Part shown: piece after piece, positions 1-64,000 of the stretch
Layout of the letters: every line of letters starts with the position of its first letter
How positions within the stretch are numbered: position 1 is the first letter of the stretch
Assembly (NCBI GenBank): GCA_038496445.1
Contig: JALMLS010000577.1
Location: forward strand, 186,001 to 250,000
Reading direction: 5' to 3'
DNA: 64,000 bases
Source: Trichosphaerium sp. ATCC 40318
Lineage: Eukaryota; Protista; Tubulinea
Made by a program: the position numbers and the translations under genes
The notes under the pieces: model-generated
Databases searched by the model: none
Seen by the model: the letters and a program-made list of their open reading frames with translations, nothing else
Told to the model about the DNA's origin: nothing

Positions 1-1133
1 GTTACAGTACCTCCACTGTTTTTGCTTCACAAACAAAGAAAGTCATTGACTTAACTTTTTGAACTTCAGGGTCTACTATGATTGATATTAAACCCCATGA
101 TACTCTGCATTTTAAACTTATAGAACGACATGATACACCAAAGGAGGTACTTACATAGCTCCCCTCTCACTAGAGGTAAGATAGTAATTTGTTCTTCAAA
201 CAGGTTTTCGAGTATGAAGTCCCAGTACCATTGGTTGACTTGCACAGTCTGGTAGGATCGTCATGGGATCTTGTTATCATAAAGGTAATGTCCATTCTCT
301 TTTTTTTGTTTATGATCACGTGCTTATGAGTCTATTTATAGCTTGTAAAATACATAGATGGCATAAACCATGTCAAAAAGATAGCCAGCTTGGCTGATGT
401 GCAGATTGATATTGCAAAGAATGCGATAGCTCACCTTCTTTACTACGAACTCGTCTCGATGGTTGATCTCTTCCAGTATACTAACATGTATGCTATTACG
501 CCTAAGATTAGATTGTTGGCAAATGACCACAAGATGCAAGCAGAATGCGTCCGTTTAGTAGCAAAGGATCGTAAGTATTCATATTATCGTCATTTTTCTT
601 ACCTTGCCAAAATAGCCGAGTCACCTCCCAAGTTCTCAAAGGTATTCTCTCTGTACTGCGCTTTAAAGCCTGGTAAACCTCTCAAGAACTTTGCAAAGGA
701 GCACGCACCAGCTAATGCGAATGTTGATCTCAGGTCAGTTGGAGACATTGGTTTGTTTTGCTTTTTATACTGACATCCTCACTTTAGGAGTTTAATAACA
801 TTTGGTGTCATGAACGGATTACTAAGGCGTATTCAATTGTACGACATTATCCATCTTTCTTTTTCAGTAGTGTAACCACCGTAGGTACCCTCTTTCATTG
901 TCGAACCTGATACGCATTGGAGACCCTTCAGTAGACTCAGCAATACCTAACGTTGAAGAGTACGTTTCCTGTTTTTATTGCAATACAAAAAAATAAGATT
1001 GTCTGTGCTCCAGCAATGTTTAACATTCGCTAGGCTCATCGATGGTCAACACTGCTTTGATGAGATATGTTGTAAACTTAATCTATCCTACATGCGCGCA
1101 GCTACCCATTTCGGATACACGCTAGGAAGGTGA
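1..1133 (+). CDS. NPRL2: GATOR1 subunit NPRL2/NPR2 homolog, 3' part (5' end outside window), multi-exon
   Basis: Spliced translation VFEYEVPVP..WDLVIIKLVKYIDGINHVKKIASLADVQIDIAKNAIAHLLYYELV..FQYTNMY..DLRSLITFGVMNGLLRRIQLYP..DGQHCFDEICC matches NPR2-family motifs; stop TGA 1131-1133. Confidence 0.88.
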
Positions 1134-1256
1134 CTACCCTTCATCATTGTAACTGTATAAAACACCATTGTATTGAGTTTGAGGTTCCCTTAAATTTACG
1201 AAGGCCGGCGCTGTTGTTGACTGTCAAATAATTCGTTTATATTCCAATTACACAAC

Positions 1257-1927
1257 ATGTACTACACACTAGCTCTTTTCTTGGCTATTATCTGTATTGT
1301 CGCTGCTCAAGGAGATGCAGGATGCTCCTGTAAAGGCGTGGCATGTAACTGTTGCGCAGAATACGAGAACGGACCTCTCACTCTATCAACATGCGCTGAT
1401 TTGACATGGGACGCTGCGAATAAAGTATGACACCTATTTCTGATTTTTTTATGGCGCAAGGCTTTAGTTTAACGAAAATTAGAGCGTGGGTGCCGAAATA
1501 ACCTTTGGAGGCGCTGAGGTTCTTCAAACATCATTCTCTCGTACGTATTTTAGAAAAATCACGTGAATATTTCCAAGCTTATAAGCTAACTAGAGAGTCA
1601 TCCTTCCGAATGCATTAATGTCGGTTTATTCAAGCTATGGTAAGAATCACGTGTGATACCTTTCCGTTTTAATAATATTGTTTCTTCAAGCTTTACAATG
1701 GAAAATGCTACGCTAACAAACACCGGTGCTTGTGCTTGCTTTAGTGTCGCCTTTACCACGTTTGGCGTTAACGTTGCCCTCCCTCTTGGTTTTATGAATG
1801 TACCTGATGACACGTTTGTGTGCCCTACTACATCTCAAGGTACTAATATATCTCTTATTGACTTCCCAATCCCCATCTAACCCCATTGTTAGCTCAATGC
1901 AAAGTTGGAGAGAATAAGAAACGTTAA
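1257..1927 (+). CDS. Small secreted Cys-rich protein (DUF4773-like)
   Basis: Signal peptide MYYTLALFLAIICIVAA then CSCKGVACNCC..TCADLTWD and later GACACF; several GT-AG introns; stop TAA 1925-1927. Confidence 0.65.
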
Positions 1928-1966
1928 AGTTTAAATAAATATTCTTGGTTTCACAAAAAAAAAAAA

Positions 1967-2122
1967 GGAGTTGTTGCTCACAGGGTCTTATACAAACCAC
2001 ACTTGTTGCACTATGAAGAGGTAGTGGTTACTGGCTACGCCAAGGGAAAGACGCATGTATAGTCTTGTGCTCCTGTCCAACGACCTTTTATCGGGAAACC
2101 GGTCGGGTAGTATTCCCCGATA
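1967..2122 (+). ncRNA. Candidate structured RNA of unknown family
   Basis: GC-richer island between an A-tract and a T-tract. Nested stems GGAG/CTCC, CACAGGG/TCTTGTG, TATACA/TGTATA, AACCAC/GTGGTT, TGGC/GCCA; 3' hairpin TATCGGG/CCCGATA; CGACC/GGTCG pseudoknot. Confidence 0.4.
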
Positions 2123-2156
2123 CGAATAATTCTTTTTTTTTTGTTTTCATTTTTTA

Positions 2157-4560
2157 TTATCGCTTTTTTTTGTTCTTGTTTTTCCTTTGTCCTGTTTTCC
2201 CTTCACTCAAAAACATGCCTAAAGATATCTTATTATTATGGGATTTAACATCCCCTGAGGCGTCCAAAAGAACTCTTTTCGTTTCCTATGAAGACAACCA
2301 AAGTTAGAAGACAAACAAAGAGCAAACAAATTAAAAAAAACCAAAAATAAAAGATTGTTATCGTACAAGTATCGGATTCCCGTCGCTATCTGTATGTGCA
2401 TACATGCAGTTCTCCCCAAATTTACAAGTACCATTTCCAAAATCAAAGTATTTGCATGGTATCTTACTCATTTTACCCTACAACAAGCTGAGCGAACGGT
2501 TCCAGAGTTAAATGTTGGCTCTTCAAAAAAAAATTTGAGCCAAAAAATTTGTTACCTTGTATTCGTGTATAAAACCTTGTTTTTGCCTCTGATCTGTAAT
2601 CATCACGTGACTAGGTACAACAAAATAGCTGAGGACGTTACAGCTTGGACAATTACGGAACTGAGCGACATTGCCTTTTTCCTTTTGAGCCCGAAACTCT
2701 TTTATACAAGGCAAACAAAAAGCGCAGTTACAATTCGCTAAAAAATCAAAAAATAAGCAAAAAACAAGATCCAACTAATTAAAGGTTATCAAAGACGCAC
2801 GCAATAAACCAAATCTGCTGCCAGTATTTCTCACACCTTGTCGGCAAAGAGCACATTCATAGTTAAGAGATTCATCAGCTTGATCACGTTTCTCGGATTT
2901 TTGAGTGCATTCCTTAATATGTTGTTGATTGTGTGCAGCGTTTCCTGGTATCAACATGGGTTTTTGGCATATGTGACACACGTCTCCATGAACGTTCCTG
3001 CAATGGGCTCCATAACGGCAATATCCTTGAATGTGGTATGTACATAGTTGCTGAGGACTCGGAGAACGAGGGTATTCATCAATTTCTGAACAAGGAAAAA
3101 ATTTAAGTATTCAGGGAGCAAAGTCAGAGGGGAAAAAAAAACTGGAGTAAAAAAAATGTCCTGTTATTAGTGACGTACCATTCCCGTTGTGTGAACGTGT
3201 ATTGTCGTTTGAAAAACCATTTGCTTCCATATTGTCTTGGGCACCATTCCTCGTATTATATAGCTGCTGGGAACCATTTGGCGAGCGGGATTGGGCGGGC
3301 TGGCGATCCCAAGGAGATTGGAAATACTCCGCCGGAGACGAAGATTGACGCAATCGCTGAGAAGGTGCGTCTGGTTGATCGTACGCAGGTGTTAATACAT
3401 AACTCTTACGCCTGGGCTGAGGCGTATTATCCCTAATATGAGATTAACTTCAAAAAAGCACAAGAATAAAATGTCGTACCCACCGCTTGACGCGATGTCA
3501 ATTGGTAAACTGAACAAACTATTCGATCTCCCTCTATTACGTCTGTAGTTTTTTTTTTAGTGATTTTGAGATCAAAAAGGTAATTATCTAGTTTGTAGTG
3601 ACGTACGAAAACGCTTCGTGGTATGAACTAGAGTTATACGATGCACTTTGTGCCCATGGGTCATTTGACATTGGCACGGATTGAGGTGCCGATGAAGGAA
3701 ACTGCAAAGATTGAGAGAACAAACTTGTTGCGCGTGGCCTCTCACCATCAAAATGAGACTCATCCATACCAGGACTACGCCCTTGATGACTTCCTGTTCT
3801 ACTACCGGACAATGAATCACGATAACCTTCGCTTTCACCACTCCTAACAATTTAATGTTAGAATACAAACAAGATATACCAAAAAAAGATAATTTCGCTT
3901 TACCATGAGTAGTTATCGGAAGGAGCTGATCCTACGCCATTGGGGTGTACCGGTTTTTTATCCCAGGGGTTACGAAAATGAGCAGGCGCGCTAGAAGCTT
4001 GCGGTACAGCAAGCGTGGCAGATCTCATAGGTAAATATTGCGCTGGCTTGTCGTCCAAATAATTATTGTCGGAAATGCTGGCTCCACTCATTGCCTGGAT
4101 AACTTTTTTGAAAACGCGTCAATACCATCCAAAAATAAAAGAAAAAAATAACTGTAAAACAACACAAAAAAGGTAACCTCAAATGTTGATTTGGGTGACA
4201 TTTGAGACATATTTTTTTTTTTTTTTTTTTTTCCTTTTTTCAATTTATTACTCAAGATAAACGCACGTTTGGATTCTTCTTTTGATTCTATTGAGAAGAA
4301 TGAGAAAACATCTTCATGGTCAGCCCTAGGATCAGTGTTGAGAATGAGAATTCGAATTACCCTTTTTTTTTATTGGGATTTGATCAAACAGCACAAATTC
4401 TTAAGCGTGAGTGTTCTGGTAGCGTTTCCTACCAGTAAAAATGATCGTACCCGTTGCGTGTTTCATTATGTGTAATTCCAGGCGATTGTCTTGTGCCTTG
4501 CCTAAGGTCGCTGCCATAAAGGTTTTGATTGGATGGCCAATGGCTGCCGTTGCCGTTCAT
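2157..4560 (-). CDS. MKRN: Makorin-type RING E3 ligase with C-terminal CCCH finger and long low-complexity N-terminus; start uncertain
   Basis: YECALC..RFGLL..CNCAFCLPCIKEFR..RNCPSCNVLSYFVVPS and MSKIPC-like KIPCKYFDFGNGTCKFGENCMYAH are makorin signatures. Confidence 0.82.
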
Positions 4561-5300
4561 GTATGGCGAAGTGCCTACCAGTAAATAAGCCTCTAGGCGT
4601 AGTTGCGACAATAACAAAGGCGATTGTCAGGTGTCGTTCTAATTTAATGGCAAATTTGTTTTATTGAAATAAAAAGTGCCACAAGTAATTCGTAACGTGT
4701 TACGGCGTTGTGAAGATGAAAAATAATTTGTTGTTACTGTATTTAATGTTAATTTTGTAAACCGAACGTTAACACGCGAGAGTTAAAGTACTCTTTGCCG
4801 TTACCATCGCGTGTTAAGAACGTCAGCTGGATGTTTTGTTAATAGCTCGTTTAACAGGTCGTACTTTGTTGCTCCCTGCGCGCACCGCCATTGTAGTTAT
4901 CGTTTACGCCTTGGTTATGCATCAAGCGCTGTTATTTAAGATTCACGAGTTTTGATGGCGTGATTACGCGTTGTGAGTTGTTGTAGCGAAGCACAACACA
5001 ATTTTATAACGTAGATATTTGTAGTTAACCTACCACTCAATTTTATCAGTGAAACAGCTTATCAATACTTCTTGTGAGTTCGACGTGCTGCTGCAGTGAC
5101 GCTGGGTTCGTTTTTATCGATATAAAATGACTACCAAAAAACATCTCCTCACAAATCTGGCGAGTCAGTCAACCTGTTTATTTGTTTGGACATTCTCTCT
5201 CTTGCCAGAACTCGAACAAGCTTTGCTTACATAACAAAAGGTAGGTCAGTAAAGTATCGTTATGCTGAGGGTCACAACAGGAAGAAAATTAAACTCGCAA

Positions 5301-6698
5301 ATGTCAAACAAACGAAAGGCTCACAATGTTGCTTCTAGAAAAGCGAAGAAAGCTAAAACTAATATGGACATTGTCAAGCTATTGGACTTTGATGTAAAAC
5401 AACTAAAGAGTGAAGAGGACTTCTCTCAGGCCTTTAAACGTGCGTAGAGCTTGGTTTTGATCAACAAAAAACATTTTCTAGGTATCGCCACTACGTTAAT
5501 GAGTAATTTTGTTATTGTTGCTGGAGGCGATAGCCGCTTTCAATTCTTGGAGACAGAGTTCTACTACAGGGTAAGTGCAAAATTTTTTAGTGAATTGCAA
5601 TGATTGACTCCACGAACCTAGGGAGAAGGCCATATGGATTATTTTACACATTGTGATGACTTACAATCAACCATGGCCAATTGGTACGTTTAAATTAGCA
5701 GAAAAGGAAAAAAAATGCCGCCAATTTCTCATTTAGCTCAAAGGTACTTTCACAAAACTGGCTCTGGTTATAAGGGTTCGCACACTTTTTTTTTCTTCGT
5801 ACAGTTCTCATGACATGTTGTAGGAGGCACATACAAAGGCATTGACATAACGTTTGGAAAAGGGGTAGCCAACATTTAAGACAAGCACTGGTACTAACAA
5901 TTTTGGTAGGATGATTGTTTTGGTGGCATTCTTATTCGCGCCATTAAAAAAATAGACCCTGATAAAGCAGATGCAAGTACGCTCTCCTGATACTTGGATT
6001 ATCACAATATACAAACCAACGCGTAGGTCTTGTGTCAGATGGTCCATGCAAGGTCGTGGATGCACTTTTAAAAGCAGTTGGCAAGCAATCCGTAGCAGGT
6101 ACATGAGATGTCAAAAAAAATCAACCAGATTTTGCTCCAAATAGCTTAACACTACTTAGGATTTGCAGACGATAATGATAATTTTGACGTGTCTATAATT
6201 GCCAAAGACGACTTGTACGTCGCCTACGACGCTTCCTTAAAGGGCACTACACCTCCTATTAGAACACCACGGTACAGATTTAGATATTTTGTTGATCTCA
6301 AACTAAACTCTACCTTGCAGCGTTGGGCTGACTCTAAAATCTAAAACTGATAATCGCAGACCAGAGTTCGTCGCAAAACCTTACAGATTTGTATCAAGAC
6401 CAGATTTGGTAAAGAAAGGTAAACAACACATGGTATTGGGTATGCACAACGACGGATTTGATCCTGCTGAGATATCAAAAGTACGTTGCCTATTTTGTGA
6501 TGATTTACACAGGCAGGAGATTGCTTACTTGTTTACTAGCAAACAAAAGTTTCTTTAAAGAATATAGCCAAATATATTGGTTTGTTTGATGAAGGCAAGG
6601 AATTAAGCGACGAGTTCTTTTTCCACAAGGCTCTAAAGGTTGACGTTTTATGTAAAATGATAGGCGCACTCGGTAATCTACGTGAAGACAAAGAGTAA
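5301..6698 (+). CDS. Divergent methylpurine-DNA glycosylase (AAG/MPG)-fold protein
   Basis: Spliced motifs FLETEFY..DYFTHC..WYFHK..GGTYKGIDITFG..GGILIRAI..DGPCKVVDAL..TPRVGL..PYRF are colinear with AAG/MPG motifs; basic NLS-like N-terminus. Confidence 0.7.
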
Positions 6699-6948
6699 CG
6701 TAATCTTCTCGCCTTGTGTTAAAATAAAAGCCGTTTTTTTTTGAACAACTACGCACGTAATATTCAACTATGACGAGGCATACTTGCCAATGCTTTTGGC
6801 ATCTCTATCACCATGCCGTGGGATGCCAAAATGTTAAGCTACTCGCCAAATTCCATCCGGTTAAATGTCATTTTACAAGGTTCATAGAGTGTTTAGATGG
6901 TACCTGCAATGTAAACGAAAAATATTTATTGTACGTAACGTTTACGTG

Positions 6949-7501
6949 TTATAATGTAAACGCGTAAATCACGCACAACATTAGAAATGTTGTGTATACA
7001 CTGAACTGCAATATTGGAGCAGGAGCGCACTGCTCTGCAGGGCAACCGTATGCTGCGCAACGTTCTTCGTACACCTCTAAATCTGACCCTGTGTTGCACT
7101 TTGTAGATGTGAGGCATTTTCCGTAGACTTGGTAGCACTCACAGCGATGCTATGTGTTGTTAGCGGGTTTTTATGTCCTCGGTAGTATGCAACGCGCAAT
7201 TAGCGTAGATTTGCGTTTATACGCTATGTGCGGTTGCGAAAACGAACTTACTTCTACAACTTGAGTTGCATTTGATGGCAGTGTTTCAAAACCAGCCGGA
7301 AGCACCTCATAGCAATCTGTGAAGTTGTGGACGCATGTAAACAATAAAGGACTACGTTCACATTCAGAAGTTGCTGAAACTGTGTTATACGCTAAATGCG
7401 TGTTAGTACATATTAAAATTGAAGGGATTGTGCACTACAGCCATTAACCGCGTACATAATACTAAGAGCACTACACATGATATTATACTAGCATATAACA
7501 T
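6949..7501 (-). CDS. Small secreted, probably GPI-anchored Cys-rich protein (3 exons; missed by ORF track)
   Basis: MLYASIISCVVLLVLS signal; CERSPLLFTCVHNFTDC..HRCECYQVYGKCLTSTKC..CAAYGCPAEQC; hydrophobic tail FSVYTTFLMLCVIYAFTL*. Confidence 0.72.
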
Positions 7502-7679
7502 AGTTTTGCCTTCTTTCCAAAGTTATTGGGTAACGTAATGATTTTTTACCCAAAAACAAGAAGTTGTCATATTTTTTCCTCAAATGGCCTTATTACAGCG
7601 CCACGTGGGTTTTTGAGGTTCGTGTCACTCGTGTGGTTTCGTGCGATGTTTACTTTAATATTCAGCGTAAGGAACACAC

Positions 7680-7689
7680 GTCACGTGAC
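7680..7689. promoter_or_regulatory. Perfect GTCACGTGAC palindrome (E-box/CLEAR-like) in a divergent promoter
   Basis: 10-bp palindrome with a second CACGTG at 7602; the motif recurs upstream of several genes in the window. Confidence 0.45.
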
Positions 7690-8359
7690 GGAACGCGAAA
7701 GATCTGAAATGCTACCAGAAGCTATAGCACTTTGTTACGGGTTTTCACCATAAAAAGACACAAAAAAAAATCACGTTTCTTTGATTTGGAGGGGATTATA
7801 AATTACCCACCTTGCTCTTTTACGTACGCCGTTTTGTGCATGAGATCGGTCGTTTCATTATTTCTCCCCTTTTTTTCTCCGATGCTTTGCGCAGCACCAG
7901 TAATCGACATGGTTCGTCATTTGAACGTGGGTATTTTCTTAACCGCATGAAATACTACGTTCTAACACACTTCTCACATGAAATTTTTGTAGTTGTCATT
8001 AAAAAACTACACGCACGAGATTTTTGTTTTTACGGCTATTGCATGCTAATATATTGCCCGTCATACCGTCAGATATGTTTGGGAGATAACAGGATAAGTA
8101 TCGACAACAACACCTGAAATAGGAAATTTCGAGAATTTTTGACGTGCTCACTGTTATCAAACTTTATCAACAAGCTCGCAGCTTCTTATCATAAAAAAAC
8201 TACTAACAAGGTATGTTTTTAGTTAACACAGCTCTCAAAACGGAAAACGATCCTATGTTTGTTACCAATTTTTGTTTATTTTGTTTAATCTACTCAAAAG
8301 TACCGTTTGCACACTTAAACTTCTCTACTGTCCCATTTAATGCATTATTAGCAAAAAAC

Positions 8360-11300
8360 ATGCCAAAACACGGCGTTATACTGCTCCTTGCGCTATGCAC
8401 ACTTTATATGTGCCAAGCGTCTCTCCTAGCGAAACTATCTGATTTTAACACACGTTTTGGCTTCTCACACAATCCCGCTACGTCTAACACAAGAATGTGG
8501 ATATTCTGGACTGTAAACGGCGATAGCGTCGATTTCGGGGTTGTTGGCAAAACTGAGGGATGGGTCGCTGTTGGCCTTAACCCAAATGCTGGAAGTGATC
8601 TCAATAGCGTTATAATGCAAGGTGCAAGCGCTGTCATAGGTATAAATAAATAAAATTAATTTAACCGCTAAACACGCTTTCCAGGCTTTCAAGAGGGTAA
8701 TACAACGACTATTGGTACTTACGACCTCAGACAGACTCCTAGTCGCGGAGCAGATCTCACTACGACTGACTTTACAAATGCAACATGTACGCAGTGCCAG
8801 CTGAAACACCATGTACTCATCTGTAACTTAGTTGAAAAGGATACCGGTTTTGTGAGCCTCACATTCACTCAAAACTATACCACTGCACAAGTAACAACAC
8901 CGCAAGGTTGGTTAGCAGCATACCGAACTGATACATCACTTTTGTCCGCTCACAACACGAGATACAGGGACATTTTGACTTTAAGTATGTTGCCATTATG
9001 AAAAGGGTACACTAAAACTAACACCCATTCTAAGGCGATGGTACTGGCGCTAGAGTTGTTTCTTTATGTACAAATGTTACCTGTAATGGTACTTGTAACC
9101 CTGATGAGGCTAACGACTGTATTCCTCCTCCTTCTGCACCAGTTGAGCCTACAAGCGCCGTTATAACTACACTGGCGCCAATTGGCCCTCAAAATTCTGG
9201 ACCAATAGTGGATTTCCTTGGTGTCAGTGGTCTCACTGCTGAATTTACACTTGAAACAGACACTGTTACTGTACAACTCGAAGCACCAACAACAGGTAAC
9301 TATTAGTGCGCACTTGCAATTTGGGCTTATAGTCTTGTGTTAGGTTATTGTGCTATTGCTTTTGGACAACAATCCATGGTTGGTTCTGTCGCTATTATTG
9401 GATTCTTGAATGGTGGCACTCCTTCTGTGCAGGTATTGCTTTTTTTTTTTTTTTTTTGCACTGGATGTTGATTGTTGTTGTGTAGGCTTGGGATCTTCTT
9501 GCCAGAAATGCTGGTGACGCAGCAGCTTCTGCTGCATTGACGTCATCAAGCCCTTACACATTTGTTGGTACACCAACAGTTGAGACTGTGGGTAACAATG
9601 TGCGAGTTACATTTACAATTAACAGAGCATTCACCTTTAATTCTAATGGTAAGCCTTGTTAAAACTCTTTTTGTCCTTCTCTAACCTTGTTTTCATAGCT
9701 CAAACAATTGATGAAGGCACAAACATTGTCGTCGCATTTGGCGATGTGACAAATGGCCAACCGCAGTACCATGGATTTGAAGGTTTGCAATTTTTCAACA
9801 TTATGTATGAATCTTATTTTTTACTTTTAATAGGACGTAATGGCGGTCAAATCACTTTCGTTGCTACTCCTGTAGCTCCTGTTGCACCTGTTGCACCTAC
9901 CGCACCACCTGTAGCATCTGATGATGATTTCTTGGGCGTTGCTGGCTATCGTCAAAGTAACACAATCAACGGCGATGAAATTACAATCACTTTCTCTGCT
10001 CCAGCAGAATACGTTGCCTTAGGATTCTCATCATCTTCTCCTGCTCGTATGGTGGGATCTGTAGCACTTGTAGGTTACGTTTCCGGCGGTACAGGTGTCT
10101 TGAAGGTGCGCTAGAAGCAAGTCATTAAATAGTGTATTAAAATCATTTTTAGACTTTTGCACTTAACGCTCAGAGCGAAGCTGGTGTTGTTGAGGAAAAC
10201 GGTGTCTTTGACGTTGTGTCAAGTACTGTAACTAGCGTAGGCGGTACAACAAGTGTTGAAGTCACTTTGAAAACTGCATACGAATTTAATGGCGGTAAGT
10301 TTACGGCACTTGGTTTGCTGATCAATCCTCTTTTGGATTTATATATTTGACCAATAAAAAAAAATTTACTTATCAATTTTTCTAGCACAAACCATCTCTG
10401 CAGCTTCTGACATTGTTGTTGCCTATGGTAATTTACGTGGAAGCGGTGACGCCCCAGCACAACACAGTACGTGATAGTGCAGTGGATATACCTCATACAT
10501 CATGCTAAAGTGTTTCAAAATAGGTGCTAGTAATCGTGCTGCTGGTACTCTTTCTGGTGATGCTGCTCCTGTTGATAGTCTAGAAAGTACGTATTTTATT
10601 TAGTCCTTTGTGTTATGCATCCGTTAACATGTTCTATCATTTTAGTTTCCCACGGTGTCCTCATGTTCTTGTCATGGGGTTTACTATTGCCTTTGGGTTG
10701 GATGGCTGCGCGTTACCTTAAATTCAGTGATAAGAAAATGTGCGGTTTCCCTTACTGGTGGGCAATCCACAGGTACGAGATACATGCACACTATTTTTTT
10801 TCTTCGCTTTTCTTGTTTGGTCTGTCTCTCAATATTCTATTCCGTCTCCCATACTGACTTGAGCATTTTTTAGACCACTTCAAATTATCGCTTATGTTCT
10901 ATCTTTGATTGCGTTTGTTATCATTGTCATTGCTGTCGCTGATGCTAATGGTACGCACCACTCTTTTTTTTTGAAATAATAAAAAAATCGGTTTTATTGT
11001 ATCGTTTTCTCACGTATTCCTTGTAGCTGCACAATTTTCTGGAGGTATCTCTAAATTCCATAAACCTCTTGGTTTGATTATCACCATATTGGGTGCTGTC
11101 CAAGTCCTAATAGCAATTTTCAGGTACCCTTTTTTTTTCAACGAAAACAGAAAAAAACAAGATAAAACACTTAAAATATGTATTCCTGTATTTTTGTCTC
11201 ACATACTTTTAAGGCCACATCCTTCTGAGGATGGAAGCAAAGGGTTATGGCGTAAAATATGGGAACAAAAACATCATTGGCGTACGTTATAAGCACATTT

Positions 11301-11655
11301 CTTTTAAAACTTTCCGAGTATGTATTAACTTCCTCCTTTAGTTGGACGTGGTCTCTTAGCCGCTGCTGTCCCACAAATTTTCTCTGGTATCGCAGAACTT
11401 CTCACAGAGGACCAAGACCGTGATGTCTGGTACGTCATTCATTATTTTTGAGATTACTAGTTCTTTTGTTCTTACTTTTATGCTAGGTTCTACCTATACG
11501 CAGTAGTAGTATTCATATTTGTTGTTGCTATCGTTGCTCTTGAGATTTTGCGTTGTCGCTGGTCAAAAAAGGTACGAATATAATAGGATTCAAAGTTTAA
11601 AGTACTGTTTATTAATATTCATCTTTAGAAGAAGAACTCCGTTGAGATGGGTTAG
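8360..11655 (+). CDS. Three DOMON domains + cytochrome b561 (CYBDOM/ferric-chelate reductase-like), with signal peptide
   Basis: GWVAVG..MQGASAVIG, GYCAIAF..MVGSVAIIG, YVALGFS..MVGSVALVG; b561 His motifs SHGVLMFLSWG, WWAIHR, FHKPLG, QKHHW; stop TAG 11653-11655. Confidence 0.88.
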
Positions 11656-11859
11656 ATAAGATGAAGAAAAAAAACTTCAGGGAAGAAAAATAGAACAAAG
11701 GTTTCTTCCAAAAAAACTTTAAAATTGTAGTTAACTTGGCATAAATGTTGTACTTACTTTTGCAAATAAAATCTTTAATGTTGCCACAACAGACTTGTTG
11801 TTATTAGAGAAAGGGAACAATACAACTCGGTACCACCTATTGTCAAGTCGGAACTAGCC

Positions 11860-12900
11860 AACAGATATCAATTCCTTTCGCAAAAGATATCAAATTATGG
11901 GCTCACATATTGCTATTATCCTCTTCTGGATGAAAAGTACCCAACAGGGAAGGGAAGGCAAACTTCGCTGCTTCTTCCAGAATACATGTGGGATACCCAA
12001 GAAGAATCTTTTTCAGGACTAACGTCCCATCCATCAAGCCAATGTGGTTGGCAATAGAAAGAGTGTTCAATCTGCCTGCAGCTGGTGAAAAGTACTTAGG
12101 TTTTAGGTTCACTAGCAGTGGCTTGTCTTATGATTGGGGCGCTGCAGTGGAGGTGGGAGGCCCTCTGTAGTAGAAGCTTTCAAGTTGTACAATTACAAGT
12201 TTATATTAGGTTGCTTAGGTGCGTCAAAGGTTGCAATCATCCCAGAGATGTGCCGTGGCTATAGCTAATGTTAGTGCTTCCGGTTACTCATAGGAAAATG
12301 TCTAGGCCTCCTGAAAAGCATGAAGCTGTATTTTGGGAGTAGCACTTTGCTTAACTGTTAGAGTACCTTATATCATTTTTGTTAAATGGTGAGTGGGGTC
12401 TGGATGCTCTGTTCAGCTATGATGGCGATGTCTCAGCACTACTGGCAATATCAATAGTTATGTCCATCATTTGGAAATCACGTAATGATATCAAGTACGA
12501 TGGTACACTTCTGACGTCAAAGGAGGTCAGGTTAACGTTAAAAAAAATTTTATTTATTGGCTGTCAATATCAATGACGGTATCAAGCCACCACCTTGGGA
12601 AGTTTTTAATGACAATATAGAGTATTGCGTGTTTGACCCCAATTACAGTCAGGACTACACGCCTTTTGAGCCGACATACAAAAATCCGTCAGCTCTTCTA
12701 GAGCACGTCCAATATATAATGAGGGTGCGTTTGCAGTGGGTCACGAGATCTGTCACACCCTTCCAGACGGCACACCAGTGCCTGAAGCAAGGTTGGTGCC
12801 ATCCACACCAGTCCGTACAAGAAACTGATCAGTATGGCTCAGCTCGTATGTGGAGTAGTGCTCAAACATGAAAACGTAAAACAAGAAAAAAAAAAGAAAA
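11860..12900 (+). mobile_element. Degenerate non-LTR retrotransposon (LINE) ORF2 remnant
   Basis: One frame reads FAKDI (FADD-like), GKANFAAS and EKYLGFRFT, with an in-frame stop. Downstream IIWKSRNDIKY is a typical LINE ORF2 C-terminal motif. No introns; A-rich tail about 12870-12900. Confidence 0.65.
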
Positions 12901-13147
12901 TTTGTAAAAATGTACAAGCACCGCTAGTTGCTGTTGGTCCTACCAATGCATTCTGACGTTTTCTTAATAAACCAGCTTTACCTCAAAAAACAATAATATC
13001 TTACATTAGGTACACTCATGTGATTTGCAATGTTGAACAAAAAAAAGGACCAAAAACTGAATTTTTACACAAAAAGGATTGTAGGGTGCAAGGAGTTTTG
13101 ATTGGTTACTACTTGCTATTGTTCAATCTACTGAGACTTTATTGGAA

Positions 13148-13909
13148 TTACATCCATACATGAGTTCCTTTTAAAGCTTTAACTCCTTCTATTGTTACTA
13201 AAGTGTCTTGTGCCCAAATTTTGTTTGCCCCAACAAGCGCTTTAATACCTTTATCAGTCACTGAGGTACAATCAAGGCATATAAGATGAACTCCAGCAAG
13301 CGCTTTTACACCTTCATCTGTTACTGAAGTAGCACAAAGGCTAATAGTATGAACTCCAGCAAGTGCTTTTACACCTTTGTCTGCTACTGAAGTACCATCA
13401 AGATTAATAAAATGAACTCCAGCAAGCGCTTTTACACCTTCATCTGTTACTGAAGTAGCACAAAGGCTAATAGTATGAACTCCAGCAAGCGCTTTTATAC
13501 CTTCATCTGTTATTGAAGTGCTATCAAGATTAATAAAATGAACTCCAGCAAGCGCTTTTACACCTTCATCTGTTACTGAAGTACCACTAAGATAAATACT
13601 ATGAACTCCAGCAAATTTTTTGATGCTGGTGTCATCAAAACCACTTGACCTAAGTACTATTACGGTATTTTTCATAATCCCACGATGTTTTACAACTGAT
13701 TTTGCTTGGTTTAAAGTTTTAATCTTGACAGCAGCGCAGTATCCGATAATGTCGTGAACAATAGAAGCAAATAAACGACATGTTTGACAAGTTGCAAATC
13801 GTGATGTGGTTGTTTGAAGCAAAATATGCGCTAATATCTCTGTAGGTAGGCGCAATAAATTATCACGTGCGATGTTGTTGATTTTATAACACGTTGAAAT
13901 AGGAAGCAT
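13148..13909 (-). CDS. Intronless F-box + leucine-rich-repeat protein
   Basis: F-box LLRLPTEILAHIL..TCRLF; seven 21-aa LRRs of form AGVHxIxLxxTSVTDEGVKAL. Confidence 0.85.
   Translation of the reverse strand: MLPISTCYKINNIARDNLLRLPTEILAHILLQTTTSRFATCQTCRLFASIVHDIIGYCAAVKIKTLNQAKSVVKHRGIMKNTVIVLRSSGFDDTSIKKFAGVHSIYLSGTSVTDEGVKALAGVHFINLDSTSITDEGIKALAGVHTISLCATSVTDEGVKALAGVHFINLDGTSVADKGVKALAGVHTISLCATSVTDEGVKALAGVHLICLDCTSVTDKGIKALVGANKIWAQDTLVTIEGVKALKGTHVWM
13172..13612 (-). repeat. Seven tandem 63-bp coding repeats (LRR) with an alternating 126-bp super-repeat
   Basis: Near-identical units, e.g. cacaaaggctaatagtatgaactccagcaag occurs twice 126 bp apart. Confidence 0.9.
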
Positions 13910-14108
13910 TGTATATCGTCTTTGTGATGCTATTACGGGCGTCTCTGATGGTTAAAATGTACTTTTATACGCCAATATCTAGAAAGGAGGCGGTATGTGC
14001 TGTAAAGGGATCGTTTATCACTATGATATTAGTCGATTAAAGCGACCGTCGTTGGATCACTGAACAGCGAGTGCAGTCAATTGTTATTCCTTCAATTAAT
14101 CTAGCTCT

Positions 14109-15021
14109 ATGACTACTATTGCGTCACTTGTACTTGGAGCTTCAGTGTCAAATTTGAGAGTTGTTGTAAGCAAACACCTGACAAAGGACGTTAAAGGCAT
14201 TCATGTTCTTGATAAATCTGGTAGTATTCAGGCTGAGGTATCTAAGGGTGCGTCATTGACTGTTTAGCTAAAAACCGTTTAAAAAATAGTTAGATCATCC
14301 CAAACTACCTCCTGTAAATAGCTCTATCCTGTTATCAGGCAAAGTGGCCATTTTGAGTTGGGGAACACTAAAAATTTCAAATGCGAGCTATACAGAAGCC
14401 AAGAGCCCTTTAGATATTTCTAACGCAACTCAGCGTAATTTTTCGGCGATTCAGCGAAGTTACGGTGTAATTCCTTTCAAGCGCATTAACGGCACTCAAT
14501 TGATACCATATAACTATCTAACAATACGCTAGGAGTGAATCACTACTTATTGCTTCAAAATCGATACGGCAAGCTCATTTCTCGGTTCGTTTCAGAAAAA
14601 CTTTTCTAACTCTTGCCTCAGGTGAGCATTGGGGCTTTCCCAAAGGGCATCCAGAAGATGAGGATAACAACGACATAGACGCTGCTCTGAGAGGTACTCT
14701 AAACAAGTACCATAGTGGTACAATCACTAAAGTTCTTGTATAGAATTTGAAGAAGAAACATCTCTGAATAAAAAAGACATCTTTTTAGTTATGCAGGATA
14801 CAAAGTTTCTAGAAGAGTACACATATGATCGTTTAGGCACAAAGCACGAAAAGATAAGCACATACTTTCTAGGAGAGTATACTGGCAAAGAAGTTGTTAA
14901 GCCTCAAGAAAGTGAAATATCTGATTTCAAGTGGTTGCCATTCGCAGAAACAAAAAAACTAATCACATATGACGCCCTACGCGGTGTATTTGAGAAAGCG
15001 CATAAAGCCCTAAATAAATAG
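14109..15021 (+). CDS. NUDIX hydrolase (Ap4A hydrolase/NUDT2-like) with N-terminal OB-fold-like domain
   Basis: RSYGVIPFKR..YLLLQNRYGEHWGFPKGHPEDEDNNDIDAALREFEEET NUDIX box..EISDFKWL; N-terminus TIASL..NLRVVV..VLDKSGSI..ILLSGKV..GTLKI. Confidence 0.85.
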
Positions 15022-15577
15022 CATAAATAAATACGCCAATTTGTTGGTAAGTTTTCTCGATGATTTTGGTAATCTGTGAGGGTGCGTTGTAGCGTAGGCT
15101 GACTGGACGTAGTTGCCATGATGTTATGCGTGTTGGTTTGTATGGATTAGTCGGAAACCAAATTTGGTACCTACTTTTGTCGGATAAATCATCCAGGGTT
15201 TTCCTTCAAGACGCCAGGGTTTGAGTAGGAACAGCTTTGTAAATAACTTTTGAGCTTACTTTGTGATGTGTAGCGCGTACTTTCACTCACACGTAATTTT
15301 CTTTGACATACGGCGGTTGTGACTTTGTTCCTATTCTAGCCATAGATTATTGAGGAAACTTCCAAAAGTGATTGTATTGATATTTTTCGTCACAATCACG
15401 TGATCCCAAAAAATAAAAAGAGTGGTATCCGTTCGCTTTTTTTTTGATCGCAGGATGTTCCTTGAGCAGAGTAGTGCGTAATATACAAAAGCACTATGAT
15501 TGAAAGGCACAGGGAGGAAAAAAACGTACCACATTTTGAGTCAATCAACAGAAAAATAAAAACGGCCAGTTTAGACA

Positions 15578-16723
15578 ATGGAAGTAGCTCAAGAAATTAA
15601 AGAATTAGACCAAAGAGTTGTACACTTAGTTGGAAGTATGCCGTACGACAACGAGCGCCAATGTATGGCCAAAGCACTGGAATTGCTCGGATCATGTTTA
15701 GAAACACTTCCAGACGGCGAAATAGGGGAAATAACTGAGGAGCACCCGAAAGGCACAAGAAGGTCTTGGGTTATGACTGCAATTGGACGGAACGTTAAAA
15801 ACGACGCGTTTAAAGTACAACAAGCGCCACAACACCATGATGAGAACAATGACCCAACAGAATACGGTGATATATACATACTAGCTCCTAATTACTCCCC
15901 GAGCGAGACCTATGAGCACCTTAACTTCGGCTACATTGAGTACTTTAAAAAGAGCTACTCTATCTTCAAAGAACTGCGCCTACAACACAAACGACCTGAT
16001 CTAAAATTCCTAGTTGGCATACCAACTGGCTTAGCCATAACATTCACGTCAATGACGAAGGTTAACGCTTTAAGGTACAGAAGTGTATTTGATAAGCGTC
16101 TAGCGTATGAAGCGAATACTATAGTCCAGACAGCCGGCAAGGATGATGTTGTAATACAAGTCGAACTACCCATCGAATTTGGTACACGGTGATACGCTTA
16201 CTTGCATGTTTATTGACCCAGGATAGGTATTGCTGCCAAGATGGGCGGATTTTTTACTAGTATTCCATTAGCTAGTGCTTTCTCCCTTATCAATCAATTC
16301 AACCCAGGAACACGTGTCGGTATTCATCTTTGCCTTGGCGATTTAAACAATGAGGCTCTCATTAAACAGAAAACTTTAAATTTACTTGTCAAATTCTCGA
16401 ATATGCTTGTACAGAAATTTCCTCCGAATTTGATCTTGGAGTACGTTCATTATCCTTTGGCAGAAGCCAAAGATCCTCCGTGTATGGATTCATCATACTA
16501 TGACCCTTTAAGTAATGTACAGCTTCCACCTACAACCAAATTTATTGCTGGATTTGTACATGAAAAGTTGGATAAAGAGCAGCATGTCAAGCTACTAGCT
16601 ATTATTGAAAAGGCTGTTGGACATAAGGTTGGAATTGCTTCGTCTTGTGGTATGGGTAGAAGAACACCAGAAGTTGCAACACAGTTAATGACGATGTGCT
16701 CTTTTCTATCATCTAAAAAATAA
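15578..16723 (+). CDS. UROD/MetE-like TIM-barrel protein, one intron
   Basis: VHLVGSMP, LPDGEIGE, QVELPIE, GIHLCLGD, FIAGFVHE, SSCGMGR; HxC plus C-terminal C are Zn-type ligands as in the MetE C-terminal barrel. Confidence 0.78.
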
Positions 16724-17179
16724 ATCCTTTTCTCGATTTTTAAATTACAATACGTTCTAATAAACAAATAGTATTTCTTTACATAACTTTGAATTTATTT
16801 TGTGAATTCTTGCTTTATTCTTTGGTTTGTTGTTGGGTTATATCCCTTTGCCTCATATAATGTACCAAAAGGTGCAATGTATAAAGGTACTTCAGATGAG
16901 TTTAATATCGTAGAGTCAACATAAGAGCAACACGATCATTACACTCATCAGACATTTTAAAATAGTACCACGTGTAGCATAGTACTACAAAGCGATCGTC
17001 TTTTCTAATAATCCGGCTTGACTCACTGTTGATGAACTATAAGAATAGTACAATACAATCTTCAAGTTGCAAAAAAAAAAGTGACACGTGACTTAGAGTT
17101 AAGCGAATGCGGTTCAAATTTGAAACCTAAATGTTACTTTTTAGGAAGTTAGTAGCTAAACTGGGAATTACAAAACAAG

Positions 17180-17964
17180 ATGGCAACAAGACTACTCTTA
17201 ATCACGCTTTTTTGCATTGCGTATGTTTGTGCAAGGTCTACAGAGTTTGAAAGAGAGTTCCCTCTTCTTAACCTCTTCTTTTTCAACGGGGAACCTACGC
17301 GTACCATCAAAGAGTGGAAAGCGCCTTTAGACGTATACGATAACCAAAATATTGACTACGATGAGCACTTCAACCAATACGAGCCTGAAAACGGCGTTGA
17401 CGCTGAAGAACAAGACATTTTAGACGATCTTGAAGAAGAAGAGCGTGAATACACAAAAGTTAACGGTGGTCTGGATTGGCACTGGGTAAAGATTCAATGC
17501 CCAGAAGACGAAGAAGAAAAATATGAATGGACAGAGTCATCGTACGCAAATTTATCGTCCTGACACCCTAATTGTTAACATAACATACACAGAACGATCG
17601 AACTTGGACCAGAAGACGACATTTCATACACAGCTCCTTTTTTCAAGGCAATCATCGTTTGGGATAAACTTATCTGTATCTACAGCTCAGAAGGAAAACC
17701 TGGATGGCTTGCAATTCAAAGACCTGGAAGGTTTCAAGGAGCACCAGAAGATGGATGGGATTCAGGAAAGTACGTTACACTTTTTATGTAAAAACAACAA
17801 AAAAAGACAAAGGTGCTTGTTGTTCATGTTTATTAACGCCAATTTTTTGTAGAGAACCTGAATGCTTTGATGCTATTGTCAATCAAGACGACAAAGTCGT
17901 TGGTCACAACAGCTGTGAAATGGAAGAAGCTCAATTTGGCCAGAACCAATTCCTCCAATTTTAG
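17180..17964 (+). CDS. Secreted protein: acidic pro-region + small 4-Cys domain, two introns
   Basis: Signal MATRLLLITLFCIAYVCA; spliced WVKIQCP..FFKAIIVWDKLICIYSS..W..PECF..NSC. Confidence 0.65.
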
Positions 17965-18093
17965 AGCGAACATGCGAAAAGATTGTTAAATAAAAATTAC
18001 AATCACAGAATTGAGTTGTTTATGTCTCTTAGGGGTACACAATTTTGATCATATATAATTTTAACTTGGTGATATACTATAGATGTATCCAAA

Positions 18094-21000
18094 TTAGTAT
18101 GAGGTGTATCTCTTGAGGGTCTTTTCCACTAATTCTTTATCGACTTTTGGCCAATCTACATTTTCCAAATGCTTTTTTGAAAATTTTAGACCTCTAACAT
18201 CATTATCAAAGAACTCTGCTCCCTCTTCTAGCATTAACGGAATCATTGGGAAAAGTGGATTATCTGGATGTTGTGACAGGCATTCCACAAACACCTTAAA
18301 GTCCACGAACTTTACACCTAGTCAAAATAATTAACTAAAAAACTTGACGACATTCATTAGTACCATCACAAGCATATTCAGCTAGTTTTTTGTATGGTAC
18401 TACTTGCTCGTTTATAATAGGATACACTCCGCCATAACATGTCATCTTCAAGCAATCTGGGTGATGATACGTGCAACAACATCAACAGCAGCCATGTCTG
18501 TTTGGACGATTAATATCATTCTTTGTTTTTAACCACGAGGTACCTGTACTGCCTTCAACGTTAGGTGCAACCTTCAATGCATTGATGCCCATCAGGAAAC
18601 GTGTTGTGAGTTGGGAGCAATTAGAAATTCCAGATTTACTATCAGCTACCAACAAGTCAACAACTGGAACGTTTTTAAAGATCTACCTGTTATCATTCCC
18701 GGCCTTAACATGATACATGGCAGTCCAGCAATCTGTGCCTGGTTGACAATGTACTCTGATACCCTCTTGGTAAGATTGTAACCACCCCATAATGAGAAGT
18801 TCTGACATTGTTCAATCTCAGCCTTCTCAATATGAGCTCCAGACCTGAATACGGTATAAGGTTATCATAGTGCACTATCTATTTATTGCGTACTTGTATA
18901 TATCTGCGATAGCACCAATACTTGACAAATGGCATAACGGTTTTGCACGTGATGTAGCGCAAAACTGTATAATATTTTGAGTGCCAATAATATTAATAGG
19001 CCGAAGTGAAGAGTAAGGTAGCGCCCTAACATACAAAGTCAATTACACCGGAAATAAGTACTGGATTGATTGCTTACCAATTGACAATCGCTGCACAATG
19101 TATAACCATATCCATTTTTTTGGCTGTGAACAACTTAGAAATAAAGTAGAGGAATGACTTGGCGTAATGTTTGGGGTGGACTGCGTACCTAAATCCTTCC
19201 ATTCCTTTTCTCCCATTTTAAAATCAGCGGCGGATATGTTACCAGGTATAACACTCACTCTACTTTCGTATTTCTCTTGCCATCGCGGATAAGCTCTTAC
19301 AACAGATAGAAGCCTTGAGCGCACACTTGCAGGAGAATCACCACGTACAAGGCAACACACATTGCAGCGCCAGTACTCCATGATATCAACAAGAATGCCC
19401 GCTCCAAGGAAACCAGTACCTCCAGTTAAGAATACGTTAAAAGATGGGTTATTTAGGTCCACGTGTTTATCAGATAATGATATTTTAGGAATCTTTGGTG
19501 AAACATATTCGATGTCTGAGAGAATAAGATTACGCAGCGACGTTTCGTTGTGTTGAACTGAACCTTCGTTTCTAACACCTTGGATAAAATCGCTCAAATT
19601 CTTTGCCTGTAGAAGACTGCTACTCGATACTTTTGCATTTAAAGTGGACGATAACTTGACAGCTATACGTGCATATGACATTGAATCAACGCCAAGTGAA
19701 TTCAAATCATCTACCTCTGAAATGTCACTAAACAAAAAAAAACCAATTAATATCACATTGACTTTTTCATAAAAATTCAAGTTGTTAGTGGTATGGTACC
19801 CATCGATGGATAGTGCGTTGGCAATTACATCTAGGATTGCACCTGTTTTTAAGTCTATATTTTTATACAGTTCCTCAAGTTGTGAAGCAAACTGCTCGGC
19901 TAAAACACGACGGCAATTTTTCATTGATCCAGTTTTTTTTCCGTTCGCAGGAGTGAAGTCTTCAGTGTCGAAAATGAGTCCTCTAGTAACTTATAACAAT
20001 CGCTTCATTTGGTTAAAGTAATATCGCACCGTGGTACTTCATGTGTAGCCATATGGTTATTCCTTGCAAGAGCTGCAAAGTCGGCTGCAACTGCTTTCTC
20101 TAATTTTTCAGATTTTAGCATCTCGGTGTAATCTATAGTCTCTCCTTCGAACAAAGTCTCTACGGCTGTTTTCCTTGGTACTACAACAGCCACAACATAT
20201 GATTTTGTAATATCACTATGTACATATATATACTTAACATATACACTCTGTGCAAAGACAGATTCAAGGTACTCTGGCGCAACAAATTCGCCCTTTTTTC
20301 GAATTATTAAACTATTCTTGTATAAACAAAATCCATACCTGTGCTAATTTTAGGATGTACTTTCGTCTGTCTACGATGTTGATGATACGTTTCTCTTTGT
20401 TCCGTAATTCTACGATATCTCCAGTATGAAACCAGCCGTCCTATAATTTTGTAAGGGCTTGATGACTTACAAAATTAAGTCAAAGTAATGTGCCTTAAAA
20501 TTCTTGTTTGTATTCGCGTCATCTTTGAAGTAGCCCCCTATCATTTGTGTTGTTTGAACGTGAAGTTCTCCACGCGGATATGGCTTATCTATAATACAAG
20601 CCATTAATAATACAATTTTGATCATAGTTCCATACCTAAAACCGAATATCCGAGCTCGGGAACATCAACAAGTTTAAATTTGACATCTTCGAAAATCTTA
20701 CCATTGCACTAATGCTAGATTAAATAAAACACCTTGACACAAAATTGTTTATGATCTCATACAGCAATGCCACCAACTTCAGTGATGCCATATAATTCCC
20801 AAACCTATATTAAAGTTAAGGTCATGTGGATAACGGTAACCAAGACGAACGCCACAATCTTTCCAGACATCTTGCAGAAAAGCAAACACAGTTGGTGACA
20901 ACTTCGCAGTACCAGAACTAAATAAAGTATATCAGTAGCTGTAACCAAATTACTCACTAGAAAAGCTTCAAGCTTACTAGAGTGTATCTATTCTTTCACC

Positions 21001-22812
21001 AAGTGTGTCGCGAAACGTTTTTTTTACTCGGTCAGTCACATTTTCTTTCTCAGACTCAGGTGCTTTGTCCAGCTCTTGCTGCAATACACGAGTATACTCT
21101 GAGTACATACGGTTCCACACGGATGGTACTCCGTAGAATTCTAAAAGGGAGTGTTACTAAAGATACGAATGATAAGGAACTAACCAGTTGGCTCTACCAT
21201 TTTCACATCTAACGTTAAAATGGTTAGCTTTTTGGTATTAACAAGTGAAACTCACGTGAGAAAAGTGTATCCATTGCTCTACCAAATACGGCGAACATTG
21301 CACCCTGGATGACTGATATACGAAAGTTATCACGTGGAAGGGAGTGACCAAATGGCAGATACTCAAAATAAATTGGTATAGCGTTCATGTGTCCTTCACT
21401 AAGAGGCAAGTTAAATCATGTCAGAAAAAGAACGCTAAAACTATATAGAACTTACGACCAAATGCATAAATCATTGTATGCGCGATCCTCTGTGACAACA
21501 GCACCTTTAGGCGTACCTGTATGTTATTTAAGTTTAAATTGTAATCAACTACGGATAACATACCAGTACTGCCTGATGTGAATACAATAGTGTGAATGGA
21601 TTCTGGATCTGTACGAACTGGATAAAACTTTTTTGTCTTTCCAAGTTCTTCAACTTCTTTAAACGCCTTAAAGGATACATTGGTTGCCTTTGCTTGTAGT
21701 TCACTTTTAAAAAAACAATGAGTTAACATGCTTTAAATAGAGTAATAGTTGTTACCTTGGCACAGTGTCAGCGTCAGTGATTATGAGTAATGTGACAATA
21801 TTTCCTGCCAATTTATTTGCTTCAATAAACCGGTCACAGAGATCCATGCTTACAACTGCGTAGTTAATATTGACAGTCTTGAAGAACGTCAATAATACTA
21901 CCAAATTAATCATACTTACACGAATAATATGCGCCATCGCATCAGGTGAGAGTGTCGTTGGTGCAGCTATACTTACATTCGCCTAAACAAATTACAACCC
22001 ATAAAGAAACAAAAGGTTGTGTACATTTCTTGTGCAACTGAAATCTGCCACAAGCCATTCAACGCTTATAAGTTAGTGAAAGAAAAGAAGTTAGTTATAA
22101 AACTACCTGTTGGTTGCCCAAATCATGACATTGCTGCGAGGCTCAATATTAAGCAAACGCAATCCGTTTGCAAACTCATTAACACGTGCTTCGAATTGTC
22201 TAAAAGTGACCCAATCATACGCTTTTGTATCATCGCTGTACTGAGACACACACGGTCTTAGAGCAAATGCTTCAAATGACTAAAAATAGAAGAGAGATGA
22301 GGTAGAGTACAAACCGAAAAAAGTAAGACAACTCACGCTTTGATACGTTTCCCAAACGGTCCCACCAACAACTGTTAAGCTTGGATGAGGTGCTGGACGT
22401 ATTTCTAGATATTTTAGATACTTCACGGTCGTTTTACGCACTTGTCAGCTCGCCAGTTATTCTTAAATGCGTTTTATCTTCAAAGTGATCTTCGTAAGTA
22501 TCTCCTGCCAGCAAGTTGTGCTTTACTAAATTTAACGTAAATTGACGTTCATTTTAATGTCAATGAAACACTCACCTTTTTTAAGCTTTTTGCCTTCCTC
22601 TGTGCAATAGTACAGCTCTCTGGCATCATATAGAGCGCCACCTGGCAGCGTTTAATTTTATCAGTTAATAGTACTTTAATTGTACCGCACAAAACTGCTA
22701 TTTGACGCATGTTAATGCGTCCAGCATGGGAAAACACGTAAAACTGCTTCCACTGCCCATCCGTATCTAAATAATCTACAACAATTGTGCCTTTAGGGAT
22801 TGTGCTCTCCAT
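18094..22812 (-). CDS. NRPS-like adenylation-thiolation-reductase (carboxylic acid reductase-type); apparent frameshift near 18450
   Basis: A domain FTSGSTGTPKG, YGITEVG, PYPRGEL, DGWFHTGD, DRRKYILKLAQGEFVAPE; carrier LGVDSM; R domain VFLTGGTGFLG, GYNLTK, LRPG. Confidence 0.88.
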
Positions 22813-22972
22813 ACGTGCTTGTAGGCTGGTTAAAATGGCTCGCTTCTCAACAGAAAAAAAACTTCAGCAAAATTCTAGCGGAAAAAAGCAAATGAAAGTC
22901 AACGATAGCTTCTGAACATTTTCCTATCCAATCGACAGCTCCTAGGTCAGTCACATTTTATAGAGACTCAAG

Positions 22973-23719
22973 ATGATCATCCCAACGAAGATTAGAACCC
23001 AAATTCTGTCCTATTTGTTCAAAGGTGCGAGATGAGGCAATTTAAGCCTTTCAAGAGCTGACGGTCGCGTAGAGGGCGTCATGATTGCCCCAAAGGACTT
23101 CCGTCCAGTAAAACACCCTCTTTTGGGCTGTTTGAACGTACACGTTATCTACGCGATGCGCTCCTTGACCTCAAAAGGCTACGTTCGCGAGTCTTTCAAC
23201 TGGCAACACTACTACTGGTACCTCGAGAATGATGGCATCGAGTATTTGCGCGAGCTTCTTCACTTGCCAGAGGAGATCGTCCCAACCACACTTAAATCCA
23301 CCAGACGTGGCCCTAGACCACAATATGGAGGATCTGACCGTAGAGGTGGTTACGACAGAGGTGACAGAGGTGACAGAGGAAACCGTGGTGGCAGAAACTA
23401 CGATCGTAAAGAGGGTGCTCCTGGACAATTCACCCCTCAATACGGTGGACAAGGCGTACGTTAATTCTTTTCATAAAATCGACGACATTGCCGTGTTTTT
23501 TATATAAATCGACTAATTAGCGATATTTACGCGTAGCCTAGTGTTGTTGTACAAATTACAAACGGCATTTTTACTTTTTTCACCATTTTTCTTGATTTGT
23601 CTCATTGTGTTGGAATTCGCGTATTGACGTCTTTGTAGGGATTCGGTGGTGCTGGTCGTGGTGCTGGCCGTGGCGACTGGAACCGTGATGGTGCAGGTGC
23701 TGGCCGTGGTGGTTTTTAA
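22973..23719 (+). CDS. RPS10: 40S ribosomal protein S10 (eS10)
   Basis: [42 protein letters not shown]; RGG-rich tail. Confidence 0.97.
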
Positions 23720-23911
23720 AAAATTAAACTACAGGCAAAAAAATAAACTTGTAAACATTAAACAAATTTTATAAACACGAAACTGGCCGTTTGTTTGCGT
23801 TTATCGCGCTTTGAATGAAAAAAAAAAGAACAAAAAAGTGACATGAATATCTGACAGGCATCATGCAATCATGGCGTCAATACAAATGAAAGAATACGTT
23901 TTATTAGATTG

Positions 23912-25223
23912 TTAATCGGTTTGTGGTTTTGTTGGAAAATGCGTTGCAATCCATGTGCTGAGTTTATCGTAATATCCAGGCATTTCCCACGTTTGATTAT
24001 GTGTACCTAAAAATTAATGTCACGTGATACGTTATTTGCATTTAATTTTGTTATCTAATTTACCGTTTTGGAAAGTCTCAATTGTCTTGTCTACAGCGCC
24101 ACAAGTGTCATATAGTTTTTGCATCATTGGTGGTGGTATCAATTGGTCTTTTAGACCTGATAAAAATAAAACAGGCATCTTAATTTGAGGAACAAGCTGG
24201 TGTGATGGCCAAACGTTCGTTGACATGAATTTTAAATATTTTAGTGCAGGCATGACAGTGTCAATCAAGTCAGTGATTGATGTAAACGTATTTTCAACAA
24301 TCAACGCTTTCACCTTGTAGATCCGTCAGCGAAATGAAGAGAGTTACTTAGAGTGTCAATGTGCGTACCTCCTTTGGGTATGTATGTGCAAGATGTATGG
24401 CAGCAGCGCCACCCATACTTCGTCCGTATGCAATAATTTTTTCAGGGTCTATAAGGTCATCACGTGTCAGCAGGTACTGTATAGCAGCTTCTGCATCGAG
24501 CTTCAGGCCATATTCTGACGGAGTACCTGTACTCTTTCCATACCTAATCGATACGTTAGAAATATATAAACAACTAAGCTTGGTGTCTTGATAATGACAA
24601 CTTCACGAAAAGTTGTTTTCAATTTTTTTAGTTAAATCAATTAAAATGTTCGTGCCCTCTGTATGATACCATAAATACGTTACAATTAGTTTTTGCAATT
24701 ACATCTTTAACATTAAATAGGCGATGACTGAGATCTTTGTTGTAGAATCAAGGAAGAAGTCCGTTAACACAACATCTTCAATAATAAAAAAATTCAAATA
24801 ATAGTAACTGTCTATGAAGGATACTGCCTGCGTTGCCGTGAAAATAAATCATTGTGGGCGAGCCTTTCCGAATACCATAGGGTTGGGGTATAAACCAACA
24901 TTGAAGTTTTTCCTTGTCAGAAGTTGTAACAAATACTTCTTGGTGGTTGTATATACCGAATTGAGCCGGACGCATGAACTCTAAACAGTAATGAGCTGCC
25001 CGGATTCGAATTTAATGAGTTAAAGGCGTAACGTACCTGTTCTTGCGTTTGGTGGGAAAAATGGCACGTATACGAGAGAATCTACGCGTTTATTAGGCAA
25101 ATGCTGAAACTCAGTCTGAATTAGAGTACCTTGAAAAAAATACAGCGTAGTAAGTGCTGCGCCGCCGATGGCACCACAAAACCAGAGCATTGACGTTGCT
25201 AGCGTTTTTGTTTGATTGTACAT
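23912..25223 (-). CDS. ABHD13: ABHD13/BEM46-family alpha/beta hydrolase
   Basis: N-terminal TM; FHGNAGN, YRGYG, GRSMGGA nucleophile, [21 protein letters not shown]. Confidence 0.92.
24735..24824 (-). other. U12-type (minor spliceosome) GT-AG intron in ABHD13
   Basis: 5' GTATCCTT; branch TTCTTCCTTGAT about 13 nt from AAG; splicing restores HGNAGNLSHRL. Confidence 0.85.
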
Positions 25224-25339
25224 TGATTGATCGCCGTTTCTACGTGATAAGGTGCGATCTATAGCAGTTTTAAGCGTATTGAAACAGAATGTCAGTATTC
25301 CAAAAGTCAATCAACATGTAATTTTACACAACTCATCAC

Positions 25340-27913
25340 ATGCTCGCTTGTCCTCTTTGTGGTCGTGAGTTTGATAACTCAGCCATCGAGGCGCACGTTA
25401 ACGCGTGTTTGGACAGCCAACCCGCTGAACCAGTGTTTTCACCGCCTGTAGAGGTTAAAGAGGTCGTAGAGCCCTTTATTCCGCCAGAGATGATCTTTAC
25501 GTCCAAAACAAAAGAAGAGAGGTTAAAAGAAGAGCAAGAGAATGAAAGGTGCGTAACAATACCTAACGTCGTTCAATTCGTAATATTTCAGGTTGTTACT
25601 TGAATTTCTCGCCAATGAACAGAAACAGAAGGATAAATCTTCTGTGGCGACTCTGGAGTGTACAGCGTGCAAAAAACCGTTCAAAATACAAGAGATTTGG
25701 TTTCTAGGGGTACAAATGTTGACACTTTTATTGCTTTAACACAATCGCACATAAATGTTCTAACAATACCAAAGGGGTGCGATCACACAAGTTGCCGTGA
25801 ATGTAAGTAAAAGTTTCACAAAAAAAACGCCGCTAAATACTCCATAGGCATTCGAAACACTGTACTTAGTTATATGAATGGTAACGGCGGTGTTGGTGAA
25901 AGTCCATGCTGTATTACCTGCAATAAGCCGTTTTTAGAGTCAGACATAAAAGTACGCTCTTTTGTACGCTGTGCGAATCTAATTAGGCTTTTTCCAAAAA
26001 GAATGTACTATCAGAGGAAGAATTTAACAAATACGTCCAAAAGACGCTCGAAAAAGCCATCACTAATAACCACAACTTTATACAATGCCCCGTTGAGGTA
26101 CGAAACGTCAATCTTATTATTTTCGGTATAAGCGGACGAAAAGTGTTAAATCGTGATTCTGAGATGTATACCTAGGATTGTCAAACAGTATTTGAGCGTG
26201 TGACGTCAAAGCCTTTACCTTATAACCCAAAGGAACTGGTTGGTTCATAATATAAAAAGTATTCTTTAATTTCTATTAGGACAACAATGGCCAGCCCTTG
26301 TCTGTTCAAGCCTTCTCTCATAGGGAGAAGCATCGGTTTAGATGTACTGAATGCAAAGCCGCGTTTTGCAGTGAGTGCAAGGCAGTACCGTATCATCTTG
26401 GCTACACATGTGACACAGTACTGAACCGATCAAAACTTTTTTTTTATTTATTTATTTTTTGTGAAACTTTTGTTTATGTTACATGTTCTTAGCTTCGAAG
26501 ATCTTACTATTCATTTAGTTCAAGACATACGAGTCAGCTAGACATTGTATATACTGTGAAGTAGCATTAACACCTTCCAATACTGCTGGTGGACGATTAT
26601 GGGCAAATACTTTAAAGGATGTCTGCACAAGCAATGATTGCCTTGCACGCAGAAAAGTAGCGTGCCCTAAGCTATTAAAGTGTGGGCATCCATGCAAGAG
26701 TGTAAAAAATGCTCCGTGTTTTTGTTTCGATAAATCATGTGCTGAAGTATGGCGGATATATCAATTTATGGATTATTTAATTTATGAACTTGGTAGGATC
26801 GAGGACAAGGAGGGGATGATTTTTGTAATATATGTTGGGTTGAAGCTTTGGAAGCTGCACCTTGTATAAAATTGAAATGCGGTCATATATTTCACTATCA
26901 CTGCGTCAAGAAAAAGGTTGATGCAAAATGGTCAAGTGCTTATATTAGCTTCAAGTTTTTAGATTGTCCTTTATGTAATACAATGTACGTCCAACTCAGT
27001 GATCGTTAGATCGTTAATAATTGAGACATTTTTTAGAATGGAGCATAAGGCTTTAGATCCGTTGCTTAGGAATGATAGAAAGTTATTTAATCAAGTAAAG
27101 GTAACTTTTTTTGTTAGCAATGTTTTTCTCGTTTATTTCTTTTTTATTGACTTGTTTTGATCCTCCATAGGAAAAAGCAGTTAAACGGTTAAACTTCATG
27201 AATTTAACTAAAGCCGATGAGTTGGTTGATAAGAAATCAAAGTGGTTTGGTAAACCAGCAGAGTATGCAATGGCACGATTTTGTTATTATGTTTGGTGCG
27301 TGGTTTTGAGACTTGTTTTTCTTTTAATTTATGTTGATTTCTTGTTGTTGTGTTATGGTACTTATTATTTTGTAGTTACAAGTGCAAGGTAAGTACAATA
27401 TAAGATACTGTATTAGGTAGTTTAAAACGTTTCTAGCTTCCATACTTTGGCGGACAGAAGGCATGTGATGCTGAAGCTAGAGCACGTGAGTTTGACCCAA
27501 AAGAGTTGGTATGTCCGTCTTGTTGTGCTACAGGGAATTCAAAAGAAAAGTGCCCAATCCATGGCACAGATTTTATGTACGCTTTGTTATCAGTAGTTAG
27601 TAATCTTGGCATCTGACAATTAACCTAGAGAGTGGAAATGTAAATTTTGTTGTTGTACGTTGAAAACTTTCACTTTTTTTTTGCCTGGTGGCTTTGTTAC
27701 TGGCTACGTTAGCTAATTTCACATCAAGCAAACGCTGTTTGGTTTTGTTGGGGAACCACACATTTTTGTGACGAGTGTCACAAGAGCGCTGGAGAGATAG
27801 CTAAAAAGAAAAAACACCAACTTCCGCCCTGCAATTGTAAGCAGAAACATCCACCTAACGGTGAAGAATTTTGTCTTGGTTGTAGCCTGTGTAGGCTCAC
27901 GAAAGATTTCTAA
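25340..27913 (+). CDS. E3 ligase: UBZ finger + RING + IBR-like + MYCBP2/PHR-type RING-H2 and tandem-cysteine (RCR) module
   Basis: CPLC..IEAHVNACLD; HRFRCTEC..FCSECKAVPYHLGYTC; DDFCNICWVEALEAAPCIKLKCGHIFHYHC; CYKCKLPYFGGQKACDAE; CPIHG..WKCKFCC..WFCWGTTHFCDECH; HPPNGEEFCLGCSLC. Confidence 0.9.
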
Positions 27914-28164
27914 CATGTTAGTTATTGTACATAAAGAGTAAAGAACACAAAAAAGATTTTTTAAAGTCGGTGAGGCGGCTTAAATTCTAATTTGTTTAAG
28001 TCATATTTTTCAAACATCCGCATGTACGTAAAGCTTATCTTAGGGTTTTTCTGACACCAAACTAGTTAGGATATTAAGGAAGGATATAAAATATGTCTGG
28101 AGAAGGGTAAGCGTACAGATCTGTTTGTTTCCAACTTTTTCTCACTAAAAACGACAGAGATGCA

Positions 28165-28752
28165 ATGGAAGTTTCTGAGACTCAGGTCCAGGAAAATGTA
28201 GTCGAAGAACAAGAATTCGATGTTATCGCTGCCCTTAGAGAGGTCTTGAAGAAGGCTATCGTTCACGACGGTATCGTACGCGGTCTTCGCCAATGCGTAA
28301 AAGCTTTGGATCGCCGTGAGGCTCACTTGTGCATCCTCGCAAGTAACATCAAGGAAAAAGCCTACACCCAATTGGTTGAAGCCCTCTGCAACCAAAACGA
28401 AACCCTCCTCGTCAAGGTACAAAAAAAAAACCTAAACCGGTTTAAGTTTTATTGTTTAACGCCAAAACCCGTAAAATACAACTTGAGCGCAAGTTTTCGC
28501 GTATATATCCTCTAATTCCAGCACTTGAAAACATTTTTTTTCTTCTTTGTTGAATTCAACTCTAAATTCTTGTTTCAGGTCAAAGAAGACAAAGAGCTCG
28601 GCGAATGGGCTGGTTTGGCTCGCTACGACAAAGATGGTAAACCACGCAGGATCCAAAAATGTGGTATCGTCGTCATCCGCGATTACGGTGAACCTACCGC
28701 TGAGTTGGATGCTCTCTTGAAGCACTTTAAACAAGGTGGTGCCGCTATGTAA
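28165..28752 (+). CDS. RPS12: 40S ribosomal protein S12 (eS12)
   Basis: ALREVLKKAIVHDGIVRGLRQ..LVEALC..LGEWAGL..DGKPR..DYG; one intron. Confidence 0.97.
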
Positions 28753-29028
28753 GCACTTAACCCGTCTTGTTTGTTTTTTCCTCAGGAAGCAACGATACGA
28801 AAAATAACATCGAAATAAAAAAAGTTTTTCGACTACAAACAAATGTCTCACCTTAATTTTTATTGTGGTGCTTTCTGAAACGTTAGCCTGTGTGAAGAAC
28901 AATTTTACAACACGTGTTGTTTAAGTTGAGCACGTGACTGAGGTTGCTAGTTTGACGCGAAGTGTCGTGCTTGGATTAGTTTTGACTTGGGAGTTTTTTT
29001 TTTGGGTATCTACGGTCAACGCTGCACG

Positions 29029-30223
29029 ATGGACTTATTCCGTAAGGAACTACATCAACACCCGAACCTATCAAGTGACGAAGATGATACAGCTGCAATA
29101 ATAGTAAAAAAATTCAGTGGGTACAACCATAACAATGTTATTTGCGGTATTGGAGGTGCGGGTGTAGCTTTTGAATTTTATAGCGAACAGTACAAAAAAA
29201 GGCGAGGTGACAATCAAGAAATTGGACCAACAACGCTTATTCGATGCGAACTAGATGCGTTACCGATACAGGAGACAAATTCTTTCAAACATCGGTCAAT
29301 TATAGAAGGCGTTTCGCACAAATGTGGACACGATGGTCACATGGCAATAGTTACTTCAGTCGCTGAGTATTTGTCTGAACATCCACCACTGACAGGCCGT
29401 GTTGTGTTGCTGTTTCAACCAGCAGAGGAGACTGGAAGGGGCGCTACAAGTGTAGTGAACGACAAAGCGTTTAATGAAATACGACCTGATTTTACTTTTG
29501 CTCTTCATAACTTACCAGGAAAACCACTTGGACACGTGTTTGTTAAACCAGGGCTATTCAATTATGCCTCAAGGGGACTTATTGTCACTCTCAAGGGATT
29601 AGAATCTCATGCCGCGCATCCTGAGGATGGATTGAGTCCAGCAACAGCGATGTGTCGAATCATTGAGAAGCTTCCAAAGATAGCAAAGTCAATCGCTGGT
29701 TTCAATATGGTGACAATAATTTCAGCAAAACTAGGAGAACCTAACTTTGGTACGGCACCCGGAGACGCTTCTGTAATGGCAACACTCCGTACTACATCTA
29801 ATGAAGCTATGGAAAACTTGGCAAAATTATCTGTTGCAATGGCTAAGGAAGAAGCGCAACGAGAGAAATTAAGCATAGAAGTTTCATGGACTGATGATTT
29901 TTCAACTTGCAGGTGCGATTACTTCATGTCGTATGTTTGTTTTATTGACGCTGCGTAGCAATACCAAGATTGGTAGCGACCACGTGGTGAGTGCATGCGA
30001 AAAACTTGGAATCACGTGTACTGTACCTAATGATGGTTACCGTTGGTCAGAGGATTTTGGCAGAATTTTAGAATCATCAAAGGATGGTGCTATGTTCACA
30101 CTCGGCGCAGGTGTTGATACTCCCCAGTTGCACCGTCCTTCGTATGACTTTCCTGATGCATTGATACCTATTGGAGCGTCCATATTTGTTCAACTCATTA
30201 GACAGTGTAATAAATTTGCTTGA
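29029..30223 (+). CDS. M20D-family amidohydrolase (bacterial type), one intron
   Basis: RKELHQHP, RCELDALP, HKCGHDGH, FQPAEE, ALHNLP, SHAAHP, SEDFG, LHRPSYDFPD. Confidence 0.92.
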
Positions 30224-30483
30224 TTACTAGAACGAGAACAAAACAACAGCTGAAAACACAACCTTTCATAAAAAGTTCGATACTTCACAATTTTTTTAAA
30301 CGACCTTCATTGCTACTTTTGGACCAAGCGTTTGTTTGTTTTCTTACATACAAATGCGCAAGTGCTTGATATTAAGCGCTAGTCCACTCTGACATGAAAA
30401 GTATAAAGATTTTGGTCGGTTGTAGTCTGAAAATCACGTGATGATAAAGTCAATGGTAATCTCGCGTTTGCAGAATTGTCAAG

Positions 30484-33110
30484 ATGACGGTTAGCACTCC
30501 CTTTCTTTTTATTTGAAAAAACTAATTACGCTTTTCTCAGACAAGGATTGTATCAAACAGACCAAACAATAGCCCAAAAGTTACAGCAGCAGTAGCAAAC
30601 GAAAAGTCACTACTAATACAACAAACTGGGACACGTACATTTGTCCCTGATGCACCTATAGCGCGTTTGATGTAAGCTTAATTTGCTTGTAACTGATCTT
30701 TCGTAACCCAGTTCCCTAGGTACTACTTGGATTGCATTAACAGCTGTCTAGTTGGTTTCCAACCGAGTACGAACTCTTTTTTGGAGTCAAAAAACTAGAA
30801 GTTAACTTATGATTTTTCTCACAAATGCAGGTCCTCAGTGGAGAACTCTAATTGACTACCGCAATCATCATAGGTTATCTCCTTCTGGAGTACGTATATG
30901 ACTGGGACCAGACATTACTGAATTCACAATTTAACATAGAGAAAAATTGTTATCGGCTTGTGTAAACTCTTGACGCCAACCTTGTTGAATGGTATGTTCA
31001 CTTGAAAAAGAAGTCGACAATTCAAAAAAAAGTTGTTTTCCTTCACTTTAAAAAATCTTGTCTTCACACGTGCTAGGGAGTGTTGTTTTCGTCGTTCCGA
31101 ATTCATTTAGGCTAAGGAGTGATGCTGATAATTCATTTTTGAGTATTACTGAAGCACATTCAGTATTAGCCGCGGCAAATGTAAGGAATCAAGATATTAA
31201 TGAGACCTTTGCTTTTAAAGCAGAACGTATTCGGGTAACAAAGGTTCTGTTGTGCAAACCAAAGTGGATTGAAAAGCATTACACTAAACCGCTATTGGAC
31301 ATATACCTGGCATCACGTACTTGGACGTAAGTAAATGACGATAAAAACGAGAAAAACATTTCTAACTTTCTTTTTTTTTTTTCAGTGATTCCAAGTGCTG
31401 TTGTATCTCAAAGGTGTTATGTGGACTAATATTGTTACTTTGCATCATATTCATAGCTACTTTTATTGCATTGGCTCTTGGTAAAACGAAATGTATTATT
31501 GCTGGTACGTGCAACCACTAATATCACGTGCAAAGAAATATGAGATACTGATTTGAGTAGCTTTCGATTCGCACATAGGATGGTCAGCTTATGATGTAAT
31601 ATCAGGCGATACGCTATACAACAGTGATCTTCCGGGTTCAGCCGACTCCATTTTTCTACTGAAAGACTCAATGTATATACCTGGGCTCAAGGTGCTCAGT
31701 TTTACACTTCTGTTTTCGTTCTTTTACTTACAGTCTTAAGGGTGATATCGACATCAAGACAGTTATATGGAAGAGACTTGTTAATAACTGGATGTTCGAA
31801 AAAAACACCGAAGTAGCTGTACGTCTAGTAATTTATGAAATAAGTTTGTCCATCGTGCGTGTCAACAAAGTAAACTTGTCAGGTTTCTAAAAAAGTAGTT
31901 TTTGGTTTTACTGGCAGGAATTTACTTCGATTGACACGTGCAATATCCGACTAAGTGATGTCTGACACCAGTGTAGAGTTTTAAAGGTGGAGTTGATTCC
32001 ATGGGTATGTATATGGCAACGAACGACGATCATCTCTACGCAGTAATTCAAAATGAGCCAATTACTTCCCCGACATTCTACGACATCTATGAAACTGATA
32101 CCTGGTTAAGTGTTGTAAAGGAGGATACTAAATTCGTGAATGTTCAGGCGACAAATAAATACGTGTACCTGCTTTTTGAGGAGCTTATGCACATTTACAC
32201 AATAGCTACAGGTAACAAATACACACCTACTTTGCTGTTAACTACTTATAGGCGAGTGGCTTGAGGTTGACTATCTTCAGTTTTGTTTATCAGATTCTAA
32301 CTACCTGGCCACTCGTGTGACTGATGATGATGGGGAAGATATGTTAATAGTTGGTTACAACTACGAAGATGCATCAAACACAAAACTGGCACTAATAAAG
32401 ATTTCCTACAACGTGACAACGATGCTGACGTAACCCGAAATATATCTCAGCTCTTCTTACCATTTTGTTTTAGCGTCGATCCGGATATCAAGCCTAATGT
32501 GGTGGCTCTATCTGGTCATACTTACGACAACGGACTCCACTATGCTTGGTGTGACTTAGACATTGTCGGTCGGTCTCATGGGTGCTTCATAGGGTACATG
32601 AAGCGTGATAATGAAAGTAAGCAGCAATCAGTAGTTCCTGTTTTGTTCATGCTTGCTTGCAGCGTATTCTTTCAAAAACGATGAGTCATTTAAGGCTATA
32701 TCAACTCATCAAGACAATGTAAACAGCTTAGATTACAGCGATAATTGTGGTGCGCAAACATACAAAAGTTTGATATCGTCCAACACCTAATTCTTATTAT
32801 TTTTAGCAAAGTATGCTGCTGTTAATACTATCTACATGGTTGGAATAATAGGATTGTCTTCATTTTGTTTCTTATGTATTTGTTGCGTATGTTGTGGGTA
32901 TTGCACTTTCAAGAAAAAAAAGAACTCGTATCGCCGAGTATGACTCATTTCTGTACGATAGCACAACAGATTAATATCTGGACAAGCGTGCTTTTTATTC
33001 TATCTCAACACACTAACTACTCATTAGATTTGTATCATACGCTTTTGTTATGGTCGCGCTGATACAGATTTTAAAATGGTAATGAAGTACTTACTTTTTC
33101 GTGGAACTAA
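30484..33110 (+). CDS. Uncharacterised multi-exon membrane protein (N-terminal globular domain, two TM helices flanking a beta-rich ectodomain); end approximate
   Basis: FVPDAPIARLMYYLDCI..LIDYRNH..; TM1 preceded by KCCC; TM2 IYMVGIIGLSSFCFLCICCVCCGYC followed by KKKK. Confidence 0.55.
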
Positions 33111-33287
33111 ACAACAAATAAAAGTTTGAAATAAAACCCAAGAAATTTATTATTCAATTCACTGTTAAAAATTCACAAAGTTGGGATGATTTACCAGTTG
33201 ACCACATATATACATTCTGACGCTTTGCATTTGTATTGCTTCCGTCAATACTATACCTTGTGCCGTTTTTCTAGTCGATAATATATT

Positions 33288-33905
33288 CTACCGAAAGTCC
33301 AATGCCTTCTCAATCCAATGCTGGTTTATATTGCTTTTTTTGGTTCCAACAATGTTCACATTTTGTCCTACTCCTCCAGTTGGTAACGAGTATCCTGTTC
33401 GTTTTTTGTTGAGCATCTGATATTTAGGCTTTTTGTAGACATCTATAGAGGTATCCTTTTCCGAGACAGCATTGTCACATTTCGTCATGTACACTAAAGA
33501 GCAACTCTCCCATGTCAGGTTCGTCAGATACCTAAACACCGGATAAAAACTGTACGTTATTGTCATTATTTCCACTGAAGGAGTCCAGTAGTTTTCGTCC
33601 TCCTTTGATTGCTTAAAGTCATCAAAACCTAATTCTTTTTGAAACCCATGAAAATGCCTCAAGCGATGGTTGCCTTCTACCACCGGTATACAATAAACAT
33701 CCCCGTATGACATAAAGGATTCTAATGGAGTGAAAACCAATAATCTCTCTTACGATGTTCATAAAGATTCAAGAGGTACAATGTATCGCGCAGAGATCAA
33801 TATCGCATAACTCAGAGCATATTTTAGCTGGTAGATAATGACTCGAATCTTCCTTTCGCGCATCGTCTTTAGGTCCGTCTGCGCGATTGTTAATTTGTGT
33901 GCCAT
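33288..33905 (-). CDS. Hypothetical protein
   Basis: 150-codon ORF 33288-33740 plus a plausible upstream exon from ATG 33905; no family recognised. Confidence 0.4.
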
Positions 33906-34223
33906 GGCCGTTTGACGATTGCTACAAAAGGAGTCGAGTTTTCTACAATACAGATCAGTCGCGAAACAATTGGGATTACATTGTTAAACGTGGTGCGCAC
34001 CCAGCGGTATTCGTTTGGCGAATAGTGGTGAAAACCACTTTTTTTTTTTTCTCGGTTTTGGTTGTAAATAAAAGTTGGTTGTCGCTTTCATCTCCCAGAT
34101 CCATCAGTAATTTCCTACTTTACTTTCATATAAATAAAATAACGGGCTTCGGTCTATGGATCTTTTTGTTTGTGCTGTGCGGACTTGTTTTTTTTCTTCC
34201 AATCTGATTTAAGCGGCTATCAC

Positions 34224-34981
34224 ATGGCAACACGTCCAAAACCGTTTTACAAACACTTTTTGACTATCCCTACGCGATGGGGTGATAATGACGTGCGTTT
34301 TAAACTCTGTAACAGTGTTAAAATACCTACAATAGCTATTTAGATGTATGGCCATGTCAATAACGTACGACTGCGCTTTCTTATGTTTATAAACCGTTTA
34401 ACAGATCGTTTACTATTCTTGGTTTGACACAGTTATAAACGAGTTCTTAATCACATCAGGAGGTCTAAATCCTGTAAAAGACAAGGTACAAATAAATTCC
34501 AACGAAACATTCAACGGTTAAACATTATGGCCCTAAAAACAGTGTAGATAGTTGGATTTTGCGTGGATTCATCCTGTAAGGTGCGGAAGAAGTATAATTG
34601 ATGAGGTGTTCAATCAATTTATTCTAAACAACTCCTAGTTTTATAAACCAGTCTCATTCCCAGCTATCGTGTCTGCTGGCCTATCTGTTGTTAAGATTGG
34701 TACTAGTAGTGTGACATATGAAGGCACGTTAGCAATTATTGATTTGTTTTAATTTGCCTTTCAACTTACTTTTTTTTTGTGACAGTGGGCATATATGAAG
34801 GGGATGGTATGTTCTACATAATTTGTCGAATAATGTTTACTTTTTTTTAGGAGCATACTGTAACGCTCAAGGCACATTTGTTCACGTTTTTGTTGATAAG
34901 ACTACACAACGTCCAGTCGCTGTACCAGCACAGATAAAAGCTGCTTTGGATAATATTTATGTGAGACAAGCTTTGTTGTAG
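34224..34981 (+). CDS. Hot-dog acyl-CoA thioesterase (4HBT/YbgC-like), multi-exon
   Basis: IPTRWGDNDMYGHVNN..YYSWFDTVIN..KIGTSSVTYE..GTFVHVFVD..RPV. Confidence 0.9.
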
Positions 34982-35230
34982 TAGAGTGCATGCACCATAC
35001 TCATCTACAATTTGTACAGCCAGATGTTTGTATCTCCTAGACCAGCTTCCCATGTTTTTTTTTACATATTTTCCGCTGATACTCCACGAGTACAGAATAA
35101 ACCATTGTGGAGAAACATTTACAACGGCTACTGAATTTATATTACTTTCTGAAGTTAACTTTTTCTTACTCAAAAGTGAAATGATAGAAGGAACAATATA
35201 AAATACAAAATATACGTTTTATTTTCATAT

Positions 35231-37385
35231 CTACAACCCCATTAACTTTACAGCTGCTTCCAAAATACCTAAATATGTATTAGAATGAATCATACTTAAA
35301 AAATTGTAGACACGTGCCTTTACGAAGTACTTGCAACTCTTCTTTATCTTTTTTTTGTTGTAAACTTAGCTCAACCAACTGCGTACTTAACCCTTCTATC
35401 ATGCTCTGAAAGTCTTTTTTTTGCTCTTCTAGAGTTTGTTTCAATTCAGCATTGTCTTTAGCAAGCATAGCTGCTATACGTTGAAGGTGCTTTGTCTGCT
35501 TTCCTTGATCTCTAAGCTTCTTTTTTGAAACAGCGTAGCTCCCAAGTTTTTGTTGTATTTCGTCTACTTTTGTAATTTCCATTGTATTTGCCTTGATTGC
35601 CTTTAACTCTCCCTCAACTTCAGACAAGCGCGTTTCGTATTTTTCTATTGTTTCTACTAGCCGGGTATTTTCTTTACGAACATGTAACAGCTCATCGCGC
35701 TGTGACTTGAAAAGCTGCTGAAAATATTCACCTTGGTGTTTGCTTTGCTTCTCATATTCTCCTCTATCTATTAGATCAAACGCCATTCTACTCTTCTTTC
35801 CCGTTGCTATTTCAACCACTGATAACTTACTAGAAGTACCAGCTCCAGTAACAGTACAAGACCGCGTTCTACCAGGAGAAGGAAACTGGCAAACAGTTAA
35901 AACCGCAAAGAAAAAATATCCCAAAACAAATAAAACTTACTGGATGCCATTGCTTCATAGGATACTCGAAATGTTTGGATTTTATCAACGGCATTTTCTA
36001 GAAATAAAAGCTGTCAATATCCGCACAAATGTGCAACGTAATTTTGATGTTATAGATACCTCTATGGGCTGTATTCGCGGAATGTGCAAAAGCGCAAAAG
36101 TGCTTCTGTCGAACACATACACAGATTTTTTATTGCTGCATATCCCACCAAGATTATTGTGCCTGAGTAAAACATTAAATTACAATACTGCATATCACAC
36201 GTGATTACAAAAAAAGCGTACTTTTCAGGTAATGCTAAGCGACTAAGCTCCAAGTTTGCCATATTCACTTTGAAGATATTGTTACTCTTTGATAGAGATA
36301 TGAATAGGTGGTTGTCATTTTTAGAATAGCTGAGACGCATCCAATGATCTATGTCGTCGTGTACATCAAGCAAAGTTCTTTGTTCGCGGCTTGAAAAGTC
36401 TGCAATAACAACACGACTTGAAAAAGGTGGGACGACAGTACATAGAGATATTGCTGCCCTGTGAGTTGATGTGAATTCAATATCTATAGGCCACCATCCA
36501 GAAAATTCAAGGACTCTCTCTGGTAGACAGTGTTTCTTTTTTGAAGACATCTTGTAAATACCGTCTTCACAACATACAAATACATCGCCCTTGTCGTTAA
36601 CATCGAGACCCATTGGATCGCTTAGTTTTGAACTCAAAGACTCAGAAGTCTTTTTTTCGCTTCGTAAATAACATTAAAACAAAAAAAAAAGTCTGAAAAA
36701 GCCTCCAAATATGATTCACGTGCTAGAAAGCGACACAAACAAACCATAAAAATGTACCTATTGACTCGGTTGACTTGTCCTCCTATGTACATGGAATCAC
36801 TGACTATTAATTCAGTGGTCTTTTCATGATGAAATAGTCCCCAAGGCTATTTAAATAATTACTGAAAATAATACAGACGGCCGTCAAATTAAAAAAGAAA
36901 ACAAAAAAAAAAAGTTCACGAGGCATTTTTAGTGCTTGTTTTTTTTGGTTTATAATTCGGTCCTAAGTACCTGAATGATGTTGAACGCTTTAGTATTCAT
37001 AGTAGACAGGTTATGAGTCTTGATGTCCAGAAGAAACAAAGCTCCATTCCCGTAGTCGCTGCCGAGAACCTACACAAACAACGTGAATACGACTGTGAGC
37101 ACAATAGATAAATATAATTTCAATGTGAGCACTTATTTTGTAAAACAATACTCACGATGTACAAACACACGTGATTTTTCTCCGGGAGAACGTAATGCGT
37201 GCCTTTGAGTCGTTTTCAACAAGCACCAAGTCCTGTACATTGCCTAATTGCGATTCAACGGCAGGGCCGTCTCTAGAGCCTCTCCCATTGCCTCCAGCAA
37301 TCAATTCTACAGTTACGCTGTACTGGTGACCCAGTTTTGGTCTAGAAGCCCCAAGCTTTGTCTTAAAGGAAATCCTCTCCGCCAT
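35231..37385 (-). CDS. NHL-repeat/beta-propeller protein with C-terminal coiled coil
   Basis: IAGGNGRGSRDGPAVESQL and LSDPMGLDVNDKGDVFV are NHL-type motifs; heptad-rich 35320-35720; stop TAG at 35231. Confidence 0.68.
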
Positions 37386-37786
37386 ACTTAATTATAAATC
37401 AGAAGTACGGTATGCTTGGTACAAACTTGTAGTAAATTTCGTTCAGCACGAAATATCGCCTATTTTCAACATAGTTAAAAGTACCCAAACACCATTTTAA
37501 GTAAAAGGCGGTGCTACATGTGCACGTGATGTAGAGTATAGTAAATAGTTACGGGTTATTTAAAATACGGCATTACTACTGATTGTGCATCCAACTATGA
37601 AGTTATTTTGACTGACATTTTAGTGTACTTCGAGACACGAGGTCTGACAAAGTTTTAGGGTAAATTTCTTTATACACCACGTTGAGTAGGTAGAGTGAGG
37701 GATTAATTATTACATTGTAAGGTTATTTATTGTTCGTATAGATGTATACCAAGCAAGCCATGTAGTGCACTAAAATTGTAAGGTAT

Positions 37787-38781
37787 TTATGATGATTTGG
37801 CTAATTCTTCACATCGTTTATGTATCTCAACATATCCAACGTCAGATGAAGGAGAAGGGATGTCCCAAACCAAATTTTGTGATTTGTAAAAATCAAGAAT
37901 AGGTTTAAGATTTTCATTAAATTTCTTCAAACGTTCTGTAACGCTCTCAACAGTATCATCGTCACGCTGTACTAGTGGTTCTCCAGTAACATCATCAAAC
38001 CCAGCTTTCTTTGGAGGGCTGTATGTAGTGTGGTAAGTCCTACCAGAAGCTGCGTGAATCCATCTATCTAACAAGAATTGGTTGGTGAAAAAACATAGGT
38101 AGGAAATGTAGAAAAACATTTCACGTTTAGTGTCACCAACAGCAATATAGCTGGCACGAGCACGAGAAGATTTCATTACCATGGACGGTGAATTGGAATG
38201 CTCATCAATTGTAGTGTTACGTACTAGTGATCCTTTCAATGATGACATCTTGTGGGCAATTAATGTATACCACAGCTGATAATGGCTGCGTCAGTTCCTC
38301 CAAGAGTCCGTGGAAACCAGTTGCTTGCTCTAGAGTACGAGGATAGCCGTCCATGATCCACTATAAAGAGTAATTAATCCGAAAATTGATCATCGTTTTT
38401 GTACTTTGGACTTGGAAGCCAGGTTGTTTTTTACAAGTCCAATCATTGTTGGTGCGTCCATTAATTCGCCACGATTAATGATGCCTGCTGCTCTCTTGCC
38501 AAGGGTGGTTCCAGCAGCGATCTCTGACCTTAAAATATCGCCTGTTGAAAGGTGGTCCAATTTGAAGTCTTTGTTTAGCTTCTTTGCCTGTGTACCTTTA
38601 CCAGAGCCCTAAATAAAACGTAAACCGATTTTTAGTAGTAACCGCTTATAACGCGTACAGGAGCTCCAAAAATCACTAAGCGCATAGCAGATGATGGAGT
38701 AGTGTGAAAAGAACGTTGCGCAAGCGCTTTCGGTTTATTTGCTCGTGATACTCTAGCGTACGTTCGTGTAGTTGCTAACAT
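37787..38781 (-). CDS. AK3: Mitochondrial GTP:AMP phosphotransferase / adenylate kinase 3
   Basis: Basic presequence; GAPGSGKGT, STGDILR, DGYPRT, RWIHAASGRTY, DDVTGEPLVQRDDD. Confidence 0.9.
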
Positions 38782-39099
38782 GGCTTGGTGTGTACAAAGT
38801 AGAAACTATGATGAGATTAGACTGCATTTGACATGTTGAAAAAGGTGTAGTAACATTTATGAGCGTAGTAATGTGGTTTCACCAGGCACGTCTACACCTT
38901 GTTACTGTTACTAAGATATTTGCCTATCACTTACAATTACGTCTGTTGTAAAACAGCAAACGGTTCGTACAGGTATAACCTACATATATATAAAGGTGTG
39001 CAATGAGTTTGACAAGTCATGACACTTTGGGTACACTGAATACATTCAGAAAAATGCAAACAACATTCTAATAAACACAAAAGCTTTACGAGGCAGATT

Positions 39100-42000
39100 A
39101 TGGACTCTCAAATAGCCCAAGTCGAATACGTAGACGCCAAGAAGGAAAAACCGAACTTTCCAGCACTCTCTGGTCACACATTGTGCTGTATTGGAAGTAA
39201 GGTATGGTTATTTGGCGGATATGATGGCTCAAAACGCCATAACGCGACGTATTATTTGGATCTCAGTACGTTTTTGTTTGCATTCGGTATTTTTGACCTA
39301 ATTCAGTGTCAATGGAATGGCACAAAGCACGTAAGATATCAGGGCCGAAACCACAAGGTAAGAAGTGACAACTAGGTCAAACTGTCAAATTAACACGTTA
39401 TTAGCAAGGAGCCACCATGCAGCAGCGTCTGTAGGCAACAGTATTTATATTTATGGTGGTTGTACGCCTCAAATACTAAAAGACAAGGGGAAATACAAAG
39501 TATTCGAAGACCTATTCATACTCGAAACGCGTACGCACGGAGCACTATTTTTGCATCAAAAACGCGAAAGAAAAAAAAACAACTGAAAGTTTTTCCATGA
39601 TTGTTTTGGCTTGACTGATATGTGTTAAAGGGAGATTACGTTATAGAGTACCATCTTGCGATGGAGCATCACCAGGGGCTCGCTATGGGCATAGTGTCAC
39701 TACAGTTAAAAGCAAATTGTTTGTTTTCGGTGGTAATGATGGTAGAGACTCATTTAATGATATTTATATCTACGACACGTGTACGTCATTATTTTATGTT
39801 TTTTGAAAAACATTTTTGACAAGCAAATATCATGCTTTCACAGTCACTGTTAAGACTGTTTTCGCGTGTTTGACATTTCGCTGGTATTTTCTTTGGCTTT
39901 ATAAAGGTCTGTATTTAACTTACAAATAGTAAGAAGTATTTGGGAAGTAGCATCTGTTCCATCTGAGCAAAAGCAACCGTCAGCACGGCACTTTCATTCT
40001 GGTACAAGAAAACATTGTTTTAGTTGAACAATAAAATCTTACTCCTCTCTCAAGCAATCTATCATGAGAAATCAAGGCATTTGTATATATACGGTGGTGT
40101 AGATAAGAGAGGATCGGCGTTGAGCGACTTTTGGAAATTAGACACAGGCAAGTAGTCCATCAATAACAAAGACGTGATTTACTCATAACAGTATTTTAGA
40201 TAGGCTCATTTGGACCAAGTTAGCTTTCAAAACACAAGGCCTACCGAGTCCACTTTATGGACAAGCGGGCGTATGTATTTCGAATGCATTATATTTCATT
40301 GCTGGCCATAACAGGTTTCGAAGATCATCAGACGTTTTGAAGTTTGACATTGGTACAGATTTTCCTCAAAATCTAATCTTCTGATATTCTTTTTAGTATC
40401 CAGTACTTGGAAAAAGGTACCACTCATTGGAAAGGCTATTGATGCTGTAGAATTTAATCAATGCGTTGCTGTAAATAATGTGATTGTTGCGTATGGTGGC
40501 TACAATGGGACGAAGTACGATAATAGGGTGTTTCTTTTCCGTACTGAAGGTAAACTATCTTTGTCTTTTAGTTTATATTAAAATCTTGTTGCAGAATCCG
40601 TTGAAGAAAAGCGTGTTCTCTTATTTGATGAACTGTGCTTTGATTCTTTTGTAAATAACAAGGCTCTCAGCGACGTTTCGTTTAGTATAGACGAGGATTG
40701 TACGTTCCTAAAGAGTGAAATTCCTAATTCTGTTTCGATTGACAAATGCCATAGCAGAGGCCATTTATGCACATCGTGCTGTACTTGCCGCACGTACACC
40801 AAGTTTCTTAGAGCATATAGAACGCAATAACGGCATTCTGGGGCTAGACGTATCTCGTACTGTAGTACTCAACTTTTTATTCTCAGTTTACACAGGTATT
40901 CTTTTGCGTTTACTTTCTTGTTTTAATAATAATTATACTAGGACTCCTTGGAAAGCATCTAGATGTTGATATTCTAATGCTTTTGTATGGATTAGCTAAA
41001 AGATTCGATTTGGGTGACTTGAAACGACGTTGTGCAGCTGAATTGTCTCAACGTCTTCCAGACCATAAGGTTGATTCTGTGAACGCTGTTGCTGTCACTA
41101 TGTTCCGTACTGGGTTGCAAGTACTGTTAGCGCATATGGGTAAAATAATCAGTATAGAATTACATATCGCTTACTTGTATTGCAGGCGTTGATGCTCATC
41201 GTATATCAAAGAATCAGAGCATCGTTATTTCAGATATTGAAAAAGCATCTGATGACAGTATCTTCAACTTTGCTTCAAAGAAGCATTCACTTGCACGCGA
41301 TATTAAGGCACTCATACGTGACCCATACCTCAGAGAGCGAACAGCAGACTTGAGTTTATTTATACTGGGTAATTACAATCCATGAAGGATGTTGTCTAAT
41401 TTTTTGATTTAGATCAGGATGAACCTATTAAAGTGCATAAGATTGCACTTGCAGCAAGATCAAGATATTTTAGAAACTTGCTACTACCTATAAGTACGTC
41501 AAAACGGTATTTAAGAAACACTAACAACCAACAGTTGAAGAGGTTGAAGCAGTAGAAACTGAAGGTTCCGCTAACCCTTTCGATGGTAATTGTAATTTCA
41601 CAATACAGTCAGACTGATAACGAAAGTAGGCGATGATTCTGATGGAACGTCAATGGAGGTACCAAGATTTGGCCTTGGAAACGAGGAAGAATTTGAAAAG
41701 GGTAAGCTGCAGTACTTTGAGGATACTTACTTTAGATGTAGGAACAAACAATGCTAATCCCTTCAGTGATGACGAAGAGGGTGATGGTGAAGCTGATGAT
41801 GCGCAACAAAACCACATGGACGCAAACGAAGGAGTTATTCCTAACCCGTTCAGCGATGATGAGGATGAGAGTCAAGGCGACTTACAAAATGGAAAAGAAG
41901 GTGAAGATGGAACAATACCCAATCCATTCAGCGATGACGAGGAAGTAGCCGTTGAACAAGACGACGCAAAAGATGAACCAAAGGATGATAACCCATTTAG

Positions 42001-44655
42001 CGATGACGAAGGCGATGGCGATGCCGTTGATCAACAAGATAGTAGTGAGGCTCAACCCGCTATTGATAATAAAGATACTATCGCAGAAGAGACAGCAGTT
42101 GGTAATCCATTTGGTGATGAGGATGATGTGGATGACAACAAACAAGTCGAGAAAGAACAGCAACCTGCGACGGATGCGCTTAATCCGTTCAGCGATGACG
42201 AAGATGAAGACATAAAACAGGACGAGGCCAATGACAAGACAGATAACCCATTTAGCGATGACGATGCTGTGGATACCGTAGCAACTGATGTAAAAGAAGA
42301 CAAAGCGTTTGATGCTAATCCATTCCTTGACACTGAACAAAGTACTGAAGAACAGCACGAAGAAGACAAAGAAAAAGAAGCCGAAGCAGAAATAGACCCT
42401 TTGATGGCTGCTTTGACAAGGAAGAGTGAGCCAATAGACGCTGTTCCGAAGAAAGAACCCAATCCTTTTAGTGATAGCGAAGGTTTGTTTCACTTGAAGT
42501 ATTCATTTTTTACAGCCTTTTTAGACGAAGATATCTTAGAGCCTGAGTCAGGAGACGACCAAGATAACTCGTTTGAGAACTCGATTACCCCTGCACCAAA
42601 GAAGGCTCCTACTAAAACAGCGCGTACGATTAATATTTCTAAGGTGATACTGATGTATCGCAGAGGAGAAACTAGAGGCACTCATTTATGGTGACGAATC
42701 AGAAGATGATGACATTGACTATGCAACAGACGAGGATGCTGACGTTTTACCTATACCAGATGATGACGCACTAGCAACCGGAGAGCAAGCCGCTGAAGAC
42801 AACACAAAGAATGACGACAAAGATACATCAATACAAAAGGAGGAGGGTGAAGAACAAGAAGTTCCAGCACAACCCGATGCCAAAAATACTACAAACTTCG
42901 AGACAGAGGTCGAAGAGGAAGAGCCTACAGATGAAAATACAGACGAAGATACAAAGCCTGAAGAGTCAAAAGGTTTGCAAGAAGGTGACGACTTTGATAT
43001 ATTTGGAGCTGATGAAACAGTCACCAAAAAAAAGAAGGAAGATGAAATGGTAGATATTTTTGGTGATGATGCCAATGATGTACTGATTCATAGGAAATGG
43101 GAGAAAGAGCATGATAGAGACGTCATTCTAGGTAAGTATCGAAAACATCTTTTTTTCCACGTTTGTTAATGTACATGCTAGACCCTTTCTTTGAAGGAGA
43201 TGCACCTAACAAGGATGAAAAACCAAAAGATGACATGATAGCAACAAGTGATGTACAGGATATCTTCAAAGGAGACGATGATCCATCAAAGTCAGCAACA
43301 AATAAGTTGAACGCTGAAGAAACAGAACTACCTCTTGATGCAAATGTTGGCGATTTGTTAGAAGACACAAAAAAGTTCAAAGCGCCTGCTCCTATTATTC
43401 CAACAATCCGCGACATCACCTCAGAGACAGCTGATGGTGGCATAAGTATAGACTTTTCGCCGTCATCCTCTGGTGCTATTGCAAGCTCCCCCTTCGATGA
43501 GCCAACTGTAGGAGAGGAAGAACAAAACGGTGATGATGTTGACGCCATTTTTGGTAGTACGAATAATACTACTGGAGATGTAGCTGATGCAATCTTTGGA
43601 GACGACGATGATGGAGATATTGGGTTTTTAGCACCTAAGAAGGAAGTACTAAAGGAAGGTGTTCATTTTGCAAGTAATTATGAGCAAGTGACGCCATCAA
43701 ATACATCCACGAGAAGTGGCCGTTTGAGTGTTGACCTAGACAGCAGATCAAAGAAATCACTTGAAATCAACGATAAGAAAAGGTCAATGTCATCCTCTGA
43801 TAGTTCCGTTGTCATCAATGCTTCAAAGAAGCGTAGGGGAGACGAGCTAAAAGCGAGTATTGGCACCAGAAAAAGCGAAAAACCAAAATCAGCTGCGAAA
43901 ACAAGTATAGACGAAGCACGCGTTTATATCTCACCTAAAAAACCTGTTATCACAAGAACTGTACCAACTAAGTCGGGCATACGTGAGATACATTTTGGCC
44001 GACGAGACCAAATACCAGGAGATGCAGTATATGCTAACACAAGTGATTGTGCGTCCATTTTATTAGTATTTATTATTTTCATGTTTTTTACTGTATTTCT
44101 TAGATTTCGTGTCAGCACGTGACAAACATATTATTTATCATGTACAAGACAGTACAAAGCTACGGCCGTTGCCTTTCAAACGACACGTTCTCGATTTTGT
44201 CATAAATTTCATCTACACTGGTAAGCTCCAGTGTGGAAGGGACGAGAAGACTTATACTGTACGTTGCATTTGGGGTTTTGATAAATCAAAGGTTAACGGT
44301 TTTTTTTTTCAGGAGTGGATTGAAATATTCGATTTGGCTCATTTATTTTCACTTGATGAACTATTGTACCAGCTTTGTCAGTTCGTTACTGAGCCATTGA
44401 CAAAATACAACATATTCCAGAATATGGGATTCGCACACAAGTACGGTATAGAGGATATGCAGCACGATTGTCTGCTGTTTGTTGAACAAAATCCAGAAGT
44501 ACTTCAACATCTCAAAGAGCATACTCTTTCTAATGATCTTCTTGTACGTTAGCTCAAATACCCTATATTTTCTTGTGGTCAATTACTGATGTCAAAAAAT
44601 TTAGGTTAAACTGTGCAAACACCTTGGCACTGTAATGGTGCGCGCACTCATGTGA
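39100..44655 (+). CDS. LZTR1-like Kelch-repeat + BTB + split BTB/BACK protein with large acidic NPF-repeat insert
   Basis: Kelch GG motifs (LFGGYDG, IYGG, VFGG, IYGG, AYGG); BTB1 SDVSF..YAHRAVLAAR..VYTG; BTB2 ADL..KVHKIALAARSRYF .. FIYTG; stop TGA 44653-44655. Confidence 0.82.
41570..42480 (+). repeat. Ten dispersed NPF-acidic peptide repeats, mostly NPFSDD
   Basis: NPFD, NPFSDDEE, NPFSDDED, NPFSDDEE, NPFSDDEG, NPFGDEDD, NPFSDDED, NPFSDDDA, NPFLD, NPFSDSE. Confidence 0.9.
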
Positions 44656-44699
44656 ATTGTGACAAAAACTTGTAGATAATAAAAGAATATACTGATCCA

Positions 44700-45030
44700 T
44701 GATACGATATTAGTGTGCGTTTGACAGATTTTGCTTACCGCGTTCAAGTAGGTGAAGCTAAAGTACCTTAACGCATTTTTACTTAACACAGCGTTGAAAA
44801 AATTTTGGTCATCTATGTTAGCTAATTGTATCCACGTGCTCGGTGGTAACTCGTAGCCATTAATACCGCTGAACGCAACCAAAACAGTGTCAGTTGTTAT
44901 TCCGCGTATTCGCAGCTCAAGGCTAGGGAATATTTGTATTGTTGTTCGTCTACTGACAGTGCTTCCTTGTGAAATAGGCACCCGATAACCTGGGAGTATT
45001 CTTGAAGTTTGCCGCTAATATCGGCCTATC
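44700..45030 (-). CDS. Possible small hypothetical gene (fragmentary model)
   Basis: Open frame with branch/acceptor-like CTAACATAG and a GTAAG donor on the minus strand; no homology recognised. Confidence 0.25.
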
Positions 45031-45404
45031 ACATAGCATTGTTTCTCGAGCAAAAGGAGGAAATGGGAGAGAGATTCGCATTTTGATGGTTCATGTATAT
45101 TTTTAGAGAATCACGTGATAAACACATTTTTTGGATATTTGCGACTAGAATGTGCTACGCGAAAGTTCGAGAAACCAATAACAATTTACTTTCGTACCAA
45201 TCTCTTTTTGATCTCTTGCAAATAGCGCCTGAGGTACCTTTTTCACGCTCTTTTTTTTATTTTTCTGGGTTTCAATGAAGAAATTGCATGTTGCACTTTA
45301 ACTCTTACATTACTGCGTTAGTCATATGCCAATTATATTTTACCACTTTATGCGTTGTGTTCCGTCGTTCTACCTCCGCTTAAGGCATAATCCTACAATT
45401 CATC

Positions 45405-47556
45405 ATGATGAAGCACCTCATCTTCCTTTCTCTGGCGGCAATAGTATGTACCTACGCTCAAACAGTACTTCTGAGCAAATCCACCTCCGGGTCGTGTAGT
45501 GTGCGTACAATTATTCAATAAACACGCTAACCACCTCGCAGAATGGCGTGGATGACAAATTACAAACTGTCGAACAAAATACTTGTTTTGCCATGCAAGG
45601 CGCTTTCTATAAGGTCTACTGCCCTAAAACTCTAAGTGTACGCGTTGACAGTAATCACGTACAACATGTCGTCATCGAGAAATACGAGACTGAAAACTGT
45701 AATAACGAACCCCAAACAAGTCGTCACAGGAGTGGATTCTGCTTGTACGTACTATATGCGTTTTCAAGACTTGCCTTTTTTTGACGCTAATGTCAGACAC
45801 CTCCCACAACTCTCAATTAAACTCGAATGTAACGGACGTACGTAATAAAAACGAGCGTATGCGAAATACCGCAAAACAACTAACGTCCCGTTTTAGACAC
45901 CAACAAACATTCTGATACTCTTAAAAAGCATACGAGGAGCTTACAAGCGCTTGAATCAGTAGAACAATCATGCGCCTATGATTTCCTTCCTGCATCACTA
46001 AAAAACTCGTTTAACGATAACCCGATGCCTGTACGCGTAAACATTCATCTAGCGCCTATACTGACAGTATTTACAAGTGGCCTACAAATACTGAATGTCC
46101 AAATACGTGGGATAACACTTGCTGTAAACAAGAGACTCTAGAAGCAATTAACAACGCCTACTCTACCAACAGATACATCTTGAGTTATTCAGGTACAATC
46201 TATCTTACACATGACAGCTATAAAATACTTATGGTTCTTTCTTAGTTGAGTTTATCGATAATGCAGCTGATGAAGTGAGCAAGGTTCTCAACAACTTCCT
46301 GTCCAATACAAATGATGGACAAAGTATAACTATTCCTGTCCTCCCAAACATTCCAATCCCATCAGGCGTCCGCACTTGCGCAAAAGGTGCTTCACCTAGC
46401 TGTCCTTTCCAAAATATTTACGAGTTATTAAGGAATCATAAGTGAGTTTGCGGCCGATTCAGTAGATTTGGGTACTGATGGATTGAAATGTGTATCTGGT
46501 CTAGCTGCTTATACTGTAAGTTTCTCTAGTCACGTTTTTTTTTCTACCTGGAAGGCCTACATTGCTACTGTGATGTATGCTTTTTAAAGACCAGTCATTA
46601 TTCGTTTGAAACAAACTACGTGGTTCATAGGCTTTTTGCTTCTATCAATATTATTAATTGATTTGACTTGTTTGTTATAGGCTGGTTCTTTGTGTTATGC
46701 TTGCTCAGCTAATCCTCTCGAATTCACAACAACAGAGAATTCTAATATATTTGTATTGATGTCAGAAGCGACGTGTTCAGACCTGGCAACTTGTACGCTA
46801 CTTTTTGTGAAGATGGCATTTACTCATTTTGGTTAAGTATGTTCACCATGGCTACAAAAGTTCCGTAAGATTGTTGCAAAGATTGGCGAATGTGGCCCAA
46901 CAATCACAGGATTCTTGGGAGGTATAAGCTTACCATCAGCCGTCAAGAACTTACTCAAGATTGATGATGTCAGCGCCGATATTAATCCTTTTGGTATGTC
47001 TTTTTCTACTAATCCAAAAATTTTGGTTGTTTATTTTTGACCCACTACATCACCTATTTGAACTAAAATTAATATGTTCCTAGTTGCTATTTCAAAAACG
47101 ATATGCACTACAGACGAAGAATGCAAAACGTTCGTTTGTGATAAGATGGCTGGCGGTATTATCCCAAAATTCCCATTCTTGGATGTACGTTAAAACTACA
47201 AACAACAAACCAACTGAACCCGTACTTAAACATTTTTTTAGAGCCAGATTAGGACAGCACTATCTGTTTTAGGCGTTGCTGAACTTAACAGTTTCTCCCT
47301 TGAGACAAAATTTTCAGCTCAAGGTACAACCAAGCTCAACAAAAGCTTTGAATTTATTTCTGACTGTGTTGTAGGATTTGATGCTGTCACTATTGGTCGT
47401 TCTTATGGTGGAGAGTTCAAAGCCCCTGGTGGTCTATCATCACCAGATTTACCAGCTATTGCACTCCCTGCAAGACAACTCCAAGGATCAGCACCAAAGG
47501 TTGCAATCAGTTTTTGCTTATTTTTCGTAGCACTTATTTCTGTACTGTTATTATAA
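45405..47556 (+). CDS. Secreted Cys-rich, probably GPI-anchored surface protein
   Basis: Signal MMKHLIFLSLAAIVCTYA; CP..TCC, LCYAC, TCSDL Cys pattern loosely folate-receptor-like; tail SAPKVAISFCLFFVALISVLLL*. Confidence 0.68.
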
Positions 47557-47683
47557 CTATCAAATAAAAAAGACAGCATATGATAGCTGCACAACTCAAT
47601 TGATTTCAAACATAGTATTATTTATTTAAATTCAACTTCATATTTTCTTTTGTATGGGGTCGTTTGCGTGATGCATATATACA

Positions 47684-48855
47684 CTATGCGTTGAAAAAGC
47701 GAATAGGCGTCCCTGGTGCGTATCTTGTGCGGCACATTGGACATTCACTGACGAGTGCACTGCATCTACAAGTCTGTTAACAATGTAAATTATTTATTTG
47801 TATCGTACTGAAGACACATGCAAATATGTCCACATGCTGGAATGACCACCTGACGTTCTTCCTCCCAACAAATAGCACATTTCCTAACAATATTATTAGT
47901 AATTGAACAATAAAGCGGACATTGTACTTGTTATGAGTATCCTCTGATTCTTGAGGGTCAAGTTGAGGATTGGTTTCGGTGTTTCGCTCTTGGTTCGAAG
48001 ATTGTATCAGTGATTCTTGCTCCTGTGGTGCTTGTACAACTGGTTTATCGTGTTCTTCTCTTGACACTCTGCAATTACGACAATGTGTCCTTACTGCGAA
48101 ATTGAGTTCATCACATCTGTTACATTTCCAATCGCCTGTTAAACATTTTATTACTATGAAAAAAAAGCACTGTGAGTTGTACCTTCTCTCGCGTGCACCC
48201 TATTCTCGTGAGCAATGCTGCCCAAATGGTGAGGTCTAAGTGAACGGCATTGACGACATTTTGTTTTGCTTGCAAAATTGTTGTAGTTGCATGATGGGCA
48301 TACCCAATCTGAAGCACGTGATTGAACGGTAACGGCTTGATGATTTCTGTTTGAGACTGAGTTTTGCCGTTCGTTAGCCTGAATACTGCCCTACAAATGC
48401 TAGGTTAACAAATCAATTTAGGTTTTACACGTACAGGTGGCGGCGCATTACATTTTCTGCATTTCTTCCTGGCTCTGAAATTGAGTTCATTGCATTGATT
48501 GCAATGCCAATCGCCAGGCACGGTCGCTAAGTCGGTAGCATATTCAGTTTTACCCTTTGGTAATCTACACTTGAAACAATGTGTTCGACTCTTGAAATTA
48601 TGAGTCTTACAAGTGCTTGCGCTACAAATCCAATCTCCAACTTCTATGTGTTGCGCTTCAGTCATGGCAACATCTCTTTTCGACGATGCCTAAACAACAT
48701 TAACATTACTAGCCAGTATAGCGCTTATTTGGTACGTGTGGTCTAGGCTTATGGCAGGATCTACATTCTGTCCTATCAGCAAAATTACTCCTGTTACAAC
48801 CCTTGGTGTTACAGCGCCACTCAGATGATTTTCCACGTCTTTTGTAGTATGCCAT
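47684..48855 (-). CDS. Four RanBP2-type zinc fingers + C-terminal C3HC4 RING
   Basis: WRC..C..NFADRTECRSC; GDWIC..C..NFKSRTHCFKC; GDWHCNQC..NFRARKKCRKC; GDWKCNRC..NFAVRTHCRNC; RING CWEEERQVVIPACGHICMC..CPMCR. Confidence 0.85.
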
Positions 48856-49084
48856 TATTTAAATGAAGTGTAAGTTAGCCTTCTTTTGTTTAGTTTTACA
48901 ATGAACAATTTCCGAACTGAAATTTCAATGAACTCAATTAACCAAATTTAACGCCACTTCTGACGTGAGCCCTGACAAGCATCCTAACGCAAATATTCTA
49001 GCGAATTAGTTTATATCGCACTGAGGTGCATTTCGATGTTAATTGTTGAGTGTGAATACAACCATTATGATAACAGTTTTATTG

Positions 49085-49697
49085 TCAAAAAAATACAGAA
49101 ATTTTCTTATTATATTCGTTCTCCGATGCCACTATGTCAAATGATGGCGTGTAAATTATTTTGATATAAGCTTACCCCACATAGCAAGTATTTCAGGCGA
49201 GTTTTCAGGCTCAACAACAGCGTTTTGCGTTTGTATAATTTTTAATGCTATAAATAATGAGCGGATGTAGTTTTGGGGTGTAACATACCGTGGTTACGCG
49301 TTTCACTATCAATGAGCGCGATTAGCGCACGTGTCATGCCAATTTCTTGTTGGATTGAACGTTTGATTGTAGGTTGTGATTGCCAAGGCTCGCTATCATA
49401 ACTTGAAACGCCACAGTCGCTGTACAACGAAAATAACTTTTCCAGTTTGGCCACACGCGTCTTTAATCTACCGACTTCACCTTCAATCTCTCCGGCAATT
49501 AATCTTTTACTATAATCGCCTGTAGATCAAAAAGTCATTTCGCCGTTAAAAAAAATAGTCATCGCACACCTTGTTCCTTTGTAGGCGGAGCAGTTAACAT
49601 TCGATGGGCTTTTTGTAGCCAATAAACGCCTGGCCACCCAACACTTACAGGTGAACGGCTTTGCGTATTTGGATTGGTTGTGTGGTGAAGCATGTCT
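49085..49697 (-). CDS. Hypothetical protein (termini uncertain)
   Basis: Phase-compatible minus-strand exons: ..TKEQGDYSKRLIAGEIEGEVGRLKTRVAKLEKL..ALKIIQTQNAVVEPENSPEILAMW. Confidence 0.45.
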
Positions 49698-49827
49698 GTA
49701 AGTTGGTTTAAATATTACTATTGGCGTTTTGTTAAGTGCGCTTCGAAACGAAGAAAAATCTCAAAAAATTTTCTGTGCTGTTTCGCCATCGACCTTACGA
49801 GTTTTTCATACTAAAAGAGCTTTGTAA

Positions 49828-52800
49828 ATGTTGACACAGCGTATTTACTATCTGTTCGCAAAAATGATCTAAATACCGTTCCACGTACTACACTAACACT
49901 AGGTACTATACCACATGATTTATTAGACTTTGAGAATGTCAACCTGTCCAAAAAAACCGTTAAGGAAGGCGTTCCCAACTTTGTTAGTTTGTAAAGAGTA
50001 CGGCGTACAATGACAGACATAGACAGACTGATCAAAAAGGGCTCAAAGAAAAAGATATTGAGCGATGAAGACATAGAGTTCTATTCGCAGATGTACGAGC
50101 TCGTAAACTCTACTACAGCATCTATCTGGCAAATCGAAGGGCTTTTGTACGTAAAACGTAACAACATTTAGTGCGAATTCTGACTGGCTGTTAGACGCTC
50201 GCGTTTGATAGATTTAGTTGGGCCTTTGGATGACAGCGACAATAGTACTGATTACAGTGACGCTACGGACGGAACGCGTATTATTCACGACGACAGGTCT
50301 CTAGAGCCATGGGCACAGGTTCTAAGGGATAGGTAAGCTAGTATTGCTTTTCTTACCTTTCCGCCCACCAAGTACTCACCATTTTAATTAGATACGCGCA
50401 ATGTAAGCGTATACGCGCCGACATAGAGAAGGCCGAGGGATCGTTAGACGCATTTGCCACTGGTTACGAAATTTTCGGGTTTACACAGCAGCCTGAAGGC
50501 ATCCGTTTGGTGGAATGGGCGCCTAGCGCAAAAGCCCTTCACCTTATTGGAGACTTTAGTATCCTACACAACACACAACAATTTAACAACTTCAGAATTT
50601 ATTTTTTACAATTTTCTCCTTGACACTCTCATACCAATGGCACTACACCTCCCATCCACTCGAAAAGAAGGAGTATGGTCGTTGGGAGATATTGCTAAAG
50701 AATAAAGATGGTACCCCTGCGATTGCACATGGCTCAAAAGTTAAGGTAATACCGCGTTTTTATCGTTTGCAAACGTCATGCATGATTCTCCTTCCAAAAA
50801 TCTCTGCTGACACTTTTTAGCTAGCAGTAACGCTACCTAATGGTACTGTTGAGACGCGTATACCCGCATGGATAAAGTATGTAACGATGGAGAAGGATCA
50901 AATTGTAAGACCTATTTTTTTTTGTAAACAGCTAAAAGAGTTTGATAGATTTTTGACGGTATTTACTGGCAACCACCGAAACCTTACGAATGGAAAAACG
51001 AGCGCCCAGCAAAACCAAGCGCATTGCGTGTATACGAAGCTCACGGTAAGTAACGGTAGTTGTATTTGGTTTTCGCATAATGAAATAACGCGAAAATAGT
51101 TGGCATGGCTTCAAAAGACCCTAAAGTTGGGACTTACCTAGAATTCAAACGTGACGTCTTACCATTCATAAAGTACGTTGTTACTCCCTCCAGTTTCATT
51201 AATACTAACTTTACTCGTTAGAGATCTTGGATACAATTGCATCCAATTGATGGCAGTCATGGAACATGCGTATTATGGCAGTTTTGGATACCAGATCACT
51301 AATTTTTTCGCTGCATCGTCTAGAAGCGGTAATGTTACATTTTCTTAGTCACAATCCTTAATCTTTGCGTAGGTACTCCTGAAGAGCTTAAAGAACTCAT
51401 TGACGCTGCACATGGAATGGGCCTATACGTGCTCCTCGATGTAGTACACAGGTACAATCAAAGTTCCCTACAAAAAATGTTTCTGTTCTCACTTTTAAAA
51501 AGTCATGCATCAAAAAATGTTGCAGACGGATTAAACATGTTTGATGGTACAGATCATCACTACTTCCATGGTGGTGTCAAAGGAACACACGCCTTGTGGG
51601 ATAGTAGATTGTTCAATTATGGTAACTGGGAAGTGCTGAGGTTCCTTTTATCCAACCTCAACTGGTGGATAAATGAAGTACTACACCATTATTAGCACGT
51701 ATAACGTCTCATCTTTTTCCAATAGTACCACTTTGACGGATTCCGATTTGATGGTGTTACTAGTATGTTATATGTACACCACGGTATAGGACAAGCCATA
51801 ACGTCTTACGGCGACTATTTTGGGTTTGGTGTTGATACAGAAGCTTTGACTTACCTACAACTTGCCAACGACTATATTCATGAGGTTAGCCACCAGCACC
51901 TTGCTTATAAACTAACAGCTTTAGACCTTTCCATTCGCCATTACAATAGCGGAAGAGGTCAGTGGTATGCCTGGTATGTGTAGGCCTGTATCAGAAGGTG
52001 GTATTGGATTCGATTATCGCCTAGGTAAACCCAATTAAACTCTACGAAAAATTGAGAATATAACGTCAGCGTTAAAGGTATGGCCATACCAGACAAGTGG
52101 ATTGGTGTCCTCAAGCACCTAAAGGACGAAGAATGGAATATGGGTAACATCACATGGACATTAGTGAACAGGCGTTGGAATGAAAAGACAATTGCGTACT
52201 GCGAGTCTCACGATCAGGTGGAGCTTTCTACTTTCAGAAGCCAAAAAGCTTACATTATGTAATAGGCTCTTGTTGGAGACAAAACAATAGCGTTTTGGCT
52301 TATGGACAAAGAAATGTACACTGGCATGTCTACATTATCTGAAGGTAAGCAACAACTAAACCTTCATCTCTTCCATGCTTATGTACTTACTAGGAAATGC
52401 AATTGTTGACCGCGGTATCCAACTACACAAAATGATACGCTTGATTACATTCGGCCTTGGTGGCAACGCATATCTTACATTCATGGGAAATGAGTTTGGA
52501 CACCCAGAGTGGATTGACTTCCCACGCGAAGGAAACAATGAAAGCTATCATTACTGTCGTAGACGATGGGATCTAGCTCAAGATGATCTTCTCAAATACA
52601 AGTTTTTATGGCTATTCGACAAAGAAATGATTCACCTTGACGTCAACCACAATGTCCTCTCTAGTGGTGTACGACCTACTCTCATAGCTAAAAAGTATAT
52701 TGACTAATGCTCTCTAAGGAGTACCTTTCATTAAAACACGAAGGAGACAAAGTAGTTGCTTTCGAACGTGGTGGTCTGTTGTTTGTTTTCAATTTCCATC

Positions 52801-53145
52801 CTACAAAGAGCTTCCCTGACTACCCTATCGGTAAGCCTTGTTTTTTAACCGCTTTCTACTAGCACTGTTAAAGTAGCGAATATGTGTTTATTGAGACACT
52901 AGGTATTGATGTGCCAGGAAAGTACGCTATCGAGTTAGATACTGATAGCAAGGTATTTGGCGGATTTGCTCGATCTGATCCAAAAACACAATTTTCAACA
53001 CGTGGTGTTCCACTGCACGGCAGAAAAGACTCCTTACTCATGTATATTCCATCAAGGTACAAAAATAACACAGTATTGCGTCAATCAACAAAACTAACGA
53101 TTGTTTAGGTCTGCATTAGTTCTCAAAAAAGTAGGCAATGTGTAA
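49828..53145 (+). CDS. GBE1: 1,4-alpha-glucan (glycogen) branching enzyme, GH13_8, with N-terminal extension
   Basis: [74 protein letters not shown]. Confidence 0.97.
50559..50632 (+). other. U12-type intron with non-canonical GT-AT termini in GBE1
   Basis: 5' GTATCCT; branch TTCTCCTTGAC; only an AT acceptor at 50631-50632 restores GDFNQW in frame. Confidence 0.75.
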
Positions 53146-53249
53146 CTTTTTATAAAGACATTTATTATTCATCACTCTTTCTTGGGGTAAAAAAAAATTT
53201 TGGTGAACACTTCACAGCAATTGCACACTTCGCAAACGTTACACTTCAA

Positions 53250-53740
53250 TTTCCGGAAGGAGTTACTAGCTGATAGCTTTAACGGAAAATACAGCGTTTA
53301 CAACATAATTTCACCTGTGTTTACATTTCCAGATAATCCGTTTATCCGATTATCAATAAGAAGTAGAGTCTTTTATCACCCAGTTTAGCCAGGACATCGT
53401 GTACGATGCCTATTGCCATCACCTACACGTAAGTTTTCTTACGACATTGCAAACTTGCAATACCTCAAAGCAAAACTATCGCCTAGTCCACATTTGAGGA
53501 TAACACATATTCAACAAAGGCATCTTGGGAATCCCTCAGACCCAGCGCCAGCTTTTGTATGAACTTGTACTTGTTGGTTGTAGTGTGGTTGGGAGTTGTG
53601 CAACTCAGGAAGAATGACACATCGTCAACTAACGTTTTTTGGTAACACTAACGTGAGAGCTCGCCTTCATCAAATGATGTTAACTTGTGTTCTGTTCTTG
53701 CTCTTAGATTCCAGATTTCTGTTGGGCTACATTACAGTGG
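53250..53740 (-). mobile_element. Possible highly degenerate LINE 3' remnant
   Basis: Frame-broken fragments IWNLR..K, LPT, CPL, IIWKC in the order expected for a LINE ORF2 C-terminus; no intact ORF. Confidence 0.3.
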
Positions 53741-55089
53741 TAATACGCCAATAGAAACACAAAAAATATTATTGTAAGTTAGAGAAAATGGTAAAGACGA
53801 AGGCTTCTTATCTCAGAAAAGAACCGGGACTTTTCAAAATACGCGTAGAAATGATGTATAATTACAACATTTACTTAATCTTGGCGCATACACTTTAATT
53901 TGCATTCATCTAAAGAAAAACCGAAAAAGAGAAATTGAAAACAGAAAAACGAAATTTCGTCAAGCTCGAGGAGTTTTGGAGCGAGTTACATTCTATAATA
54001 AAGTCCTTTCATCTACATTGTTTTTAGTTCCATTTTCCACAAGTGGAAAAAACTTGTGTTAAAAAGATATAGCGTCATAAATCACTTTGTTTAACTGTTT
54101 AGAAAAGTGTCACGCTATTTTTTCCTTCAATAGAAAGAAACGTGCTGTTAAAGGATGTAAAGGGAAAATAGCGCGAAGATAAAATCTTTTGGTTTTCTCA
54201 AAACGTCCAGAATAGTGCATTATAAAACCCTAGTGTTTCTGTTGTTTAAAATAAAATGCAAAACGTCAAAAAAAAAGTGCGCCGAAGTTCGGGATAAAGA
54301 AAGTTTGAAAAGGGAAATAAACTTGCGCGGAAACGGCGTATTAATCGGTATTTCTCTAAATTTATACTCTTGGCGGTTACCAGAGCGAGTTTGCCTTTTT
54401 GACCATTCTAAACTTTCTACAACCACGAAATTTGGTGTTTTTGATATTGTCCCGCTGTATTTAGACTCTAAACTCTTGTATTGAAATTTAGAGTTGTGAA
54501 CTACGTATTAACACTAATAAACAAAAAAAAGTTGTGCACTTGTGTAAGGAAAGTTTTCGCTACATCCCAAGAATAAATACTAGAAGCGTCTCTAGTATAC
54601 TCCGCCGATAAAGAGTGAAATAAGCTGTAAACGTAAAAAAAAAATTCCCAACCTACTAAGAAACGTTAGTTGTGGGTTTTTTAACGCCTCGCATCGAATT
54701 GAGCGCTTACGCTCGACTTGGAAATAAATTTGTTTGTCGCTATCGATTCTCACTTTTGCCCTTCTCTACAAATTTTTGTATTGGTCGTGTATCACTCCAT
54801 TACCGGGCTAAGAACGTGTAACACAGTATTTAACGGGGTTTGCGAACATAAAGCCCGTGCATGTCTAGTGTCAAGTAGAACAATCTTGTTGAAGTTAAAT
54901 ACCAGGCGCTCAATAGCGTATTTTCGGGTGCAATGATGATGCCAGCAAACGCCGGGCGGAATTTCGGAGCTCGTTTCCATTCTAAATCTGAGGAATTTTG
55001 CCATGCAAATTCTGCTTATTTGTTAAAAAACACCTCTGTGTGCCCATTAATGCTATACACAGCTAATTAATTTATAATAAATTAACAAA

Positions 55090-58000
55090 ATGGCACAATG
55101 GGGAGAACCTAGTATTGATAAAAATGTCTGGATTAAAGTTCAGAACAAGGTTCGTTGCTAAACTCCTTTTACCTTAAACTTTTAACCGACGCCCTGCGCG
55201 GTACTTTTCGAAACGTTTTGCACTGTTTTTGCTGCTCGGAGCGATCTGCTGCAGAATCTTTTGCGAAACTGCTTAAGCAGACGCCCTGTTGCACTACAAC
55301 CACACTGGCGGTGCACGCCTTTAACTTCGCAGTCTTTTTAACAACCAACCGCCGAGAAACCGATCTTATAAATTTTGTCTTTGAGCGGCATTGGTTGTTG
55401 CCTATGCAGCGCTCGCACTGCTTTCGTATTTCTAGCAACCCCTTTTACCGTTTTTTTGGTTTTGGACACAACTTTGCTCATTTTTCTATTAGGCGTTTGC
55501 AAGATGGGTCAACCATACGCTCTCCAAACGCTCACTAACGGTTAGCGAAGGAAACTTCGCAGAGGATCTCAAGTCTGGTGCGTAATTATTCGAGTTTTTT
55601 TTTTTTTTTTTCGTTGTTACGACGTTTTATCGGTTTGGGCAACGACCCTAATTGTCGAATACTCTGTGTACATTCGCTCACATTGCTCTAGGTGTTATTC
55701 TAGTCGCCCTACTAGAAGAACTTACTGGCAAGAGCATCAAATCTAAAACCGAACCTAAACACAACATACAAATGCGAGAAAACATTCAAGCCGCCCTCGA
55801 CTTTCTTGCTTCCGAAAAAGTAAAAATGTATGGTGTTTCAAGCTCTCTTATACACGACGGTAATCGCACCATGGTTTTGGGATTACTTTCTACTATCACA
55901 AAGACATACCTCATTAGCAAAGGTTCGTTTACTGTTTGGCGGTTTTTCCTTTTCGTCTTTTTTCTCGCTTTCCATATTTGGACGCTAGTTTGTTCCACTG
56001 ACTAATGCGCTGTAGATTTGCAAAGTTGGTGTAACGCCACTGTTGCAGAGGCTGATTCTTCTCTATCAATTGAAAACTTTCGTAACAGTTGGTCTGATGG
56101 CCGATTGTTCGCTGCTCTTGTCAACAAAGCAAAGCCCGGCTCTGTTGATGCTAGCTCTTTTGTAGAGGTACGGAAATATATTTATTCTTTTCAATATTGG
56201 TTTGTCTTATGCTTACTCGTTGTCAGACTGAAGATAAAAACACAGCCTTGAAACAAACAAAAGCTGTTTTCGATAAAATTAAATCGTTAGGTATTCCTGC
56301 ATTTATGGATGCTGATGATGTCGTTACTGCCCCAGACGCCATCTGCATTCGCATGCAAATATCTGCTATCAGAAACTATGTACGCAACCGCTAGAATTTT
56401 TTTTTTCGTTTCTGTTACTCTAAACTCACGTTGTGCTAGGTTGAAAAAGATTCTTCTTCGTCCTCCAGCTCGTCCTCCAGCTCTTCCTCTGGATCTGGTA
56501 AAGGAAAAGCTAAAGGTGGCTTCGGCGTAAGTGTCGGTGGTAAAGCCGATCTTGACGTTAAAGTTGGTGGTGACGTAGATGTTGATGCGTCTGCTGGTGC
56601 CTCTCTCGGAATTGGCGGAAAAGCAAAAGGTGGCGCTGATGTCGATGTCGGTGGAGATATCGGTCTTGGCGGCAAAGGAAAAGCCAAAGGCGGTGTTGAT
56701 GCTGACATCAAAGTCGGTGGAGATATCGGTCTAGGCGGCAAAGGAAAAGGAAAAGCCAAAGGTGGCTTCGGCGTGAGCCTCGGAGGTAAAGGAAGTGGAT
56801 CATCATCCTCGTCCTCCAGCTCCAGCGGCTCTGGATCCGGTAAAGGAAAAGCCAAAGGCGGTTTCGGATTGAGCGTTGGTGGTGGCCTTGGTGGCAAAGG
56901 AAAAGCCAAAGGCGGTGCTGATGTAAAAGTTGGCGGTGATATTGACCTTGGTGGAAAAGCCAAAGGTGGCGCTGATGTCGGTGGTGATATTGACCTCGGC
57001 GGAAAAGCTAAAGGTGGTGTCGATGCTGATGTTAAAGTCGGTGGCGGTCTCGGATTTGGCGGAAAAGGAAAAGCCAAAGGCGGCGCCGATGCAGATATTA
57101 AAATCGGTGGCGGTCTTGGCGGCAAAGTGAGTTACTTTTATACCTTTTAAAATTGCTTGTCTAAATTGTATTTAGGGAAAAGGAAAAGCCAAGGGCGGTT
57201 TCGGCGTTAGCCTCGGAGGTAAGGGAAGTGGATCATCTTCTTCCTCTTCTAGCTCCAGCGGCTCTGGATCCGGTAAAGGAAAAGCCAAAGGCGGTTTCGG
57301 ATTGAGCGTTGGCGGCAAAGGAAAAGCCAAAGGCGGTGTCGATGCTGATATTAAAGTCGGTGGAGATATCGGTCTTGGCGGCAAAGGAAAAGCCAAAGGC
57401 GGTGCTGATGCTGATGTCAAAGTTGGTGGCGGTCTCGGTCTAGGCGGTAAAGGAAAAGCCAAAGGTGGCGCTGATGTTGACGCTGATATTAAAATTGGTG
57501 GCGGTCTAGGCGGCAAGGTACTGTTTTTGGTTTCAGAGTTTTTTTTGTTACCCGTTACTCACTTTTATTTAGGGAAAAGGAAAAGCCAAAGGCGGTATTA
57601 GCCTCGGTTTTGGAGGTAAGGGATCAGGTTCATCCTCGTCCTCCAGCTCCAGCTCTGGATCCGGTAAAGGAAAAGCTAAAGGCGGTTTCGGATTGAGCGT
57701 TGGTGGCAAAGGAAAAGCCAAAGGCGGTGTTGATGCTGATATCAAAGTCGGTGGAGATATCGGTCTTGGAGGCAAAGGAAAAGCCAAAGGTGGTGTTGAT
57801 GTAGACGCTGATGTCAAAGTCAAGAAACCAAAAGGTAAAGCCAAGGGTGGTATTAGCCTCGGTTTTGGTGGTAAAGGATCAGGATCATCCTCCTCTTCTT
57901 CATCTTCTGGCTCCGGCTCAGGAAAGGGCAAAGCTAAAGGCGGTTTCGGCCTAAGCGTTGGCGGTAAAGGAAAAGCCAAAGGCGGTGTTGATGCTGATAT

Positions 58001-61000
58001 CAAAGTCGGTGGCGATGTTGATGCTGATGTAAAACTTGGCGGCAAAGGAAAAGTCAAGGGCAAAAAGGCCAAAGGCGGTTTCGGATTTGGCGGCAAAGGC
58101 AAAGGAAAAGCCAAAGGCGGTGTCAGCGTTGATGTAGATGCTGATGTCAAAGTCAAGGGTAAAAAACCAAAGGGTAAAGCCAAGGGCGGTCTTAAAATGT
58201 CGATGAAAGGCAAAAAAGGAAAGAAGCCTAAAGGAAAGAAAGTAAAAGCCAGTGGTGGCCTTGACTTGAATGCTGGAGGCGATGCCAAAATCAAAGTACG
58301 TTCTCGCTATTATTCTTTCCTTGTCTAGTTTACAATTTCTCACCTATTACTAGGGCAAAGGAAAAGCTAAAGGCGGTGTTGACGTTGATGCCAAGATTGG
58401 CGGTGATGTTGATGCTGACATTAAGGTCGGTGGTGGCCTTGGTGGCAAGGTAATAGTTAATAAATTTATAATTATTAATCGATGTGCTCTAAAACTTCTG
58501 TTAGGGAAAAGGAAAAGCTAAAGGTGGTATCAGCCTCGGCTTCGGTGGAAAAGGATCAGGATCTTCCTCCTCCTCTTCTTCATCTTCTGGCTCCGGCTCA
58601 GGAAAGGGCAAAGCTAAAGGCGGTTTCGGTCTAAGCGTTGGCGGCAAAGGAAAAGCCAAAGGCGGTGTCGATGCTGATATTAAAGTCGGTGGCGATGTTG
58701 ATGCTGACCTCAAGGTCAAGGGCAAAAAGCCTAAAGGCAAAGGCGGTTTAGGCTTCGGCGGTAAAGGAAAAGCCAAGGGTGGTGTTGATGTCGATGTAGA
58801 TGCTGATGTCAAAGTCAAGGTACATATTTTTTACCTTTGAATGAGAACTTGTAATTTGACGGTTTATTTGTAGGGCAAAAAGCCAAAAGGCAAAGCTAAA
58901 GGCGGAATCAGCCTCGGTTTCGGTGGAAAAGGATCAGGATCATCATCCTCTTCTTCCTCATCTGGCTCTGGAAAGGGCAAAGCTAAAGGCGGTTTCGGAT
59001 TCGGTCTTGGCGGTAAAGGAAAAGCCAAGGGCGGTATTGACGTTGATGTTGATGCTAACGTTGGTGGAGATGTCGACGCTGATGTCAAAGTCGGTGGCGA
59101 TGTTGATGCTGACCTCAAGGTCAAAGGCAAAAAACCTAAAGCCAAGGGTGGTTTCGGATTCGGTGGCAAAGGCAAAGCTAAAGGCGGCGTAGACGTCGAT
59201 GTTGATGCTGATGTCAAGGTCAAGGTATGTATTTGTACTCCTCTTTTTTCAAGAACTTACCTAAACTCAGGGAAAGAAACCTAAAGGAAAAGCTAAAGGC
59301 GGTATCAGCCTTGGCTTCGGTGGAAAAGGGTCAGGATCATCATCCTCTTCCTCATCCTCTGGCTCAGGCTCAGGAAAGGGCAAAGCTAAGGGTGGCTTCG
59401 GATTCGGTCTTGGTGGCAAAGGAAAAGCCAAGGGCGGTCTTGATGTCGATGCTGACGTAAATGTCGGTGGTGATGTCGACGCTGATGTCAAAGTCGGTGG
59501 TGATGTTGACGCTGACCTCAAGGTCAAAGGTAAAAAGCCTAAAGGCAAGGGCGGCTTCGGATTTGGAGGCAAAGGAAAAGCCAAGGGTGGTGTTGATGTA
59601 GACGTAGATGCTGACGTCAAAGTCAAAAAGCCAAAAGGAAAGGCCAAAGGCGGTATCAGCCTCGGTTTCGGTGGTAAAGGATCAGGATCATCATCCTCCT
59701 CTTCATCTTCCGGCTCTGGAAAGGGTAAAGCCAAAGGCGGTTTCGGATTCGGTCTTGGCGGCAAAGGAAAAGCCAAGGGCGGTATTGATGTTGACGCTGA
59801 TGTCAAAGTCGGTGGCGATGTCGATGTTGATGCCGATGTCAAGGTCAAAGGCAAGAAACCAAAAGGAAAAGGTGGTTTCGGCTTTGGCGGTAAAGGCAAA
59901 GCTAAAGGTGGTGTTGATGTTGATGTAGACGCCGATGTAAAAGTCAAGGTACATATCTTTCACATTTGATGGCTCGTAATTTGACTGGTTGTTGTTTAGG
60001 GCAAAAAACCAAAAGGCAAAGCTAAAGGTGGAATCAGCCTTGGTTTCGGTGGAAAAGGATCAGGATCATCATCCTCTTCTTCCTCATCTGGCTCTGGAAA
60101 GGGCAAAGCTAAAGGCGGTTTCGGATTCGGTCTTGGTGGCAAAGGAAAAGCCAAGGGCGGTATTGATGTCGACGCTGACGTAAAGGTCGGTGGTGATGTC
60201 GATGTTGACGCTGACGTCAAAGTCAAGGTATGACAAACTTTTTTTGATATTACGGAGGAACCTTTTCTCACATAGTTTAGGGTAAAAAACCAAAAGGCAA
60301 AGGCGGTTTCGGCTTCGGCGGCAAAGGAAAAGCCAAGGGTGGCGTTGATGTTGACGTAGATGCTGACGTAAAAGTCAAAGGCAAAAAGCCAAAGGGCAAA
60401 GCCAAGGGCGGAATCAGCCTAGGCTTCGGTGGTAAAGGATCAGGTTCATCCTCTTCCTCTTCCTCATCCGGCTCTGGAAAGGGTAAAGCCAAGGGCGGTT
60501 TCGGATTCGGCCTCGGCGGTAAAGGAAAAGCCAAGGGCGGTATTGATGTCGATGCTGACGTAAAGGTCGGTGGTGATGTCGATGTTGACGCTGATGTCAA
60601 AGTCAAGGTATGACAAACTTTTTAGTAATATGAACTTTTTCTCATATTGTTTAGGGTAAAAAACCAAAAGGCAAAGGCGGTTTCGGTTTTGGCGGTAAAG
60701 GAAAAGCCAAGGGTGGTGTTGATGTTGATGTCGATGCTGACGTCAACCTCAAAGGCAAGAAGCCAAAAGGTAAAGCGAAAGGCGGAATCAGTCTTGGTTT
60801 CGGTGGAAAAGGATCAGGATCATCATCCTCCTCTTCATCTTCCGGCTCTGGAAAGGGTAAAGCCAAAGGCGGTTTCGGATTCGGTCTTGGCGGCAAAGGA
60901 AAAGCCAAGGGCGGTATTGATGTTGACGCTGATGTCAAAGTCGGTGGCGATGTCGATGTTGACGCTGATGTTAAAGTCAAGGTATGTTTAATAGCTATTG

Positions 61001-64000
61001 CTTTATATGTAACTTTTTCTCACGTTCTTTAGGGCAAGAAACCAAAAGGAAAAGGCGGTTTCGGCTTTGGCGGTAAAGGAAAAGCCAAGGGTGGTGTTGA
61101 TGTCGATATTGATGCTGATGTCGATGCTGATGTAAACCTCAAAGGCAAAAAGCCAAAAGGCAAAGCCAAAGGCGGAATTAGCCTTGGTTTTGGTGGTAAA
61201 GGATCAGGATCATCCTCCTCTTCTTCATCCTCAGGCTCAGGAAAAGGCAAAGCTAAGGGTGGCTTCGGATTCGGCCTTGGCGGCAAAGGAAAAGCCAAGG
61301 GCGGTATTGATGTTGATGCTGACGTCAAAGTCGGTGGCGATGTCGATGTTGATGCTGATGTCAAGGTCAAAGGCAAGAAACCAAAAGGCAAAGGTGGTTT
61401 CGGCTTTGGTGGCAAAGGAAAGGCCAAGGGCGGCGTTGATGTTGATGTAGACGCTGATGTCAAAGTCGGTGGCGACGTTGATTTGAAAGGCAAAAAGAAA
61501 AAGCACAGTGGTGGTTTCCATCTTGGATTCGGTAAAGGCAAGCATGGCAAAGGAAAAGCCAAAGGTGGTTTGGACGTAGATGCTGATGTAGATGTTGATG
61601 CTGATGTCAAAGTAAAGGTACTGTATTTTTATAAGCAATGTTGCCCTTGCTTACTTTTTTTAGGGCAAAAAGCCAAAAGGCAAAGCTAAAGGCGGAATCA
61701 GCCTCGGTTTCGGTGGAAAAGGATCAGGATCATCATCCTCTTCTTCCTCATCTGGCTCTGGAAAGGGCAAAGCTAAAGGCGGTTTCGGATTCGGTCTTGG
61801 TGGCAAAGGAAAAGCCAAGGGCGGTATTGATGTCGACGCTGACGTAAAGGTCGGTGGCGATGTCGATGTTGATGCTGATGTCAAGGTCAAAGGCAAGAAA
61901 CCAAAAGGCAAAGGTGGTTTCGGCTTCGGCGGCAAAGGAAAAGCCAAGGGTGGCGTGGATGTCGATGTAGACGCTGACCTTGATGCTGACGTGAAAGTCA
62001 AAGGCAAGAAGCCAAAAGGCAAAGGCGGTATTAGCCTCGGTTTTGGCGGAAAAGGAAAGGGATCTGGATCATCATCCTCTTCTTCCTCATCCGGCTCTGG
62101 AAAGGGCAAAGCTAAAGGCGGCTTCGGATTCGGTCTTGGTGGTAAAGGAAAAGCCAAGGGCGGTATTGATGTCGACGCTGACGTAAAGGTCGGTGGTGAT
62201 GTCGATGTTGACGCTGATGTCAAAGTCAAAGGTAAAAAGCCAAAAGGAAAAGCCAAAGGTGGTATTAGCCTCGGTTTTGGCGGTAAAGGAAAGGGATCTG
62301 GATCATCATCCTCCTCTTCCTCTTCCGGCTCTGGAAAGGGCAAAGCCAAAGGCGGCTTCGGATTCGGTCTTGGCGGCAAAGGAAAAGCCAAGGGCGGTAT
62401 TGATGTTGACGCTGATGTCAAAGTTGGTGGCGATGTCGATGGAGATGTCAAACTCAAGGTATGCTTTATTAAATAATAAATTAGAATTCTAAACTTTTAT
62501 AGGGCGGCAAAGCCAAGGGTGGTGTTGATGCTGATGTAGATGTTAACCTCAAAGGCAAAAAACCAAAAGGCAAAGCCAAGGGTGGTATTAGCCTCGGCTT
62601 CGGCGGAAAAGGAAAAGGATCAGGATCATCTTCCTCTTCTTCCTCATCTGGCTCTGGAAAGGGCAAGGCCAAAGGCGGTTTCGGATTCGGTCTTGGTGGC
62701 AAAGGAAAAGCCAAGGGCGGTATTGATGTCGACGCTGACGTAAAGGTCGGTGGTGATGTCGATGTTGACGCCGATGTCAAGGTCAAAGGCAAAAAGCCAA
62801 AAGCCAAGGGAGGTGTAGACGTAGACGTTGATGCTGACCTTAAGGCTGATCGTCAGGGAAAGCGTACCTTCTCATTTGGATTCGGCAAAAAGAAGAAGCC
62901 AAAATCCCCTAAAGGTGATGTTGATGTAGATGCTGACATAAAGGTACACTTGCGAATACCTATTCTGTTTCTTACTCTACAAAGGTTGGCGGAGACGTAG
63001 ATGCTGATGTAAATTTGAAGGGCCACAAGAAGAAAAAGAGTGGTGGTTTCCATCTTGGATTCGGCAAGGGCAAACATGGCAAAGGAAAAGCCAAGGGAGG
63101 CGTTGATATTGACGTTGATGCTGATGCTGATTTAAAGCTCAAGGGCAAAAAAGCCAAGGGCGGCGCTGATGTTGATATTGATGCTGATGTCGATGCTGAC
63201 GTAAACCTCAAAGGCAAGAAGCCAAAAGGTAAAGCCAAAGGTGGTATCAGCCTCGGTTTCGGTGGAAAAGGAAAGGGATCAGGATCATCATCCTCCTCTT
63301 CTTCATCCTCAGGCTCAGGAAAGGGCAAAGCTAAGGGTGGCTTCGGATTCGGTCTTGGTGGTAAAGGAAAAGCCAAGGGCGGTATTGACGCTGACGTTAA
63401 AGTTGGTGGCGATATTGACGGAGATGCTGACCTTAAGGTTAAGGTATTTATATCCTACAATTACTACAATTTTTTACTGACCGTGAACTAGGGCGGCAAA
63501 GTCAAAGGTGGCGTAGATGCTGATGTAGACGCTGATATTAATGTCAAGGGCAAAAAACCTAAAGGCAAGGGTGGTATCAGCCTCGGCTTTGGCGGAAAAG
63601 GAAAAGGATCAGGATCATCTTCCTCTTCTTCATCATCCTCTGGCTCTGGCTCAGGAAAGGGCAAAGCTAAGGGCGGCTTCGGATTCGGTCTTGGTGGCAA
63701 AGGAAAAGCCAAGGGCGGTATTGACGCTGACGTAAAGGTCGGTGGCGATGTCGATGTTGATGCCGATGTCAAGGTCAAAGGTAAAAAACCAAAAGGCAAA
63801 GGCAAAATCAAGGGCGGTGTAGACACTGATGCTGACGTCAAAGTAAAGGTACTGTTCTTCAACTCTTGAGATTTTGTCATTAAATATTTTTGATAGGGCG
63901 GCAAGAAGGGAAGCGGTGGTTTCCACTTCGGCTTAGGAAAAAGCAAAAAAGGCAAAAAAGCCAAGGGCGGCATTGATGTAGACGCTGATATCAAGGTCGG
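55090..64000 (+). CDS. Giant tandem-CH (actin-binding domain) protein with G/K/D/V/S-rich repeat rod; continues beyond window
   Basis: WIKVQNKAFARWVN..EDLKSGVILVALLEELTGK..ENIQAALDFL..IHDGN..LGL (CH1); SWCN..NFRNSWSDGRLFAALV..LGIPAFMDADDV..PD (CH2); in-frame phase-0 splice into the repeats at 56440. Confidence 0.9.
56440..64000 (+). repeat. Modular coding repeat array: GGKGKAKGG linkers, xDVDADVKVK strands, ISLGF/FGFGL strands, about 19 poly-Ser spacers
   Basis: Directly visible high-identity repeats interrupted by 15 short introns. Confidence 0.97.

Follow-up and report, generated by a model that had tools for sequence, protein, structure and literature searches.

A single expressed mRNA of Trichosphaerium sp. 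ATCC 40318 joins an actinin-type CH1-CH2 head to at least 2,271 residues of a net-basic block copolymer that is maintained by selection. The gene lies at the downstream end of the 64,000-nucleotide stretch of DNA analysed here (the window), which is intron-rich and eukaryotic, with 39% GC overall and 46-49% GC with a strong G skew from 56 kb onward. From the ATG at 55090, 21 exons joined at 20 GT-AG introns give 2,498 stop-free codons, and the frame is still open at base 64000 (Table 1). The CH head comprises aa 1-227, and the tail, starting at aa 228, is encoded by a repeat region (56440-64000) of 7,561 bp and 2,271 aa up to the end of the window; the C-terminus is located outside the window, and the residue and unit totals of the tail are lower bounds. 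At a rough probability of 0.45, we propose that the protein is a giant cytoplasmic cortical tether, whose CH head would hold F-actin, whose basic tail would bind multivalently to anionic surfaces and whose strands would self-associate.

Table 1. Features of the CH-head gene in the window. X1, X2 and X3 are runs from which RNA contigs were taken.
Feature	Coordinates	Strand	Evidence
5' UTR; transcript start at about 55022	55022..55089	+	contigs of X1 and X2, from one sample, carry a template-switch adapter fused at 55022
Exon 1: start codon, putative N-terminal actin-binding segment, start of CH1	55090..55149	+	frame and RNA contigs
Exon 2: CH1 helix A (ABS1 region)	55493..55577	+	weak Pfam CH match, E 0.06; spliced in RNA
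Exon 3: CH1 body; Ser115 at the position of the relatives' ABS2 Trp	55692..55922	+	Pfam CH, E 1e-8; best PDB match Entamoeba 5NL7, E 7e-10
Exon 4: shortened linker and N-terminal half of CH2	56016..56167	+	Pfam CH, E 5e-11; alpha-actinin CH2 matches
Exon 5: second half of CH2, divergent	56227..56379	+	weak positional match to 5NL7 residues 190-213; spliced in RNA
Intron 5, phase 0, head/tail joint	56380..56439	+	removed in X1, X2 and X3
Exons 6-9: proximal repeats, more divergent, aa 228-843, with more Gly-Leu strands and one strongly basic segment near aa 760-795	56440..58449	+	introns 6-8 spliced in RNA
Exons 10-17: homogeneous core, units of 78-158 aa, aa 844-2045	58505..62458	+	repeat analysis; intron 11 spliced in X3
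Exons 18-21: distal repeats and extra basic-aromatic variants (e.g. aa 2158-2180)	62503..64000	+	splicing inferred from open frame only

RNA contigs of four runs were aligned to 55000-59900, where introns 1-8 and 11 are seen spliced out (intron 6 also in a third study, run X7); introns 12-20 rest on the open frame. An earlier sequence-only reading of this DNA had described a tandem CH domain spliced in frame to about 7.5 kb of repeats and had made its claim conditional on transcripts joining the exon at 56440. The open 21-exon frame, the Pfam CH matches and the RNA bear this out: the head-to-tail joint 56379>56440 is present in contigs of three runs (X1, X2 and X3) from two studies, and a single contig (X1 and X2, one sample) spans exons 1-6 behind the adapter at 55022. 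It is barely credible, then, that a CH-only gene merely lies beside an unrelated or mis-assembled repeat. An in-frame stop in intron 5, four codons after CH2, makes a CH-only isoform possible and the distal introns rely on the open frame, but the head-tail splice refutes this explanation for the junction, and the silent divergence of the repeats, far above their coding divergence (see below), argues against it as well. If intron 5 were retained, the product would be a CH-only protein of 231 aa, reminiscent of the shorter forms in which periaxin and AHNAK also occur. Such retention was not seen among the RNA contigs, which drop rare forms, and a CH-only main transcript was rejected. Some X3 contigs retain intron 1 (55150-55492) or intron 4 (56168-56226) while the next intron is spliced, and are probably processing intermediates. 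Other contigs, at 57050-59812, have loose ends with related but different repeats, one of which runs into the non-repeat sequence SGGQEFEFVR; these ends represent either the 3' part of the gene beyond the window or paralogues. No Rfam match was obtained in 53400-56500, including the 343-nt intron 1.

The 16 tail exons are 96-795 nt long. Intron 5 and every later intron, 16 in all, are in phase 0 and measure 41-60 nt. Fifteen tail introns come after a Lys codon that closes a strand or Gly block; the introns therefore multiplied together with the repeat. Among six core units, mean silent divergence is 0.42 and coding divergence 0.012 (a coding-to-silent ratio near 0.03), the longest exact repeat in the array is 155 nt, and the introns differ in sequence. 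Silent divergence so far above coding divergence indicates selection on the exact repeat sequence and excludes a collapsed or duplicated assembly. The tail repeats are thus real and under strong purifying selection, and an assembly artefact, which the sequence-only reading had named as grounds for refutation, was rejected. Two further candidates were rejected, namely a DNA satellite misread as protein and Pro-rich open reading frames on the opposite strand, which are shadows of the repeat.

Pfam CH matches were obtained in exons 2, 3 and 4 of the head. Exon 3 matches the CH1 domains of Entamoeba 5NL7 (the best solved structure), filamin A/B, alpha-actinins, spectrin and plectin; exon 4 matches the CH2 domain of alpha-actinins, and exon 5 is weakly aligned to the CH2 end. 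Actinin-type tandem-CH proteins carry a CH1 domain at the N-terminus with a CH2 domain behind it in the same chain, as does this protein: the actinin/filamin-type pair that had been recognised from the sequence alone was recovered for both domains in structure and Pfam matches. Judged by these matches, the head belongs to the tandem-CH superfamily and the protein fits no named subfamily (alpha-actinin, spectrin, plakin, filamin or cortexillin).

Two features set the head apart. The conserved CH1 Trp that serves as latch and actin contact (filamin A W142, in ABS2) is absent, Ser115 occupying that column, and the CH2 latch partner also looks lost, its column presumably being that of Ile215. In alpha-actinin, 18 residues separate the end of the CH1 match from the first Trp of CH2; here there are 8, a linker shorter by 10. 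In filamin A, the closed pair of CH domains buries this Trp at its interface, and in the open state the Trp contacts actin (PMC8810934); affinity tends to increase when the Trp-cation latch is broken (PMC6938246). With the Trp lost and the linker short, binding of the head to F-actin is therefore likely but not assured, and its affinity could go either way. A degenerate CH pair would provide no real F-actin anchor, binding weakly or to another partner, and would leave the tail as the working part. Precedent exists in cortexillins II and III, which have low affinity for actin (PMC4072576), and the Trp-to-Ser change, the short linker and a second half of CH2 that is barely recognisable all point the same way. 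We nevertheless consider such degeneration unlikely, because CH1, the best-conserved part of the head, has, as judged by inspection, kept both ABS1 and the N-terminal Trp segment, and because breakage of the latch usually raises affinity.

Eight amino acids fill 95% of the positions in the tail (residues 228-2498), among them G (30%), K (21%), S (11%), D (10%), V (9%) and A (7%). Lys is used almost to the exclusion of Arg (470:2) and Asp of Glu (232:1), and the net charge is +239, or +0.105 per residue. There is no Tyr or Trp, Phe accounts for 3.5%, Pro is almost missing and FG dipeptides number 75. Nineteen Ser blocks, 8-9 residues long (13 in the first), delimit 18 complete units of 78-206 residues; in mid-array, where the repeat unit quoted in the sequence-only reading proved accurate, the units measure 109-117 aa, and units 9 and 10, of 109 residues, are identical at the protein level. 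In the core, each unit consists of a Ser block, a basic linker, a Phe-Gly strand, a second basic linker, Asp/Val strands and a Lys/Pro block. The units carry 11-14 Ser and a net charge of +8 to +17 (+17 and +32 in two long ones).

When cut at Gly-Gly, the tail falls into short segments (median 5 residues) of four kinds, Lys-Gly/Ala, Phe/Leu-Gly, Asp/Val and Ser. The strict hydrophobic/polar alternation reported earlier was confirmed, runs of at least 6 residues covering 44.5% of the tail but 5.0 +/- 1.1% of shuffled versions. Charges are also segregated about twice as strongly as in shuffled sequence. The period-2 hydropathy register lasts about 20 residues and is carried across Gly-Gly breaks, with even spacing in 89 of 134.

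As had been stated, the tail is not made of spectrin, Ig or coiled-coil repeats: seven tail exons gave no Pfam match, including to spectrin and filamin Ig-like repeats, and the composition excludes helical repeats. The rod, beta-solenoid, cross-beta fibre or coacervate that it proposed is still conjectural. Two AlphaFold runs on the tail repeats, one alone and one with a self-alignment, gave pLDDT values of 43 and 46 and no secondary structure, although an alignment as shallow as 14 rows makes this weak evidence against a fold. In a charge-hydropathy analysis the tail (0.438, boundary 0.451) falls on the disordered side by just 0.013. Given these results and the lack of Pfam matches, the label 'rod' is unproven.

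If the tail nonetheless folded as a beta-solenoid, beta-roll or cross-beta filament, the protein would be a stiff actin-anchored strut or filament, which is the main alternative to the tether and was the leading idea of the sequence-only reading; in it, Gly-Gly turns would join strands of 5-11 residues, Val, Ile and Phe would point inward and Lys faces would neutralise Asp faces. The very strong purifying selection, the recurring segment types between Gly-Gly breaks and the even spacing over these breaks are what such a fold would lead one to expect. Related animal-like repeats, described below, pass the cut-off of Pfam DUF4097 and weakly match a beta-helical trimerisation family, and for the repeats of AHNAK2 a series of linked antiparallel strands has been predicted, though not proven (PMC8833689). 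A folded tail is still doubtful in our view, in light of the AlphaFold runs, five tail exons with no match to a Pfam beta-solenoid, the variation in unit length, the high Gly content and the large excess of Lys. An RTX roll was rejected, as the nonapeptide GGxGxDxUx has 0 matches in the tail.

The tail could instead act as the scaffold of a condensate or coacervate with RNA, polyphosphate or acidic proteins, its FG motifs serving as stickers and the head tethering droplets to actin. Blocky charge, a positive net charge per residue, the many FG dipeptides and the absence of a fold in AlphaFold would all suit this role. We regard it as distinctly improbable, since a preference for Lys over Arg and a scarcity of aromatic residues, both pronounced in the tail, make for poor sticker chemistry, and since such scaffolds rarely need exact sequence conservation.

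The cortical tether, our preferred reading, would operate in four steps. The head would dock on F-actin, probably in an unlatched state, as its Trp-cation latch lacks the Trp. The tail, with no stable fold when alone and a contour of up to about 0.8 micrometre, would use its Lys-Gly and Phe-Gly blocks to bind anionic surfaces weakly and multivalently, these being more F-actin and the acidic phospholipids of plasma or vesicle membranes. Asp/Val strands would then pair with Lys-faced segments, within one chain or between neighbours, forming transient beta-sheets and so an extensible mesh of cross-linked chains in the cortex; such sequence-specific strand pairing would explain the strict selection. 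An earlier suggestion that acidic strands pair with basic linkers is retained here in part, as the acidic strands can neutralise only half of the tail lysines. Finally, comparison of Ser count with net charge suggests that phosphorylation could release the tail, since modifying about half of the Ser residues of each unit would cancel its charge. On this reading the protein would work much as AHNAK does, as a scaffold between membrane and cortex, with a CH pair attaching it to actin; its likeness to cortexillin I would lie in a further, basic activity downstream of the CH domains.

The gene model and RNA joints, the CH matches, the abundance of Gly, the position on the disordered side of the charge-hydropathy boundary, the net charge of the tail, the lack of an AlphaFold fold, the period-2 register, the charge and Ser count of the units and the motif order shared with AHNAK-like repeats are consistent with a tether, as are the precedents of ADAP and cortexillin I described below. 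A scan of the tail on the basic-hydrophobic scale also gave 39 moderate peaks, at 0.4-0.54. Other observations count against it. The coding-to-silent ratio is stricter than a loose electrostatic tail needs, and the boundary with ordered proteins is very close. No basic-hydrophobic peak (best 0.54) attains 0.6, which we take to be the usual cut-off. Furthermore, the Trp that is lost here contacts actin in filamin A (PMC8810934), and the head may bind weakly. The C-terminus beyond the window may carry the real anchor.

Database searches were carried out exon by exon, the joined model being used in local scripts only, and full-length relatives could escape such searches. An exhaustive search with exon 17 of 1.84 billion proteins gave two matches at E 6e-6, and the sole matches of exons 17 and 6 were P0001 and P0002. 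Exon 3 had no match among 5.8 billion proteins, with candidates limited to 42-133 aa, and the tail had no usable match in the ESM Atlas. P0002 (L002:10001-11474) is a BTB-domain protein with a short tail containing Phe-Gly, poly-Lys and Ser-block motifs similar to those of the present repeat; the match was taken to be weak and compositional. Several ORFs of similar size are found upstream of it on L002.

P0001 is a repeat protein on the intron-bearing metagenome contig L001; in the ESM Atlas it reaches a score of 0.93 with a cluster of AHNAK-like type. Its contig holds an AHNAK-like repeat gene at L001:3-1735 and, downstream at L001:4305-4490, a Ser run between basic blocks that resembles the Ser blocks of the tail. 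A 13-codon motif common to the tail and P0001 led to six further contigs, L003-L008. These apparently represent a single gene from a single eukaryotic host, and its repeat exons measure 2.7-3 kb. The contigs of AHNAK-like repeats are probably of invertebrate origin, and L003-L008 may show AHNAK-type genes outside vertebrates. Their units follow the order seen in the tail (a GGFGF segment, a GGKGKxKGG linker, IDVD-type acidic strands and a KGKK block) and add a Met-Pro...Pro-Lys-Phe insert and many prolines. The P0001, L003 and L007 repeats pass the cut-off of Pfam DUF4097 Toastrack (PF13349), with about 100 bits for the gene of L003-L008; the tail exons have no match to this family. No CH exon was found near the repeats in L001-L008, and scans for the repeat motif in viral contigs and prokaryotic genomes gave no match.

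The shared order exceeds what composition yields in controls. One tail unit scores 158-205 against AHNAK-like repeats, compared with 97-119 (maximum 156) for dipeptide-preserving shuffles. A profile of animal-like units scores 67 bits on the tail, compared with -157 when reversed, -61 when shuffled and 1.4 (maximum 30) with segments reordered, and hhalign of the tail to these units gives 95.7% versus 27% reversed, over 21 columns only. The loci behind these scores were chosen for this resemblance out of huge collections and represent about two independent data points, and short low-complexity grammars can converge; the shared motif order may accordingly reflect either homology of the tail repeat to AHNAK or convergence. 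The sequence-only reading had found that the tail only loosely recalls AHNAK. The likeness holds, but 'loosely' understated it, as the AHNAK-like database matches share the motif order.

AHNAK, AHNAK2 and periaxin are likewise giant and have a central array of units of roughly 110-165 residues with alternating strands and charge blocks, and the bias of K over R and D over E is common to this group and the tail. The structure and role of the central AHNAK repeats are still predicted only, as a polyionic rod or propeller. In place of their N-terminal PDZ domain, the mapped 5' end of the present gene leads directly into CH1, and 16 phase-0 introns interrupt it, whereas AHNAK repeats are encoded by one giant exon (PMC10682155). 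The tail is net basic, unlike the animal-like repeats, which are net acidic (-8 to -81), and differs from AHNAK-like repeats in being almost free of Pro, in lacking the Met-Pro...Pro-Lys-Phe insert and in having a Ser block per unit. The CH-head giant is therefore not an AHNAK, having neither a PDZ domain nor a giant exon. AHNAK and periaxin also have a C-terminal non-repeat domain that binds annexin A2/S100A10 and actin; any counterpart in the present protein would lie beyond the window. Nothing relevant was found in the literature on AHNAK in amoebae, Amoebozoa or invertebrates, or on AHNAK with CH domains.

An N-terminal CH1-CH2 pair with a long spacer behind it is shared with alpha-actinin, filamin, spectrin, plectin, utrophin, the cortexillins and Entamoeba alpha-actinin-2; Dictyostelium has 14 dual-CH proteins. 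The known tandem-CH cross-linkers have spectrin, Ig or coiled-coil spacers, and here a low-complexity, basic and selected block copolymer takes their place. Cortexillin I of Dictyostelium is an amoebozoan CH-pair protein with a second downstream activity, as proposed here, in the form of a stronger actin-bundling site, sensitive to PIP2, behind the CH head (PMC4072576). It is, however, a coiled-coil dimer of 444 aa, whereas here a Ser block and Gly/Lys repeats follow straight after CH2, with no coiled coil. Basic disordered segments such as the MARCKS effector domain and the GPA/GPQ tails of myosin-I bind F-actin or acidic lipids. Similarly, a basic disordered region of ADAP, at its N-terminus, bundles F-actin (10.1101/2021.12.14.472590). 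These binders have repeated Lys-rich or Lys-Phe motifs, electrostatic binding and an off-switch by Ser phosphorylation; the tail is far longer, strictly periodic and equipped with acidic, beta-prone strands.

In line with the sequence-only reading, a CH pair on such a repeat tail appears undescribed, no full-length counterpart having emerged from exon-wise searches in which protist proteomes are thinly covered. The CH-plus-repeat family is known from one genome, and its function is proposed from sequence. As a tentative conjecture, which we think rather unlikely as a whole, the AHNAK-type repeat might be an ancient, pre-animal polymer module set on differing anchors (a CH pair here, PDZ in vertebrates). 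Its beta-strands, complementary in charge, would then drive self-assembly into a cortical mesh or filament switched by phosphorylation, a kind of actin-linked cytoskeletal material unlike the rods built of spectrin repeats, Ig domains or coiled coils. If the repeats are homologous, AHNAK-type scaffolds predate animals. A stripped-down, nearly proline-free, eight-letter repeat with identical 109-residue units also makes an easy test object for fold, gel or disorder, and a natural template for charge-patterned protein materials.

Two neighbouring features of the window may be mentioned. On the forward strand, an upstream gene at 50400-53300 resembles a glycogen branching enzyme by inspection of the open reading frame 52375-52707, a piece that on its own gave no Pfam match. 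On the reverse strand, an open reading frame at 48405-48665 contains two RanBP2-type zinc fingers (Pfam E 2e-12).
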